Below, in pieces: positions 1 to 64,000 of a stretch of DNA of 64,000 nucleotides (the first letter of the stretch is position 1; each line of letters opens with the position of its first letter). The notes under the pieces are model-generated. The model was not told the origin of the DNA and did no database searches. It saw nothing but the letters and a program-made list of their open reading frames with translations. This DNA comes from Oceanispirochaeta sp. GTDB taxonomy: Bacteria; Spirochaetota; Spirochaetia; DSM-2461. The position numbers and the translations under genes are program-made. The DNA lies in the NCBI GenBank assembly GCA_963666275.2, contig CAXXOA010000002.1, forward strand, positions 512,001 through 576,000. The letters are read 5' to 3'.

Positions 1-378
1 CTGCTTTTCCTGGGGGCAGACCCGTCCGCAGATCGCCGGGAGCATGCTGCTCTCTTTGATGGTGGCAATGGCGCCTTTGAAGTCTCCCGCTCCCGCCTGG
101 TCTATAAACCCGGGGATATCAATACTCACGGGGCAGCCCTTGATGCAGGGGGCGTTTTTGCACTGGAGACAGCGCAGGGACTCCACAAGCACCTGCTCCT
201 CGCTGTATCCCAGGGCGACCTCTTCCATATTGCCCCGGCGGACCGCCGGATCCTGGGAGGGCATATCCTGCTGGGGAATGTCCCGGCGGGATTTGGCTGT
301 CAGCTCTTTATCTTTCAGTTCCTTCAGGAGCTCTTCCGCTTCCCTGTGGAGTGTTTCGGGGGATTTATATGCACTCAT
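1..378 (-). CDS. nfnB: NADPH-dependent glutamate synthase small-subunit-like protein / NfnB (SudA), N-terminal part, truncated by window edge
   Basis: Not in ORF track. Hand translation from ATG at 378: MSAYKSPETLH...EEVALGYSEEQVLVESLRCLQCKNAPCIKGCPVSIDIP..., with the GltD/NfnB Fe-S motif. ATGA overlap with the stop of the upstream nfnA-like gene. Confidence 0.85.
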   Translation of the reverse strand, partial: MSAYKSPETLHREAEELLKELKDKELTAKSRRDIPQQDMPSQDPAVRRGNMEEVALGYSEEQVLVESLRCLQCKNAPCIKGCPVSIDIPGFIDQAGAGDFKGAIATIKESSMLPAICGRVCPQEKQ

Positions 379-1226
379 TTGTTCTTCTCCAGTTTCTCCG
401 CCTGGGCGTCCAGGTTGCAGCGGTGGCTCTCCTGGCCCTTGTAGGCTTTCAGACGGGACATCATATTGTCAAAGTCCACCAGGTGACCGTCAAACTCGGG
501 GCCGTCTACACAGACGAATTTGGTTTTGCCGCCGATAGTGACCCGGCAGCCGCCGCACATACCCGTACCGTCCACCATGATTGTATTCAGGGAGACTGTG
601 GTGGGGACTTTGTAGGGCCTTGTGGTTTCGGCGCAGAATTTCATCATGATCGGGGGGCCGATGGCCACCACTTCCGCCGGGGGAACGTCTTTTTCGCAGA
701 GTTCCTTCAGGGGGACCGTGACCAGATCTTTCCGGCCGTAGGAGCCGTCGTCGGTACAGATGATAAGTTCATCCGCCAGGGCTTCCATCTCTTCCTTCAT
801 AATCAGAAGGTCTTTGTTCCGAGCGCCCATAATCACAATGACCCGATTGCCCGCTTCTTTGTGGGCCTGAACGATCGGGTGCATGGGAGCCACGCCGATA
901 CCGCCTCCCACACAGACCACGGGGCCGTCCATTTTTTCAATATGCGTAGGCTGTCCAAGAGGGCCCAGGACGGTTTCGATGGTATCACCGGCATTTTTAC
1001 GGCTCAGTTTCAGGGTGGTCGCCCCCACAGCCTGGAAGATGATCTCAATAAATCCTTCTTCCGCATCGGCGTTGGCAATGGTCAGAGGAATCCGTTCTCC
1101 GTACTCCTTGTCCACCTGAAGGATCAGAAACTGCCCCGCCTGTCTCTCTTCCGCAATGAGAGGGGCTTCGATTTTCATACGGAATACATCAGCCGACAGC
1201 TGTGTCTTTGCAAGAATTTTATTCAT
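375..1226 (-). CDS. nfnA: Sulfide/dihydroorotate dehydrogenase-like FAD/NAD-binding subunit, NfnA (SudB)
   Basis: ERIPLTI, GPLG, VGGGIGVAP, MVDGTGMCGGCRV and CVDGPEFDGH motifs; paired with nfnB. Start moved to ATG 1226 (MNKILAK) with a GGAG RBS. Confidence 0.88.
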   Translation of the reverse strand: MNKILAKTQLSADVFRMKIEAPLIAEERQAGQFLILQVDKEYGERIPLTIANADAEEGFIEIIFQAVGATTLKLSRKNAGDTIETVLGPLGQPTHIEKMDGPVVCVGGGIGVAPMHPIVQAHKEAGNRVIVIMGARNKDLLIMKEEMEALADELIICTDDGSYGRKDLVTVPLKELCEKDVPPAEVVAIGPPIMMKFCAETTRPYKVPTTVSLNTIMVDGTGMCGGCRVTIGGKTKFVCVDGPEFDGHLVDFDNMMSRLKAYKGQESHRCNLDAQAEKLEKNK

Positions 1227-1403
1227 TCTCAACTCCAAAATATTTTAAAACTTCTGTGTAAATTTCAGCTTATTCAATTTGAAAAGGCATTATGGTAAAC
1301 CAGAGTATGCTACCCTGTTTTGGACAATTTTTCAAATATTGTTGATATAAATATTTATTTATCGAAAATGGGGAGAGGATTCAAAAATAAGGGGAGGTCG
1401 GAA

Positions 1404-1847
1404 TCAGACAAATTTGTTGTAGCTTTTCAGCATAAGAAAACTTTCTGTAGAGGTAACATTTTTCACAGCTGAAAGTTCTTCTGTCAGAAAACGGACAAGC
1501 CCGTGATTGGAGTCTATCAGAACCTGGACAAACAGATCGTACCTTCCTGAAGTGATGGAGACATCCAGAACATTGGGTAACTGGGATATTTCCATGGCTT
1601 TTGCTTCCAGCAGGGAAGACTCCGAAACATTGACAGCTATGGTAGCCAGCTGCTGATTCTCAAGAACTTCGGGATTGATTAAGGCACGGATCTTAACAAT
1701 GTCCGCATCTTTCAATCTTTTGAGTCTCTGTCTGACAGTTCCCTCGGAAATTCCAAGCTGCCTGGCAATGGCATTATTGTTCTGATGGGAGTCTCTGAGA
1801 GTATTAATAATTTTCCAGTCTATATCGTCGGGTTGCATGGTATACAT
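1404..1847 (-). CDS. Lrp/AsnC family transcriptional regulator (AldR-like by position)
   Basis: N-terminal HTH (DDIDWKII...IARQLGISEGTVRQRLKRL) and C-terminal SGRYDL RAM domain; overlaps the 3' end of ald. Confidence 0.9.
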   Translation of the reverse strand: MYTMQPDDIDWKIINTLRDSHQNNNAIARQLGISEGTVRQRLKRLKDADIVKIRALINPEVLENQQLATIAVNVSESSLLEAKAMEISQLPNVLDVSITSGRYDLFVQVLIDSNHGLVRFLTEELSAVKNVTSTESFLMLKSYNKFV

Positions 1848-2947
1848 TCCTCTAGGGAAGTATACGGTATATCCAATGCTTGGGCAACTCTCTCACATGT
1901 AAGAAGACCTTCATAAGTGTTTACACCCTTCCGGATTGTATCGCTGGCACACGCCGCTTTTTCTATTCCCATAGCTGCAATCATCAATCCGTAGCGGAGA
2001 GTCGCGCCGGTTAAAGCCATGGTAGATGTCAGGGCAACCGCCCCGGGCATATTGGCAACACAGTAGTGGACCACTCCATCGATAGTAAAAACAGGATCAT
2101 CATGAGTTGTGGGTCTTGTTGTTTCAAAACATCCCCCCTGGTCTACGGCCACATCCACAATCACCGTACCGGGTTTCATTTCAGCCAGGTCTCGCTTTTT
2201 AATGAGGTGAGGCGCTCTGGCTCCGGGGATCAGAACAGCACCGATGACAAGATCACTCTCTCTGATGACTTTGTGAATATTCTGCTCCGTACTGTACAGG
2301 GTTGTGACCCTGCCTCCGAAGATATCATCCAGATAGGCCAGTCTGTCTGCATTTATATCGAGAATTGTGACTTCCGCACCCAGGCCCACTGCCATTTTCG
2401 CTGCATTGGTACCGACAACGCCGCCACCCAGGACAGCGACTTTACCTCTGTGAACTCCGGGAACTCCCCCCAGAAGAACTCCCCGGCCGCCCTGGGGCTT
2501 TTCAAGAAATCTTGCCCCCTCCTGAACGGACAGACGTCCGGCAATTTCACTCATAGGGGTTAAGCAGGGCAGTTTTCCATTGTGTTCCATCGTTTCATAG
2601 GCAACCGCTTTGACCTTTTTTCTCATAAGTGCTTCTGCCTGCTCTTTATCCGCCGCCAGGTGAAGGTAGGTATAGAGAACCTGTCCTTCATGAAACAGAT
2701 CATATTCCGAGGGCTGAGGTTCCTTCACTTTTACAATCATATCGGCTCTGTCAAAAAGCTCTTTCTTATCCCTGACAATTTCCGCACCGGCGTGTGAATA
2801 TTCCAGATCTGAGAAACCAGAGGACTCTCCTGCATCTTTTTCAACAAGAACCTCATGGCCTCCGGCAATATAGGCTTTCACATTATCCGGTGTCAGTCCA
2901 ACCCTGTATTCATGAGTTTTGATCTCTCTGGCTACAGCTACAATCAT
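1820..2947 (-). CDS. ald: Alanine dehydrogenase
   Basis: REIKTHEYRVGLTP, KVKEP, YLHLAA, PMSEIAGR, GGGVVG, DVAVDQGGC and HYCVANMPGAV motifs. Confidence 0.96.
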   Translation of the reverse strand: MIVAVAREIKTHEYRVGLTPDNVKAYIAGGHEVLVEKDAGESSGFSDLEYSHAGAEIVRDKKELFDRADMIVKVKEPQPSEYDLFHEGQVLYTYLHLAADKEQAEALMRKKVKAVAYETMEHNGKLPCLTPMSEIAGRLSVQEGARFLEKPQGGRGVLLGGVPGVHRGKVAVLGGGVVGTNAAKMAVGLGAEVTILDINADRLAYLDDIFGGRVTTLYSTEQNIHKVIRESDLVIGAVLIPGARAPHLIKKRDLAEMKPGTVIVDVAVDQGGCFETTRPTTHDDPVFTIDGVVHYCVANMPGAVALTSTMALTGATLRYGLMIAAMGIEKAACASDTIRKGVNTYEGLLTCERVAQALDIPYTSLEECIPCNPTI

Positions 2948-2986
2948 TTTACGGCTCCTTTTTACATTTAAAAACGAAATGCGGTC

Positions 2987-3001
2987 TACAATTAAATTGT
3001 A
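2987..3001. promoter_or_regulatory. 15-bp palindrome TACAATT-A-AATTGTA, candidate Lrp/AldR operator
   Basis: Perfect 7-bp inverted arms 40 nt upstream of the ald start, in an AT-rich intergenic region that also has repeated AAAACG motifs. Confidence 0.45.
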
Positions 3002-3142
3002 AAACGAAAAACGTAATAAAACAATTATTTAACAATATTAAGCGTAATCCAGGCAGGGGAATCAGAGGAGATCCCTGAAAAGGGCTGCATTCGGGGCTCC
3101 CGGCATACTGACCAAGGTGTTTTATTGGTGTATAAAAGAAAA

Positions 3143-5410
3143 ATGGAAAAGAAATTCGGAACCTTCAAAGGGGTTTTTGTCCCCTCCACAGAGGCCATTC
3201 TCGGAACAGTTCTGTTTCTGCTTATGCCGCTCCTGGTGGCTGATGTCGGCCTGTTTCCCATGCTTCTGATTGTTATACTGGCCCATACCGTTACAATCTC
3301 GACAAGTTTCTCCCTGGCTGACTGCGCCACCAACCTCAATACCATTGAGGGAGGGGGGATGTATGCCCTGGCAAAAAAATCCCTGGGAAATGCCATGGGC
3401 GGCTCCATCGGGATAATGCTCTATCTTGCCCAGGCGGCTTCAGTGGGCTTTTATTCCATAGGTTTTGCGGAACCTCTCCAGCCCCTCCTGGCCCCTCTTC
3501 TGGGGTTTCTGGAACCCTTCCGCGATTTTTCTCCCCAGGGGATCCTGTTGCAGAAACAGCTCCTGGCTTCTTTCTTTTTTATCATTTTCTTTATTATCGT
3601 TATGGCCGGGGCGGATTTCACTTTGAAAATTCAGACTCTTATCCTTGTGGTACTGGGAGTCAGTGTCGGGGCCATTTTTATTTCCCCCCTTCTGGGTCTC
3701 TCCTATAAGGGGTCTGAGGTTTTTCAGTCCAGGCCTGTTCTATCGGGGAACAGGCCCCTGACAGTGGGGGTATTCTTTCTGGCTTTTACACAGTTTTTCC
3801 CTGCAGTTACAGGTATCAGTACTGGTGTGGGGATGAGCGGGGATCTGAAAGACCCCGGTAGGAGCATTGTCAGGGGAACTTTCTCCGCCATACTCGTGAC
3901 AATGGCTGTCTATCTCTCCGTGACTGTTCTGTTTTCCTTTATAGACAGAGACATCATTCTAACAGGTTATTCCGGTCAGAATCCCGAAGGCCGACTGCTT
4001 ACGGAACTGTTCGGCCTGGGTAAACCCCTCCCTGCGGGGCTCCCGGGACTGCTGATCCTGCTGGGGGTTCTTTTTGCCACCTGTTCTTCCGCTCTGAGTG
4101 TTTTTATGACCGGTCCCCGGACTCTCCAGTATCTGGCAAAGGATGGAATTCTGCCGGGGAAACTGGATTTTCTGGAGAAGGACTTCCGGGAAGGGGGAAC
4201 AGAGCCCCGTTATGCCCTGATTGTCACTTTTGTCCTGGGAATCAGCATTATCTGGATGGGGAACATCAATTTCGCCGCTATCCTTGTGGGTATCCTGTTC
4301 CTGGTTGTATACGGCTGGGTGAATGGAGCGGCATTTCTGGAAAGAATCAGTCGAAACCCTTCCTTCAGACCGACTTTCAATGGTCACTGGCTGATCTCTC
4401 TTTATGGTTTCGCTTCCTGTCTGGCGGCGATCTCCCTTTTTAACTGGAAGATTGGTTTGATGATTTTTCTCTCCCAGTACTGGATGTTCAAACTGATCCT
4501 CAAGTATAAAGCCGAAGGAAAACTTGAGGGTGTCTGGTGGGGCTTTCTTTTCCGTCTCATCACAAGGGCTCTTGAGAGTCTTCAGGGCATTGTTCAGGGG
4601 TCTCATAACTGGCGTCCTGTCATTGCCTCTTTTGCCTACAGGGAAGAGTACGATATCTGGAGGAAGATTGCCTTCCTGTCGGAAAAACTGGCCTCCTATC
4701 AGGGGCTTGTAAGCCTGAACATTCTGGCCCTGCCAAAACTGGCGGAGGCACCCCTGGACTGTTCCAGCCTTTCCATCCCGGCAGTGGAGATCTCTACAGG
4801 ATCTCCCGGACAGACTGTTCTGGATCTCATGCAGAGCTGTCAGCACAGCGGGATAGCTCCCAATACGGTGCTTATGCAGTATCACAGCAAACTGGAAAAT
4901 GTGAAAATTCTCAACAGAGCCCTGTCCTTGAATAAGGACATCCTTTTTCTGAAAAACGGAGAGAGGTTTAAAACCGGGGGGACCCTGGATATCTGGTGGC
5001 GGGGAGAACAGAACGGAAATCTGATGGTTCTCCTGGCCTACATCATGAATCTGTCTTCCGAGGAGAGAGACCGCTATGATATAAGGATTCTCCGGAAACT
5101 GGGGAGGGATGAACAGAAGGATCTGGCCGAGGAGGAACTGCGTTCCCTGCTGAAAAAAGCCCGCCTTAAAGGCGAGATTCTGATTCTGGATGAACCGGAG
5201 GTCTCCTTCAAAGAGGCCCTGGATAAGGTTTCCTCTTCAACCAGTCTGATTATGATGGGGCTTCCGGGAAATTATGTTTCTGAAAACGGAAACCGTTCGC
5301 TATTCAAACTGAATGAGTTCTTCTTTGATAAGGAGATCAACGGATACGGAAATCTGCCGGCCATCCTGTTTGTCAGATCCTCCCGTCCCATGACTCTTAT
5401 GGAGGAGTGA
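3143..5410 (+). CDS. Amino-acid permease / cation-chloride cotransporter (SLC12/CCC-like)
   Basis: KFGTFKGVFVPS...ILG, GGGMY, FFPAVTGI..G..MSGDLKDP..SI.RGT, NWRP and DIWW motifs; multi-TM N-terminus and soluble C-terminal domain. ATG 3143 chosen as start. Confidence 0.85.
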   Translation: MEKKFGTFKGVFVPSTEAILGTVLFLLMPLLVADVGLFPMLLIVILAHTVTISTSFSLADCATNLNTIEGGGMYALAKKSLGNAMGGSIGIMLYLAQAASVGFYSIGFAEPLQPLLAPLLGFLEPFRDFSPQGILLQKQLLASFFFIIFFIIVMAGADFTLKIQTLILVVLGVSVGAIFISPLLGLSYKGSEVFQSRPVLSGNRPLTVGVFFLAFTQFFPAVTGISTGVGMSGDLKDPGRSIVRGTFSAILVTMAVYLSVTVLFSFIDRDIILTGYSGQNPEGRLLTELFGLGKPLPAGLPGLLILLGVLFATCSSALSVFMTGPRTLQYLAKDGILPGKLDFLEKDFREGGTEPRYALIVTFVLGISIIWMGNINFAAILVGILFLVVYGWVNGAAFLERISRNPSFRPTFNGHWLISLYGFASCLAAISLFNWKIGLMIFLSQYWMFKLILKYKAEGKLEGVWWGFLFRLITRALESLQGIVQGSHNWRPVIASFAYREEYDIWRKIAFLSEKLASYQGLVSLNILALPKLAEAPLDCSSLSIPAVEISTGSPGQTVLDLMQSCQHSGIAPNTVLMQYHSKLENVKILNRALSLNKDILFLKNGERFKTGGTLDIWWRGEQNGNLMVLLAYIMNLSSEERDRYDIRILRKLGRDEQKDLAEEELRSLLKKARLKGEILILDEPEVSFKEALDKVSSSTSLIMMGLPGNYVSENGNRSLFKLNEFFFDKEINGYGNLPAILFVRSSRPMTLMEE

Positions 5411-5433
5411 CAGGACTTTCATTCAGAGATTGT

Positions 5434-5480
5434 AAAGAAAAAAAAATGGACTGCCCGATTGGACAGTCCATTTCTTTTTA
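5434..5480. terminator. Bidirectional intrinsic terminator
   Basis: AAATGGACTG...CAGTCCATTT stem flanked by A-rich and T-rich runs, between two convergent genes. Confidence 0.8.
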
Positions 5481-5492
5481 TAAAGAACAGCC

Positions 5493-8400
5493 TCAGTCTC
5501 CAGCGACTTTGATGACTTCTTCCTCATCCTGAACTGTTTCATCCTGTTCGATCAGCTCCATAGAGTCCGGACTGGACTTGAATCTGAGAACATTCATCAT
5601 GAAAATGTTCAGCTTGTTGATAATATTGGGAGGTAACTGATTACCATCCACCTCAATCGACATGGCAGGATAGTTTCTTTCTCTGGCCCAGGGGGTGAAG
5701 ACTCCTTCAATTACCCTTCCGATCAGACAGGCAAAGGGAGAAATATTCACGATTCCTGAATATCCTTCCTCCATAGCCGTGGCGGCGACACCGCTGGATA
5801 TCGCTATTTCCGAGTTGAGTTCCAGATTGACAAAATTTTCAGAGGTAATCTTCATGATTTTTTTCATATCATGAGGAGTATGGGGGATCAGGTCGGCATG
5901 TTTCAGCTTTCCTTTTACCTTCCGCTCTATGTGATGTTTCCAGGCCATTTCAAGATGGAGCTTGAGAAGATCCTTCATTTCGCTGCTGAAAGGCCTCTGG
6001 AGAGGATTTTTCAGCTTGAGCCTCTTGTTCAGATCGTACTCCCTGACAAAGTCCAGATAGTGGATCCATTCGGAAATACCGGATACTTTGGCAATGATGT
6101 TCTTTTTACTCATCAGATCTACCAGTTCATCTACGGCAAAGTCATCCCTTCTGACGTAGATTTCACCCACAATCAGAACTCTGGGAACCTGATGGATGGT
6201 TTTCTTCAGAGGAATCTTTGCCACCTCTTTAGAGACATACTCCAGTTTGGGGTAGACCGTGGGGAAATCTTTTTCAGCGGCTCTGGTCAGCTCTTTCCAG
6301 AGGCTGTTGTAGGTTCTCAGGGCTTCATCGGGATTTTCCGCACAGGCTCTCAGAGAGGTCTGAATATCCTTCATATAGTCTGAGATCACAAGACCCTGCC
6401 ACATATAGCGGGTGAAATAGGGCCCCAGTTCGGTATAGGAGTTGTCCGCGCTCATGGTGAAGACAACGACATTTTCAAGACGCAGATCCCTGAAGAGGTT
6501 TTCATAGAATACAAAATACTGTCCGGTCCGGCAGGGGCCGGTGGTTATGGGTACAAAAAGGAGATAGATTTCATCTTTCCGGTACTCCGGTGAGTTGATG
6601 AATTTCAGGGCACTTCCCAGAACCAGATGGCTCGGAACGCACTCCTTGCCGGAGGCATGGCTTCTGGCCAGCTGGAGGGTCAGGGAGTCGGCAACAGGCA
6701 GAGCCTGGGCATGGTATCCGGAAGACCGGATAATGGATGCCATCATCTCTGTGGCCAGGTCTCCCATATTGGAAAGGAGCATTTTCACTTTGGGATTGTT
6801 CTTCAGCGGGATCTTCTCATCTGTTCTGGCATCATGGATATGAAGTTCATCTTTTCCGTTATTCACAAATTTCAGGCCGTTGTCATAGCGGTTCAGAAGG
6901 TCCGTATCCTTTCTGGAACGGTATCCGTCAATGATATCCAGGAAGGCTTCGATCCTGGTATCCACACCCGCATCAGCAGAATGAGAGTCCAGTTCCAGAA
7001 TCAGGAAGGGTTTTGTTCCCATCATCCACTTCAGATAGTGCAGGATAAATGAGTCGGGTGCACAGGAGAAGTTGGTAATGTAGGTTACATAGATATTAGG
7101 TTCATCCTTCAGCATGGAGGCGGCCTTCATATCCAGCTGCCCGTAGTACCAGTACATATTGTCAAAGATTTTTTCCTCTTTCACAGGAAGGATATCAAAT
7201 GGAATGATAGAGAAGCCGCGGCTGCTGAACTTCCGGGGAATTCCCATATTCGCTTCGGGTGTGAAGGCGTTGTAGGGACGTCCCAGAAGGGCTATGACCG
7301 GTCTGTTGCTCTCTTTCGCCTCTTCCAGGGCTCGTCTTCCCAGGTTCAGGGCGGCCTTCTGATACTCCTGCTGCTTTCTCAGGGCTACCTTAAAGGCTTT
7401 GCTGATTTCATCCTGCGGGATGGAGAGCTGTTCTCCCATCTGGTGGAAATATTCCAGTGCTTTGGTTTCGCCGAATTTAAAAGTCACAATCAGAGGGATC
7501 AGTTTGGATTCGGGAACATCAGGGAAGGCCTTCTTAATATAATAGGGCAGACTCTGAGTGATGGGACAGAAGTTGGCGTGTACATCCTTCTCCATACTGG
7601 GCATGTCCCTGTAGTGGGGAACAAAGATATAATCTGTTTTCTTGTTGATAATGTCCTGAACCGCTCCATGAGCGATCTCCGCAGGGAAACAGTAGGTACT
7701 TTCCGCTCTGGCGACACCCTTGTGGTCGATCTCATCGGAGAGGACTGTTTTTATTCCCAGTTCATGAAAAAACCAGGAGTAGAGGGGGTAGAGGGTATGG
7801 ATTGAGAATGCCCGGGGAATACCCACAGTAAAGGCTCTTTTTGTGGAAAAGTCTTCGGATTTGGGAGCAAATGTCTCAAACATCAGCTTATTCCGCTCAT
7901 CGATATAGTTGATAACCTCGCCGACAGCTTCTGTTTTTTTGCTTGTGTTGGTGTACTTGCTGCAGCGGCCGCCGAACATATATTTATGACCGTTTACATT
8001 GAGGATCTGAATCGGACAGAAGTTATCGCAGGATTTACAGGTAAATACCCTGTCATACTCGATCTGTGTGTCCAGAGCGGCTTCAAGATCGTAATTTCCG
8101 GCTTCAAGAAGGCCTTCCTGATACTTCTGCCGTGCCAGTACGGCGACTCCGAAACATCCCATGAGTTCGGGTGCCGGGGGAACGAGGATCTCCTTGTCCA
8201 GCAGCATGGCAAATGCCAGGGGAACAGCCTTGTTTTTGGCCACTCCGCCCTGAAGGAAGATTTTCCGCCCGATGGTTCTGTTTCCCACGACTCTGTTCAG
8301 ATAGTTGGAAACAATGGATGTGACGATTCCGGCTGTAATGTCCTCACGGCGGGCTCCCTGCTGGATGGCCTTCCGGATATCCGAGTTGATAAAGGCTGAA

Positions 8401-9809
8401 CAATGCTCTCCGAACTTCAGAGGATTATCCGCTTTTAGGGCGATCTCGCCGATTTCCCAGGCATGGGCTATGTTCAGGTCTCCCGCCGCAGACTCTTCCA
8501 GGAAGGATCCGGTACCTGCGGAACAGGCTTCATTCATGGCATAGTCGATGGGGACCCGGTTTTCCAGTAGGACATATTTGGCATCCTGTCCGCCGATTTC
8601 AAATATGGTATCTACATCACTGCTGAAAAAAGTGGTTCCATGGGAGTGGGCGATGATTTCGTTGTAGACGCCCTGGGTTTCCATAAACACACCCAGAATT
8701 TCTCTGGAAGATCCTGTGGTGGAGCAGAGCGGAATCTTAATGGAAGATTCATCGCCGATATCCTTATGGATCTTCTTGCGGAGTTCAATGATGCAGTTTT
8801 TCAGCGCAGTTACAGGGTCTCCATGGGTTCTTCCGTAATGGGCGGCTACGATCTCACTTGTTTCCATATCTATCAGACAGGCTTTTGTTGTGGTGGAACC
8901 GCCGTCAATTCCGAGAATATATTCTCTGTCGGGTTTGACTGCTCCCACCTGAGTTTCCAGGTATTTCACCTTGTCTTCCGCGGTTTTCAGATCTTTATAG
9001 CGGTCGAAACGAATGACACTCTTCTTCAGAATTTTTTCTGCTCCGGGAAGAGGTGATCCGGATTCTCCTGCCAGATGAGCCGCACCGAGGGCTTCAAAAT
9101 AGGGGGCTTCCTCAGGAATGATATAGCTAATGTCCGGAGTTTTCTCCTGCATAAACCGGAGGATATGCTTGTTTTTTGTAATTCCTCCGGTAAGCAGAAC
9201 CTGACCTTTCTCTATTTTTGCCCTGTCCAGAAAATCCGCGACCTTGGTGGCCATCACGTCACTCAGAGAAAGGACAATGTCATCTTTTGTCGCCTGCTTT
9301 TTATTCAGTCTGTGAGTACAGTCGCTCTTCATAAAGACCGAACAGCGTGAGGAGAGAGAGATGACTTTACTGTCATCAGCCACCTGATTCACGTTATCCA
9401 GGGTCATGTCCATCCTGGCAAGCTGCTGTTTAAAAAATTCTCCTGTACCGGACGCACACTTGCTGCCGGAGAAGTTGTTGACGATCTTATTGTTTCCGTC
9501 GATGGTGTAGACCACAAGATCTTCACCGCCCATACTGACCACAGCATCCACTTTGTGGCCTGTGACTTCCAGGGCTTTTTCTATACACACCGGTTCAATG
9601 ACCGAATTGGTCGCCAGAAGAAACCTTCCTTCCGTTCCGGTTGCCAGTGCGGGAATTCCCTCTTCAAGCTGGGATTCTCTCAGGACTTTTATGATGGCAC
9701 TCTGAAAGTCTCCTTCGTGGGGAACCACCTTGTTCCAGAGTTCTTTTCCATTTTCGATAACAACAGTTTTCAGGCTAGAGCTGCCAATGTTAATTCCGAT
9801 ACTTTTCAT
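5493..9809 (-). CDS. Fused acyl-CoA dehydratase activase/reductase (two BadF/BadG-type ATPase domains, DUF2229, dehydratase-like domain); PlsA/Ger-like
   Basis: Two ASKHA activator domains (GINIGSSS...CASGTG; GIDGGSTTTK...EIGGQDAK...MNEACSAGTGSFLEE), CxxCxNxC, CFPAEIAHG, NFSCAPD, GKECVP, GPCRTGQY and PFACL motifs; 1438 aa. Confidence 0.85.
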   Translation of the reverse strand: MKSIGINIGSSSLKTVVIENGKELWNKVVPHEGDFQSAIIKVLRESQLEEGIPALATGTEGRFLLATNSVIEPVCIEKALEVTGHKVDAVVSMGGEDLVVYTIDGNNKIVNNFSGSKCASGTGEFFKQQLARMDMTLDNVNQVADDSKVISLSSRCSVFMKSDCTHRLNKKQATKDDIVLSLSDVMATKVADFLDRAKIEKGQVLLTGGITKNKHILRFMQEKTPDISYIIPEEAPYFEALGAAHLAGESGSPLPGAEKILKKSVIRFDRYKDLKTAEDKVKYLETQVGAVKPDREYILGIDGGSTTTKACLIDMETSEIVAAHYGRTHGDPVTALKNCIIELRKKIHKDIGDESSIKIPLCSTTGSSREILGVFMETQGVYNEIIAHSHGTTFFSSDVDTIFEIGGQDAKYVLLENRVPIDYAMNEACSAGTGSFLEESAAGDLNIAHAWEIGEIALKADNPLKFGEHCSAFINSDIRKAIQQGARREDITAGIVTSIVSNYLNRVVGNRTIGRKIFLQGGVAKNKAVPLAFAMLLDKEILVPPAPELMGCFGVAVLARQKYQEGLLEAGNYDLEAALDTQIEYDRVFTCKSCDNFCPIQILNVNGHKYMFGGRCSKYTNTSKKTEAVGEVINYIDERNKLMFETFAPKSEDFSTKRAFTVGIPRAFSIHTLYPLYSWFFHELGIKTVLSDEIDHKGVARAESTYCFPAEIAHGAVQDIINKKTDYIFVPHYRDMPSMEKDVHANFCPITQSLPYYIKKAFPDVPESKLIPLIVTFKFGETKALEYFHQMGEQLSIPQDEISKAFKVALRKQQEYQKAALNLGRRALEEAKESNRPVIALLGRPYNAFTPEANMGIPRKFSSRGFSIIPFDILPVKEEKIFDNMYWYYGQLDMKAASMLKDEPNIYVTYITNFSCAPDSFILHYLKWMMGTKPFLILELDSHSADAGVDTRIEAFLDIIDGYRSRKDTDLLNRYDNGLKFVNNGKDELHIHDARTDEKIPLKNNPKVKMLLSNMGDLATEMMASIIRSSGYHAQALPVADSLTLQLARSHASGKECVPSHLVLGSALKFINSPEYRKDEIYLLFVPITTGPCRTGQYFVFYENLFRDLRLENVVVFTMSADNSYTELGPYFTRYMWQGLVISDYMKDIQTSLRACAENPDEALRTYNSLWKELTRAAEKDFPTVYPKLEYVSKEVAKIPLKKTIHQVPRVLIVGEIYVRRDDFAVDELVDLMSKKNIIAKVSGISEWIHYLDFVREYDLNKRLKLKNPLQRPFSSEMKDLLKLHLEMAWKHHIERKVKGKLKHADLIPHTPHDMKKIMKITSENFVNLELNSEIAISSGVAATAMEEGYSGIVNISPFACLIGRVIEGVFTPWARERNYPAMSIEVDGNQLPPNIINKLNIFMMNVLRFKSSPDSMELIEQDETVQDEEEVIKVAGD

Positions 9810-10020
9810 ACGTTATGGCTTTCCTTCTATGTAGAATGGGAGAAATCCCGTAAATTCCTCATTTTATATGACAGAATTGAATGATCTGTCTATTTAATAG
9901 GATTAACTGATATTATTCTTAAAGTTGGCAGTTTTGTCTATCTGGTGAACCGTGGTTTTTGTCATTTGCCCGCTCTCCGGTTCTTGTCATTTCCCCCATT
10001 CTCTGCAAAAATCCATAGCC

Positions 10021-11073
10021 ATGAAGATAGCCGTATTATTATCGGGGGGCGTGGACAGTTCCGTTGCTCTCAGACGCCTCCAGGATGAAGGATATAAAGA
10101 CATTACCGCCTATTACCTTAAAATCTGGCTGGAAGATGAACTGAGTTTTCTGGGGGAGTGTCCCTGGGAAGAGGATCTGGAATATGCCCGGGAGGTTTGT
10201 GAACAGGCCGGGGTTCCTCTGAAAGTTCTGCCTCTGCAGCAGGAGTATTATGACAGGGTAGTATCCTATACGGTATCGGAACTGAAAAAAGGCCGAACTC
10301 CCAGTCCGGATATATTCTGTAATCAGAGAGTGAAATTCGGAGCTTTTTTTGACAAGGTCAACGAGGAGTTCGACAAGGTCGCCACCGGTCATTACGGTGT
10401 GGTGGAAGAGATTGACGGTCTTTACTATCTCAAGCGCTCTCCCGATCCTGTGAAAGATCAGTCCTATTTCCTCTCCCATCTCTCACAGCAGCAGATCTCA
10501 AAGATCCTTTTTCCCATCGGAGGCCTCATTAAAGAGGAGGTCCGGGTTCTGGCGGAGAAGTATGATCTTCCCAACAAGGCCAGGAAGGACAGTCAGGGAA
10601 TCTGTTTTCTGGGAAAGATAAAATACTCGGATTTTATCAAACACTATCTGGGAGAACAGGAAGGGGAAATCCGGGAGAAAGAAACCGGAGAAGTTCTGGG
10701 AAAACACAGGGGATTCTGGTTTTATACCATCGGTCAGCGTCAGGGGCTGGGGCTGAGCAACGGTCCCTGGTATGTCACCGGGAAAGACCTGGAAAAAAAT
10801 ATCATCTATGTCTCTTCAAGCTTTAATGTGATGGATCAGAAAGTGCAGACTTTTACTGTCTGCGAGCCCAACTGGATCAGCAAAAAACCCTCAAAGAGCG
10901 AACTGAGTCTGAAGCTCCGCCATGGACCCAGAATCAATCAGTGCATCGTCAGATGGCTGAGTCCGGACAGGCTGGAAGTGACTATGGACGAGGGCGATAA
11001 AGGGGTTGCTCCGGGGCAGTTCGCTGTTTTCTATGACGGGGAAATCTGCCTGGGCGGGGCGAGAATCGAGTAG
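10021..11073 (+). CDS. mnmA: tRNA 2-thiouridine(34) synthase MnmA
   Basis: SGGVDS, TPSPDIFCN, ATGHY, KDQSYFL, DSQGICF, TIGQRQGL and PGQFAVFY motifs. Start moved to ATG 10021. Confidence 0.96.
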   Translation: MKIAVLLSGGVDSSVALRRLQDEGYKDITAYYLKIWLEDELSFLGECPWEEDLEYAREVCEQAGVPLKVLPLQQEYYDRVVSYTVSELKKGRTPSPDIFCNQRVKFGAFFDKVNEEFDKVATGHYGVVEEIDGLYYLKRSPDPVKDQSYFLSHLSQQQISKILFPIGGLIKEEVRVLAEKYDLPNKARKDSQGICFLGKIKYSDFIKHYLGEQEGEIREKETGEVLGKHRGFWFYTIGQRQGLGLSNGPWYVTGKDLEKNIIYVSSSFNVMDQKVQTFTVCEPNWISKKPSKSELSLKLRHGPRINQCIVRWLSPDRLEVTMDEGDKGVAPGQFAVFYDGEICLGGARIE

Positions 11074-11861
11074 TCTCGGGCTGCCCGGACAACGGCTTCG
11101 GCGTTGTCTGAAAAAATCCCGTCTACACCGGCTGCAAAGAGCCTTTTCATCTCTTCCGGGTCATTAATGGTCCATACCTGGATAACGATCTCACGCCGGG
11201 AAGCCCAACGGATCAGTTTTTTTGTCAGAACCGGTATACCCTTATGGGAGACAGGGATCTGGATGACTCTGCTTTTTCTTTCTCTCAGTGCCTTTACTGA
11301 ACCGCCGAAGAGATAGGCGCAGAGGAGCTGAATCATCTCTTTTTTTGAAATTGAGGTATCAACTCCGGGGGCTGCCCGGCGAAACTCCTGCAGTACCCCA
11401 TGATGAAAAGAGCCGATACAGACCCGCTTTTCCGCGCCGACGGCACGGAAGATCTCAGCGGCCGCTTCGGCAAGGGCGGGGTTGTCGTCTTTCAGATCGA
11501 TATTGAACCGGGTCTGAGGAAACTGTTCCAGCGCTTCCCTGAGAAGGAGGGGATGAATCCCCTTGTCCCGGAAGGGGAAGGTTTTCCCTCCGTCCGGGGT
11601 AAAAAGGGCTCCCGCATCAATTCCTGCCAGTTCAGATTTCCTTATCAGAGAGATATTCCTTTCATCACCCGAGACCCGGCTGAAATTGTCATCATGCCAG
11701 ATCAGAACCTCCCCGTCTGCGGTCAGGTGAACATCCGTCTCAATCACATCCACTCCGAGCCTTGTGGCGGCGGCAAAGGAAACAGCCGTATTTTCCGGAA
11801 AATGGAGACTGTCTCCTCTATGGGCGAGGGAGCGGGGCATGGGGGTAAAAAAATCAGCCAT
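11031..11861 (-). CDS. Glycerophosphodiester phosphodiesterase
   Basis: AHRG, PENT, IETDVHLTADG..HD, NIDLK, VWTIND and GVDGIFSD motifs. Confidence 0.92.
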   Translation of the reverse strand: MADFFTPMPRSLAHRGDSLHFPENTAVSFAAATRLGVDVIETDVHLTADGEVLIWHDDNFSRVSGDERNISLIRKSELAGIDAGALFTPDGGKTFPFRDKGIHPLLLREALEQFPQTRFNIDLKDDNPALAEAAAEIFRAVGAEKRVCIGSFHHGVLQEFRRAAPGVDTSISKKEMIQLLCAYLFGGSVKALRERKSRVIQIPVSHKGIPVLTKKLIRWASRREIVIQVWTINDPEEMKRLFAAGVDGIFSDNAEAVVRAARDYSILAPPRQISPS

Positions 11862-13027
11862 CAGAAGCTGCTTTCCAGAATGGTAAGTATTTCCTCTTCG
11901 GAAAAAGGATAGGGATTGTTTTTATTTCCTGAAAGGGATGCCGCTTTTTTCAGTTCCTCCCGGGGGAGACCGTACTCTTTCAGACTGGGCAGAGACGCCT
12001 GGTCGGCCCAGAGATCCAGCTGACTGATGAGGGCAAGAACCGCCTTTTCCAGAGACAGATCCCTGTTTCCTTTTATATACCTCCCCAGCTGGGCCGCTTT
12101 CTTCAGGGAGGAGTTCTCCGGATCATTCTGAAGCAGATTGCTGAGGGTCAAGCGCATGACAGGAGGCATCAGGATGCCGCAGGCCAGTCCATGAGGAATG
12201 GGATAGAGTCCTCCCAGAACTCCGGCAATGCCGTGGACTGTTCCCAGTCCGGCATTCGCCAGGGTCAGGCCCGAGAGAGCTGCGCCCAGAGAGATGTCTT
12301 CTCTGTTCCCGGCATCCGCTTTATCCTCCAGGAGCGGGGTAAAGGACCGGAAAAAACCTTCCAGTCCCTGACGGGCCAGTGCGTCTGTCAGAGGCGAGGC
12401 TCCGGTGGAGAGGAAGGATTCCAGCAGCTGGCTGAAGGCATCCATTCCACAGGATGCGCTGATCTGACGGGGCAGATATTCCAGCCAGTCCGGATCAATG
12501 ATTGCCGTGTCGGGGATAAAGTTGTCGTGCCTGAGGGACTTTTTGAAGCCTTCAGGTCCGGGACGGCTGATAACAGCATTTTTGGTGCATTCACTACCTG
12601 TGCCGGCTGTCGTGGGCAGGGCGATGAAAGGAACTTTTCTGCCCGAAGGATCTTTTGTTCCCACTCCCTCCAGAAAATCTTCTATGGAACCCTCTTCGCA
12701 GAGCATGGCTGAAACGGCTTTTGCCGCATCAAGCACACTGCCTCCTCCCAGGGCGGCAACAGCTCCTATCTGACGGTCCCGCATTTCGCCGGTGATTCCA
12801 TCTACAATTTCAGGAGAGGGCTCTCCTGTTACTGTTTTGTAGAATATCTCTCCCCCCCTGCCTTTCAATGAGATTTTCAGATTTTCAAAGCGGGGCGTTT
12901 CCGATACGGACCTACCTGTGATAAACAGGACATTTCCCCTGGACGGATCAAGAATTTCTGCAAGTTTCTCAGTTTTTCCCTGTCCGAACAGGATCTTTTT
13001 ATTCGCAGAGAAGGAAAAATCTACCAT
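11861..13027 (-). CDS. Iron-containing alcohol dehydrogenase
   Basis: GGGSVLDAAK, PTTAGTGSE, GMDA, GLGTVHG and PHGLAC motifs. Likely start ATG 13027 (MVDFSF), overlapping the upstream gene stop. Confidence 0.92.
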   Translation of the reverse strand: MVDFSFSANKKILFGQGKTEKLAEILDPSRGNVLFITGRSVSETPRFENLKISLKGRGGEIFYKTVTGEPSPEIVDGITGEMRDRQIGAVAALGGGSVLDAAKAVSAMLCEEGSIEDFLEGVGTKDPSGRKVPFIALPTTAGTGSECTKNAVISRPGPEGFKKSLRHDNFIPDTAIIDPDWLEYLPRQISASCGMDAFSQLLESFLSTGASPLTDALARQGLEGFFRSFTPLLEDKADAGNREDISLGAALSGLTLANAGLGTVHGIAGVLGGLYPIPHGLACGILMPPVMRLTLSNLLQNDPENSSLKKAAQLGRYIKGNRDLSLEKAVLALISQLDLWADQASLPSLKEYGLPREELKKAASLSGNKNNPYPFSEEEILTILESSF

Positions 13028-13329
13028 TGGGTCCTCTCTCCGGGAAAATGCGGCTGGTATTGTACCCCTTTCCTGGGTTCTGCCATCCAGGGCGCCACGG
13101 TCTCCCTCCACTTCAGATAGTGGGCTGTCTCTTTGTGTGAGACAACGGCTTCTTCGGAATCGTAGACCTCATAAAGAAAAAAACGGGTAGGATCGTCACT
13201 TTTCTGAAGGACATCAAAACGGATATTTCCCGGTTCTTTTCTTGTTTTTTTATGGTTCTCTTCGGTGGCGGTAAGAAACTCGCTTTCATTTCCTCTGGTG
13301 ACAGTGACTTCTACACAATAGACAATCAT
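13021..13329 (-). CDS. Antibiotic biosynthesis monooxygenase family protein, LsrG-like
   Basis: EPGNIRFDVLQ...RFFLYEVY...HKETAHY...MAEPRK resembles LsrG/ABM proteins; AGGAG RBS. Confidence 0.85.
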   Translation of the reverse strand: MIVYCVEVTVTRGNESEFLTATEENHKKTRKEPGNIRFDVLQKSDDPTRFFLYEVYDSEEAVVSHKETAHYLKWRETVAPWMAEPRKGVQYQPHFPGERTQW

Positions 13330-13365
13330 GGGTATTCTCCTCTCTTGGGGTTGGTGATCACAAAA

Positions 13366-14913
13366 TCAGGGTAAGGTATATATTGTATTATAACAGGATT
13401 CGCTGAGACTTGAATGGTTTTTCCTGTAAAAACCTAGAGCTCTGGGAAGATACCTGATGATATCAGAGGCTGTAAAAGAGTCCTGGGGTATCTCCTCCTC
13501 AGCCAGCTGAGCTGTCAGGCCGTGCAGAAGAACAGCTGCTTTCACAGCATCTTCCATCCCCAGTGTGGCTGTCAGTCCTGCAATTATGCCCGTCAGGACA
13601 TCCCCGCTGCCGGCTGTTCCCAAAGCGGAGTTGCCTGTCATATTGAGGAATTCTCTCCCGTCGGGCGTTTTTATTGCGGAATGCGGCCCCTTGTAAACTG
13701 TAATGGCCTGAAAGGCCTTTTCTATGGTTTCTCCTGAGGGCAGATCCCTTCTGAGGACACGCTGTTCTCCCGCATGGGGTGTCAGAACCGTTGCGGCCTT
13801 TCTGTTTCGGGTCCATTCCGGATGGCCTGCCAGAGCATGGAGGGCATCCGCATCGATAATGACGGGAACTGGGATAGCGGGGATCAGCTTTTCCAGGAGG
13901 TTCTGGACCTGTATGCTCCTGGTGATGCCCGGGCCGAGGATGACGGCGGTATGCCTTGAGGACAGTTCGAGAAGTTCCTCCCCGTTAGCTTCGCTGAAAC
14001 CGTGATGTTCATCACTTTTCATGGGAGCAAGGACTGCCTCCGGGCAGAGGCGTGAAAAAGAGGATCCCAGCTGTTCGGGAAGTGCTGCCGTGACAAATCC
14101 TCCTCCGCTCCTGAAAACCGCCTGTGCCGCCAGGGCAGGGGCTCCGAAATAGGTTTTTCCTCCGCCTATAATAAGAATCTTTCCAAAACTGTTCTTGTAG
14201 CCCTCCTGATTCCTGGGGGGCAGGGGCGGGGGGAGATTCACTTCAGAGGTCAGTGCCCTGCTGTCATAGAGAGAAGGAGGAAAGGATATGCGGGAACAGA
14301 AGAGTGTGCCGTTTTCTTCGTAACCCGGATAGAGAAGATTTCCCCGTTTGGGAGAACCGAAAGTGACAGTGGCCGAGGCTCTGACAGCTTTCCCTTCAAT
14401 GGCTCCTGTGGAACCGTTTATTCCCGAGGGAATATCCAGAGAGAGAACCGGAAGGCTCCTTTCATTAATAAGCTGAATTATCTGTGCATATAGGCCGCTC
14501 ACAGGCCGGTTGAGGCCTGTCCCCAGAAGAGCATCCACAAGATAGTCTGCCTTATCCAGAATCTGTGAAAACTCCTTTATCTGCGGGTTCTCCATAAGAG
14601 GGATCTGAATTTTTTTCAGAGAGTGGTAATTCGTAAGGGTTACGGGAGTGAACTTTCCGGAATCTCCGAAAAGGATTACAGTGAAAGGAAACTTCAGGGA
14701 GAAAAGCTTTCTTGCCAGAGCAAAGCCGTCTCCTCCGTTATTTCCGGAACCGCAGATAATCAGTCCATTTTTTCCTGAGGGCTGTATCTGTTTCATTAGA
14801 ACTGCCATGGATGCGGAGGCAGCATTTTCCATAAGGATCCCTTCCGGGATCCCCAGTTTTTCCGAGGCGGATAAATCAAGATCCCGCATTTCTGCAGGAG
14901 TCAGAATCTTCAT
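13366..14913 (-). CDS. nnr: Bifunctional NAD(P)H-hydrate epimerase/dehydratase
   Basis: YjeF-N motifs (LMENAA, GSGNNGGDG, DALLGTG, DIPSG) and carbohydrate-kinase C-domain motifs (GPG, DADAL, TPHAGE, AGSGDVLTG). Confidence 0.93.
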   Translation of the reverse strand: MKILTPAEMRDLDLSASEKLGIPEGILMENAASASMAVLMKQIQPSGKNGLIICGSGNNGGDGFALARKLFSLKFPFTVILFGDSGKFTPVTLTNYHSLKKIQIPLMENPQIKEFSQILDKADYLVDALLGTGLNRPVSGLYAQIIQLINERSLPVLSLDIPSGINGSTGAIEGKAVRASATVTFGSPKRGNLLYPGYEENGTLFCSRISFPPSLYDSRALTSEVNLPPPLPPRNQEGYKNSFGKILIIGGGKTYFGAPALAAQAVFRSGGGFVTAALPEQLGSSFSRLCPEAVLAPMKSDEHHGFSEANGEELLELSSRHTAVILGPGITRSIQVQNLLEKLIPAIPVPVIIDADALHALAGHPEWTRNRKAATVLTPHAGEQRVLRRDLPSGETIEKAFQAITVYKGPHSAIKTPDGREFLNMTGNSALGTAGSGDVLTGIIAGLTATLGMEDAVKAAVLLHGLTAQLAEEEIPQDSFTASDIIRYLPRALGFYRKNHSSLSESCYNTIYTLP

Positions 14914-14916
14914 TTC

Positions 14917-15189
14917 CTATTCCGGTTCGAGGCCCCAGAACTGGAAAATCTCAGATTGGATCCACATGAAGTTACTGTTTTCTGTAGGAATCAGAAACTG
15001 GGATGTTTCCACATTGGATTCATCTTCAGCAATGATTGTGACATCTTTCACGGCCAGAACAGGATAAACTTTATTGGAATGAAAATTCTTGGCAATTTTC
15101 AGGTACTCTTCAGAAATGTAGGGAAAAAAGTCTTTTCTCTGTTTTGAATAATCTTCTCGTATCTTTACAAAGAAAACGCCGGTTCTCAT
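14917..15189 (-). CDS. Hypothetical protein (90 aa)
   Basis: GGGAG RBS; ends 3 nt before the nnr start on the same strand; protein-like composition. Confidence 0.7.
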   Translation of the reverse strand: MRTGVFFVKIREDYSKQRKDFFPYISEEYLKIAKNFHSNKVYPVLAVKDVTIIAEDESNVETSQFLIPTENSNFMWIQSEIFQFWGLEPE

Positions 15190-15280
15190 ATAAAAACTCC
15201 CTATATGTTTGGTCTTTTGGGATCATTATACAGGAACTCCCTTTTTTTGGCTTCCATTTTTTATTAATTCCGGGAGGTTT

Positions 15281-17077
15281 TTATGTCTGTCCGTTGTCTG
15301 CCGTGGTTTCCTCGGCAGCGACGCTGTCAACCTCGCCCTCTCCGGTCTCTTCCTGACGGGGTTCTTCGGAGGCGTAGCGGATGCTTATGGTTTCTCTGTT
15401 TGTTCTCTGCCGGATTTTCACATAGAGGGTCCGGTTTACAGAGTCATAGACCCATCCGTCCGAATAGCGCTGAAACCGGGGATCGCTTTTCCATACGATG
15501 TTATGCAGAATGATTCTGTCAAAGGGATCCACCCCTCTTATTATCAGATGATGTACCTGACCTCTGGGAAAATCCACATCAATATCCAGACCGTTCTCAG
15601 ACTGCCTCACTCTGTAGGATTCCGCCGCAGTAAAGAGCCAGCTGTCCCTTCCGGTAGCCTCTGAAATATCATGGAAACGGGGAGTAAACTCTTCCTGGGG
15701 ATAGAGTTTCAGAACCGTTGCCGGCCGTATATAGCCGTTGTTCTGGGAGGGCCTTTCTCTGGAAAAGGATATTTCTGCCGGGAGAAATCCATTTTCATCA
15801 CTTCTGCCAAGCAGTGTCAGCATGAGTTCCCGGCCTATCTGGATAAGGTCTTCATTCTCTGCTGCTTCGCCGGCTTCCTGAATGAGACTTGCCGCCAGGA
15901 GATTCAGCTTCACATCACATACAGGGTTCTCGGGATGAAAGAAAAAGAGACCTTCTTCAAGCCATACAATCAGAGGGTAGAGGTTCTCTTCGATCCATGC
16001 TTCGATATCATGGTCCTCCCCATCGTTCAGCATGCTCTGAAGAAGGAGAATTTCTCTGTTGGGAGATCCTTCAGGGTTTCCTTCCAGTGAAAATGCGGTG
16101 ATACGGTTCATCAGATCATTCGTATTCTGCCTGAGAATAGGAGCCCCTTTATTCACAATGTCTCCGGTAAAGGGGGCCGAGTACCAGGTCAGACTGGAGC
16201 TGTTCCGGTCTCTGCTGCCTAAAAGATCCTGCAGGAGCACAGAATAGTCATCCCTTCTGAGAGTTTCGCTCATAAAAGAGACATAGGAGTATTCATTGAA
16301 TTCCCTGGTTTCATCGGGCAGGGAGAACTGACCGGTAGTGAAGTCGAATCGGGATTTCATTCCCTCATAGACGAGGCTTCTGAATTCTGTCAGCTGATCC
16401 TCATAGTCTCCCTGGGTTATATCTGTTTTGTCTGCCAGCCACTCCCTGACACTTCTGCCCAGGCCGGGTGCTTCATCTTCAAGCATTAGAACTGCAGACG
16501 TTCTGTCATTCATACGGATGGACAAAATATTTTTTGATTCATCAAGGATGAAATCCTGGTCCATGTTGAGAAAGAAGGAACTTGTTCCATCCGAAAGAAT
16601 GAGCTGATCTTCTCCCTCTCTGTTCAGCTGAAAAGGAGAGATGATTTCTGTATGAAGCTGAATCTCCGAAACAGGCGGTCTGGTCTGGGGAACGAAGATT
16701 TCAATGGAGCTGTTGCTGCTCACAGGATCGGTGGTCAGAGTCAGAACCGTATCGTATTTGAACTGAAGTCTGAGGGAGTTATTATCCCGGCTCATTTCCT
16801 GAATCTGAAGATCTCTTTTTATCCCGTCAGCAGTGATAATCGAAAGAGGTTTCCTTCCTGAAAACTGGAGACCCAGGCCATTGCTGTCCAGGTTGAGTTT
16901 TGTGATTCTGGGAGGTCTGATACCCCTTCCCCGGGTGACTGTGCCGCTGTAGAAGGCATTTTTCATCTCTCTTGAAAAATGGTCAAACTGGGAAAAATGG
17001 AAAAAAAGAAAAGCAAGAATAAGAAGGACATAGACTACAGCTGTGACAAATAATCGGGGACTTTTTTTTCTTTCCAT
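15281..17077 (-). CDS. Hypothetical membrane-anchored periplasmic protein
   Basis: About 598-aa ORF with an N-terminal TM anchor and acidic C-tail; fills the locus; no recognised motif. Confidence 0.75.
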   Translation of the reverse strand: MERKKSPRLFVTAVVYVLLILAFLFFHFSQFDHFSREMKNAFYSGTVTRGRGIRPPRITKLNLDSNGLGLQFSGRKPLSIITADGIKRDLQIQEMSRDNNSLRLQFKYDTVLTLTTDPVSSNSSIEIFVPQTRPPVSEIQLHTEIISPFQLNREGEDQLILSDGTSSFFLNMDQDFILDESKNILSIRMNDRTSAVLMLEDEAPGLGRSVREWLADKTDITQGDYEDQLTEFRSLVYEGMKSRFDFTTGQFSLPDETREFNEYSYVSFMSETLRRDDYSVLLQDLLGSRDRNSSSLTWYSAPFTGDIVNKGAPILRQNTNDLMNRITAFSLEGNPEGSPNREILLLQSMLNDGEDHDIEAWIEENLYPLIVWLEEGLFFFHPENPVCDVKLNLLAASLIQEAGEAAENEDLIQIGRELMLTLLGRSDENGFLPAEISFSRERPSQNNGYIRPATVLKLYPQEEFTPRFHDISEATGRDSWLFTAAESYRVRQSENGLDIDVDFPRGQVHHLIIRGVDPFDRIILHNIVWKSDPRFQRYSDGWVYDSVNRTLYVKIRQRTNRETISIRYASEEPRQEETGEGEVDSVAAEETTADNGQT

Positions 17078-17179
17078 AATGGAGAGCATAGTATCAGCAG
17101 GATTCTAAAAAAGCAACCTTGTCCAAACAGGGATCCATAGGTATATTTATCACACTGGCCCCATCCAAGGAGACATTAG

Positions 17180-18601
17180 ATGCTGAACTCTATCAGATGC
17201 CTGAAACTGACAGGATTTTCCATTCTGTTCTTTCTTTTTATACTCACCGGTTGTGCTACCGCTCCGGAAAAACCTTCCGGGGAAGTCACTCTTCCTGCTG
17301 AAAAAACAGAAGAGACTCCTCCGGTGGAAACTCCAGAGGAAGAAGCGGATCTCCTTGAAAAGCTGGAAGCCGTGGCATCCCCTGAAAATACGGGAGAAGC
17401 CCTGGCTGTTTTTGAAGAGTCCTCCGATGAGCTCAGCATTGAGGAGAAAATCGTGATGGCCTCCCTTCAGGTCGCAGAAGGACTATTTCCGGATGCGGAG
17501 GCAACCCTTGATGAGGTTCTGGCGGAAGAGCCCGAAAACACAGAAGCTCTCTATGTCTATGCACTTTTATATGATGCCCGGGAAGAAGAGCCTCTCAGGG
17601 ATGATACCCTGAAAAAAACCCTGGCGCTGGATCCGGGTCATATTGATGCCAATCTGTTTCAGGGAATGGTCCGTCTGGGCCGCAGAGACTACAGGAATGC
17701 GGGAGCCAATTTTTCCCTGGTCCTCCAGGAGGAACCGGAAAATTTCCTTGCCCTGTCCGGAGCGGCCACGGCCCAGATGAATCAGGATAATCTGGAATCG
17801 GCGGTTTCACTGCTGGACCGGGCGATAGAGCTGGAACCTGACTTTGCCTATCTCTATATTGACAGGGCCAGAGCCTGGAAAGGGCTTAAAAAATACGGTA
17901 AGTCCGAGGATGACATTACAAGGGCGATAGAACTGGAACCGGATGTGGAATGGCACTACCTTGACCGGGCACGGATAAGGATCCAGTACTTCTACAATCT
18001 GGAGGGAGCCTATGAAGATCTTTCCAAACTCCTTTCCATCAATCCTGAGAATTTCTTCGGCAATGTTTATATGGCGGGGATTCTGGACGACTGGAAGAGG
18101 TACGACGAAGCGGAAGCGGCCTATCTTAAAGTCCTGAAAGCCAGGCCCTCCTACGGTTTTGCTCATGAACCACTGGCAAAGATTGCCTATATGAACGAAC
18201 GGTATGAAGATGCGGCAGAGCATTTTATAAGAGCCTATGATTTTGAGCCCAGGGAGTTTTGCTATATACTGTCCGCAGCGGTCTGTATGGAAAAATATGG
18301 GGACAGATCGTCGGCTCAGAGCCTTCTGAAAGAGGTCGCACCGCGGGTACAGCGGGAAACGGTTATGTATGAGATGTTCCGCTATTACCTCTCTCCCGGA
18401 TCAGATTTCTTTATCTCCGATAAAATTCAGAAAGAAGAGGATAAAGAGGTTCAGAGCAGGATGTATTTCTATCTGGGAGCCCGGTATGATCTGGCGGGCT
18501 TACGGAACTCCGCTCTGGCCGCCTACGGCAATGTGAACGAGAAAAGTGATTTTTATGAGTCCGATCTGGCCGGGTGGGAATTGAACCGGGCAGAAAATTA
18601 A
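17180..18601 (+). CDS. Tetratricopeptide-repeat lipoprotein
   Basis: Lipobox ILTG-C; multiple TPRs (RAIELEPD repeated); AAGGAG RBS; TTGTCC-17-TATATT upstream (17119-17147). Confidence 0.88.
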   Translation: MLNSIRCLKLTGFSILFFLFILTGCATAPEKPSGEVTLPAEKTEETPPVETPEEEADLLEKLEAVASPENTGEALAVFEESSDELSIEEKIVMASLQVAEGLFPDAEATLDEVLAEEPENTEALYVYALLYDAREEEPLRDDTLKKTLALDPGHIDANLFQGMVRLGRRDYRNAGANFSLVLQEEPENFLALSGAATAQMNQDNLESAVSLLDRAIELEPDFAYLYIDRARAWKGLKKYGKSEDDITRAIELEPDVEWHYLDRARIRIQYFYNLEGAYEDLSKLLSINPENFFGNVYMAGILDDWKRYDEAEAAYLKVLKARPSYGFAHEPLAKIAYMNERYEDAAEHFIRAYDFEPREFCYILSAAVCMEKYGDRSSAQSLLKEVAPRVQRETVMYEMFRYYLSPGSDFFISDKIQKEEDKEVQSRMYFYLGARYDLAGLRNSALAAYGNVNEKSDFYESDLAGWELNRAEN

Positions 18602-18611
18602 GGACATCAAG

Positions 18612-19835
18612 TTGAACAATTCGGCAGTACAGGAAAAAACTATGACCATCGTCAATGAAAGTGATACGGTTACCCGTATAACCCTGGAGGACAGGGAGAT
18701 TATTCTGATGGGAACCGCTCATGTTTCCCATGAAAGTGTTGAGCAGGTTGCCCAGGCTATCCGTGAGGAGAGTCCGGACAGAATCTGTGTGGAAATCGAT
18801 GCCGGCCGGTATCAGTCTCTTTCAAAGAAAGAAAACTGGCAGCAGATGAATCTGAACAAAGTATTCAGGGAGAAAAAGGGGTTTCTGCTCCTGGCCAACC
18901 TGGTTCTTACGTCCTTTCAGCGGAAGGTCGGTATGGGGACCGGAATTAAACCCGGTGAAGAGATGAAACGGGCCATTGAGGTTGCCCGGGAACTGGATAT
19001 ACCTTTCTCTTTCAGTGACCGTCCTGTTCAGATTACCCTTCAGAGAGCCTGGGGAAAGAGCAATTTCTGGAATAAAATGAAACTGCTGGCCTCGCTTATC
19101 AGTTCTGTTTTTTCCAATGAAGAAGTGGATGCCGAAGAGATCGAGTCTCTGAAACAGAAAGGGGCCTTGGAGGATATGATGGGTGAGCTTGCGTCCTATC
19201 TGCCCTCTGTAAAATCAGTTCTGATTGACGAACGGGATCAGTATCTGGCTACCAATATCTACAAGTCTCCGGGCAGCAAGGTTCTTGCTGTGGTCGGCGC
19301 AGGCCATATGGCGGGAATGGTCAAATGGATTCAGGCCCTTTCGGAAGGGAAAGCCTCGGATGATCTGAGAGAGATCTCCCAGCTGCCCCCTCGGAAAACC
19401 TCTTCCAAAATTCTCCCCTGGGTGATCCCGGCAATCATCCTCTGTATTGTTGTGACAGGTTTCCTGACTTCGGGCAGGGAAGTGGGAGTCCGGATGCTCC
19501 TGATCTGGATTCTCTCAAACGGAACTCTGGCTGCCATTGGAGCCCTGATCGCTCTGGGTCACCCTCTGACCATTATCGGTTCCTTTCTGGCTGCCCCTAT
19601 CACCAGTATGAATCCGACGATCGGAGTGGGTATGGTTTCAGGTATTATGGAGTACTTCCTGAGAAAACCCAGGGTTCATGATATGGAAAAGCTTCAGGAT
19701 GATGTAACCACATTGAAGGGCTGGTACAGAAACAGGATCTCCCGGATCCTGCTTGTTTTCTTTTTCTCCTCTCTGGGAAGTTCCATCGGAACCTTCTACG
19801 CCCTTCCGAGGATCTCTCTTTTACTGGGCAGCTGA
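18612..19835 (+). CDS. TraB/GumN family (pheromone-shutdown-related) protein
   Basis: GTAHVS, CVEID, KPGEEM, DRPVQITL.RAW, LIDERDQY and AVVGAGH motifs; C-terminal TM segments. Confidence 0.9.
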   Translation: MNNSAVQEKTMTIVNESDTVTRITLEDREIILMGTAHVSHESVEQVAQAIREESPDRICVEIDAGRYQSLSKKENWQQMNLNKVFREKKGFLLLANLVLTSFQRKVGMGTGIKPGEEMKRAIEVARELDIPFSFSDRPVQITLQRAWGKSNFWNKMKLLASLISSVFSNEEVDAEEIESLKQKGALEDMMGELASYLPSVKSVLIDERDQYLATNIYKSPGSKVLAVVGAGHMAGMVKWIQALSEGKASDDLREISQLPPRKTSSKILPWVIPAIILCIVVTGFLTSGREVGVRMLLIWILSNGTLAAIGALIALGHPLTIIGSFLAAPITSMNPTIGVGMVSGIMEYFLRKPRVHDMEKLQDDVTTLKGWYRNRISRILLVFFFSSLGSSIGTFYALPRISLLLGS

Positions 19836-21212
19836 GTTACGGTCCTTTCGGGAAGCGAAGACTTTCCGAATGCTTTCTGAAATATCCTGCACCAGAAGGG
19901 GTTCTGACTTTGTCCACTCTTTGCTGTCCGCGGCTGTGCCGGGCAGCAGAATCCTTTTGAAACCCATCTCTTCAGCGGCTTTCAAGCGCCTTTTCAGCTG
20001 AGGAACCGGCCGGATCTCTCCGGTAAGGCTCATCTCTCCCATGGCTATCAGATCCGCCGGGAGAGCGATTCCTGTTCTGGCAGAGTAGATAGCCAGTGCC
20101 AGGGGCAGCTCCATACCGATTTCGGCAATCTTCATTCCCCCTGCGACATTGATATAGATATCCTGATCGGAAAAACGCAGGTTGGCATGTTTCTCCATAA
20201 TCGCAGCGAGACGGGAAATCCTGCCCGGTTCTATCCTGTCGGAAAATATCCGGGAAACCGCGCCTTTCGCCTCTACAGTGAGGGCCTGAATTTCCACAAG
20301 CAGTACACGGGAGCCTTCAAAGACAGGGGCTACCGCTATTCCCGGAGGAAGAGTTCCTTCCCTGTTTTCAAGGAAGAGACCTTCGGGATTGCTTATCTGC
20401 AGGAGCCCATTGGCTTCCATTCTGAAAATGCCGATTTCATCGACCGAACCGAACCTGTTCTTTGTAGACCGCAGAATTCTCAGATCATTGCCCGAGTGGT
20501 CAAAGTAGAGAACCGTATCGACCATATGTTCAATAACTTTCGGGCCCGCAATGGCTCCTTCCTTGGTGACATGAGCGACAAGAAAAAGGACCGCGCCGCT
20601 CTCTCTGGCCCAGTTGATCAGCTCGAAACAGCCGAATTTCAGCTGGTTGACTGTACCTGGAACAAGACCCTGAGTCGGCGAATGGAGCGTCTGTATAGAA
20701 TCGATAATGACAAGTCCGGGCTTTCTGTCGGAAAGGACTTTCAGGATCTCCTCTACTCTGGATTCACAGAAGATAACCAGATTTTCGTTATTCACACCCA
20801 GACGATCCGCCCGGATTTTCAGCTGTCCCTGGGACTCTTCACCCGATACATAGAGAACTTCTGAATCTTTGCTGGCGGACTCGGCGATCTGAAGCATCAT
20901 GGTGGATTTTCCAATCCCGGGTTCCCCTCCCAGCAGGATCGATGAGCCGGCGACAAGACCGCCTCCCAGCACCTGGTCGGCTTCGTGGATACCGCAGGAT
21001 CTGCGGACATCCGGATCGGGTTTGAGTTCTTTTACAGATACAGGCTTTGAAGGCTGTCTTACCTGTCCGGCAGGTGATACAGATTCTGTCTGTACTTTCT
21101 GTTCCCTGAAGGTATTCCACTCCCCGCAGCCGGGACAGTGACCAAGCCACTTAGGCTCTTCATGACCGCAGGATGTGCAGAAAAATACAGTTTTGTTTTT
21201 GGATTTAGCCAT
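19821..21212 (-). CDS. radA: DNA repair protein RadA/Sms
   Basis: Zn finger C..CG...KWLGHCPGC, Walker A GEPGIGKST, KNRFG motif and Lon-like C-domain. Confidence 0.97.
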   Translation of the reverse strand: MAKSKNKTVFFCTSCGHEEPKWLGHCPGCGEWNTFREQKVQTESVSPAGQVRQPSKPVSVKELKPDPDVRRSCGIHEADQVLGGGLVAGSSILLGGEPGIGKSTMMLQIAESASKDSEVLYVSGEESQGQLKIRADRLGVNNENLVIFCESRVEEILKVLSDRKPGLVIIDSIQTLHSPTQGLVPGTVNQLKFGCFELINWARESGAVLFLVAHVTKEGAIAGPKVIEHMVDTVLYFDHSGNDLRILRSTKNRFGSVDEIGIFRMEANGLLQISNPEGLFLENREGTLPPGIAVAPVFEGSRVLLVEIQALTVEAKGAVSRIFSDRIEPGRISRLAAIMEKHANLRFSDQDIYINVAGGMKIAEIGMELPLALAIYSARTGIALPADLIAMGEMSLTGEIRPVPQLKRRLKAAEEMGFKRILLPGTAADSKEWTKSEPLLVQDISESIRKVFASRKDRNSAAQ

Positions 21213-21220
21213 GGAGCTGA

Positions 21221-22219
21221 CTACTGAAAATCAATCAGTTCAATATCAAAGATCAGCCAGGAATCGGGAGGGATGGGGCCGTATCCTCTCTCTCCATAGG
21301 CCAGTTCGGGGGGGAGGACTACAGTCCTCTGTTCTCCCGGCTGCATACTCAGTGCGGTTTCAACCCAGCCGGGGATAACGCCGTCTTCGCCCAGAGTAAA
21401 CGAGAAGGGTTCTCCCCGCATATAGGAGTTGTCGAACTCCTGGCCTGTGACAAGTTTCCCTGAATAGTGCATCTGAACAGTATTCCCGGGACGGGGCTTG
21501 GCTCCCGAACCTTTTCTGAAGACTTTGTAATAGATTCCTGTTTCACTCACCTGAAGGTCTTCTCCCAGCTGGTCCAGAATGGCCGCAACACGGGGATTCT
21601 CTTCGGCGAAGAGCTGACGGTTTTTCTCTCTGGCCGCAGAGATCAGAGAGGCCACCGCCTCTTCATCGGGTCTGAAACTCTGGGCATCTGATCCGATTCG
21701 CATGATTTCGATAGAAAGATCATCATCCTGTTTTATCTTGGGAAGGATCTCTGCTCCCCTGATAAGCTTACCGAACACTGTGTATTTTGAATCAAGAAAA
21801 CTGTCTCCCTGAATCAGGATAAGAAATCGGCTTCCACTATCTTCGTTTTTCCGGGATTCCATCATCAGGGCGCCCGGTTCGGAGGAGCTGAAACTGCCGG
21901 TCTGCTCCCGGGGAAAGGTGTATTCCTCACCTCCCTGTCCGGATACAGGGGATGCCCCTGAAAACAGGGCATACCCTTTGACAACCCGGGAGAATGAGAG
22001 ATTATCATTCAAGGCGGATTCCGCATTCCCTTCTGCCTGAGCAACAAAGTTTGATACCGTCAGAGGAAGGTTCCGGTAATCCAGCTGATAGATCAGATCT
22101 CCCCGGGGGGTGGACAGGCGGGCATATATCCCCTCTGTCAGATCAGAGCTTTCTTCCCCTGTCAGAAAAAACGGGCTGATCAGCAAGGCAATAAGGATAG
22201 GCAGGATTCGTTTCTTCAT
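21221..22219 (-). CDS. Secreted cyclophilin-FKBP two-domain PPIase (divergent cyclophilin domain)
   Basis: Signal peptide MKKRILPILIALL; FKBP motifs (MHYSG, FDNS, VIPGW, PPELAYG, IPPDSWLIFDIEL); degenerate cyclophilin motifs. Confidence 0.88.
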   Translation of the reverse strand: MKKRILPILIALLISPFFLTGEESSDLTEGIYARLSTPRGDLIYQLDYRNLPLTVSNFVAQAEGNAESALNDNLSFSRVVKGYALFSGASPVSGQGGEEYTFPREQTGSFSSSEPGALMMESRKNEDSGSRFLILIQGDSFLDSKYTVFGKLIRGAEILPKIKQDDDLSIEIMRIGSDAQSFRPDEEAVASLISAAREKNRQLFAEENPRVAAILDQLGEDLQVSETGIYYKVFRKGSGAKPRPGNTVQMHYSGKLVTGQEFDNSYMRGEPFSFTLGEDGVIPGWVETALSMQPGEQRTVVLPPELAYGERGYGPIPPDSWLIFDIELIDFQ

Positions 22220-22247
22220 AATAATCTCCTTTTTCTGCAGGCTATAT

Positions 22248-23279
22248 TTAGAAATCCAGAAGTTCCACTTCAAAAACAAGCCAGGCATTGGGAGGAATGA
22301 CTCCACCGGCTCCGCGGCTTCCGTATGCCAGTTCGGGAGGAAGGATAATGGTCCGTTTTTCCCCTTTTTTCATATCCAGGAGGGTTTCATCCCAGCCCCG
22401 GATAACCTGTCCCACACCAGCCTGCAGTTCAAAGGGAGTTCCTCTCTGAACAGAGCTGTCAAATACTTTCCCGTCCAGGAACATTCCTGTGTAATGCGCG
22501 GTCACAGTCGTTCCGGCGGCAGGTTTATCTCCGCTGCCCTCTTTTTCAATAATGTAGCGGATTCCCGATTCGGAAACTTCTGCACCGGGCCATTTGGCAT
22601 TGATCTCTTCCAGAACAGCCTTATTGGCTTCTTCCATCTTTTTCCGTTCCAGCTCGGCAATGTCTTTCTGATATTTATCAAAAGCCGCCTGATCATTCTG
22701 GAAGGCTTCCGCTTCGGATCCTACACGGATGATCTCCAGCTTCTCGATAAGGTCGTTCTGTTTGATCGCATCCACAACATTCTGACCTTCTACAACATGA
22801 CCGAAAATGGTGTGTTTTCCCTGGAGCCAGGGGGTTTCCACATGGGTTATGAAAAACTGGCTGCCGTTGGTCCCGGGACCGGCGTTGGCCATGGCCAGGA
22901 TTCCGGGGCCGTCAAACTGGAGGGAACTGTCGATCTCGTCTCCGAAATTGTAGCCGGGACCGCCTGTTCCGTTGCCCAGAGGATCTCCTCCCTGGATCAT
23001 GAAATTGTCGATCACCCTGTGGAATTTCAGACCGTCATAGTAGGGGCCGTCTTTCATGGATGTTTCCATTTTGCCTTCCGCCAGGCCTGTGAAGTTGATA
23101 ACAGTCAGAGGGGTCTTTTTGTATTCCAGTTCGACAAGAATGTCGCCTCTGTTTGTATTGAAAAGGGCGTAAAGTCCGTCCCCCAGTTTGGATCTGTCTA
23201 TGGCATTTGAACTCATAATAACTGATACGAGCAGCATTCCTGTTAAGAAGAATCTTTTCCGGTTGAATAGCCGACTCAT
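22248..23279 (-). CDS. Secreted cyclophilin-FKBP two-domain peptidylprolyl isomerase
   Basis: [32 protein letters not shown] and [10 protein letters not shown], plus FKBP (HYTG, FDSS, VIRGWDE). Start ATG 23279 with AGGAGG RBS. Confidence 0.94.
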
Positions 23280-23531
23280 ATTTCCTCCTGATAATTGTAT
23301 TGTCTGTAAAGGTAAACAGCCCCGTCCGGATTCTGTTACAGATGGGCAGGATGTTTTCAAAGAGCATAACACTATTGGGAGGCATGAATCAATTCTATTG
23401 AAGAGAGGATTCAATAGGGAATAGGGTTTAATAATTCCCACCCAGATTGTAAATACTCGGGTTTCTGCTGTCGTAACTGATCAAAGCTTTTGATCCATCC
23501 GGGGATAAACAGAAATTGAGGGGATCTCTTT

Positions 23532-25049
23532 CTACTTCAGGGAATAAACTGTAAGATCAGAGAAACGGGTCCCCAATATCGCTGTGGAACCATCAGAAGA
23601 GAGTTCTGCCAAAGACGGTTCGAAGTTCATTTCTCCTGTCAGCGGGATCTTTGCCTTTTGGGTCCAGTTTGAGCTGCTTCCTGTGTAGATATAAGCCAGA
23701 TCTTCTTTATTTGAGCCCACAATAGCGGTAGAACCATCTGAAGAGAGGCTGACCGAGAGGCCGTAGCCCTTTGCCGTCTCTGGGAGTTTTACAGTCTCGG
23801 TACAGTCTGACCATGAGGAGGGGGAGTAAAGATAGGCTCCGCCGTTCCTGGACGCCGTACTGTCGCCTTTTCCGACAAGAGCCGTAGATCCGTCCGCAGA
23901 AAGGCTGACAGAGTAACCGAATCCGTCAAAGGGCGAACCATCAGAGGCCGTGAGTTTTGCTGTTTCTGTACAGTCTGTCCAGAGAGAGGAGGTAAATATA
24001 TAGGCTTTCCCCCGTCCGTCTTCGAGATGTCCCGTTCCGATTAAAGCTGTCTGCCCATCGGCAGACAGGCTGACAGAAAACCCCAAGCCATCATCTGGTG
24101 CCCTATCAAAAGCTGTCAATTCTGCGGTTTCCGTGCAGTCTGACCAGGAGGAGGACTGGAAAATATAAGCCGCTCCTCTATTACTGTTAATAGATAGGGC
24201 CCCGACAAGAGCGGTTTTTCCATCCCCGGAAAGACTGACCGCGCAGCCCAGTTCTGCATCCGTTTCCCGGTCAGTGGTTGTCAGCTTTGCCGCCTGAACC
24301 CAGGTGGCGCCTGATCTTGTAAAAATATAGGCCGCGCCCGCCCTATCGACGTCATAGGTCTCATTGATAGAATCATCACCCATAGCTCCGATCAGAGCTG
24401 TATTTCCGTCTGCCGAAATACTCACTGAACATCCGAATCTATCCTTTGTAAACCCATCAGAGGGTAGCAGTTTTGCATTCTGTTCCCAGCCCGTGGAGGT
24501 TTTCGTATAGATATACGCTGCCCCGGCGTAAGAGCCGTTTCCACTGTCTCTGCTGTCTCCGATTAAAGCCGTTGTGCCGTCAGCAGAGAGACTGATTGAA
24601 TCACCGGAAACTGAAAGGTCCTCTCTGTAATGGATGGAAACAGATACCGAATCAGAATCGGTTGTTTTGCCGTCATTCACACTGAGAGTAAATGTGTAAT
24701 CTCCTTCCGCCAGATCTGGAGTGATTGTAAAGCTGGCAGCCCTAGTGTTGCTGTCGGTCAGATCTACTGATGTGGGATTTGCGGCAGAAGGTTCCCAGGT
24801 ATATGTTGCCGAAGTATCTTCATCACTGATGGAACCGGAAAGAGTTATTGTCTGCCCCAGAGCTGTCCCGATCTGATTTTCACCGGCAGAACAGGTTAGG
24901 GTCGTTTCTTCATCTGATTTTTCCAGATCCGAGAGAAGCTCTCCCATGGGGCTTCCGCATCCGGCTGATAGGATCAGGATGATGCCGGAGAAAAAAGTTA
25001 AAGCCGCGAATTTACTTAAAGTCCATGATGAGTATCTATATGAGTTCAT
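23532..25049 (-). CDS. Lipoprotein with Ig/PKD-like domain and seven FG-GAP-type beta-propeller repeats
   Basis: Lipobox LSAG-C; GDYTFTLSVNDG Ig-like segment; seven repeats of the form FGxSVSLSxDGxTALxG. Confidence 0.85.
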   Translation of the reverse strand: MNSYRYSSWTLSKFAALTFFSGIILILSAGCGSPMGELLSDLEKSDEETTLTCSAGENQIGTALGQTITLSGSISDEDTSATYTWEPSAANPTSVDLTDSNTRAASFTITPDLAEGDYTFTLSVNDGKTTDSDSVSVSIHYREDLSVSGDSISLSADGTTALIGDSRDSGNGSYAGAAYIYTKTSTGWEQNAKLLPSDGFTKDRFGCSVSISADGNTALIGAMGDDSINETYDVDRAGAAYIFTRSGATWVQAAKLTTTDRETDAELGCAVSLSGDGKTALVGALSINSNRGAAYIFQSSSWSDCTETAELTAFDRAPDDGLGFSVSLSADGQTALIGTGHLEDGRGKAYIFTSSLWTDCTETAKLTASDGSPFDGFGYSVSLSADGSTALVGKGDSTASRNGGAYLYSPSSWSDCTETVKLPETAKGYGLSVSLSSDGSTAIVGSNKEDLAYIYTGSSSNWTQKAKIPLTGEMNFEPSLAELSSDGSTAILGTRFSDLTVYSLK

Positions 25050-25053
25050 TGTA

Positions 25054-25626
25054 TCAATCCTTTGTCTGGTTATTCAGAGAGACCAGTTGGTATTTCACAC
25101 CGAGAGAGAGGGTCGGGCACTGATAGCTGTCATCCGATTCAAAGAGAAAAATGTAACCGGGAGTGCAGGATAGACTGAACTTCCCGCTTAATTGAAAGTC
25201 CAGGGAGCAGCCGGCACTCAATACGCCCTGAAGGCCTTCGCTCCGGCCGGATTCGGAGTTATTAATCCAAAGGTAGCTGATACCCCCTCCCAGGAAGGGA
25301 ATAAGGGCAAATCGTTCAGTAACAGGCAAGCGCCACCCCGCTTCTATCAGCGGCATGAACATTGTCATGCTTTTAAGCTGATCTTCTTCCGGAATAAATG
25401 TAAAAAAACCGACTGTAAATCCCAGTCCCAGACCTGTTCCGGCAATTCCGGAGTATTCACATCCTATATTTCCTCCCAGACCCAGGGGAGCGACATCGGC
25501 AAAATCTCCGGTCATAAAGAGACCCGCCGTTTCGGCTGTGATATTTACCTCCTCTGCTGAAAGGGCAGAGAAAAAAATGAGCCATATTAAAGGGGCTGCA
25601 ATAAGAAGCTTGTTCAGGTTTATCAA
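25054..25626 (-). CDS. Small outer-membrane beta-barrel protein
   Basis: Signal peptide (ALSA), alternating amphipathic strands, PFLGGG, LSLGVKYQL; TTG start with GGAGG RBS. Confidence 0.72.
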   Translation of the reverse strand: MINLNKLLIAAPLIWLIFFSALSAEEVNITAETAGLFMTGDFADVAPLGLGGNIGCEYSGIAGTGLGLGFTVGFFTFIPEEDQLKSMTMFMPLIEAGWRLPVTERFALIPFLGGGISYLWINNSESGRSEGLQGVLSAGCSLDFQLSGKFSLSCTPGYIFLFESDDSYQCPTLSLGVKYQLVSLNNQTKD

Positions 25627-25841
25627 AGATCTGGTCCTCCGGATGATGAAATCAATAGTTTATAAATGAACAATACATTATTTTCAAAAGTGTGCATACA
25701 CTTCTTATTGGTGGAGGCTCTAAAATCTTAATATGCCGTTTGTGGATGTTTATTTAAATCTGATCTCGTTCTAACACAAATCAGTCAGCAAGCTATGTTG
25801 AAACCGGGAAAATCAAATGATCCCTCTGATCTCTCTCTTTC

Positions 25842-25870
25842 TTGACAGGAAATCCCCAAGTGGCTAAAAT
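25842..25870 (+). promoter_or_regulatory. sigma70 promoter of the pheST leader
   Basis: TTGACA (25842-25847), 17-nt spacer, TAAAAT (25865-25870). Confidence 0.85.
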
Positions 25871-25880
25871 ATTTCACAAT

Positions 25881-25967
25881 ATGAAAAAGCCCGTATTCTT
25901 TTTTTACTTTTTTAATTTCTTTTTCTTTTTCAGCTTTACCGACAGGAAGAAGCCCGGGCTTGGTTAA
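25881..25967 (+). CDS. Phe-rich attenuator leader peptide (PheM-like), MKKPVFFFYFFNFFFFFSFTDRKKPGLG
   Basis: 28 codons, 11 of them Phe within codons 6-19; lies between the promoter and a terminator directly upstream of pheS. Confidence 0.88.
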   Translation: MKKPVFFFYFFNFFFFFSFTDRKKPGLG

Positions 25968-25980
25968 GGAACGGTAGTTC

Positions 25981-26036
25981 AAGAGAGCCGCAGAGAGTTT
26001 CTTCAGACGAACGAAACTTACTGCGGCTCTTTTTTT
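25981..26036 (+). terminator. Attenuator (intrinsic terminator) upstream of pheS
   Basis: AGAGCCGCAG (25984-25993) pairs with CTGCGGCTCT (26021-26030); inner AGTTTC/GAAACT stem; followed by a T run. Confidence 0.88.
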
Positions 26037-26106
26037 GCCATATAAAAAATCCAAAAGCCGGTTAGCCCTCAACGGAAGGGACCCGGTAAAATATGAGAGG
26101 TCCGGA

Positions 26107-27150
26107 ATGGAACAAAATCTGGAAGATCTTAAGAAGGAGTTTGCCCAGGCCATTGAATCGGTCACTGACCGGTCTGCCCTGGTAAACCTGAAAGCCGATT
26201 ACCTTGGAAAAAAGGGAAAGCTCAATGCTATCCTCAAATCACTGAAGGATGCCTCCCCTGAGGTTAAAAAATCCCTTGGTATGAAGTCCAATCAGCTGAA
26301 GGAAGAGATCCTGGCGGAAGTGGATCAGAAAATGACTCAGCTGGAAACAGCGGAGATCAATGAAAAACTACTGAAAAACTGGCAGGACGTTTCTTTCAGG
26401 AATTCAATCCGTGATCAGGGGCTCAATGCCGCAGGGTTTCACCCGGTCTCTCTCATACAGAGAGAACTGGAGGAAATCTTCCAGTCTATGGGTTTCTCTA
26501 TTCTGGACGGCCCCCATATCGAAAATGAATACTATAACTTTGAAGCTCTTAACATACCGGCGAGTCATCCCGCCAGGGACATGCAGGATACCTTCTGGTT
26601 TACCGATAAAAAACATCTTCTCCGGACCCATACTTCCAACATGCAGATCCGGGGTATGGAGATGCACAAGCCTCCCTTTAAATTCGTAGGGGCCGGTAAG
26701 GTTTTCCGCTGTGAGACCCTGGATGCCAGCCACGAGGCAGCGTTCCATCAGATGGAGGGAATGATGGTGGGAAAGGATATTTCCGTTTCCCATATGATTC
26801 ACTTCCTGAGAACCCTTCTGTCGGAGATCTTCAAAAAAGAGATCAATGTCAGACTCCGTCCCGGATTCTTCCCCTTTGTAGAGCCCGGATTCGAGCTGGA
26901 CTACGAATGTTTGCTCTGCGGCGGTAAAGGCTGCAGCGTCTGTAAACAGGTAGGATGGGTCGAAGCTCTGGGTTGCGGAATGGTCCATCCCAATGTGCTG
27001 GAAGCCGGCGGGATTGATCCCAAAGAGTGGAACGGCTTCGCCTTCGGTATCGGTGTGGACCGTCTGACCATGATGCGCTATCACATTGACGATGTAAGGT
27101 ATCTCCATAGCGGGGATCTGCGGTTTTCAGAACAGTTCAAGGCCTACTAG
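26107..27150 (+). CDS. pheS: Phenylalanine--tRNA ligase alpha subunit (bacterial type)
   Basis: HPARDMQDTF, LLRTHTS, FHQMEG, FPFVEP, GCGMVHPNVL and GFAFGIGVDR motifs. Start ATG 26107 with GAGAGG RBS. Confidence 0.97.
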   Translation: MEQNLEDLKKEFAQAIESVTDRSALVNLKADYLGKKGKLNAILKSLKDASPEVKKSLGMKSNQLKEEILAEVDQKMTQLETAEINEKLLKNWQDVSFRNSIRDQGLNAAGFHPVSLIQRELEEIFQSMGFSILDGPHIENEYYNFEALNIPASHPARDMQDTFWFTDKKHLLRTHTSNMQIRGMEMHKPPFKFVGAGKVFRCETLDASHEAAFHQMEGMMVGKDISVSHMIHFLRTLLSEIFKKEINVRLRPGFFPFVEPGFELDYECLLCGGKGCSVCKQVGWVEALGCGMVHPNVLEAGGIDPKEWNGFAFGIGVDRLTMMRYHIDDVRYLHSGDLRFSEQFKAY

Positions 27151-27160
27151 GAAGGGAAAT

Positions 27161-29578
27161 ATGAAGATAAGCTTAGATTGGATTAAAGAATTCACCGATA
27201 TACCATCAGATATAACAGCCCAGGAACTGGGTATGAAATTCACTCTTTCCACCTGTGAGGTTGAGGGAGTGGAAGCGACCAACGAGCATATGGATGCCGT
27301 AACGGTTGCTCAGATCACAGCTATTGAGCCCCATCCCGATGCGGATAAGCTGAACCTTGTCTCTTTTAAGACGGCAGAGGGTGAAAAAAAGGTTGTCTGC
27401 GGCGCTCCCAATGTGGCAGTGGGACTGAAAGTTCCTTTTGCTCCCATAGGAACCACCCTGCCCGGCGGATTCACCCTGGAACCCAAGAAGATCCGGGGTA
27501 TTCTCAGCGAAGGTATGCTCTGTGCTGAAGATGAACTGGGACTGGGAGATGGTCATGAGGGACTTCTCGTCCTTCCCGAGGATGCAGTTATAGGTACAAC
27601 CATGAGTGAACTGATGGGACTGAAAAAGGATGTCCTTCTGGATATCGATAATAAGTCCATTACCCACAGACCCGACCTCTGGGGCCACTACGGTATGGCC
27701 AGAGAGTTTGCCGCGGTTTTTAAAAATCCCCTGAAGAAGCCTTTCAGTGACGAGTGGATGGCAAAAATGCGGGGATATTTCACTTCCGATGCTTCTCCGG
27801 TTACCATCTCGGTTGAAGAGGGCTCTGCCTGTCTGGGATACCTGGGACTGAGCGTCGACAATGTTACTGTCAAGCCGAGCCCCTCCTGGATGCAGCAGCG
27901 TCTGATCGCCTGCGGCCTGCGGCCCATTAATAATATTGTTGATATTTCCAACTATGTGATGCTGGAACTGGGGCAGCCCAACCACCTTTTTGACCGGGAT
28001 ACGATCCGGGGAGGCAGGATCATTGTCAAAGAGATGGGAGAGGAAATCACCTTTACCACTCTGGATGAGATGGAACGAAAGATCCTTCCCGGTGATACCA
28101 TGGTCTGTGATACCGAAGGCCCTTCGGTCATCGGCGGTATTATGGGCGGACTCACAAGCAGTGTGAAAGAGGATACCAGCAGAATCTTCATCGAAGCGGC
28201 GAACTGGATCGATGCCAGGATCCGCCATACATCCACCAGGCTGGGACTGAGAACAGATTCCAGTCAGAGGTATGAGAAATCCCTGGATACCAATCAGCTT
28301 GAAAAAGCAGTTCTCAGGATCCTGGAACTGGTCCTGGAAAGCTGTCCCGAAGCGAAAGTGGTGGGAAAAATTGAATCGGACGGGATTATTCCCACTCCGG
28401 AACTTAAAATCTCTCTGGATTCTGCAAGGGTAAACTCCATTCTGGGGACAAGCCTGAGTGCGGCGGAAATCACAGAGAATCTGGAAGCTCTGGATTTTAT
28501 TGTGGAACCTGCGGGGGATCTGCTGATGGTCACTGTTCCCAGTTTCCGTGCCACCAAGGATGTGGAAGTGGATGCGGACCTCATCGAAGAGGTGGGAAGA
28601 GTCTACGGTTACGACAAACTTGTTCCCCAGGCTCCGCTCAGTGCCGTTTCTGCTGTGAATCTGACTCCGGCTAAAAAAATTCAGAGAAAGGTTCTGGACT
28701 ATATGGTGTACAGAGGACAGGCTCTGGAAGTCTATACCTATCCCATGGTGGGAGAGAAACTTCTGGATCAGGCTATGTGGCCTGTCAGAAATGAGAGCCT
28801 CAAACTGGTGAATGCCATCAGCCCCGAGCATGACAGGATGCGTCCTTCCATGATTCCCAGTCTTATCCAGTCCGCCTCTCTGAACCAGAAAAACTGGAAC
28901 AGTTTCAGAATGTTTGAACTGGGACGCTCCTACAGGGAAGATGAAAAAGAGTTCTCCCGGGAACTCTATCAGCTGGGTGCGGTTTTTTATGACAGAAAAG
29001 GGTCTCCCTTTCTGGATGCGGCTAATGTGATGGAAGGACTTCTCAATTCTCTGAACCTGCCTTTCCGTATCAGCGCATCCTATAACCCGGCCAATTCTCT
29101 GCTTCCTGAAAACTGGGCCGGTCTGCACCCCACGGACTTCCTGGACATTCAGGTAATGGGCAGAAGCTGCGGATTTGTTTCAACCATTCATCCCCTGGTG
29201 TGCCGGAACTTTAAAATCAAGGGGAATCTTGTCATGGCTGTTCTGGACCTCACATCCTTTCAGGATAAGGAGATGAAGGATAAAGCCAAATACAAACCTC
29301 TTTCCCGTTTTCCCTCTTCCACCTTTGACTGTACCGTTGTGGCTGATACCAGAACTCCGGTTGAGGATATTGTCAAAGCTCTGGGCCGCCTGAAAATGAA
29401 GGAACTGGACTGGGTTAAAATAGCCGATGTTTTCACTCTCAGCGAAGAGCAGAAAAGCGTGACTGTAAGAACATCATTTTCCGATCCTGAAAAAACCCTT
29501 TCCGGAGATTTTATTCGTCAGGCGGAAGACAAGGTCGTCTCTACCCTCAGAGATGCGGGATTCCCCCTGAAAATGTAG
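27161..29578 (+). CDS. pheT: Phenylalanine--tRNA ligase beta subunit (bacterial type)
   Basis: HPDADKL/VVCGAPN OB domain, B3/4 (RPINNIVDISNYVMLELGQP), DLIEEVGRVYGYD and a C-terminal anticodon-binding domain; 805 aa. Confidence 0.97.
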   Translation: MKISLDWIKEFTDIPSDITAQELGMKFTLSTCEVEGVEATNEHMDAVTVAQITAIEPHPDADKLNLVSFKTAEGEKKVVCGAPNVAVGLKVPFAPIGTTLPGGFTLEPKKIRGILSEGMLCAEDELGLGDGHEGLLVLPEDAVIGTTMSELMGLKKDVLLDIDNKSITHRPDLWGHYGMAREFAAVFKNPLKKPFSDEWMAKMRGYFTSDASPVTISVEEGSACLGYLGLSVDNVTVKPSPSWMQQRLIACGLRPINNIVDISNYVMLELGQPNHLFDRDTIRGGRIIVKEMGEEITFTTLDEMERKILPGDTMVCDTEGPSVIGGIMGGLTSSVKEDTSRIFIEAANWIDARIRHTSTRLGLRTDSSQRYEKSLDTNQLEKAVLRILELVLESCPEAKVVGKIESDGIIPTPELKISLDSARVNSILGTSLSAAEITENLEALDFIVEPAGDLLMVTVPSFRATKDVEVDADLIEEVGRVYGYDKLVPQAPLSAVSAVNLTPAKKIQRKVLDYMVYRGQALEVYTYPMVGEKLLDQAMWPVRNESLKLVNAISPEHDRMRPSMIPSLIQSASLNQKNWNSFRMFELGRSYREDEKEFSRELYQLGAVFYDRKGSPFLDAANVMEGLLNSLNLPFRISASYNPANSLLPENWAGLHPTDFLDIQVMGRSCGFVSTIHPLVCRNFKIKGNLVMAVLDLTSFQDKEMKDKAKYKPLSRFPSSTFDCTVVADTRTPVEDIVKALGRLKMKELDWVKIADVFTLSEEQKSVTVRTSFSDPEKTLSGDFIRQAEDKVVSTLRDAGFPLKM

Positions 29579-29590
29579 TTGGAACTTCCT

Positions 29591-29635
29591 TCTCATTCCG
29601 GTAGCCTGAGGGCCGCCGGAGTGAGATATTTCTTC
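29591..29635 (+). terminator. Terminator hairpin after pheT
   Basis: TCTCATTCCGG...CCGGAGTGAGA stem followed by TATTTTCTT, between convergent genes. Confidence 0.7.
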
Positions 29636-29637
29636 GT

Positions 29638-30216
29638 CTATTTTTTTGTTTTTGCCTGGATACTGCCGAGCAGAACAAACCCTTCAATATGTATCAGAGG
29701 TCCGGCGGCTTCCGACTGGACCTTGTTTTCAATGGATCCCAGAAGGGGAACTCCTTTGGATGTGACCCTTACTCCGGGGGGAAACTTCATCTCCACACTT
29801 CCCATAAAGGCAAATGCGTGTATCACTGTGGTCCCTCTGGCAAACCGGGCTTCTCTGAAATCCAGAAGCTGGCTGCCCAGTATCGCCGCCACATCCAGTT
29901 TTCGGGGCACATCCCACTCTCCCTTCCTTGTATGACTGCCCAGAATGGTAAAGAAGGAATCATTTTCATTTTCACTGTCACCGGGGCTTTCCCTGTAGAA
30001 AGAGCTTTCCTGTTCAGTCTCCTCCTGCTGGGGAGGAAGATCTGCCACAAGGGATAAAAGGGTTGTTTTGTCATCGCTGCGGTTGAGGATGTCCAGCCGC
30101 TTTTCCAGCTCTTCAATAGAGATATGGTTATGCGCATAGGCCCACTGGAGATGCAGTTTCACCTCTTCTCTCAGTTCTTCGGGACTGATGCTCGCAAATC
30201 TATTCAGAATCGACAT
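29638..30216 (-). CDS. DUF1707 (SHOCT-like) plus LiaF/DUF2154-like protein
   Basis: N-terminal L..AY....I..EE.E.RL...L..DLP; C-terminal ILGS..LDFREA...AFMGSVE...PPGVRV repeats. Confidence 0.75.
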   Translation of the reverse strand: MSILNRFASISPEELREEVKLHLQWAYAHNHISIEELEKRLDILNRSDDKTTLLSLVADLPPQQEETEQESSFYRESPGDSENENDSFFTILGSHTRKGEWDVPRKLDVAAILGSQLLDFREARFARGTTVIHAFAFMGSVEMKFPPGVRVTSKGVPLLGSIENKVQSEAAGPLIHIEGFVLLGSIQAKTKK

Positions 30217-32149
30217 CGCTGCTCCTGTTCGTTTTTTCCACCGGAAATTCCATATGGAACGACAACCCTTCCTCCGGTGTGGTTTCCACTGAGATGTTTC
30301 CTCTCAGTTTCTGGGTTATTATATTATAAACAATGTGGAGGCCCAAACCTGTTCCTCCCTCTGAACGGGCCGTTGTATAAAACGGTTCGAAAATCTTTCC
30401 CGAAAGCTCTTCAGGAATCCCCTGACCGTTATCCCTGTATTTGATTATGATATCATCTGCCTCTCTGTAGCTGACAATACTGATCTTTCCGGAATCCCTG
30501 TTTTTAAATCCGTGTTTCAGCGAGTTCATAATCAGGTTGGAAAAAATCTGTGAGATTGTTCCAGGGTAAGTTGTAATCATGAGATCATCGGGGCAATCTA
30601 TTTCAATCAGGCAGGGTTTCTTTTTCAGCTCGGGATGGAGACTTTTGATGATTTCCTGAAGGTACTGTTTCAGCAGAAAAGTCCGGATGGCTTCATCAGA
30701 CTGATCCACGGCCACCTGCTTGAAGACCTGAATCTGACTGGCTGCCCGTTCCAGGTTGGCTAGGATCATACTGCAGGACTCTCTGGTGCTGTCCATATAG
30801 TTTTTGAACTCTTCCTCAGTCAGCTCCTCCTGATCCATCAGGTTTTTCACTTTACTGGTTTTATCATCCAGATAGGAGGCAGCGGTAACGGCAATCCCCA
30901 GAGGTGTATTGATCTCATGTGCCACCCCGGCCACCAGGCGGCCCAGGGCAGCCATTTTTTCAGACTGGATCAACTGCTGCTGAGTCCCCTCCAGGTCTTT
31001 CAGGTATTTCTGAAGGGTACCCGTCCTGTCTTCCACCTGCCTTTCCAGATTTTCATTCAGCTTTTTAAGCTGATCTTCCATGTTTTTTCTTTCTGTAATA
31101 TCTCTCCCTTCGGGAAGGATAAACCTGACTTTCCCCTGGCTGTCAAAAACAGGACTGACCGAAATATCATAAAAGCGTTTTGTTCCGTCCTGATTGATAT
31201 ACACAGTCTCAAACCGCCTGTTCTCTCCATAGGATGCTTCTTCCAGAATGTCTCTGATCCTTTTTTTTTCATTGCCGGAATTGCTCAACCAGGGGGAGTC
31301 CCAGAAGCTCTGCCCTTTGACTTCCTCCAGTGTACTGCCAATAACATCCAGAGCGATTTTATTGGCCTGCAGAATCCTTCCTTTTCTATCCAGAATTCCC
31401 ACCAGCTGGGTTGTACTTGTAAAGATGGTTTTAAAGAGCTGGGCTGTTTCTCCTTCTTTCTCTCGGAGGAGTTCATACTGTTTTTTCAGGGAAGAAATTT
31501 TATATGTCAGAAATGCGGTAATCCCGAGTATCAGCAGCAGCATCGTATATCCCAGCAGCAGAATCCTGCGGATCTGAAAACTTTTCAGAGAAGAGATTTC
31601 GTCTGGGTAAAAACCGGTTCCGATAATCCAGTCCCAGTCTTCAAAAAGGGTCACATAGGATATCTTTACGGCAATAATTCCGGGGTCATCGTATTTCTGA
31701 TAGGAGTATGTTACATATCCGCTTTTTTCCGCTTCAACAATCGCCCCCATCTCCTTGTAGATTTTTTTTCCTTCGATATCCTCGTACTCTCCGATATACT
31801 GTCCCAGAAGATCTTTCATGTAGGGATGAACAATCATATCCGGTCTTGTCGTCATTACCCAGAAATAGTTTCTCCTGTCCTGCCCGTAGCGAAGGGAGTC
31901 AATCATTTCACTGGCCTGTTCCTGTGCTTTTTCCAGAGAGAGTTCTCCGGAATCCACACGGCTCTGCAAGTTTGTCAGGAGGGATATTATAGTAACAGTC
32001 ATCTGTTCAATCTGATGCTTTCTGTCTTCTATCTGTACGTTTTTAAAATCCGGAATGACAACTATGTGGATGGAATAGAGAAACAGCAGGAGAATGAGAC
32101 TCCCGGAGAGGATAAAATAGTTTTTACTATTCCTGATAATAGACTTCAT
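30200..32149 (-). CDS. Sensor histidine kinase with Cache and PAS domains
   Basis: Two TMs flanking a sCache domain (LRYG..NYFWV...HPY...WDWIIGTG), PAS, H-box VAGVAHEINTPLG, and N/G boxes (NLIMNS, DNGQGI, GGTGLGL). Confidence 0.93.
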   Translation of the reverse strand: MKSIIRNSKNYFILSGSLILLLFLYSIHIVVIPDFKNVQIEDRKHQIEQMTVTIISLLTNLQSRVDSGELSLEKAQEQASEMIDSLRYGQDRRNYFWVMTTRPDMIVHPYMKDLLGQYIGEYEDIEGKKIYKEMGAIVEAEKSGYVTYSYQKYDDPGIIAVKISYVTLFEDWDWIIGTGFYPDEISSLKSFQIRRILLLGYTMLLLILGITAFLTYKISSLKKQYELLREKEGETAQLFKTIFTSTTQLVGILDRKGRILQANKIALDVIGSTLEEVKGQSFWDSPWLSNSGNEKKRIRDILEEASYGENRRFETVYINQDGTKRFYDISVSPVFDSQGKVRFILPEGRDITERKNMEDQLKKLNENLERQVEDRTGTLQKYLKDLEGTQQQLIQSEKMAALGRLVAGVAHEINTPLGIAVTAASYLDDKTSKVKNLMDQEELTEEEFKNYMDSTRESCSMILANLERAASQIQVFKQVAVDQSDEAIRTFLLKQYLQEIIKSLHPELKKKPCLIEIDCPDDLMITTYPGTISQIFSNLIMNSLKHGFKNRDSGKISIVSYREADDIIIKYRDNGQGIPEELSGKIFEPFYTTARSEGGTGLGLHIVYNIITQKLRGNISVETTPEEGLSFHMEFPVEKTNRSSDVDSE

Positions 32150-32201
32150 ATTCTATATTCTCTATCAGGAATCCTTCGGGGTCAATAAAAGGTGGAAAAG
32201 C

Positions 32202-32855
32202 TCAGGCGATACCGAGGGACTTGGCTTCTTCCGTCTGAAGATAGAGTGTTGCGATGGTCTCTTTTTCATCTGTATCAATAGAGAACGCATCTGTCCCGAA
32301 ACCCAGATTCTGCAGAAGCTGTATGATCATCACAAGGCCGAGTCCGGCTCCTTCTGTAGAATCCTCGACCAGCTGGAATGCATCGGGAACAGTCTTGTAC
32401 TCTTTCATAATGTCAAATTTTTTCTGAATCCGGTGCTTTTCCTCGTCTGTCAGGAGCGTGTTGTTCCGGACTCTGATGCGGAGCTTTTCTCCCCTCAGAT
32501 GAAAATCAATTTTAATATACAGTCCGGCTTTTTTCTGCTTAGCCTGGAATTTTTCAATTTTTGTAAAGGTTTCCTGCCGGAATGTTTCCAGGCCTCTGGC
32601 ATACTCCTCGGGAGAGCTTATATCAAGCCCTTTATCCTGAAAGTACACCCGTTTGGTATTGGCGCGGTTGGCATTTCCCGCCAGCTCGTGGAGGCAGTAG
32701 GAAACCTGATTCAGAAGATGGGGCTGTTTGATTTCGTGGAGATATTTTTTTAAAACATTATCGATATAGTTTCTTTCCCGTGAAAGGTATGAGACAGTTT
32801 TAATAGTAAGAACTTTGGATTCACTAATCGCATATTCCACAAGGTTTGTGTTCAT
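32202..32855 (-). CDS. Stand-alone GHKL/HATPase-like protein (RsbW/SiaB-like fold)
   Basis: ELAGNANRAN (N-box-like) and EGAGLGLVMI (G2-box-like); no H-box. Confidence 0.6.
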   Translation of the reverse strand: MNTNLVEYAISESKVLTIKTVSYLSRERNYIDNVLKKYLHEIKQPHLLNQVSYCLHELAGNANRANTKRVYFQDKGLDISSPEEYARGLETFRQETFTKIEKFQAKQKKAGLYIKIDFHLRGEKLRIRVRNNTLLTDEEKHRIQKKFDIMKEYKTVPDAFQLVEDSTEGAGLGLVMIIQLLQNLGFGTDAFSIDTDEKETIATLYLQTEEAKSLGIA

Positions 32856-33005
32856 TTTTGGTTTTTTTCCTGCTGTTATGAGATTTTTTCATATTACCAT
32901 TTCTTAAAGCATTTGCAATTCTTTTTTCTGTGCATCATGTTTTTTTAATGTATTTTTTAAAAACAGAGTCTTTTTATGAAAGAATGATTCATGCAGGGAG
33001 AATAT

Positions 33006-33590
33006 ATGAAATCTAAAATAAAGCTGGAATTTGACCAGATTACCACAAGGGGAGGGGACCATGGAGAAACCTCTTTATATAACGGGGAAAGGCGGCGAAA
33101 GGATGACCTGATATTTGATACTCTGGGTGATCTGGATGAGCTGAACAGCGCTCTGGGGGTTGTCAAAGCGGGAATCAGGCAATTCCCTCCTGTTGCGGCA
33201 GACAGTGAGAAGCTCAAAGTCTGGCTCGCATCCATCAATAGGATTCAGGCCCAGCTGATTCTGTTGAGCGGCATGGTTGCCAATCCCGACAACAGCAGAA
33301 AGATCCGGGACGGGGGAATTGCTGAAAAGGATATTGAAAACCTTGAAAAAGAGCAGAAAAGACTGATGAATGAGGTGTTTTTCCCCAGAGAATTCATTCT
33401 CCCCGGGGATTCCCTTGTCTCCGCCTGGATTGATATGGCCCGGACTATCTGCCGCCGTTGTGAACGGGATGTGGTGCGATGTATCCGGCAGGAAGTGATG
33501 CATCATCTGATTCCCTGCCAGATCTATCTGAACCGCCTGTCTGACTATCTCTTTGTGAGCGGGCGATACTGGGAACAGGTTTCCGGATAG
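33006..33590 (+). CDS. pduO: Cob(I)alamin adenosyltransferase, PduO type
   Basis: ITTRGGDHGETSL, GDLDELNS, FILPG, ARTICRRCER and YLNRLSDYLF motifs. Confidence 0.93.
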   Translation: MKSKIKLEFDQITTRGGDHGETSLYNGERRRKDDLIFDTLGDLDELNSALGVVKAGIRQFPPVAADSEKLKVWLASINRIQAQLILLSGMVANPDNSRKIRDGGIAEKDIENLEKEQKRLMNEVFFPREFILPGDSLVSAWIDMARTICRRCERDVVRCIRQEVMHHLIPCQIYLNRLSDYLFVSGRYWEQVSG

Positions 33591-33591
33591 A

Positions 33592-34314
33592 TCAGCAGTC
33601 TATCCCGGTGAGTATTCCATCAAGAATTTCTCCGCAGATTAGGGCCCCCCGGCTGTTGAGGTGGACACCGTCGATGGTATACACAAGGCCTCTCTCCCGG
33701 GAAGGCTCTTTGTTTCTGTCATTCTCAAGATCCATGGGAGATTGAAAGAGCCAGGTGGAGCCCGGTTGAATCGGTTCCAGTTCGCTGTTGAATCTTTCGC
33801 CCAGGTCGGCCAGATGGACAGGAGAGAGTAAGCTCTCTTCCTTCTGAATCTGACGGATAAGGCTGTTTATCTCGATCTTTTTTTTATGAAGAGGGTGTTC
33901 CAGATTTTCACTGAGCAGGGGGATCGTGAGTAGAATAATCTCCCTGACTCCCGCTCCCCGGGAAAGGGCAACTGCTTTTTTCAGAAGATCCCCGAATTCC
34001 TGCAGACTCTGCGCCGCGAGAATTTTGTGACGCTCCATATTCCGGATAAAAGGCCCCCACTGTTCGGGATGGTTCTCCTCCATGTAGGGGATGAGCAGAT
34101 CATTGGCCCCTCCGTCAAGCAGAAGTATCTCGGGTAGGTTTGTTCTGAGATGGACTTCCAGATTTCTGAGAATTCCGCTCATGGGCATTCCGTTCTGCCC
34201 CCGGTTTATCAGCCGGAACTGTTTTATCTTTTCAGAATGGTTCAGCGGAGACTCTCCGTATTGTCCGGCCAGGAGACTGTCTCCCACGGCAAGCAGTTTT
34301 TTCATAAGTTCCAT
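33592..34314 (-). CDS. SGNH/GDSL hydrolase
   Basis: GDS block I, NRG.NG, GANDL and DGVH motifs. Confidence 0.88.
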   Translation of the reverse strand: MELMKKLLAVGDSLLAGQYGESPLNHSEKIKQFRLINRGQNGMPMSGILRNLEVHLRTNLPEILLLDGGANDLLIPYMEENHPEQWGPFIRNMERHKILAAQSLQEFGDLLKKAVALSRGAGVREIILLTIPLLSENLEHPLHKKKIEINSLIRQIQKEESLLSPVHLADLGERFNSELEPIQPGSTWLFQSPMDLENDRNKEPSRERGLVYTIDGVHLNSRGALICGEILDGILTGIDC

Positions 34315-34420
34315 TCCTCCTCATTACGATTTCATTTTTTATGTTTTCCCATTAGTATGGGAAGATCCGGCGGGTCATTCAAGCATCCGGGTAACCTTTT
34401 ATTTCACAGGAGACCTCTCC

Positions 34421-35659
34421 ATGAAAATCCTGCATACATCCGACTGGCATCTGGGACGTTCCCTTTACGGGAGAAAGCGCTATGAGGAATTCTCAGCATT
34501 TCTGGACTGGCTGGTTGAGACAATCCGGAAAGAACAGATCCATATCCTCCTGGTCGCTGGAGATATTTTTGATACAAGTACTCCCGGAAACCGGGCCCAG
34601 GAGCTTTATTACAGCTTCCTTTCGCAGGTCTCCGGGACCTGCTGCCGGCATATCGTTATTACAGGGGGCAATCATGACTCCCCCTCCTTTCTGGATGCCC
34701 CGAAAGGTCTTCTCAAGGCTATGAATGTCTATGTGACAGGATCCAGGACAGAGGATCCGGGGGATCAGGTTCTTCTCCTGCAGAAGGGGGATGATCCCGA
34801 GCTTATTGTCTGTGCGGTCCCCTACCTGCGCGACCGGGATATCAGAACCGCGTCGCCGGGGGAGACTCTTGATGAGAAAAACAGGAAACTCGTAGAGGGT
34901 GTAAGACAACATTATCAGGATGTCTGCAGGATTGCTCAGGAGCTGCAGTCCCGGCTTTCAGAAGAGGGAAAAGGGCTGATCCCCATCGCAGCAACAGGGC
35001 ATCTGTTTGCCGCCGGAGGGAGAACTCTTGAGGGAGACGGTGTCAGGGAACTCTATGTGGGGTCTCTGGCCCATGTCGGGGTGGATGTCTTTCCCTCCTG
35101 CATTGACTATCTGGCTCTGGGACACCTCCATATTCCCCAGGCTGTGGGAGGTAGGGAGCATATCCGCTATAGCGGCTCTCCCATCGCAATGGGGTTCAAT
35201 GAGGCCTCTCAGCAGAAAAAGGTTGTCCTTATAGATTTTGCCGGTGCCCAGCCGGATATCCGGGAACTTCCGATTCCCTGTTTCCAGCCTCTTGTCAGCC
35301 TTTCGGGGTCTCTGGAGGGTATTCTCTCCTCTCTTGTCTCCCTGAAGATGGAGGGCAGCTCCGCCTGGGTGGAGGTGGAATATACGGGCACAGAGGTGGT
35401 TCCGAATTTACGGGATTTGCTGGAAGAGACCCTGGATGGGGGGGACCTTGAGATTCTGAGGATCAAAAACCGCCGGGTGATGGAGGGTATCATCCGCAGG
35501 GCGTCCCATGAGGAGACACTGGATGATCTGGATGTGAAAGATGTCTTTCAGCGCTGTCTGGACGCCTATGAAGTCCCTGAAGGGGAAAGAGAGGAGCTGG
35601 ATGCCTCCTATAACGAGATAATCCTCTCTCTGCAGGAGGACGACAGGAATGCGGAATAG
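34421..35659 (+). CDS. sbcD: Exonuclease SbcCD subunit D
   Basis: HTSDWHLG, AGDIFD, GNHDS, ALGHLH and YSGSP motifs. Start ATG 34421 with AGGAG RBS. Confidence 0.96.
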   Translation: MKILHTSDWHLGRSLYGRKRYEEFSAFLDWLVETIRKEQIHILLVAGDIFDTSTPGNRAQELYYSFLSQVSGTCCRHIVITGGNHDSPSFLDAPKGLLKAMNVYVTGSRTEDPGDQVLLLQKGDDPELIVCAVPYLRDRDIRTASPGETLDEKNRKLVEGVRQHYQDVCRIAQELQSRLSEEGKGLIPIAATGHLFAAGGRTLEGDGVRELYVGSLAHVGVDVFPSCIDYLALGHLHIPQAVGGREHIRYSGSPIAMGFNEASQQKKVVLIDFAGAQPDIRELPIPCFQPLVSLSGSLEGILSSLVSLKMEGSSAWVEVEYTGTEVVPNLRDLLEETLDGGDLEILRIKNRRVMEGIIRRASHEETLDDLDVKDVFQRCLDAYEVPEGEREELDASYNEIILSLQEDDRNAE

Positions 35660-35671
35660 GGAGAGGCGGAT

Positions 35672-38600
35672 ATGAAGATACTGGAACTGCGGTTTAAAAA
35701 CCTCAATTCTCTCTACGGAGAGTGGATTCTGGACTTTACAGATCCCGAATATATTTCCAATGGGATTTTTGCTCTCACCGGACCTACCGGTGCGGGGAAG
35801 TCTACAATCCTTGATGCCCTCTGCCTGGCTCTTTACGGAGCCACCCCCCGGCTGGGAAAAATCACAAAGAGCGGCAATGATATCATGTCCCGTCAGACCG
35901 GAGAGTGTTATGCCGAAGTGCTCTTTGAATCCCGGGAGGGACGGTTCCGCTGTCACTGGGAACAGAGGCGGGCAAGAAAAAGTGCAGACGGGAAACTCCA
36001 GGATCAGGAGCATCAGATTGCCCGGGGGGATACGGGACAGCTTATAGAAACAAAGAAAAGCCTGGTCCTGAAGGTCATTGAAGAGAAAACAGGGATGGAT
36101 TTTGAACGCTTTACCCGGTCCATCCTGCTGGCTCAGGGCGGTTTTGATACCTTTCTGAAGGCGGAACTGGAAGAAAAATCCCGCCTGCTGGAACAGATTA
36201 CGGGAACCGGAATCTATTCAGAGATCTCCCGTAGAACCCATGAAAAGCTTCGTGAGGAAAGAGAGAGACTGACAATCCTTCAGGCTGAAACCTCTTCTAT
36301 CACAGTTCTTGAACCGGAACAGGAAAAAGAGCTTACCAGGGAACAGGAGGAGAACCGGATCACTCTGTCCCGCCTGAATGAGGAACAGGGGAAAACAGTG
36401 GATGCCCTTGGATGGCTGAAATCCCTGGAGGAGCTGAAAAAAGAGATTCAGACTCTTTCGGCCGAGTCAGAGGGAATTCAGAAAAGGATCAATGCCTTTG
36501 AACCGGAGCGGAAGAAACTGGAGCTGGCTCAGAAGGCGGGAACTCTGGAAGGGGCCTATGCGGAACTGCAGGGGCTTCGCCGGCAGCAGGAGAAGGACAG
36601 GGCTCAGCTGGCCCGGGAGAAAGCCGCTCTGCCTGAACTGGAAGAAAAGGCTTTCTCTTTGGGAGAGGCCCTGAAAAAAGCGGAAAAAGCTGTTTCGGCG
36701 GCGAAAGATCAGATGAAAGAAGAGCAGCCGCATCTGCAGAGGGTCCGCTCCCTTGATCAGAGGCTTCAGGAACTGGGACAAGCTGTCCGGGCGCTTCAGG
36801 AGAACTGCCAACGTGACTCTTCTGCTGTGAATGCAGACAGAATCCGGAGGGCCGAATTTGAAGCGAAGGGGAAAAAGGCTGAAGAGAAAAAGCGGGCCTT
36901 TGAAAGATATCTGAAAGAGAACAGTCAGGACGAATGGCTTGTCAGCGGTCTGACCGGAATTGAGGAAAAACTGGACACCCTGCTTTCCCGCCGTAAGGGA
37001 ATCGAAGAGAAATCCCGGGACCAGGAGAGGAGCGAAGCAGATCTGCAGAAGGCCTTTCTGAAAACTGATGAAGCAAAAAAATCTCTTTCCGAAAGCCGGC
37101 AGAAGATGGAAGGGAAGAAGAAAGAGCTGACAGGGAGCAGAGAGGAGTATCTGAAACTTCTGGGAGAGAAGGCTCTGAGAGAGTACAGGGCTGAAAAGGA
37201 TGCCCTGTACAGGGAGAGAGAGCTTTTAAAAAGAATCGAAGAGCTAGAGACTCACAGGGCCCATCTGGAAGATGGAAAGCCCTGTCCCCTCTGCGGATCG
37301 GAAGAGCATCCCTATGCCCGGGGGAATGTCCCTGTCCCTGATGAAATTGATACGAAAATCAACGGAATAACCCAACTTATAGACCGGGCGGAAGACCTTG
37401 AAGCTGAAATAAGGAGTCAGGAACAGACACTCGGGGAGTCTGAAAAGACTCTGAAAGACTGTGAAAAGATGGAAGCCCTGGCAGAACGGGAACGGATCTC
37501 TGCAGAGATGAGCCGGAATGAAATTCAGGAGAGTCTTGAAAAGCTGAGAGCGGATTTCACAGAATTGAAAGAGGCTGTGCTGGAGATCCTGAAACCCTAC
37601 GGTATCCGGGATTTTCAGGAATCGGGCATTGAATCTCTCCGGCAGAATCTGAGACAGCGTCTGAAGAAATGGCAGGAAACAGTCAGAGCCAGAGCAGATG
37701 CTGATCTTGCAATGGCAGATATTCACAGTGAAATTAAAAGTCTGGATGGGGTTCTTGAGACACGGCTCAGCACGCTGGAACAATTTCAAAAAGAGCTGGA
37801 ATCCCGGAAAAAACAGCAGGCGCAGGTACAGGAAGAGAGACGGACTCTTTTCGGGGAGAAAGATCCCGACCGGGAGGAGGCCCGTTTGCACCAGTCTCTT
37901 TCCGAGGCGGAAGAGGCTGAGAAAAGCTGCCGGGCGAGGAATTCTCAGGTTCTGGAAACACTGGCCGGGCTCCGGGCAAATGCCGCTTCTCTGGAAGCAA
38001 GGATCTCTGCAGGAGAACCTGAACTGGGCAGCTGTGAAGAAAAGTTCTCAAGGGAACTGAAATCAGCAGGCTTTTCTGATGAAAGAGAATACCTCAATGC
38101 GTCCATGCCAGCCCGAGACCGGGAACTGCTGACCCGGCAGGCGGCTGCTCTGGAGGAATCCCGGGTGGAAGTGAAAACAAAAAGGAAGGACAGGGAAAAC
38201 AGGCTCGAAACCGAATTGTCCAGAAAGATCACAGATCTGTCCCGGGAGGTGCTTGAAAGGCAGCTCAAAGAGTCAGAGGAACGTCTTAATACTCTCAATG
38301 ACAGGATTGCCGGGATCAGGCACCGTCTCAATGAGAACAGGATGGCCCGGGAGAATATGAAAACCAGACTGGAGGGAATCGAGGCCCAGAAGAGGGAAGT
38401 CCTGCGCTGGGAGAAGCTCCACAGTCTTATCGGATCGGCTGACGGAAAGAAGTTCAGAAACTTTGCCCAGGGCCTGACATTTGAGCTCATGGTGTCCCAT
38501 GCCAACAGACAGCTGGAGAAAATGACGGACCGGTATCTTCTTCTCCGGGATGATCAGCAGCCTCTGGAGCTGAATGTGATCGACAACTATCAGGCCGGAG

Positions 38601-38920
38601 AGATCCGGTCTACCAGGAACCTGTCGGGCGGGGAGAGTTTTATTGTGAGCCTGTCTCTGGCTCTGGGACTCTCCCGTATGGCAAGCCGGAAAGTCAGGGT
38701 TGACTCCCTTTTCCTGGATGAAGGGTTTGGAACCCTTGATGAAGATGCTCTGGAAACCGCACTGGAAACTCTTTCCAACCTCCATCAGGAGGGCAAACTG
38801 ATAGGGATTATCTCCCATGTTCCGGCTCTGAAAGAGAGGATTACCACTCAGGTGACGATCAGTCCCGTTTCGGGCGGCCGCAGCGGGGTTTCCGGTCCCG
38901 GTTGCCGCAGAATCTCCTGA
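35672..38920 (+). CDS. sbcC: Exonuclease SbcCD subunit C (SMC-like ATPase)
   Basis: GPTGAGKST, coiled coil, zinc hook CPLCGS, LSGGE, LDEGFGTLD and IISH motifs. Confidence 0.96.
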   Translation: MKILELRFKNLNSLYGEWILDFTDPEYISNGIFALTGPTGAGKSTILDALCLALYGATPRLGKITKSGNDIMSRQTGECYAEVLFESREGRFRCHWEQRRARKSADGKLQDQEHQIARGDTGQLIETKKSLVLKVIEEKTGMDFERFTRSILLAQGGFDTFLKAELEEKSRLLEQITGTGIYSEISRRTHEKLREERERLTILQAETSSITVLEPEQEKELTREQEENRITLSRLNEEQGKTVDALGWLKSLEELKKEIQTLSAESEGIQKRINAFEPERKKLELAQKAGTLEGAYAELQGLRRQQEKDRAQLAREKAALPELEEKAFSLGEALKKAEKAVSAAKDQMKEEQPHLQRVRSLDQRLQELGQAVRALQENCQRDSSAVNADRIRRAEFEAKGKKAEEKKRAFERYLKENSQDEWLVSGLTGIEEKLDTLLSRRKGIEEKSRDQERSEADLQKAFLKTDEAKKSLSESRQKMEGKKKELTGSREEYLKLLGEKALREYRAEKDALYRERELLKRIEELETHRAHLEDGKPCPLCGSEEHPYARGNVPVPDEIDTKINGITQLIDRAEDLEAEIRSQEQTLGESEKTLKDCEKMEALAERERISAEMSRNEIQESLEKLRADFTELKEAVLEILKPYGIRDFQESGIESLRQNLRQRLKKWQETVRARADADLAMADIHSEIKSLDGVLETRLSTLEQFQKELESRKKQQAQVQEERRTLFGEKDPDREEARLHQSLSEAEEAEKSCRARNSQVLETLAGLRANAASLEARISAGEPELGSCEEKFSRELKSAGFSDEREYLNASMPARDRELLTRQAAALEESRVEVKTKRKDRENRLETELSRKITDLSREVLERQLKESEERLNTLNDRIAGIRHRLNENRMARENMKTRLEGIEAQKREVLRWEKLHSLIGSADGKKFRNFAQGLTFELMVSHANRQLEKMTDRYLLLRDDQQPLELNVIDNYQAGEIRSTRNLSGGESFIVSLSLALGLSRMASRKVRVDSLFLDEGFGTLDEDALETALETLSNLHQEGKLIGIISHVPALKERITTQVTISPVSGGRSGVSGPGCRRIS

Positions 38921-38925
38921 GGGAT

Positions 38926-40074
38926 CTAGTGCTTTGTAAGATAATCCTTCAGAACATCCAGAACAGATGAAATTTCATGGGATGTGGTGAACTCTCCGGG
39001 AGAGAACCGGATTGTTCCGCCTCCCTCCAGGGTTCCCAGGGTTTTATGGGCTCCCGGTGCACAGTGAAGGCCCGAACGGACGGCAATCTGATTCCTGTTG
39101 AGATGGGCTGTAAGCTCTGTCAGAGAGGACTGAACCGGAACCACCGAGACTACCGTGGTAAAGGAAAGGTCCCTCCTTTCCGGGGGATGTCCTATGATCC
39201 GCAGGCCCGGTAGATCTCTCAGTCCGGTAAGCAGCGATTCAAAAGTGCTGCTCCTTTCCCCCCGCGGAAAGTTCTTAAGATAGTTCATACTGTGAAGCCA
39301 GCCGGCCAGTCCGGGAATATTGGGGGTACCGCTTTCAAATTTGTCGGGGACCCATTCCGGTTGGATCTCTTCGCTGGAACGGCTGCCGGTTCCTCCTCTT
39401 TTCAGAGGAGGCAGCCTGTCAGGATCTTTAATATAAAGCGCTCCGGTTCCCGCAGGGGCGAGAAGGCCCTTGTGGCCGGAAAGGCAGAGAAAGTCTATGC
39501 CCCATTGTTCGGGAAGAAGCTTTGTCTCTCCCGCGGCCTGGGCGGCGTCAATGCAGACAGGAACTCCCTGCTTTGCCGCCAGATGACAGATCTCCTCCAC
39601 AGGATAGATCAGGCCGTTCACATTGGAAGCTGCAGTCATCACGATGAGCCGGGGAGATGTGTCCCTGAGTCGGTTTTCCAGGGTTTTCATATCAATGGCA
39701 CCCGTTTCGGGATCGCCGGGCAGACGATCTATCCGGATATTCCGTCTTTCCGCCAGGTCTGAAAGGGGGCGCATGACGGCATTGTGTTCCATAGGGCCGG
39801 TGATCACAAGATCTCCCTCTCCCAGATAGCCGTACAGGACCGTATTGAGAGACTCTGTTGTTCCCGAGGTGAAAAGGATTCCTGCGCTGTCCCGGATGGA
39901 AAAGTACTCCGCCAGGTGTTCTCGCAGTTCAAAGAGAATCCGATCGGCCTGAATCCCCGCACTGTGGGAGGTCCGGCCGGGGTTTCCCATAGGTTTCAGA
40001 AGTGTTTCTGCTACAGCTTCCGCACAGCCCGGAGCTTTCGGCCAGGATGTGGCGGCATTGTCCAGGTAGATCAA
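38926..40074 (-). CDS. Class V PLP enzyme, cysteine desulfurase / selenocysteine lyase-like
   Basis: IYLDNAATSWPK, EHNAV, DAAQ, SGHKGL, ESGT and RSGLHCAP motifs; TTG start overlaps the yqeB stop. Confidence 0.88.
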   Translation of the reverse strand: MIYLDNAATSWPKAPGCAEAVAETLLKPMGNPGRTSHSAGIQADRILFELREHLAEYFSIRDSAGILFTSGTTESLNTVLYGYLGEGDLVITGPMEHNAVMRPLSDLAERRNIRIDRLPGDPETGAIDMKTLENRLRDTSPRLIVMTAASNVNGLIYPVEEICHLAAKQGVPVCIDAAQAAGETKLLPEQWGIDFLCLSGHKGLLAPAGTGALYIKDPDRLPPLKRGGTGSRSSEEIQPEWVPDKFESGTPNIPGLAGWLHSMNYLKNFPRGERSSTFESLLTGLRDLPGLRIIGHPPERRDLSFTTVVSVVPVQSSLTELTAHLNRNQIAVRSGLHCAPGAHKTLGTLEGGGTIRFSPGEFTTSHEISSVLDVLKDYLTKH

Positions 40075-41693
40075 CGGGAGCCGCCGGAGAGGAGCTCCGG
40101 ACTCAGCTGCAGGATGGCTTCCAGAACGCCTCCCGCTATTGCCCGGGCTTTGTCGGAAATGATCCGGCAGTAGGTGACATCCCCCCTGGGGTCGACATCG
40201 GCAATTTTAAAGCCCCTGGTCACCTCTGCTCCCCCGGCGATCATACCGCGCACCACGCCGTCCAGAGGGCTGAGAACTTCTTCTGAGCCCACCTTCAGGA
40301 TTACCTCTCCCTTTGAGACAAGGGAGCCAATATCTTTTAGAACCTTTACCTGTCCTTCAGAAGGTGCCCGGACAACCCGGTCTGCGGTATGACCGGCAAT
40401 ATTTCCGGGAATCCCCGTATTGGGAGCCGCAGGCCCGTCATGAATGACCTTGCCCAGGTTATGTCCCCGGTTGGTCTCTATGACCGCATGGACATCCTCC
40501 CCTGCTGAAAACCCGGGTCCCAGTCCGATCACCACGGGAGCCATGTCCCTCCGGGTTCCCAGGTTTTTTTTGGCAATAATGGCATCCACTACAATCAGGG
40601 GGGCCAGTTTTTTTATCCAATGGCCCTCCGGATCGGGGATGATTGGAATTTTACCCGTGTTCCAGGCCTTCTTGATATCCTCTTCCGTCTCGGCTAGAAC
40701 CGCGGTAATCCCTTCCACGGTGACTTCCCTGTCAAAGACAGCCTGAGCAAAGGACACAGTCCTTCTTATCACTGTAGGATGGGACGTTTCCAGAGCGGCA
40801 ACCCGGAATCCGCAGCGGAACAGTTTGCTGATTGTTCCCGTTGCCAGATCTCCGGCACCCCTGACAATCGCCAGAGGAGGGAGGGCTTTTCTGTTCCCTG
40901 CGAGGGAGCGGCCGGAACCGCCCGACTGCACCTGCATTATCTCTGCCATGATACTCAGGGCGATTTCCTCGGGAGTTTCCGTTCCGATATCCAGTCCCAC
41001 CGGAGCGTAAACCCTCTGCAGATCCTTTTCTTGAAACCCCTGATGAAGCATTTTTTCAAAAAAGAGTTTCACTTTCCTTTTGCTTCCCAGCATGCCTATA
41101 TAGACGGCTTCTGTGGAGAGGGCTTCTCTGAGAGCCGAGTCATCATGATTATGGGTGGCAATAAGGATCGCTGTCTTCTCTGTTATCCACCCTTTCTCCC
41201 GGGCCGAACGGAATAGGTCCGCAGAACTGTCTCCCTCCAGTCTGCCCAGGGCTCCGGGGAATCTTTCGGGAGTGGCGATTCCCTTCCGGGTATCTGCCAC
41301 GATATAGGGAAAGTTCAGATAGTCGGCCAGTCTGGAAAGGGCCAGATTGACATGCCCCCCTCCCGCCAGAAAGAGTGCCGGTCGGGGTGTGAAGACTTCC
41401 ACGAAAAATTCCATATCTCCCCCGCATACCATATCGATGCTGGAGGAGGATGTGCCGCTGTCCAGTTTGTAGGCAACCATCCGGGATTCTCCTGTTTTCA
41501 GAGATTTCCGGGCCTCTTCCATTACCATCTGTTCCGCCGGGCCTCCCCCGACGGTACCGAAAATTTCCCCCTCAGGCAGAACAATCATCCTCCCCTTGTT
41601 TCTGGGAGCAGAGCCCCTGGATGAGGTTATGGTAATCATGGCAAAGGCTTTGTTGTCCTTTTCCAGTTGAGCGGCTTTATCAAAAAGAGACAT
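40071..41693 (-). CDS. yqeB: Selenium-dependent molybdenum hydroxylase system protein YqeB (XdhC-like N-terminus)
   Basis: XdhC part (GSAPR, GTVGGG, CGG, YIGMLGS, PVGLDIG..TPEEIA) plus YqeB part (VRGAGDLATG, RRTVSF, GLGPGF, ETNRGH, KIADVDPR, ISDKA). Confidence 0.92.
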   Translation of the reverse strand: MSLFDKAAQLEKDNKAFAMITITSSRGSAPRNKGRMIVLPEGEIFGTVGGGPAEQMVMEEARKSLKTGESRMVAYKLDSGTSSSSIDMVCGGDMEFFVEVFTPRPALFLAGGGHVNLALSRLADYLNFPYIVADTRKGIATPERFPGALGRLEGDSSADLFRSAREKGWITEKTAILIATHNHDDSALREALSTEAVYIGMLGSKRKVKLFFEKMLHQGFQEKDLQRVYAPVGLDIGTETPEEIALSIMAEIMQVQSGGSGRSLAGNRKALPPLAIVRGAGDLATGTISKLFRCGFRVAALETSHPTVIRRTVSFAQAVFDREVTVEGITAVLAETEEDIKKAWNTGKIPIIPDPEGHWIKKLAPLIVVDAIIAKKNLGTRRDMAPVVIGLGPGFSAGEDVHAVIETNRGHNLGKVIHDGPAAPNTGIPGNIAGHTADRVVRAPSEGQVKVLKDIGSLVSKGEVILKVGSEEVLSPLDGVVRGMIAGGAEVTRGFKIADVDPRGDVTYCRIISDKARAIAGGVLEAILQLSPELLSGGSR

Positions 41694-41729
41694 AATCCCT
41701 CCTGTTTGTATGTATATAATCCCAGTGTA

Positions 41730-42482
41730 TCAGGAATCTTCCTTCAGTATAATCGGATTTCTGTAATCCCGCAGGTCTGTCAGAAATATTTGATCCACTC
41801 CGGGACATTCTCTCTTCAGTGTCCTGACCAGCTTTTCTGAATCTCCCGGGAGATTGTCCATTTTATTCAGGATCAGAGTTCTCTCCATCCCGTCTGCCGC
41901 GTCCTTGAAAAGCCCCAGGGGATGATTGATCAGACGGATCAGATGCTTTGTCTCTACAGGGCTGTTTTCTGCCAGTCCCAGTCTCTCCTGTGCCAGGGAA
42001 AAGCGGTGTATGGTCCGGGAGTTTCCCGGTGCATTCAGTATATCCAGACCGACCACCCCGATAACCCTGGTGCTGCAGGGGATGATCTGCGGTTCATGCT
42101 CTGCCGGGAGTTTCATGGGTTTTCCTGCTGCGCCGTCTGCTTCGGCAACTGTCAGGTCCGGCTGGAATTCCTCTATCCAATCCGCCAGAGATTCCGGCGG
42201 ATATCCCGAAACTTTCAGCAGATTTTTCTCTAGAATTTCCTTCCATGCCCCATAGAGGGGAAAATCCGCAGAGAACAATTTCAGATCTGTAAGGGGTCCT
42301 GTAAAAATTTCTCTGAAGGGATTGTCTTCTCTTCCGGGGGATCGCATCTTTGTGGTCGTGGTGAACAGGCTTTTCCCCCGGGATTCGGATGCCAGAGCGT
42401 AGAGAAGAGACGTCTTGCCTCCGCCTCCCACGATACTGCATACTTCGCCCCGTTTCAGATTGAGTGTTTCCGATAGATTCAT
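41730..42482 (-). CDS. yqeC: Selenium cofactor biosynthesis protein YqeC
   Basis: SIVGGGGKTS, FTTTTKM and EADGA..KPMKLPAEHEP motifs. True start ATG 42482; the 435-aa ORF in the track is over-extended. Confidence 0.9.
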   Translation of the reverse strand: MNLSETLNLKRGEVCSIVGGGGKTSLLYALASESRGKSLFTTTTKMRSPGREDNPFREIFTGPLTDLKLFSADFPLYGAWKEILEKNLLKVSGYPPESLADWIEEFQPDLTVAEADGAAGKPMKLPAEHEPQIIPCSTRVIGVVGLDILNAPGNSRTIHRFSLAQERLGLAENSPVETKHLIRLINHPLGLFKDAADGMERTLILNKMDNLPGDSEKLVRTLKRECPGVDQIFLTDLRDYRNPIILKEDS

Positions 42483-42590
42483 AGGCCATTTTAAGCCCGG
42501 TACGGCCTCTCTGCAATCCCTGCTCCCTCCGGGCACCCACTGGTCAGATCCTGACATTCTTTGTATCCTTTTCTCCGGGAGGATACAGCT

Positions 42591-43693
42591 ATGATTTATC
42601 GCAAATATGGAAAAACCGGAAAGGATGTTTCTGTTCTCGGATTCGGAGGAATGCGTTTCGGAGACATCGATGATACTGATAAAAGCGCCGCCTTGATGGT
42701 TCAGGCTGCCGAAGGGGGTGTGAATTATTTTGATACCGCACCCAAGTACTTCGGGACACGGAGCGAAGAGGTTTTCGGCCGGGGACTGGCAGAACTGAGA
42801 GCCAGAAACCTTCCCTATTATCTTTCGACAAAAACCTTCTGTTCCAAAGAGTATGATATCCGGACTGAAATTGAAGGCCAGCTCAGACGGCTGGATGTGG
42901 ATGCCATAGACTTCTATCATGTCTGGTGTGTGACCTCTCTGGATGACTGGCGCCGGAGAAAGAAAAACGAGGTGATCAGTACTTTCAGGAAACTGAAGGA
43001 AGAGGGCCTTATCAATCATATCTGTGTCTCCAGTCATCTGATCGGAGATGAAATCAAAGAACTGCTCATGGAAGGTGTTTTTGAAGGAGTCCTTTTCGGA
43101 TATTCGGCCTACAACTTTTCTACCAGACAGGCCGCTTTTGATGCGATCCGCAGTGAGAACCTGGGATGCGTCATCATGAATCCTCTGGAGGGGGCCTGAT
43201 TCCCAATAATCCGGAGGTTTTTGACTTTATCCGGAACCGGGTCGACGAAACTGTGGTCCAGGCAGCCCTGCGCTTTCTATTTGCCCATAAGGACATTTCC
43301 ACCGCTCTGGTCGGATTCAGTGATTCCAGTCAGGTTGCGGAAGCCCTGAGTGCCGTAGAGGGGTATCAGCCTCTTTCGGAAGCCAAACTGGAAGAGATGA
43401 AATCCCATGCCTCCTCCTCACTGGACGGCATATGCACGGGATGTCAGTACTGCGATAAATGTCCCCAGGGAATTCCCATCCCCCGGTATATGGAAACATA
43501 TAACCAGAAAATTCTGGGCAATGGAGAGGCGGATGTTCAAAGGAGAATGCAGATGCACTGGGGTATTACTCCCGAGCAGGCTTCCGATTGTATCGCCTGC
43601 GGCATCTGTGAAGAAGCCTGCACCCAGCACCTCCCCATCATTGAAAGGCTGGAAGAGATCAGTAAAATCAAACTGAAGGGAATCTCTCTTTAA
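42591..43693 (+). pseudogene. Aldo/keto reductase with C-terminal 4Fe-4S dicluster, split by a 1-nt frameshift near 43187-43194 (pseudogene or sequencing error)
   Basis: Upstream frame: MIYRKYGKTGKDVSVLGFGGMRF..FDTA..Y..STK, ending MNPLEGA*. Downstream frame continues GGGLIP...CTGCQYCDKCP...CIACGICEEAC. One extra G restores MNPLGGGLIP. Confidence 0.8.
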
Positions 43694-44240
43694 AATCCCT
43701 GTCCAGAGAGAAGAGATAAAGCTCCCGGATCGTTTCGGGGCTTTCTTCTCTCTCCCTCAGAAGTCTGTATAATTCCCTTTCATAAACCAGTTCTTCCCTG
43801 AGAGTTTCCTTCTCATTTTCAATATCAATAGGGTCTCCCTTCCCGCAACCCGGACAATCGGGATGGGGGGGTATAAAGGAGAAGCTGTCTCTACCTGTAT
43901 CAAGGTCTACCTCTCTGGCCAGGGGGGCCAGTTTGCATACAAGAGGTTTATGATCCGGGTGGAGAGAACAGAGCCCCCGGAGTCCCAGTTCTTCGCTAAA
44001 ATCGTTCATGAGAAAAGGGCAGAAGGGAAATGGATAGGATTTAAAGCGAATTTTGGGAAGCTGAAGATCATTCTGCCCGTCCGCCCATTCCACAAGCCCC
44101 TTCTGAAAGAGCTCTTCCGTATGGTTCAGTTTGTAAAACCGGCCTATTTTATACAGATCGTATGTGTTGAGAAATACCCGCATGGAGCCGCTGCAGCACT
44201 CCCCGCAGAGGGTACAGGAAAAAGGGGTGTCTACTTTCAT
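43668..44240 (-). CDS. YkgJ family cysteine-cluster protein (CxxCxxCC)
   Basis: FSCTLCGECC, CPFL and CSLH..KP.VC motifs. Confidence 0.88.
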   Translation of the reverse strand: MKVDTPFSCTLCGECCSGSMRVFLNTYDLYKIGRFYKLNHTEELFQKGLVEWADGQNDLQLPKIRFKSYPFPFCPFLMNDFSEELGLRGLCSLHPDHKPLVCKLAPLAREVDLDTGRDSFSFIPPHPDCPGCGKGDPIDIENEKETLREELVYERELYRLLREREESPETIRELYLFSLDRDFKERFPSV

Positions 44241-45016
44241 GGAGCGGGACAGACCGCCAGGCTGTAGAGATTTCCTTTTTTATCAATCCACCGGGAGAGG
44301 ATATAGGCGCTTCCTATAGACCCCGCTGAAGTTTCCACCATCCGGGAGCGGGATGATGAGGCGGTCTGGGACTGCCAGTCGCTCTGGGTAATATCCATGG
44401 AACCGTTTCTCTGTTCCAGAAGGGTCGCAAGGGCGTTTTTGTCTGCCTGCTGCAGTGTCCGGGAGAGGAAGCGGCTGGGACCGGTAAAACCGACAGCAAC
44501 CTGATAGCCAGGAATTTTCACTGAACTGAAAATCCAGTCCGGCTCTTTGTTTTTGTAGCCCGGCTGATAGGGCAAAGAGAATGTGCTTGTTCCCGAGTAG
44601 GAGAAGATGGCCGCGGTCAGCTTCTCAGTCTGAATCTGATCTTCCAGCGTCAGGTCTTCCACCAGGGCTATGGCCCGGTCGTTATTGAAAGCGATGCCTG
44701 TGGCCTCCTTTTTGGCCGTTCCCCTGACGCTTTCATCCGTACGGGTATAGGACACGCCATTGATCTGGAAATACCGTGAAAGCTGCCGGGCTGCTTCCTC
44801 CCGGCACAGTTCCAGTTCTCTGTCTCTGAACTGCTGTCTGGTGGAGATGGTGAAGAAAAAGAGCTTCCCCTCCCGGGGAGTCAGGTCAAACATCATGGAG
44901 GATATCTTTTCCATCTGGAGGGTTTCCGGATCTTCCTGCGGTTCTTTCTGTGATGAACGGCAGCCTGTGATCAGCAGGGCTCCTGCAAGAAGGGACATCA
45001 GCAATATCTTTTTCAT
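44237..45016 (-). CDS. Hypothetical lipoprotein (LPP20-like)
   Basis: MKKILL...LITG-C lipobox, EPDW motif, GGAG RBS; ATGA overlap with the ykgJ-like gene. Confidence 0.78.
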   Translation of the reverse strand: MKKILLMSLLAGALLITGCRSSQKEPQEDPETLQMEKISSMMFDLTPREGKLFFFTISTRQQFRDRELELCREEAARQLSRYFQINGVSYTRTDESVRGTAKKEATGIAFNNDRAIALVEDLTLEDQIQTEKLTAAIFSYSGTSTFSLPYQPGYKNKEPDWIFSSVKIPGYQVAVGFTGPSRFLSRTLQQADKNALATLLEQRNGSMDITQSDWQSQTASSSRSRMVETSAGSIGSAYILSRWIDKKGNLYSLAVCPAP

Positions 45017-45031
45017 GACTCTACATCTCCG

Positions 45032-45137
45032 ACTCCCGAGGCGTGCTCCCCTCAGGTCTATAGGATTATTCTAATCTGTTTCAGGCAACAGGATGCTTGA
45101 AAAATCAGTAATCGTCCAGCCGGTACGGGGCGGGAGT
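45032..45137 (+). ncRNA. Candidate structured non-coding RNA (irregular rod, 6S-like)
   Basis: Nested helices ACTCCCG/CGGGAGT, CGTGC/GTACG, GATTATT/AGTAATC and TTCAGGCA/TGCTTGAA. Three G-U pairs form only on the + strand. T-rich run follows. Confidence 0.5.
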
Positions 45138-45299
45138 TCTCTATTTTTCTGAAATAATATTTCCCTGCACAGAGAAATCCGTCAGAAGTTGAGGATTTCC
45201 CGGGAGAATGAAAATTCCGTCCTGTTCTATTCGAAAGGTTTCAGGTATACACTATAGGCTGTTTTCCTTAAAACATCTTATCAGACTCTGGAGGAAGGA

Positions 45300-45506
45300 A
45301 TGGAACATAACTGGCGCTGCCCCAAGTGCGGAAATATGAGCTATGAAACAGATCAGTTTGCGGCAACCGGAGGGGGTTTTTCAAAAATCTTCGATGTGCA
45401 GAACAAAAAATTCACGACCGTTACCTGTACACAATGCAGATTCACTGAGCTTTATAAAGCGGAAACAAGCTCTCTCGGAAATATTTTTGACTTTTTCATA
45501 AATTAG
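45300..45506 (+). CDS. Small zinc-ribbon protein (DUF2082-like)
   Basis: CPKCG...ATGGGFSKIFDVQNKKF..VTC..C..TELY; GGAGG RBS. Confidence 0.88.
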   Translation: MEHNWRCPKCGNMSYETDQFAATGGGFSKIFDVQNKKFTTVTCTQCRFTELYKAETSSLGNIFDFFIN

Positions 45507-45507
45507 G

Positions 45508-45550
45508 AGTCCCAGTCCTGAAATGGGGGGAAATCCTTTCAGGAAGGACT
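45508..45550. terminator. Hairpin between convergent genes
   Basis: TCCTGAAA/TTTCAGGA plus outer AGTCC/GGACT; no strong U tract. Confidence 0.45.
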
Positions 45551-46274
45551 AGAAATACTTTTCTTCTATGAGAGAGAAGACTTTATCCGTATAAAGGGCC
45601 AGCATGGCCGAGATAAAGGCTCCTGTAAAAATATAGGCCAGGTTGTTGTGAATAATTCCGGCCATAAGGATCCGGCCGAGCCCTCCTGCTCCTGTGACAG
45701 CTCCGATGGTTGCAGTTCCGATATTGATAACCGTACTGGTCCGGATACCGGCAATGATGACCTTGCCGGCCAGGGGGATCTCGGTTTTGAACAGGACCTG
45801 CAGTGGCGTCATGCCCATCCCCAGAGAGGCTTCTGTCAGATCCGGGTGGACCCCTTCGATCCCTGAGATTGTATTGTTGATGACGGGGAAAATGCTGTAG
45901 ACAAAGAGAGCAAAAACAACGGGTTTGAATCCGAAGCCCGCAATGGGAACCGCCAGGGCCAGCACGGCGGAGGGCGGGAAGGTTTGGGCCATAGAGGCCA
46001 GGGACCTCAGAAGAGGATAGTACACCCGCCCGGACGGCCTTGTGACAAATAGACCCAGAAGTATTCCGATTACCGATGCGGAAGCTCCCGAGAGGAAAAC
46101 CATAAGGAGATGATCTCCCATCAGACGGGGAAGAGAGGACCGTTCATAGAGAAGATTTGCTTCAGATGTAAAAAAAATTTTCAGTACAGATTCCCGGAAT
46201 ACTGGAAAAAAGGCGTAGGAGAGGAAAAAGACAAGAGAGAGTACAAAGAGAGAAATGGATAGCTTTTTCTTCAA
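45549..46274 (-). CDS. Osmoprotectant ABC transporter permease (YehW-like)
   Basis: QTFPP.AVLALAVP..GFG, EA..GMGMT and GAGGLG motifs. Confidence 0.88.
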   Translation of the reverse strand: MKKKLSISLFVLSLVFFLSYAFFPVFRESVLKIFFTSEANLLYERSSLPRLMGDHLLMVFLSGASASVIGILLGLFVTRPSGRVYYPLLRSLASMAQTFPPSAVLALAVPIAGFGFKPVVFALFVYSIFPVINNTISGIEGVHPDLTEASLGMGMTPLQVLFKTEIPLAGKVIIAGIRTSTVINIGTATIGAVTGAGGLGRILMAGIIHNNLAYIFTGAFISAMLALYTDKVFSLIEEKYF

Positions 46275-47230
46275 TTCGCAAGCTCCTTTTCCCTGATAAA
46301 GAGCTGCAGTATGGCTTTGAGTGTGATCCTGCCGACGGGGGCACTCCGACTGTCTTTTTTTACAGCAAGAGTATCAACACCCTCTCCCAGCATCAGGGAA
46401 AGAACCCCCTTGAGACTGTCTTCCGGCCTGACCGACTGCGAAATCTCCGGATCCGGAATCTGTGATTCCATCGCATAGGCCACATTGTAATAGGCCAGGA
46501 GCTTCAGGGCTTTCTGTTCCCCGATGAACTTCTTTACAAACAGGGAGGCGGGATGGAGAAGAATTTCAGGAGTCCTGTCGTACTGACGGATCTCTCCCTT
46601 TTCCATTATGGCTATCCTGTCTGCCAGGTTGACCGCTTCATCCAGATCGTGGGTGACAAAAATGACGCTCTTTTTCAGCTCCTTCTGCAGGGAGAGGAAC
46701 TCTTTCTGAAGCTGAAGCCGGTTCAGAGGGTCGACAGCTCCGAAGGGTTCGTCCATCAGCAGAACCGGAGGATCCGCCGCCAGGGCTCTGGCCACCCCGA
46801 TCCTCTGGGCTTCTCCCCCTGAAAGCTGGTGAGGAAACTTGTTCCTGTATTTACCAGAGGGGAGGCCTACCATTTCCAGAAGCTCCTCGGCCCTACGGGA
46901 GAGCCCTGATTCCTCCCACTTGAGAAGACGGGGAACCAGAAGGATATTCTGCTCCACAGTCAGATGGGGCAGAAGGCCAATGCTTTGAATCACATAACCC
47001 ATACCCCTGCGGAGTTTTTCCGGAGCCATGGATCGTATATCTTTTCCCTTCAGGAGAATTCTGCCCCTGTCGGGAGAGATCAGCCGGTTAATCAGTCTGA
47101 GGGTGGTGGATTTACCACAGCCCGAGGGGCCCAGGAGCACACAGACTTCTCCCTCCTGAATCTCCAGGGAGATCTCTTTCAGTGCCTGGTGTTCGCCATA
47201 CCATTTGGAAACATTTTCAAGTTTTATCAT
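46271..47230 (-). CDS. Osmoprotectant ABC transporter ATPase (YehX-like)
   Basis: GPSGCGKST, LSGGEAQR, LLMDEPFGAVDP and VTHD motifs; CBS-like tail. Confidence 0.92.
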   Translation of the reverse strand: MIKLENVSKWYGEHQALKEISLEIQEGEVCVLLGPSGCGKSTTLRLINRLISPDRGRILLKGKDIRSMAPEKLRRGMGYVIQSIGLLPHLTVEQNILLVPRLLKWEESGLSRRAEELLEMVGLPSGKYRNKFPHQLSGGEAQRIGVARALAADPPVLLMDEPFGAVDPLNRLQLQKEFLSLQKELKKSVIFVTHDLDEAVNLADRIAIMEKGEIRQYDRTPEILLHPASLFVKKFIGEQKALKLLAYYNVAYAMESQIPDPEISQSVRPEDSLKGVLSLMLGEGVDTLAVKKDSRSAPVGRITLKAILQLFIREKELAN

Positions 47231-48356
47231 ACAGTTCCTCCAGTCCAGCAGGAGTTATCCGGCGGATCAGGATTTCAAGGAGCTTATCAATCAGAAGAAC
47301 AAGAAGGATGATGGGGATCACACCCATAATGATCATGTCCACGGCAGCCTGTTCCAGCCCTCTGAACACAAAATACCCCAGTCCTCCCGCACCGATAAGG
47401 GCGGCAACGGTGGTATTCCCTGTTGTTTGAACCAGTGAAACTCGGATCCCGCTCAGGATCAGAGGAATCGACAGGGGAAACTCCACTTTCCAGAAGAGCT
47501 GCCGGGGAGTCATGCCCATTCCCTTGCCTGCGTCCAGTGTATTCCTGTCGAGGATTTTCAGGCTGGTATAGGTGTTTCTTACAATGGGCAGAAGCGCATA
47601 GAGAGTCAGGGCAATCAGAGCAGGAGTCCGTCCGACTCCTCTCAGGCCCATTTCCCGCAGAACAGGATACTCCCGGGACAGATAGGCCAGAGGAGCAATC
47701 AGAAGTCCGAAGAGAGCCAGAGAGGGGATTGTCTGCATGGCATTCACAAAAGTGAAGACCGGAGGGGAGAAAGAGGACTTCTTCCAGGCAAGGATTCCCG
47801 CGGGGACTCCCAGAATAACCGCTCCGCCCACAGCTCTGAGGGCCAGAGTGAGATGATTGATCAGCTCCGAATAGAATCGGGATTCCACATTTCTGAATTC
47901 CCGTATAAAACCGAATCCCTCCATATATCCCAACTGGAAAAGGAGGACAATGAGCAGTACAGGGAGCAGATTTATCACACCCTTCCGATAGTTCATCAAG
48001 GCAAAAGAGGAGGCCAGAAAAAACCAGAATCCCCCGGAAAGGGAGATACTGCCATAGGGATAGGCCTCCAGGCCGAGAGAGGTCTGAAGAGAGACGGCTC
48101 CCGGGATGAGGAGAAGATACAGCAGAAAGCCATGAACCCAGAGAATTCCGGCATTTTTCCTCCGACCAGACAACAGGGCTGCCAGGAGCAGCAGCGCTGG
48201 CAGAAAAGGGTATAATCCTGGAAACGCCTCCGGAAGAGAGAAAAGCCGGGGATCGACAACCCGGTTCTCCTTCAGTCCCGCAAAGGGAAGGAAAAACGCT
48301 GCCCCCCCCAGGATGACTCCGGGGAGAGACGCTTTATTTATCATCCTGAAAAACAT
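47217..48356 (-). CDS. Osmoprotectant ABC transporter permease (YehY-like)
   Basis: QTIPSLALFGLLIAPL, YALLPIVRN, GMGMT and IGAGGLG motifs; extended N-terminal TM region. Confidence 0.9.
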   Translation of the reverse strand: MFFRMINKASLPGVILGGAAFFLPFAGLKENRVVDPRLFSLPEAFPGLYPFLPALLLLAALLSGRRKNAGILWVHGFLLYLLLIPGAVSLQTSLGLEAYPYGSISLSGGFWFFLASSFALMNYRKGVINLLPVLLIVLLFQLGYMEGFGFIREFRNVESRFYSELINHLTLALRAVGGAVILGVPAGILAWKKSSFSPPVFTFVNAMQTIPSLALFGLLIAPLAYLSREYPVLREMGLRGVGRTPALIALTLYALLPIVRNTYTSLKILDRNTLDAGKGMGMTPRQLFWKVEFPLSIPLILSGIRVSLVQTTGNTTVAALIGAGGLGYFVFRGLEQAAVDMIIMGVIPIILLVLLIDKLLEILIRRITPAGLEELYDKT

Positions 48357-48361
48357 CTAAA

Positions 48362-49300
48362 TTAAAGAAACCCCTTTGATCTCAGATACTCCTCCGCTAC
48401 TTCTTCGGGGGATCTACCTTCAACCGCAATGGCGGAATTCAGCCTCTGCAGGGTTTTAAGATCCAGTGTGGAGAAGACCTTCCCCAGTAATTCTTCAATT
48501 TCGGGATTGGCCATAAGGACTTCCTCCCTTATGATCGGAGCCGGTTCATATACGGGCTGAACTCTCAGGGAATCAGTGAGAACCACTAAACCCAGTGCGG
48601 CAAGCTGCCCGTCTGTACCGTAGGCCATGGCGGCATTGACCCCATCGGTGCCTCTCGCTGCGGCCTGTTCGGTCTGGGCTGTATTGCCCCCCGACAGAAC
48701 CAGCATCTGCTCTTCGGATAGATCAAAACCGTAGGCTTCTTCAAACGCTGGCAGGGCGTCGGGTCTGGATATGAACTCTTCCGAACCGGCCAATTTAAAT
48801 TCTCCTCCCGCATTCAGGTAGTCTGCCAGATCTTCCAGGGTCTCAAGTCCTTCTCTTTCTGCCAGATCCTCCCGGACACAGACAGCCCAGGTATTATTGG
48901 CCGGAGCCGGTGTCAGCCAGACCAGCCTGTTTTCATCATAGTCCAGCTTTTTGACAGCTACATAGCCTTTCTGAGGATCCTTCCAGTCTTCCGACCCGGC
49001 AAGGTCGAAAAAGAAGGCTCCGTTCCCTGTGTATTCAGGATAAATATCAATCTCCCCGTTGATAATGGCCCGCCGGGTCACATCGGTAGGACCGAAAATC
49101 GTATTGTCGATTGTCTGAAATCCTGCCTCTTCCAGGATCAGGAGTATCATACTTCCCAGGAGGGAGCCTTCGGTATCAATTTTCGAAGCCACACGGATTT
49201 CCGGCTTCATCTCTGTTTGAATCCTGTCGTTCTGTCCTCCTGAAAAGAGGGAAGAGAGGCTGAAAAACAGAACGAAAATATATGAGAGATTTTTTTTCAT
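48362..49300 (-). CDS. osmF: Glycine betaine/osmoprotectant ABC substrate-binding protein (OsmF/YehZ)
   Basis: VASKIDTEG, IDIYPEYTGNG, PAPANNTW, AMAYGTDG and VQPVY motifs. Confidence 0.88.
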   Translation of the reverse strand: MKKNLSYIFVLFFSLSSLFSGGQNDRIQTEMKPEIRVASKIDTEGSLLGSMILLILEEAGFQTIDNTIFGPTDVTRRAIINGEIDIYPEYTGNGAFFFDLAGSEDWKDPQKGYVAVKKLDYDENRLVWLTPAPANNTWAVCVREDLAEREGLETLEDLADYLNAGGEFKLAGSEEFISRPDALPAFEEAYGFDLSEEQMLVLSGGNTAQTEQAAARGTDGVNAAMAYGTDGQLAALGLVVLTDSLRVQPVYEPAPIIREEVLMANPEIEELLGKVFSTLDLKTLQRLNSAIAVEGRSPEEVAEEYLRSKGFL

Positions 49301-49468
49301 AAGGAACTCCTTCCTTTAGGAGTATAGGGGGAGGAGGCGGGGTAACGCAAAAATGTTTCCCAAAAAAATGGGATATAGAGAATTTACTAGGTCAGATCTG
49401 AGAACTTAAATAGCCCCGGAGACCTCGTTCCTCTTGCATATGCTGGAAATATTCATAGGATAGGGCAG

Positions 49469-50713
49469 ATGGAAGGGAAAAACGACAGATATGATTTGGC
49501 AGTGATCGGAGCAGGTCCTGCAGGACTGGCCGCGGCCTGTTTTGCTGCCCGGGCGGGATTGAAGGTCTGCCTTATTGAAAAAAATGCCCAGCCCGGAAAG
49601 AAGCTCCTAATGGCGGGTTCGGGCCAGTGCAACCTCACACAGAGTGGTGAGATCCGGGATTTCTTCTCCCATTACGGAAAAGCCTCCCGGTTTATCTCAT
49701 CTTCTCTTCTGAACTGGACTAACAGGCAGCTGCGTGATTTTTTCACATCCCTGAATGTGGAGACCGAAGACCGGGGAGACGGGAAAATATTTCCTGTCTC
49801 CCGGAAAAGCCGGGATGTGCAGGATGCCCTTGTAAACGAGTGCAGAAAAGCGGGCGTTCGTATCTATTACAAGAATCAGGTTCTGGGACTCTCTCTTAAA
49901 GAGGGGCTTTTTAAGATCCGGAAACAGGATAAAGAGAGCCTCGTCTCCCGGTTTGTCATGATTTCCACAGGCGGGCTGTCCTACCCCTCCACAGGCTCCA
50001 CTGGGGACGGATATGATCTGGCTCAGAGTCTGGGACACTCGATTATACCCCCGTTTCCCGTTCTTTCCCCTGTATTCCTCCGGGAAAATCCCTTTGTAAG
50101 CTGTTCGGGAATTTCCTTCCCCTCACAAATCCAGATCTTCCGGGAGGGAAAAAAAGCCGCAGAATACCGGGGAGACCTCCTTCTGACCCACAAAGGCCTT
50201 TCCGGACCGGTCATTCTGAACAACAGCCGGAATCTCCGGCAGGGAGACTCTCTGAAAATACGGATATCCCCCCGGGAGGGGCGATCAGATTTCGAATCAA
50301 GGCTAATTGCCGCGGCCGGGACGAATGGAAAAATGAGCCTTAAAAGGTTTGTCTGTGAGGAGGGCATTCCGGAAAAACTGGTTCTTCTTGTTTTTCAGAT
50401 CTGCGGAATCAAAACAGATCTGACTCTTGCCCAGCTGAACAAACCCGGCCGGAAAAGCCTGCTGGATCATCTTTTCGCATTTCCCGTAGTGATTCAGTCC
50501 GTGGGGGGATTCAATATCGCCATGGCCACAGGGGGAGGAATTGATCTGAAGGAAGTGAATCCCAAAACAATGGAATCCAGAATCTGCGAGGGGCTGTTCT
50601 TTACCGGAGAAGTTCTGGATGTGGACGGAGACACCGGCGGCTACAATCTTCAGTTTGCCTTTTCTTCAGCCAGACTGGCTGCCGATGCCCTGATCAGGAA
50701 GGGATCTTCCTGA
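49469..50713 (+). CDS. HI0933/BaiN family NAD(P)/FAD-dependent oxidoreductase
   Basis: GAGPAGL, GKKLL..GSGQCNLT, GGLSYP.TGSTGDG, THKGLSGP and GEVLDVDGDTGGYNLQ.AFS motifs. Confidence 0.92.
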   Translation: MEGKNDRYDLAVIGAGPAGLAAACFAARAGLKVCLIEKNAQPGKKLLMAGSGQCNLTQSGEIRDFFSHYGKASRFISSSLLNWTNRQLRDFFTSLNVETEDRGDGKIFPVSRKSRDVQDALVNECRKAGVRIYYKNQVLGLSLKEGLFKIRKQDKESLVSRFVMISTGGLSYPSTGSTGDGYDLAQSLGHSIIPPFPVLSPVFLRENPFVSCSGISFPSQIQIFREGKKAAEYRGDLLLTHKGLSGPVILNNSRNLRQGDSLKIRISPREGRSDFESRLIAAAGTNGKMSLKRFVCEEGIPEKLVLLVFQICGIKTDLTLAQLNKPGRKSLLDHLFAFPVVIQSVGGFNIAMATGGGIDLKEVNPKTMESRICEGLFFTGEVLDVDGDTGGYNLQFAFSSARLAADALIRKGSS

Positions 50714-50714
50714 T

Positions 50715-52130
50715 CTACTCCCGTCCTCCCAGAAAGTGAGATGCCTCTCCCACTTCAAGGAAATTGGTAACATAGGCGTGTTTCGGTGAAGATCCCACCA
50801 TGAGGACCAGATCCGTGTTCCGGATCACCCCCTGATTCAGCAGGACCTTGACGGATTCGCTGACCATTTCATCCAGGGTTTCCTGAGATTTCAGAGGAAA
50901 CGCATCCACTCCGAAACTGAGCGCCAGCTGGCGGATCACCGTGGGATTCGGTGAGAGCGCCATCACAGGGATCCTTCCTCTGAAGGCTGAAAGCAGTCTG
51001 GCAGAACGTCCCGTGTCTGTCTGGATGATGATCGCCTGGGTTTTCAGGGTCTTTGCCGTATTCACGGCAGATTTAATCATCTGAAAGCGGACAGGATGGA
51101 TTTCCACAAGCTTCAGATTCTTAAATGAAGGCTTCATTTTATCTTCAATATTCCCCGCAATGGCCGCCATGGTCTGAACCGCTTCCAGAGGATAATCACC
51201 GTAGGCCGTCTCTCCTGAAAGCATCAGAGCATCTGTCCCGTCCATGACCGCATTGGCCACATCGCTGACTTCCGCTCTTGTGGGCCGGGGATTATGGATC
51301 ATGCTGTGAAGCATCTGGGTCGCTGTAATGACAACCTTCCGCCTCTTGATACATTTCCGGATCATTTTTTTCTGGGCAATGGGAACCTCTTCGGCCGGAA
51401 GTTCGATTCCGAGATCTCCCCTGGCAATCATAATCCCATGGCAGTGTTCCAGGATTTCATTGAGGTTTTCAATTCCTTCGTTGTTTTCTATTTTGGCAAT
51501 AATTTTGATCTGACTGTCATACCGGTCAAGAATCTTCTGTACAGCCAGAACATCTTCCTTGTTTCTGACAAAAGAATGAGCAATGAAGTCAATGCCTTTT
51601 CTGGCGGCAAAATGGATGTACTCTTCATCTTTTTCTGTTAATGCAGGAAGGGGAATCGGAATCCTGGGAACATTGACGCTCTTTTTATTCTTAATGGCAC
51701 CATTGTTATTGGCTATGCACTTCAGCTGGTTTTCCTGCTTATCTATGATCACAAGAGAAAGGTCGCCGTCATCAATCAGAATTTCCGTACCCCTTTTCAT
51801 ATCTCCGCAGAAACGGTTATAGCTGACGGAAAAATGCTTTTTCTCGGAAGTTTCCCCCCGGGGGACAATGAGAACTTCATCTCCCTCAGAAACTTCTATG
51901 GGGGTTTCAATATCCACTGTCCTGACTTCCGGCCCTTTCGTATCTATCAGTATTGCCGCTTTTTCAGAGACCTCACGGATACGGTCAATAATTACTTCGG
52001 ATTCTTCCGGTGTCTGATGGGCGGTATTCAAACGGAATGTACTGGCCCCTGCATTATAGAGGCTGCGGATAAAATCCGTGTCGTTGTGAACTCCAATAGA
52101 AGCCACAATTTTTGTCCTGAGTTTTTTCAA
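50715..52130 (-). CDS. pyk: Pyruvate kinase
   Basis: TKIVASIG, DTKGPEVRT, IIAKIEN, MIARGDLG, ATQML.SM and PRPTRAEVSDVANA motifs. Confidence 0.97.
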   Translation of the reverse strand: MKKLRTKIVASIGVHNDTDFIRSLYNAGASTFRLNTAHQTPEESEVIIDRIREVSEKAAILIDTKGPEVRTVDIETPIEVSEGDEVLIVPRGETSEKKHFSVSYNRFCGDMKRGTEILIDDGDLSLVIIDKQENQLKCIANNNGAIKNKKSVNVPRIPIPLPALTEKDEEYIHFAARKGIDFIAHSFVRNKEDVLAVQKILDRYDSQIKIIAKIENNEGIENLNEILEHCHGIMIARGDLGIELPAEEVPIAQKKMIRKCIKRRKVVITATQMLHSMIHNPRPTRAEVSDVANAVMDGTDALMLSGETAYGDYPLEAVQTMAAIAGNIEDKMKPSFKNLKLVEIHPVRFQMIKSAVNTAKTLKTQAIIIQTDTGRSARLLSAFRGRIPVMALSPNPTVIRQLALSFGVDAFPLKSQETLDEMVSESVKVLLNQGVIRNTDLVLMVGSSPKHAYVTNFLEVGEASHFLGGRE

Positions 52131-52246
52131 ACAAAAGTCCTTTTATTACGCTTTTTTCTCAAGCGAATTAGTCTATCTATAAGCATAAAAAAAACTAAGG
52201 GGAAATGAAAGGAGCAAAAGCATAAATAAAAAAAGATCGATTCGGG

Positions 52247-53308
52247 CTACAAACCTTTCCAGCCCAGTCCGGGGAGACCGTTGGGTGACAGCCAGCCTTT
52301 TTTCATAATCACTGTGCCGGCAGCGGGATCATTCAGCAGGTCCAGATGGCCGTCCAGATCGGCATAGCGGATGTTCTTCCGGCTCAGGGCAAAATGCAGA
52401 CCCGCGGATATACCCAATGCGGATTCATCCATACATCCCACCATGACTGTGATGTGGGCGGAACGGGCGACGCTGTCCACCTGTACCGCTTCGGTGATTC
52501 CACCGACCTTCATAATCTTGATATTCATCATATCCACCAGTCCTTTCCGCGCCAGGTGGAAGGCATCGATCAGGGATACCAGGCTTTCATCTGCCATAAT
52601 CGGCACATGGGATCTGGCGGAAACATCCCCCAGCAGGTCGGGCTTCCCTTTTCGGGTGGGCTGTTCAATCACCTCCAGGTCCAGGCCTTTTGCCTCGGTT
52701 AAAAAATGGAGGGCCTGATCCCGGGAATACCCCTGATTGGCATCGAACCTCAGGCGGATGTCCTCTCCGTATTTCTCTCTGAGGGCTCTCAGGCGGGTAA
52801 GGTCCTCATCCAGATCCAAACCACCCTTGATTTTGAGGATCCTGAAGCCGTCTCCTATAAACCGGGCGGCCTCTTCCATTGTTTCCTGCAGATCGCAGAT
52901 TCCTATGGTTATGCTCGTTTCGATGCGGCTTCTATAGCCCCCCAGAAGTTTACAGACAGGCAGATCCGCTTTTTTACCAAGCAGGTCCCACAGGGCCATG
53001 TCCACAGCCGCCCAGACGCTGAAGTATCCGGGCAGTTCCTTTTTCAGCGAGTCCAGAATTTTCATCCGGGAGAAGGGGTCTTTTCCTTTGAGAAGAACAG
53101 GAAGCTTTTCATTCAGCACGGGAAGCATCTGATCCAGATCTTCCCCGGTCACAAAGGGGTCAGGTGCTGCACAGCCCCAACCCCATATGGTTCCCGTATC
53201 AATCCGCAGGAGTAGATTCTTTACAGAGTGAAAACTCTGATAGGCTACCTGGTAGGGCTGCGCCAGATCAAATGAAAAACTGATCAGCTCAATCGTCCGG
53301 ATTTTCAT
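52247..53308 (-). CDS. Dipeptide epimerase / N-acyl amino acid racemase (enolase superfamily, DgcA-like)
   Basis: KIK, DANQG, EQP, MADES, NIKIMK.GG, GCM.ES and DLDG motifs. Confidence 0.88.
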   Translation of the reverse strand: MKIRTIELISFSFDLAQPYQVAYQSFHSVKNLLLRIDTGTIWGWGCAAPDPFVTGEDLDQMLPVLNEKLPVLLKGKDPFSRMKILDSLKKELPGYFSVWAAVDMALWDLLGKKADLPVCKLLGGYRSRIETSITIGICDLQETMEEAARFIGDGFRILKIKGGLDLDEDLTRLRALREKYGEDIRLRFDANQGYSRDQALHFLTEAKGLDLEVIEQPTRKGKPDLLGDVSARSHVPIMADESLVSLIDAFHLARKGLVDMMNIKIMKVGGITEAVQVDSVARSAHITVMVGCMDESALGISAGLHFALSRKNIRYADLDGHLDLLNDPAAGTVIMKKGWLSPNGLPGLGWKGL

Positions 53309-54372
53309 TTTCTGAGTTTCTCAACCGCATCAGCCAGCCTTTCCGGCCCATGCAGTAGAGGATCCACCACAGGAAGTTTGAATTCTTTCTGGAGATTGTC
53401 ACAAATCCAGTCTACATCGGGATCAGAAAGTCCTTCATGGTTGATTGAAATGGCAATGACAGGTTTTTTGGAAAGGAACTCCACCAGGAATATCTGATCT
53501 TTCAGAGAGTCCAGAGGGTAGCCGGGAAATCCGTCGTATTCGGTTCTGCCCGGGGCATGCTGCATGATGATTCCGTCAGGCCGGCAGGCTGCCAGAATTT
53601 CAAAACCTCCGGGGTAGCCCGGGTTCATAAGGCTGCCCTGACCTTCGATCACAGCAAAGTCCATATGCTCCTCTTTCCAGGCCGACCAGACAAGATGCTC
53701 CAGCTCGCCGCTGACATAATCATTCACAAGTGAGTCCATGACGGTACTGTATTTTGCTCCCTGAAGCCAGGCTGTCTGGCCTGTGCCTATAAGTTCGGCT
53801 GTCCGGGATCTTTTCTGCAGTTCGTGTACAATCATCCAGGCTGTGGTTCTCTTACCCAGGGCCGAGTCTGTCCCCAGAACAGCTACTTTGGCGCAGCTGA
53901 CATCTCCTATCTTTCCGCTGAACATATGGTTGCTTTCACGGCTTGTTTTCCGGATATCCCGTATCTGCAGATTTTTCTCTTCTGCCAGTTTCTTCAGGTC
54001 CTGCCTGTCCGCAAGAAAATCATGCAGGCCCGAGTCAACATTCAGTCCAAGCTGAAGAGCCTCTTCTACAGAATCAATGATCTCGTCTGTCAGATAGCCT
54101 CCATCAGTGGCCACTCCGATGATATAATGAGTCAGCTCCAGTTTTTGCGACGAGGCCAGTTCCCGGGCCCGTTCCAGATCCTTTACAATGGGGATTCCTT
54201 TCTTCCGGCGATCCAGAAATTCCCCCGCATCAGGTTCTCCGGCAATTGAGCTGTCTAAAACTGCAACGACTCTGTACCGCTCGGTAAAACGGACAAGGCC
54301 GTGGGCTGTCTTTCCATAGGTTGTGGCAAAAGCCTTATCGCAGTAGACAACTGCATTTCCTTCGGATTTCAT
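53305..54372 (-). CDS. DUF1611 domain protein (DgcN-like)
   Basis: GKTAHGLVR, SGLH, GTDSALGKRTT, TGQT and IEGQGSL..P motifs. Confidence 0.9.
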   Translation of the reverse strand: MKSEGNAVVYCDKAFATTYGKTAHGLVRFTERYRVVAVLDSSIAGEPDAGEFLDRRKKGIPIVKDLERARELASSQKLELTHYIIGVATDGGYLTDEIIDSVEEALQLGLNVDSGLHDFLADRQDLKKLAEEKNLQIRDIRKTSRESNHMFSGKIGDVSCAKVAVLGTDSALGKRTTAWMIVHELQKRSRTAELIGTGQTAWLQGAKYSTVMDSLVNDYVSGELEHLVWSAWKEEHMDFAVIEGQGSLMNPGYPGGFEILAACRPDGIIMQHAPGRTEYDGFPGYPLDSLKDQIFLVEFLSKKPVIAISINHEGLSDPDVDWICDNLQKEFKLPVVDPLLHGPERLADAVEKLRK

Positions 54373-55434
54373 TTATCTCCTCCCTGTCAGCACCGCCACA
54401 TACCTGTCTCCCGGTAAGGGGGTTTCTTTATTCAGATTTATAAGGGCGCTCAGTCCGGCAGTGGACGCGGGAAGGACTGACAGTCCCTCCTGGTTTTTAA
54501 TGAATCCCGATAGCCCTGTCATTGTTTTATCCGACACATTGCAGGCCCATCCCCCGGTGTCTCTCAAGGCATTGAACGCCAGCTCCCCGTCAATGGAGTG
54601 CCAGTTGATCAGGGGCTCGTTGACTTGGGATTCCCGTATCTTCGACGGATCCAGATCCCTGTAGTCTGCATAGCCTTTTCTGAATGAGTGGATAATCGGA
54701 TTTTTCCCTGTTGAGGATCCTGCAATGATTTTCGGGATTCTGGAGGTTTTTCCCCGGCGGTAGAGGGTCTGAAAACCTTTATAGATTCCCGCCAGAGTCG
54801 TCCCATTGGAAACAGGGACTGCTACGGCCGCAGGAGCATCTCTCAGTTCATCATAGATCTCAAAGGCGATTTCCCCATAGGCTTTCAGCTGTATATCCGT
54901 ATTGATTGCGCCGGGGTTGGCATCATAGTAATCCCGTTTTTCAGCTTCCCGGCTTGAGAGGAGAACAGCTTCCTCGTAATCCCGACCGGCTCTGACGATT
55001 TCCGCACCCCATTTTCTCATCTCTTCCTCGCGGGTGACATGGTATCCCTGAGGAATATAGATCAGACATTCCAGCCCGGCCAGATAGGTGGCAAAAGCCA
55101 GGGCCACTCCGTAGTTGCCGCAGGTTGCAAACACCACTTTGTCATAGCTTCGGCGGTAGGCATCCTCCACCTGGGCAAAGGCGATCCTGTCCTTCTGTGT
55201 TCCCGAAGGGTTGGACCCTTCGAATTTCAGGTAGAGCTGACGGAATCCGTACTCCCTTTCCAGGTTTCGGGCCCGGGAGAGCATTGTATCTCCCACTTCC
55301 GAAGCTATGATATCGCCATAAGCTTCGATGCGTTCGCTCATGGAACGGTCATGATCCAGAACAGCTTCTCTCAGGCTGTTTATCTCATCCAGGACCTGAT
55401 TCAGCTGGCCCGTTGCATTATCCAGAAGATCCAT
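54373..55434 (-). CDS. Threonine synthase-like PLP-dependent enzyme (fold type II)
   Basis: LKFEGSNPSGTQKDR, ATCGNYG, PVSNGTT and VAVLTG motifs. Start ATG 55434 with GAGGAGG RBS. Confidence 0.85.
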   Translation of the reverse strand: MDLLDNATGQLNQVLDEINSLREAVLDHDRSMSERIEAYGDIIASEVGDTMLSRARNLEREYGFRQLYLKFEGSNPSGTQKDRIAFAQVEDAYRRSYDKVVFATCGNYGVALAFATYLAGLECLIYIPQGYHVTREEEMRKWGAEIVRAGRDYEEAVLLSSREAEKRDYYDANPGAINTDIQLKAYGEIAFEIYDELRDAPAAVAVPVSNGTTLAGIYKGFQTLYRRGKTSRIPKIIAGSSTGKNPIIHSFRKGYADYRDLDPSKIRESQVNEPLINWHSIDGELAFNALRDTGGWACNVSDKTMTGLSGFIKNQEGLSVLPASTAGLSALINLNKETPLPGDRYVAVLTGRR

Positions 55435-55466
55435 CTTTAGAATCCTCCTCAATTGGAATGAATTGA

Positions 55467-55494
55467 ATTATGATTGCTTTTGCGTTCTTGTCAA
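55467..55494 (-). promoter_or_regulatory. sigma70 promoter of the ThrC-like/DUF1611/epimerase operon
   Basis: TTGACA (55494-55489), 16-nt spacer, CATAAT (55472-55467). Confidence 0.6.
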
Positions 55495-55601
55495 AAGAAA
55501 ATGAGATATTTTTTGAATTTATTTTTCCATCGTTAACGGGGGCGCCGGTAAGGCTGAGATCCATGCAGTTCTTCCCATATCAGGGATCAGGTAAAATCAG
55601 C

Positions 55602-57068
55602 CTAATGGGAGATTCTTTTCAGAAAATGCTTTCTGATAATAGGAACGAAAAGGGACTCTTTCATCGCAATCAGTGAGAGAGCATAAATCACTGAACCCGC
55701 AGCGGCCGAGACAGCAACTATTAATCCCACTGAATCGGACTGTGTCAGGAGTATCTGTTTTATTGCGAAAACACTCAGAGACATAATAAAAGTGGCGGCA
55801 ATATATTTGAAGTTCTGACGGAAATGCAGTTCCATCTGTTTTATATAGGACCAGCCGAAGATTATCTCAACAGCAAGTATCATCATCTCAGACAGGATGG
55901 ACGCCAGGGCGGCGCCATTCTGGCTGAAAGCGGGAATAAGCATAAAATTGAGAACAATATTCATAAGAGTGGAGAGCAGTATGGCCACCAGGACAAGTTT
56001 CTGTTTTCCGTAGGAAAGGAGAATCTGCTTGCCTATGAAGCTCTTTAACGGGAGAAGCATAAGAATGGGAAGAAGGATTCTCATGGTTGTGACAGCCGAT
56101 AGATATTTCCGACCTCCGAAGATCATAACGGATTCATAGCTGAGAAGATAAAGTCCCGCCATGGCCGGGAGAGGAAGAAAGAATATGACTGAAAAAGCTT
56201 TCTGTGCCAAAGGCTTCATCTTTTCATGTTTTCCTCTGGCCACCATATTGGAAAACCGGGGGATAAGGACCGAGTTGGCTGCAACGAATACGGTTTTTAT
56301 AATCCGGATGAGCTTGTTTGCCGTAACATAGTAGCTTACGGAAGCATCGCCGCTCATGAAACCAAGCATAACTTTATCTATATTGTTGTAGAGTTTTGTT
56401 GAAATGAATAGAAAAAAGAAATAGAGAGCTCCGTTGATATGTTCCCTGACATTGACCTCTCTGAAAGGCACATGTTCTATCATTTTTCTCAGGTTCCAGT
56501 AATTCAGAACCCTTGAAAAGAATGTACTTATGATGGCAATGCTGCCGTAGATTATATAGTCTTCCGGTCCTTTCACCAGAGTAAAGGTCAGTATGATAGA
56601 GATGACTTTGGCAAAGAATTTCCTGTAAGCCATAAATTTATACTCTTCCATGCCCTGAAAGAACCATTCAAAGCCGAAGGTCTTAAATCCGATCTGTATT
56701 CCGAGGATAAGATAGAGAAGAACTTCCTTGTGGAATTTATCAACATAGAAGATGGAACTGAGAAATATAACATAGACAATGGCTGTCGCAACAAGTTCAA
56801 TGGTCAGAATGCTTTTAAAGACTTTGCTCCGTTCATGGACGCTGTCCCTGACTTCCGCGATTTTCCTGACCCCGTAGAGGGGTATCCCCAGTGCCGCAAA
56901 GTAGGTAAACACCTGAATAATAGACGTGGCAAACTGAACCTTTCCCAGGTTTTCCGGCATCAGTACACGGGCCACGTAGGGAAATGTTATTAAAGGAGCT
57001 GCCAGGTCCAGGAACTCCTTGAGAGTATTAAAAAAAGCATTTGCTTTGACGGATTTCTTCTTTTTCAT
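55602..57068 (-). CDS. wzx: Polysaccharide flippase (Wzx)
   Basis: PLITFPYVARVL.PE.LG, LGIPLYG.R, WFFQG.E, DKVMLG and NFMLIP....NGAA motifs; multi-TM. Confidence 0.9.
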   Translation of the reverse strand: MKKKKSVKANAFFNTLKEFLDLAAPLITFPYVARVLMPENLGKVQFATSIIQVFTYFAALGIPLYGVRKIAEVRDSVHERSKVFKSILTIELVATAIVYVIFLSSIFYVDKFHKEVLLYLILGIQIGFKTFGFEWFFQGMEEYKFMAYRKFFAKVISIILTFTLVKGPEDYIIYGSIAIISTFFSRVLNYWNLRKMIEHVPFREVNVREHINGALYFFFLFISTKLYNNIDKVMLGFMSGDASVSYYVTANKLIRIIKTVFVAANSVLIPRFSNMVARGKHEKMKPLAQKAFSVIFFLPLPAMAGLYLLSYESVMIFGGRKYLSAVTTMRILLPILMLLPLKSFIGKQILLSYGKQKLVLVAILLSTLMNIVLNFMLIPAFSQNGAALASILSEMMILAVEIIFGWSYIKQMELHFRQNFKYIAATFIMSLSVFAIKQILLTQSDSVGLIVAVSAAAGSVIYALSLIAMKESLFVPIIRKHFLKRISH

Positions 57069-57104
57069 AAAGCTCAAACCTATGTCGGTTCTCTCCCTAA
57101 TGTC

Positions 57105-57134
57105 AATATTCTCTGCCTCAGGGCAGGGAATATT
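57105..57134. other. 13-bp intergenic hairpin AATATTCTCTGCC-TCAG-GGCAGGGAATATT
   Basis: Inverted repeat with one G-T pair between the licD-like gene and wzx; no U tract on the coding strand. Confidence 0.5.
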
Positions 57135-57148
57135 TCTACAGGGTTATA

Positions 57149-58555
57149 CTACCAGCCGCAGAGGGTTTCAAACTCATCCAGAGGATAGAGACTATGGCTG
57201 CCTCTTGATATAAGCTTCCCCGCCCGGGGATAGTCTTTGCGTCTTTCTTCAATTTCCCGGGTCATCTCGCTGAACTCCTTCGGAGTAATATAGATGGACT
57301 TGAGTTTCCGGATAATACGAAGGGGAATTCGCACAGAGGAGTTCACATAGTTGGGATCCGGAACTTTCCATCCCTTCCCGTAGTAGGATTCCAGGAATGC
57401 TTCGGTGTTGGACGGGTATTGGATCTCCACATCTTTGAGAGTGCCTGTTTTTCCCGGGAGAAAATCCTCTGGTTTCAGAGGGAGACAGGCCTGTTTATGA
57501 AGCCAGATGGAACCGTCCTCATACCAGACCGGCCGCAGATCCAGATGGATAGAAGGATCATCTACCTCCAGTCTGAAGTGGAAGAGTTTTCCTCTCCGGT
57601 TAATGGAACAGTAGGCTCCTTCCAGTACCATTTCAATCACGAGTTTTTTCAGTTCCTCCTTCACTTCGGAGGCTTTTGTTTTCTGTGAAAAATATCCCGC
57701 ATCAAAGTCATCATCTCCGGGAATATAATCCCCTTCCCTGTAATACCCAAGCAGTGTTCCGTACAGGATGAACAGGGGTGTTCCCAGTTTTTCAGTGAAA
57801 AAACGATTTGCCCATGTATACTGCTCGAGATAGCGCTTCTGGCTTTCCAGAATCTCTTCCCCCGACTTGGACAGAGTTCCCTTCTTGGTAATTTTCATAC
57901 CGCTGTTGAGTTTCTCGAAGATTTCACCACTACCATGGGGAATTGTCAGTTTGACTCTGTCACTGTCTTTACAGATCTTTCCGTTCTTCCTGAGATTCAG
58001 TGCTTCTCCTGTGGAGAATCTGAGAGAAAGTTCACTCTCCTGCGGCAGTATCTGAATCAGCGGCCGGGAGAGCATGAACCGGAAAGATCCAGGCAGAAAA
58101 GGGTGTCTCCTGATCCGAAACTCTCTGATCAGAATGTTATCAATCAGTATCTGAACAGATTTGGCATCACCCGCAAATATTCCGGTGATTTTAAGCCCCT
58201 TGTTGATCCAGTTTAAATCATAGATCCCTTTGACACGGGAGATCTTTTCAAGGGATTTTACAGGTTCTGCTTTACAGTGGAAAAAAGGATCCTCCACCTC
58301 TGACAAGCCGGCCATAAAGCGGGCCTTTTCCAGATGAAACTGCCAGAGCTGGTAAAAGCTGAAAGCAATAGAATCATTTTTCTTCCCTATTTTATCAAAA
58401 CCTTTCTGAAAGCAGGATATCGCTTTCCTGTAATTCCCTTTCTGCATTTGTCTCTTCCCTTTATGGTAGAGAGCTGCAAAGCTGATTCCCCCGGCTTCTG
58501 CCCGGGTCCGAACTGTTTCTTTTAAACGGGCGAGAAAATACTGCACTGTATTCAT
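57149..58555 (-). CDS. LicD-family nucleotidyltransferase-fold phosphotransferase with N-terminal extension
   Basis: YGTLLGYYREGDYIPGDDDFD and LESYYGKGWKVPD motifs. Confidence 0.8.
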   Translation of the reverse strand: MNTVQYFLARLKETVRTRAEAGGISFAALYHKGKRQMQKGNYRKAISCFQKGFDKIGKKNDSIAFSFYQLWQFHLEKARFMAGLSEVEDPFFHCKAEPVKSLEKISRVKGIYDLNWINKGLKITGIFAGDAKSVQILIDNILIREFRIRRHPFLPGSFRFMLSRPLIQILPQESELSLRFSTGEALNLRKNGKICKDSDRVKLTIPHGSGEIFEKLNSGMKITKKGTLSKSGEEILESQKRYLEQYTWANRFFTEKLGTPLFILYGTLLGYYREGDYIPGDDDFDAGYFSQKTKASEVKEELKKLVIEMVLEGAYCSINRRGKLFHFRLEVDDPSIHLDLRPVWYEDGSIWLHKQACLPLKPEDFLPGKTGTLKDVEIQYPSNTEAFLESYYGKGWKVPDPNYVNSSVRIPLRIIRKLKSIYITPKEFSEMTREIEERRKDYPRAGKLISRGSHSLYPLDEFETLCGW

Positions 58556-58593
58556 ATCTATATCCTGTTCCCTTTTGAATGGTGAATTTTTTT

Positions 58594-60150
58594 TTAATAC
58601 CTGTAAGTTAAACCGGTTGTGACAGAAAAGGCGTTGTCAAAGACTTCATAGGCCAGAGCCTGACCTGCTACAAGCAGATAGGACAGATCAAAATTCAGTT
58701 CCAGGCCGTAGGGCAGAAAGACCATACCGGCCAGTCCTGTCCGCAGTTCCACATTGAGTCTGTCCTGATCGGCAAAATATTCAAAAACGTAATCTTTATC
58801 GTAGTTGATCCGGGAGCCATGGAATTTGAGAAGCCCCCATCTGTCAAAAAAGCTCAAAGAAAAGTACTGGGCATCCGAACCGGGGCCCGATGGCGCTCCC
58901 AGAAGCTGCCCTTTATGGGTATAACCGTGATATACAAGACCATGTCTATAGTACGTTCCACCGCTGCGGCCTTTCAGGGCGTAGGAGTTGCTTACCTGCA
59001 TCCAGGAATATTCCGCATTGAGGGACAGCCCTTTTTGAGGGCTCAGGGGCCACACCTGCTGGCCTCCGAAGGTAAATCCCGCGGTATGGTCGGGATAGTA
59101 GAGGAGGGAATGGAACTCTTCAGAGTGGTCTTCCTTGAAGACCTCCAGATAGATGTTGGTTCCCTTGTCCGGGAATTTCCAGTCCAGCCATAAGGACACT
59201 CTCTGGTCGGTTCTATCCTCTCCTCCCAGGTCGCTGTCCACATAGGCAAAGCTGTACAGCTTGGATAGGGCGGTTCCGTTGATATCCTCCCAGTTGCAGA
59301 TAAGGGTCCTGTTGATACCTACTGTAAAAAAAGGATTGTATGTCGGCTGCCAGGCCAGCATGTAACCGGTCAGATAAGTATAGTCATCGTCATCGAGAGA
59401 ATTGAAAAAATCAGATTCCTCCAGGACTCCGTTTACAATCCTTGCTTCAAAGGTTCCCCATCTGGTTTCGGTTTTCCGGATACCCATATCGCTATGGTAG
59501 AATCCTTCCGCCGCAGCGCTCATGATCAGAGGATTAAAAACCGCAGGCCCCCATATCATATTCTCATGAGAGACCGCCAGGGTGAAAATTCCATAGTCAG
59601 CCCGGATTTCACTCTGCCCGGGAGATATCTGGCTGTAGGATTCATCTCCCATGCGGGTGGGATAGTCTATTCCGCTGTAGTAATAGGAATAGTCTCCGGT
59701 TCCTTTGTAGATCGGGTATTCCTTGTTTTCCGCATAGGCGAGTTCGGGGAGAAGAGAGAATGAAACATAGGGGCTTTCAAAAGATAATCCTGCTGAAAAA
59801 TAGCTGTTCAGTCCTTTGCCCTGCCACTGCAGGCCGTCATTTAGACCTCTTGTCAGGTTAAAGGAGTTCCAGGAAAGCTCTGATGTCACAGGAGCAATTT
59901 CCATACTTGTATCGCTGTTAAAATAAAAAGGGGTTGGCCCGTCCATATGTTCGGCCCAGGGGTGCTGCCGGTTTCCGTACTCCCGCGTATTTCCGGAGTA
60001 GGTATGAAACCCCAGCGTATCGGGTGTACTTTTACCAAGAAGGTCGGTGTACCTGTAATAGTCAAGGTAGAGAGAACTGAATAACTCCCCGGAGAACAGG
60101 CTGAATGAGCAGAAAAGAAAGACAGCTGAGAGGATATGTCTCTGTTTCAT
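58594..60150 (-). CDS. Capsule assembly Wzi-family outer-membrane protein
   Basis: Signal peptide, ENMIWGP...PLIMS, YTHKGQLLGAPSGPGSD, aromatic C-terminus (YRY). Confidence 0.75.
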   Translation of the reverse strand: MKQRHILSAVFLFCSFSLFSGELFSSLYLDYYRYTDLLGKSTPDTLGFHTYSGNTREYGNRQHPWAEHMDGPTPFYFNSDTSMEIAPVTSELSWNSFNLTRGLNDGLQWQGKGLNSYFSAGLSFESPYVSFSLLPELAYAENKEYPIYKGTGDYSYYYSGIDYPTRMGDESYSQISPGQSEIRADYGIFTLAVSHENMIWGPAVFNPLIMSAAAEGFYHSDMGIRKTETRWGTFEARIVNGVLEESDFFNSLDDDDYTYLTGYMLAWQPTYNPFFTVGINRTLICNWEDINGTALSKLYSFAYVDSDLGGEDRTDQRVSLWLDWKFPDKGTNIYLEVFKEDHSEEFHSLLYYPDHTAGFTFGGQQVWPLSPQKGLSLNAEYSWMQVSNSYALKGRSGGTYYRHGLVYHGYTHKGQLLGAPSGPGSDAQYFSLSFFDRWGLLKFHGSRINYDKDYVFEYFADQDRLNVELRTGLAGMVFLPYGLELNFDLSYLLVAGQALAYEVFDNAFSVTTGLTYRY

Positions 60151-60168
60151 AAGGTGGAACTCCTTTGT

Positions 60169-61539
60169 TTAATCACAATACTCTGACAGGGGGTACAGGG
60201 GCTGATAGCTTGTTGAGACAAACTGTTCCTCCTGCTCTCCATTGCCCAAGCCGGCAAGATTTTTTTTCATGGCAAGATATTCACGGGGGGTTAAAAGAGT
60301 TTTGTTCAGGGTTCGGATAATAAAATCCTGATTCTTTGCCAGGTCATTCACATAACCGGGATCCGGAACTTTCCAGCCTTTCCCGTAGTACCCTTCCAGA
60401 AGGACTTCGGGGACACGGGGAATATCAATATCCACACCCCGCAGCGTTACAGTCTGAACAGGGAGAAAATCTTCCCGCTTTCCCGGAATGCAGGCCTGGA
60501 GATGGGCCCACATATTGCCTGAGTTGAACCAGACAGGACGTAAGTCCAGATGTATCTTGTGGTCGAATCCTTTTTCTGTCTGAATTCGAAAGAGTTTGCC
60601 CCGTCTGTTGAAGCTCACAATAAATCCGGCTTTGATAAGCTTCATGACAATTTCTTTCGTCTCTTTTTTTACATCCCCAGGACGTGTGGAACTGACAATA
60701 TATCCGGCATCGAAATCGTCATCCCCTTTGATGAAATCACCTTCTCTATAAATTCCGAGAAGGGTTCCATACATGGCAAAAAGCGGCATCTGCAGCTCGG
60801 ATTCAAAGAACTCTCTTACCCTGGTGTATAAGGCCAGATAGGCATTCTGCCGCTCTCTCACTGTCTCTTCCGGATCAGTGATCTGGCCTTTTTTGGTTAT
60901 GGCTGAGCCGTTTTCCATCAGGTGAAAAAGAGTATCCTGGCCATGGGGCAGTTCAATTATCGCTTTTTCCGAGCTTTTATAGAGAAGGTTTGTCTCACTT
61001 TCAACAGTCTGTATTGTGAGCTCTGACTTCAGGGGCAAGGTTTCAATAACCTGTCGGCTCAGGTTTATTTTGAACATCCTGTATCCGCCACCGCTCTGAC
61101 AGTTCAGACGTCGGATCTTCTTTCCTGAGAGAATCAGATCGACAGATATGCTTTCTTTATCTGTAACAAACCCTTCAATTACCATGGCGTTGAACTGAAA
61201 AAATATGTTGAACGTTCCTGCATATTCCTCTTTCCTTCCGTTTATGATTTCTCCGGGAAGAATCTGTGAGAGAAAGAGGGGATCCTCCACCCGTTTCTTC
61301 CCTTTTTTATAGAAGGCTTTCTCCAGCTCAAAGGGAAATCTCTGATAGAGACTGTTGACGATCTTCCAGGACCATATCCGGTTTGCCGGAAAAAATGATC
61401 TGTTGAAACAGAATTTGGCCAATTTTATCAGGTTTTCCGCAAAGGAAGGACAAATCAGAATAATATCTGCCAGTTTAAAAAGCAGAAGCCGGACCCCTCT
61501 TGCGGTCCTGAATTTTATCTTTTTCAGCAGTTTTTTCAT
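60169..61539 (-). CDS. LicD-family phosphotransferase with N-terminal extension (paralog of 57149-58555)
   Basis: YGTLLGIYREGDFIKGDDDFD and LEGYYGKGWKVPDP motifs. Confidence 0.8.
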   Translation of the reverse strand: MKKLLKKIKFRTARGVRLLLFKLADIILICPSFAENLIKLAKFCFNRSFFPANRIWSWKIVNSLYQRFPFELEKAFYKKGKKRVEDPLFLSQILPGEIINGRKEEYAGTFNIFFQFNAMVIEGFVTDKESISVDLILSGKKIRRLNCQSGGGYRMFKINLSRQVIETLPLKSELTIQTVESETNLLYKSSEKAIIELPHGQDTLFHLMENGSAITKKGQITDPEETVRERQNAYLALYTRVREFFESELQMPLFAMYGTLLGIYREGDFIKGDDDFDAGYIVSSTRPGDVKKETKEIVMKLIKAGFIVSFNRRGKLFRIQTEKGFDHKIHLDLRPVWFNSGNMWAHLQACIPGKREDFLPVQTVTLRGVDIDIPRVPEVLLEGYYGKGWKVPDPGYVNDLAKNQDFIIRTLNKTLLTPREYLAMKKNLAGLGNGEQEEQFVSTSYQPLYPLSEYCD

Positions 61540-61548
61540 AAATCATTC

Positions 61549-62226
61549 CTATAAGTTTCTGACAATGGATTTATCATCGGAGATGTTATCATACTCTTTC
61601 TGAGGCGTCATCCAGTCTCCGTACCGGTATCTGAGGTAACCATCGTAATCTTCCGGGATGGAAAGGGACATACCCTCAAAATCTGTTTTTATTAAATGAT
61701 CTGTGAATTCGGCTGGAGTGGATTTTAAAGCCTTGTTCCGGATGGACCAGAACATAGCATTTTCATGCCGTACTTTTACAAAAAGATCGACCTGGACAAA
61801 TCCCGGTAAAATGAACAATCTTCGGCTCTGTATCTTTATCAGCCGGATCTCTCCCTCTTTCAGAGGGGCAGAGTCTTCTTTATTCCTGACAAATTCGACC
61901 CTGTATCCGTATCGGTACCGGAACTTTTTTATTTTTTTTACAATCTTTCCAAGGTCTTCCGCCTTCATGGAAAGATCAACATCATGGTCCCAGGGAAGAA
62001 GCCTTTTTTCTCTCATGACACCAATGAGGGTTCCCCCTTCCAGCCAGTAGTCTACTTCATTCTTATCAAGAAACTCCGTGACCATTCCGGTGAGTTTAAG
62101 TGTCTTTTCCAGAAGCCTGCCTTCAAGGGGTTTCCGTGTCAGTCTGAGCCAGGCGGCAGCCAGTTTATGGGGAAAACTGACACTCCGATCATCAAGCCTG
62201 GCTTCTCTCCATATTTGAACAATCAT
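61549..62226 (-). CDS. LicD family protein
   Basis: YWLEGGTLIGVMRE..LLPWDHDVD and YLRYRYGDWMTP motifs. Confidence 0.88.
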   Translation of the reverse strand: MIVQIWREARLDDRSVSFPHKLAAAWLRLTRKPLEGRLLEKTLKLTGMVTEFLDKNEVDYWLEGGTLIGVMREKRLLPWDHDVDLSMKAEDLGKIVKKIKKFRYRYGYRVEFVRNKEDSAPLKEGEIRLIKIQSRRLFILPGFVQVDLFVKVRHENAMFWSIRNKALKSTPAEFTDHLIKTDFEGMSLSIPEDYDGYLRYRYGDWMTPQKEYDNISDDKSIVRNL

Positions 62227-63434
62227 GAGATCTTTCCTTTTTCCCTGAGAAGGGCAACGATTTTTTCCGCATTCAGACGACAGTTATCGCGACTGACCGG
62301 ATTGAACCATCTGTTCATTTTCACTCTCTCTTCAACATAGTAGGAGGAGTCAGAAAGGAGCCTTCCGATTTCACTGATGAACTCACTCTGTGTCAGTATC
62401 TTCGGTCCGGGAGTATACTCTTCAAAGGGGACGGAAAAGCCTATTTTTTCCGCATACTCCTCAAGATCATAGGGAAGGAATGCCATAGGTTTTTCTGTTA
62501 TAAGCCAGTCTATGAACATACTGGAATAATCTGTTACAAGCAGATCGAAGACAGTGAGTACTTCCATTATTTCGGGGACTTTAGAAGCATCCAGCATTCT
62601 TATCCTTTTTATCTTCTGAATTTCGGGAGGCAGCAATCCTGCATAGGAGGGATGGGGACGGAGAAAAATGACTATTTTGTTCTCTTCCAGGAAGGCTTCC
62701 AGTGTCTGTGGATCCAGGTCGTCAAAGGGAAAGAATTTCAGCTCCGCATAGGCTCTCCAGGTGGGGGCATACAGGACGCTCTTGCGGCATTCAGGAAGCT
62801 CCGGATCCACTTTTTTGATGAGATCAAGGGACTTCTCAATGTGCATAAGATCGTTTCGGGGCAGGCCGTTCACAACAATTTTTGATTCCGGGACATCAAT
62901 ATATCCGGCCATCACAGGGATAAAGGCTTCGTTATTGGAGAGCAGATAGGAGAAGTTGGTTTTAATAAGCTGAATATAGATCTTCTTTACAAGACTCATC
63001 TGGTTTTCATTGTTCCCGAAGTGCTTGAAAGGAACTCCATGACCAACATGATAGACAAGCCGGCGGAAGGAAAGGAAGAGTCCTGAGACAGGGGTTTCCA
63101 GAGTGGACGGGACCCAGACTCCGGCTTTCAGGGCGTGAAACTTTCCTTTCAGTGAATTTGTCTCTATAAAATGGGGACCATACTCATGGACCAGTGATTT
63201 CCGTAATTCTTCATCATTGATAACAAATTCCACTTTCCAGTCCTTATAATTTTTAAGAAAGTACAGGAAAAGATAACGGGAATTAAACTGAAATTTTGTG
63301 GTGTAGGAAGAACAGAACACAATATGTTTGTAGTCTCTACTGCTGAAAAGGGTCAGAAAAGAGGGTAGCAGACCTTTTAATATCAATAGGAATCTGAACA
63401 AATTGTATTTTTTCTGCTTTGAATTCTCTGCCAT
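62223..63434 (-). CDS. CDP-glycerol glycerophosphotransferase (TagF/TagB family)
   Basis: GHGVPFK, GLPRND, LYAPTWR, HP, LVTDYSS and YDLEEY motifs. Confidence 0.9.
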   Translation of the reverse strand: MAENSKQKKYNLFRFLLILKGLLPSFLTLFSSRDYKHIVFCSSYTTKFQFNSRYLFLYFLKNYKDWKVEFVINDEELRKSLVHEYGPHFIETNSLKGKFHALKAGVWVPSTLETPVSGLFLSFRRLVYHVGHGVPFKHFGNNENQMSLVKKIYIQLIKTNFSYLLSNNEAFIPVMAGYIDVPESKIVVNGLPRNDLMHIEKSLDLIKKVDPELPECRKSVLYAPTWRAYAELKFFPFDDLDPQTLEAFLEENKIVIFLRPHPSYAGLLPPEIQKIKRIRMLDASKVPEIMEVLTVFDLLVTDYSSMFIDWLITEKPMAFLPYDLEEYAEKIGFSVPFEEYTPGPKILTQSEFISEIGRLLSDSSYYVEERVKMNRWFNPVSRDNCRLNAEKIVALLREKGKIS

Positions 63435-63633
63435 GGATTTTTCCTCAATTTAATTATTGGATTTTCTAGGTCATTCCGGAAACTTTACCTCAACGTAGGC
63501 TGAAGTTTGAAACATTGCCGGTCCTCTTTAGAAAGACAGGCAAAGAACATGGGTGAAAAAGAGAGTCGTATCGGATTGTTGGTATCTTAGAATTACCTTC
63601 CGGCGGGCTGTCTTTCCGGAGCAATATGCAATG

Positions 63634-64000
63634 CTATTTTTTAAGGTCATTCTTTATTTGAGTTGTTGATATCCCGTTCGTTCTGGGTAGGTAAATAACT
63701 TCGCAAAGTTCAGACAGAAAGTCGAACTCTCCTTTCCAGTCATCGCCTATAACAAAAATATCCACCTGATATTTTTTTATGTCATCAACCTTCTGCTCCC
63801 ATGATTTCTCGGGAATAACAAGATCTACATACCTTATGGATTCCAGTACCAGTTTCCTTTCCTCATAAGTGTTATAGGATTCTTTATGTTTTATTCTGTT
63901 GAAGTTGTCATCCGAGAGAGCCACAATCAGGTAATCTCCCATCTCTCTTGCTCTTTTCAGGAGGTTGACGTGGCCCCAGTGAAGAAGGTCATAAGTTCCG
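63634..64000 (-). CDS. tagD: Glycerol-3-phosphate cytidylyltransferase (5' end beyond window)
   Basis: Frame extends to the window edge: GTYDLLHWGHVNLLKRA...YLPRTNGISTTQIK (HWGH and RTxGISTT motifs). Confidence 0.93.
   Translation of the reverse strand, partial: GTYDLLHWGHVNLLKRAREMGDYLIVALSDDNFNRIKHKESYNTYEERKLVLESIRYVDLVIPEKSWEQKVDDIKKYQVDIFVIGDDWKGEFDFLSELCEVIYLPRTNGISTTQIKNDLKK

Follow-up and report, generated by a model that had tools for sequence, protein, structure and literature searches.

The region upstream of pheS in this Oceanispirochaeta genome very probably functions as a classical ribosome-coupled transcription attenuator of pheST, which would be switched on when charged tRNA-Phe is scarce, judging from its sequence and from modelled RNA folding. 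A Phe-rich leader ORF lies before pheS and pheT, followed by a predicted intrinsic terminator and, according to masked folding, a mutually exclusive antiterminator. Positions refer to the window, the whole 64,000-nt stretch of DNA that was analysed, and the features are listed below.

25842..25870, + strand, sigma70-type promoter-like site (-35 TTGACA 25842-47, 17-nt spacer, -10 TAAAAT 25865-70)
25877..25880, + strand, predicted 5' UTR of 3-4 nt (TSS inferred at 25877-25878 from the genome-wide ATG peak 6-7 nt past -10 boxes)
25881..25967, + strand, leader ORF of 28 codons without a Shine-Dalgarno site (from sequence)
25896..25937, + strand, Phe sensing tract, 11 UUU/UUC codons within 14 (codons 6-19; from sequence)
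25882..25966, + strand, predicted protector (1:2) helix, -15.4 kcal/mol (25882-84:25964-66, 25887-93:25955-61, 25896-903:25944-51)
25946..26004, + strand, predicted antiterminator (2:3), -19.3 to -19.6 kcal/mol (from masked folding)
25983..26036, + strand, predicted intrinsic-terminator-like hairpin (3:4), -29.8 kcal/mol, with U7 tract (hairpin 25983-26031, U7 26030-26036)
26095..26101, + strand, pheS Shine-Dalgarno site GAGAGGT (from sequence)
26107..27150, + strand, pheS, bacterial-type PheRS alpha, 347 aa (TIGR00468, 291 bits, cut-off 237)
27161..29578, + strand, pheT, bacterial-type PheRS beta, 805 aa (TIGR00472 pheT_bact, 644 bits, cut-off 403)

The leader ORF and its surroundings

The initial annotation had described a 28-codon ORF with 11 Phe codons within 14 consecutive codons, and the sequence bears this out, with the Phe codons at codons 6-19. 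Among 55,958 ATG-started ORFs of 8-45 codons in the host genome (G000), only this leader attains 10 Phe in 12 codons. The exact leader peptide was absent from a collection of 15 billion proteins in which PheS is present, and a Pfam search assigned it to no family. A longer in-frame ORF from TTG 25842 was rejected, as its start falls inside the -35 box. The pheS product scored 200 bits against the PRK04172 model, under the cut-off of 350, and among named sequences its nearest match, at 95%, is the PheS of an Oceanispirochaeta MAG. The gene upstream of the leader is divergently oriented on the opposite strand, with an intergenic region of 250 nt. Further along the reverse strand of the window, visual inspection of the translations of two tandem ORFs (21221-23441) suggests peptidyl-prolyl isomerases of a cyclophilin-FKBP fusion type, and the product of 23532-25049, 505 aa long, contains a PKD-like domain and five FG-GAP repeats.

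Promoter and start of translation

The promoter TTGACA-17-TAAAAT followed 10 nt on by an ATG without a Shine-Dalgarno site, as noted initially, was confirmed: the site at 25842-25870 matches the consensus at 11/12 positions and has no second example within 25000-27000 (shuffled sequences average 2.4 looser matches there), and ATG 25881 sits 10 nt past the -10 box. Promoter-like sites were found for 39/40 homologous leaders (the set is defined below). The leader ATG, defined as the earliest in-frame start codon 4 nt or more beyond the -10 box, lies at 8-12 nt in 39/39 leaders with a promoter call and at 6-7 nt in 0/39. Shine-Dalgarno-like pairing with the own genome's 16S tail (≤ -5 kcal/mol) occurs at 2/40 leaders vs 40/40 pheS starts.

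Genome-wide, G000 has 1,412 promoter-like sites. Counted by distance from the -10 box, long ORFs most often have their ATG at 6 or 7 nt (36 and 40 sites), compared with 0-6 sites at 0-5 nt; the counts of 20, 14 and 15 at 8, 9 and 10 nt form a shoulder, and short ORFs show no ATG peak after -10 boxes. The 76 long-ORF ATGs at 6-7 nt form a strong leaderless-gene signal, and the peak points to common leaderless initiation in this genome and to a TSS at 25877-78. When the Deinococcus-type criterion is applied (TSS at or within 1 nt of the AUG), the ATG spacing of 8-12 nt against the genome peak of 6-7 nt gives a predicted UTR of 1-6 nt. The leader start is probably short-leadered and free of a Shine-Dalgarno site, not strictly leaderless, and as such ordinary for this host. 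The nearly leaderless start proposed at the outset is supported by the spacing between -10 box and ATG and by the absent Shine-Dalgarno site, with the predicted 5' UTR now 3-4 nt. Leaderless mRNAs and very short UTRs are described as common in Leptospira in the accessible part of a published study (PMC5243855).

Attenuation might also work as proposed while the leader is translated from a longer mRNA off an upstream promoter. The TSS used here is predicted only and the intergenic region reaches 250 nt back to the divergent gene, but the near-consensus promoter 8-12 nt ahead of the ATG in 39/39 leaders with a promoter call, together with the peak of long-ORF ATGs in G000 just past -10 boxes, makes this arrangement unlikely.

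Predicted RNA structures and masked folding

The leader RNA folds with z = -4.5 vs 200 shuffles. The strong terminator reported 70 nt before pheS holds up, the predicted hairpin (-29.8 kcal/mol) with its U7 tract ending 70 nt ahead of the pheS ATG at 26107. A simple terminator scanner did not list the hairpin 25983-26031, likely because its long, bulged stem lies outside the scanner's pattern. A hairpin with a U-tract is predicted between leader and pheS in all 40 leaders; in L013, L119-L121 and L123 the terminator was reassigned, since the automatic call had taken the antiterminator hairpin.

The predicted protector helix pairs the leader's first codons and hides the 5' arm of the antiterminator, and the pairing AAGCCCG (25887-93) with CGGGCTT (25955-61) seen earlier is present in the minimum-energy fold. 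The predicted antiterminator consists of an outer helix, in which GAAGAAGC (25946-53) pairs with GTTTCTTC (25997-26004), and an inner helix of GGCTT (25957-61) and GAGCC (25985-89), and it encloses the hairpin GAAC 25969-72:GTTC 25977-80. The GGCT:AGCC pairing of the initial annotation stands as the inner part, whereas the outer helix had been missed. The CTTG:CAAG pairing proposed alongside it overlaps GGCT:AGCC, so that the two are alternative registers, and the fold uses GGCTT:GAGCC.

Folding with and without ribosome-masked segments, as suggested initially, yielded the three predicted states, a Phe-stalled ribosome freeing the antiterminator. Without a ribosome, the protector (25882-25903:25944-25966) and the terminator form; with a ribosome on the Phe codons, 25946-61 pairs with 25985-26004; and a ribosome at the stop covers region 2. 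When the transcript was cut at the terminator loop, at least half of the terminator 5' arm was sequestered under the Phe-stalled mask in 40/40 leaders, and the arm was freed under the ribosome-at-stop mask in 36/40. E. coli pheM gave the same outcome in the masked-folding test. Genus g3 (L014, L016) fits poorly, as its ribosome-at-stop state does not free the terminator arm. The best helix to the terminator arm begins a median of 13.5 nt downstream of the longest run of Phe codons, a distance close to one ribosome footprint. In this leader the ORF contains region 2; in genera g5 and g68 and in Desulfopila region 2 directly follows the stop, as in E. coli.

In the proposed mechanism, transcription would begin 3-4 nt ahead of the ATG and the ribosome would load without a Shine-Dalgarno site. 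At low Phe-tRNA the ribosome would pause at codons 6-17, cover region 1 and leave region 2 (25946-61) free; region 2 would then pair with 25985-26004 before the terminator 3' arm is made, and RNA polymerase would enter pheS. At ample Phe-tRNA the ribosome would reach the stop at 25965-67 and cover region 2, and the terminator would form. If no ribosome has loaded, region 2 is predicted to be paired with the first codons in the protector while the terminator forms, so that the default would be off. The earlier suggestion that a Phe-stalled ribosome frees the antiterminator and a ribosome at the stop permits termination thereby gains support from both conservation and the folding models.

At equilibrium on the full-length leader with a stalled ribosome, the terminator wins in 34/40 models and the switch appears in 6/40, this leader not being among the six. 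The terminator is likewise favoured at equilibrium on full-length E. coli pheM RNA. Read-through would therefore depend on folding kinetics, as for E. coli pheM. The antiterminator here is the weakest of its own genus (-19.3 vs -24.9 to -32.3 kcal/mol), and its two-arm duplex, taken for this leader alone, is not distinct from shuffles (z -1.3, 22/200).

Conservation of the leader among Spirochaetia

A search for short-type PheS in 301 Spirochaetia genomes gave 68 matches at E ≤ 1e-60. Upstream DNA was examined for 68 genomes, namely 67 of these plus G015; G284, at a contig edge and matching PheS only from residue 78 on, was left out. ORFs with at least 5 Phe in 12 codons were flagged in 37 genomes, and one of them, L143, was dropped for having no promoter or terminator. 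The poly-Phe leader thus precedes bacterial-type pheS in 36/68 Spirochaetia genomes (12 genera, 7 families), including 10/10 genomes of the own genus with enough upstream DNA (L008 has 52 nt). These 36 and the named loci L053, L038, L043 and L056 make up the 40-leader set; most of the other flagged named loci came from genomes in this count, and L039 was left out. Since kin are not independent, such counts are descriptions and not tests. The initial annotation had proposed a test for conserved Phe codons and stem covariation in relatives. Their pheS upstream regions show a conserved poly-Phe ORF and, in an alignment of 11 leaders outside the own genus, stem covariation, with leader, promoter spacing, antiterminator and terminator kept across 12 genera.

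Long-type PheS loci carry the leader in 0/6 cases, and none was accepted among 38 Bdellovibrionota loci with upstream DNA, where L082 was flagged and then rejected. The flagged ORF of L057 was rejected too: L057 and L082 have no promoter and are far from pheS or have no terminator. A phylum-wide pattern search of 401 genomes gave hits about as often as its reversed control did, failed to recover this leader, and is uninformative on Leptospirae and Brachyspirae. In genus g2, the pheS leaders of L148, L163, L149, L023 and L141 are degenerate, sharing a V-Y-S-x-F motif with 2-3 Phe only; L148 and L163 retain the promoter-like site and terminator, and L149 and L023 have no U-tract terminator. They are possibly a low-sensitivity or decaying variant.

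The own-species duplex beats the other-genus mean for the antiterminator in 35/40 leaders and for the protector in 36/40. In alignment A2 (11 leaders outside the own genus, g1), two-sided changes were counted at 4/14 antiterminator pairs and 5/9 protector pairs. The antiterminator changes beat 500/500 shuffles on cells, pairing reached 83% vs 39-58% in slid controls, and the protector changes likewise outdid shuffled and slid controls, in leaders that are mutually related and whose kinship can itself beat shuffles. Pairs were counted on A2 only, as in the MAFFT alignment A1, which includes this leader, the subgroups do not line up with one another at the antiterminator arms. At the level of sequence, the predicted protector and antiterminator helices show lineage-specific complementarity.

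These data also bear on another arrangement, in which a fixed, partly read-through terminator gives a constant pheST level and the antiterminator is too slow against a stronger terminator. The predicted energies (-29.8 vs -19.6 kcal/mol) and the terminator's formation at equilibrium in 34/40 stalled models agree with it, but E. coli pheM has the same equilibrium bias, and the conserved Phe frame, the lineage-specific complementarity of the antiterminator and the footprint spacing would be left unexplained; we consider it very improbable.

The Phe count is highest in the ATG frame, vs either other frame, in 40/40 leaders, which indicates that codons are conserved and not merely U-runs. UTP-sensitive pausing or slippage in U-rich tracts is seen in pyrimidine operon leaders. 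That a real switch here is sensed in this way by RNA polymerase through U-runs, and not through codons, is still less credible: every one of the 40 leader ORFs contains T-runs of 5-10 nt, but third codon positions carry C (245 TTT and 92 TTC, i.e. 92/337 TTC), the ATG frame is the Phe-richest throughout, and the target is PheRS, not a pyrimidine gene. Ribosome-coupled attenuation through the Phe codons is the reading that we retain.

History and probable transfer of pheST

In our PheS trees, which are quick trees with the root of the PheS clade not placed, the enzyme groups with those of Bacteriovoracia, Fibrobacterota and others. Archaeal-type PheRS has been reported for Spirochaeta, Borrelia and Treponema (PMC3191353), and the 68/301 Spirochaetia genomes with a short bacterial-type PheS qualify the view, as given in the available part of that source, that the archaeal-type enzyme unites Spirochaetaceae. 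Desulfopila sp. IMCC35008 is the only 1/81 genomes of its family with this PheS type (67% identity; 77 others 40-52%). In the quick tree of 35 rows its PheS clusters with those of the spirochaete genera g5 and g68 (SH-aLRT 99-100%), and the AU test rejects its monophyly with eight native Desulfocapsaceae PheS (p-AU 0.0017). The Phe leader of Desulfopila is of the g5 type; at 19 native Desulfocapsaceae loci pheS lies behind rplT and none has a Phe leader. The same PheS is present in Desulfogranum marinum, where the leader has decayed. At this locus (L047) the promoter-like site and terminator are retained, ATA replaces the relatives' ATG, and the relic holds 3 in-frame Phe and no clear antiterminator arm. 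On these comparisons, the simplest reading is that pheST and its attenuator likely moved from a spirochaete into Desulfopila, so that a regulatory RNA likely moved between phyla together with its operon.

A more tentative picture, which we hold to be possible and on balance doubtful, joins these threads. The leader would be a one-shot cassette free of a Shine-Dalgarno site, in which an imperfect 1-6 nt UTR and a co-varying helix burying the first codons leave a loading window of ~80 nt that sets basal read-through. The pheST genes travelling with it would be Bacteriovoracia-like; in part of Spirochaetia they would have displaced the archaeal-type enzyme, and they would have passed, leader included, into Desulfobacterota.

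Other leaders in the host genome

A second, Phe/Tyr-rich leader of 33 codons lies at G000:C2:1134972 (-) (L165 8872-8973; L173), with a promoter-like site 10 nt before its ATG and a terminator-like hairpin with a complementary leader segment, and precedes an HMGL-like aldolase and a lipoate-protein ligase. This leader is conserved in G004, where the aldolase match carries an internal stop, and the gene occurs in 2/11 genus genomes; the aldolase may serve aromatic amino-acid metabolism. At G000:C1:1244834 (+) (L166/L177-L193), a PRK06855 aminotransferase is preceded by a poly-Ala leader that has 7 Ala, a terminator and a modelled antiterminator; 6-7 Ala were found in 12/17 loci. A Leu-rich leader, again with terminator and modelled antiterminator, precedes a short LeuA at G000:C1:2533712 (+) (L167/L175, L176) and is also found in G004.

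Comparison with known systems

The Rfam model RF01859 (Phe_leader) scored 24.6 bits (E 0.1) at this leader against a gathering score of 55, so that it is not a member; unrelated loci in the same genome score up to 28.5, and the match is noise-level. No T-box riboswitch (RF00230) matched in 25600-26300. The one T-box found in G000, at C1:2467985-2468242 (-) (L125/L168; 95.3 bits, over cut-off), precedes thrS, indicating that both tRNA-sensing systems coexist in this genome.

In the literature searched, mostly open-access, no account of a spirochaete pheST attenuator was found; the available parts of PMC1262725 and PMC4833913 mention pheST attenuation only for gamma-proteobacteria and, for Spirochaetales, only generic leader genes. 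The novelty claimed initially was overstated. In Deinococcus deserti, 14 putative attenuator peptides have been annotated on leaderless mRNAs of tRNA-synthetase and biosynthesis genes, one being a short putative leader ORF directly upstream of pheS as here (PMC4007540, accessible part). That organism belongs to another phylum and those mRNAs start at the AUG or 1 nt upstream of it, compared with a predicted 3-4 nt here; the likeness noted is one of position. The polycysteine sORF attenuators of mycobacteria (Ms5788A; bioRxiv 10.1101/834739) are likewise described as leaderless, amino-acid-sensing short ORFs, but sense Cys, have no intrinsic terminator and control how the next gene is translated. 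In E. coli pheL-pheA (Gurvich et al., PMC3082878), a Phe-codon run also decides between terminator and antiterminator, whereas the target is biosynthetic and the leader has a Shine-Dalgarno site; outside Proteobacteria, the part of that paper available names only Bacteroides and Desulfobacterium, and no spirochaetes.

The closest counterpart is E. coli pheM-pheST (b1715; RF01859), which shares a Phe-rich ORF before pheST and a protector, antiterminator and terminator in like order. The two differ in ORF size (14 codons, 5 of them Phe, in pheM, against 28 and 11 here) and in context: pheM starts after a longer 5' leader and is located behind thrS-infC-rpmI-rplT, whereas the leader studied here is preceded by a promoter of its own and a predicted UTR of 3-4 nt, and its region 2 falls within the ORF. 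The 40 sequences form a leader family, and no Rfam model scores above threshold for this leader. They are a natural system for testing how ribosome and RNA polymerase stay coupled on a leader that has no Shine-Dalgarno site. By analogy, the mechanism is a textbook one that would work like that of E. coli pheM, and it is the host group that is new for it, extending ribosome-sensed attenuation of a tRNA synthetase to free-living spirochaetes.
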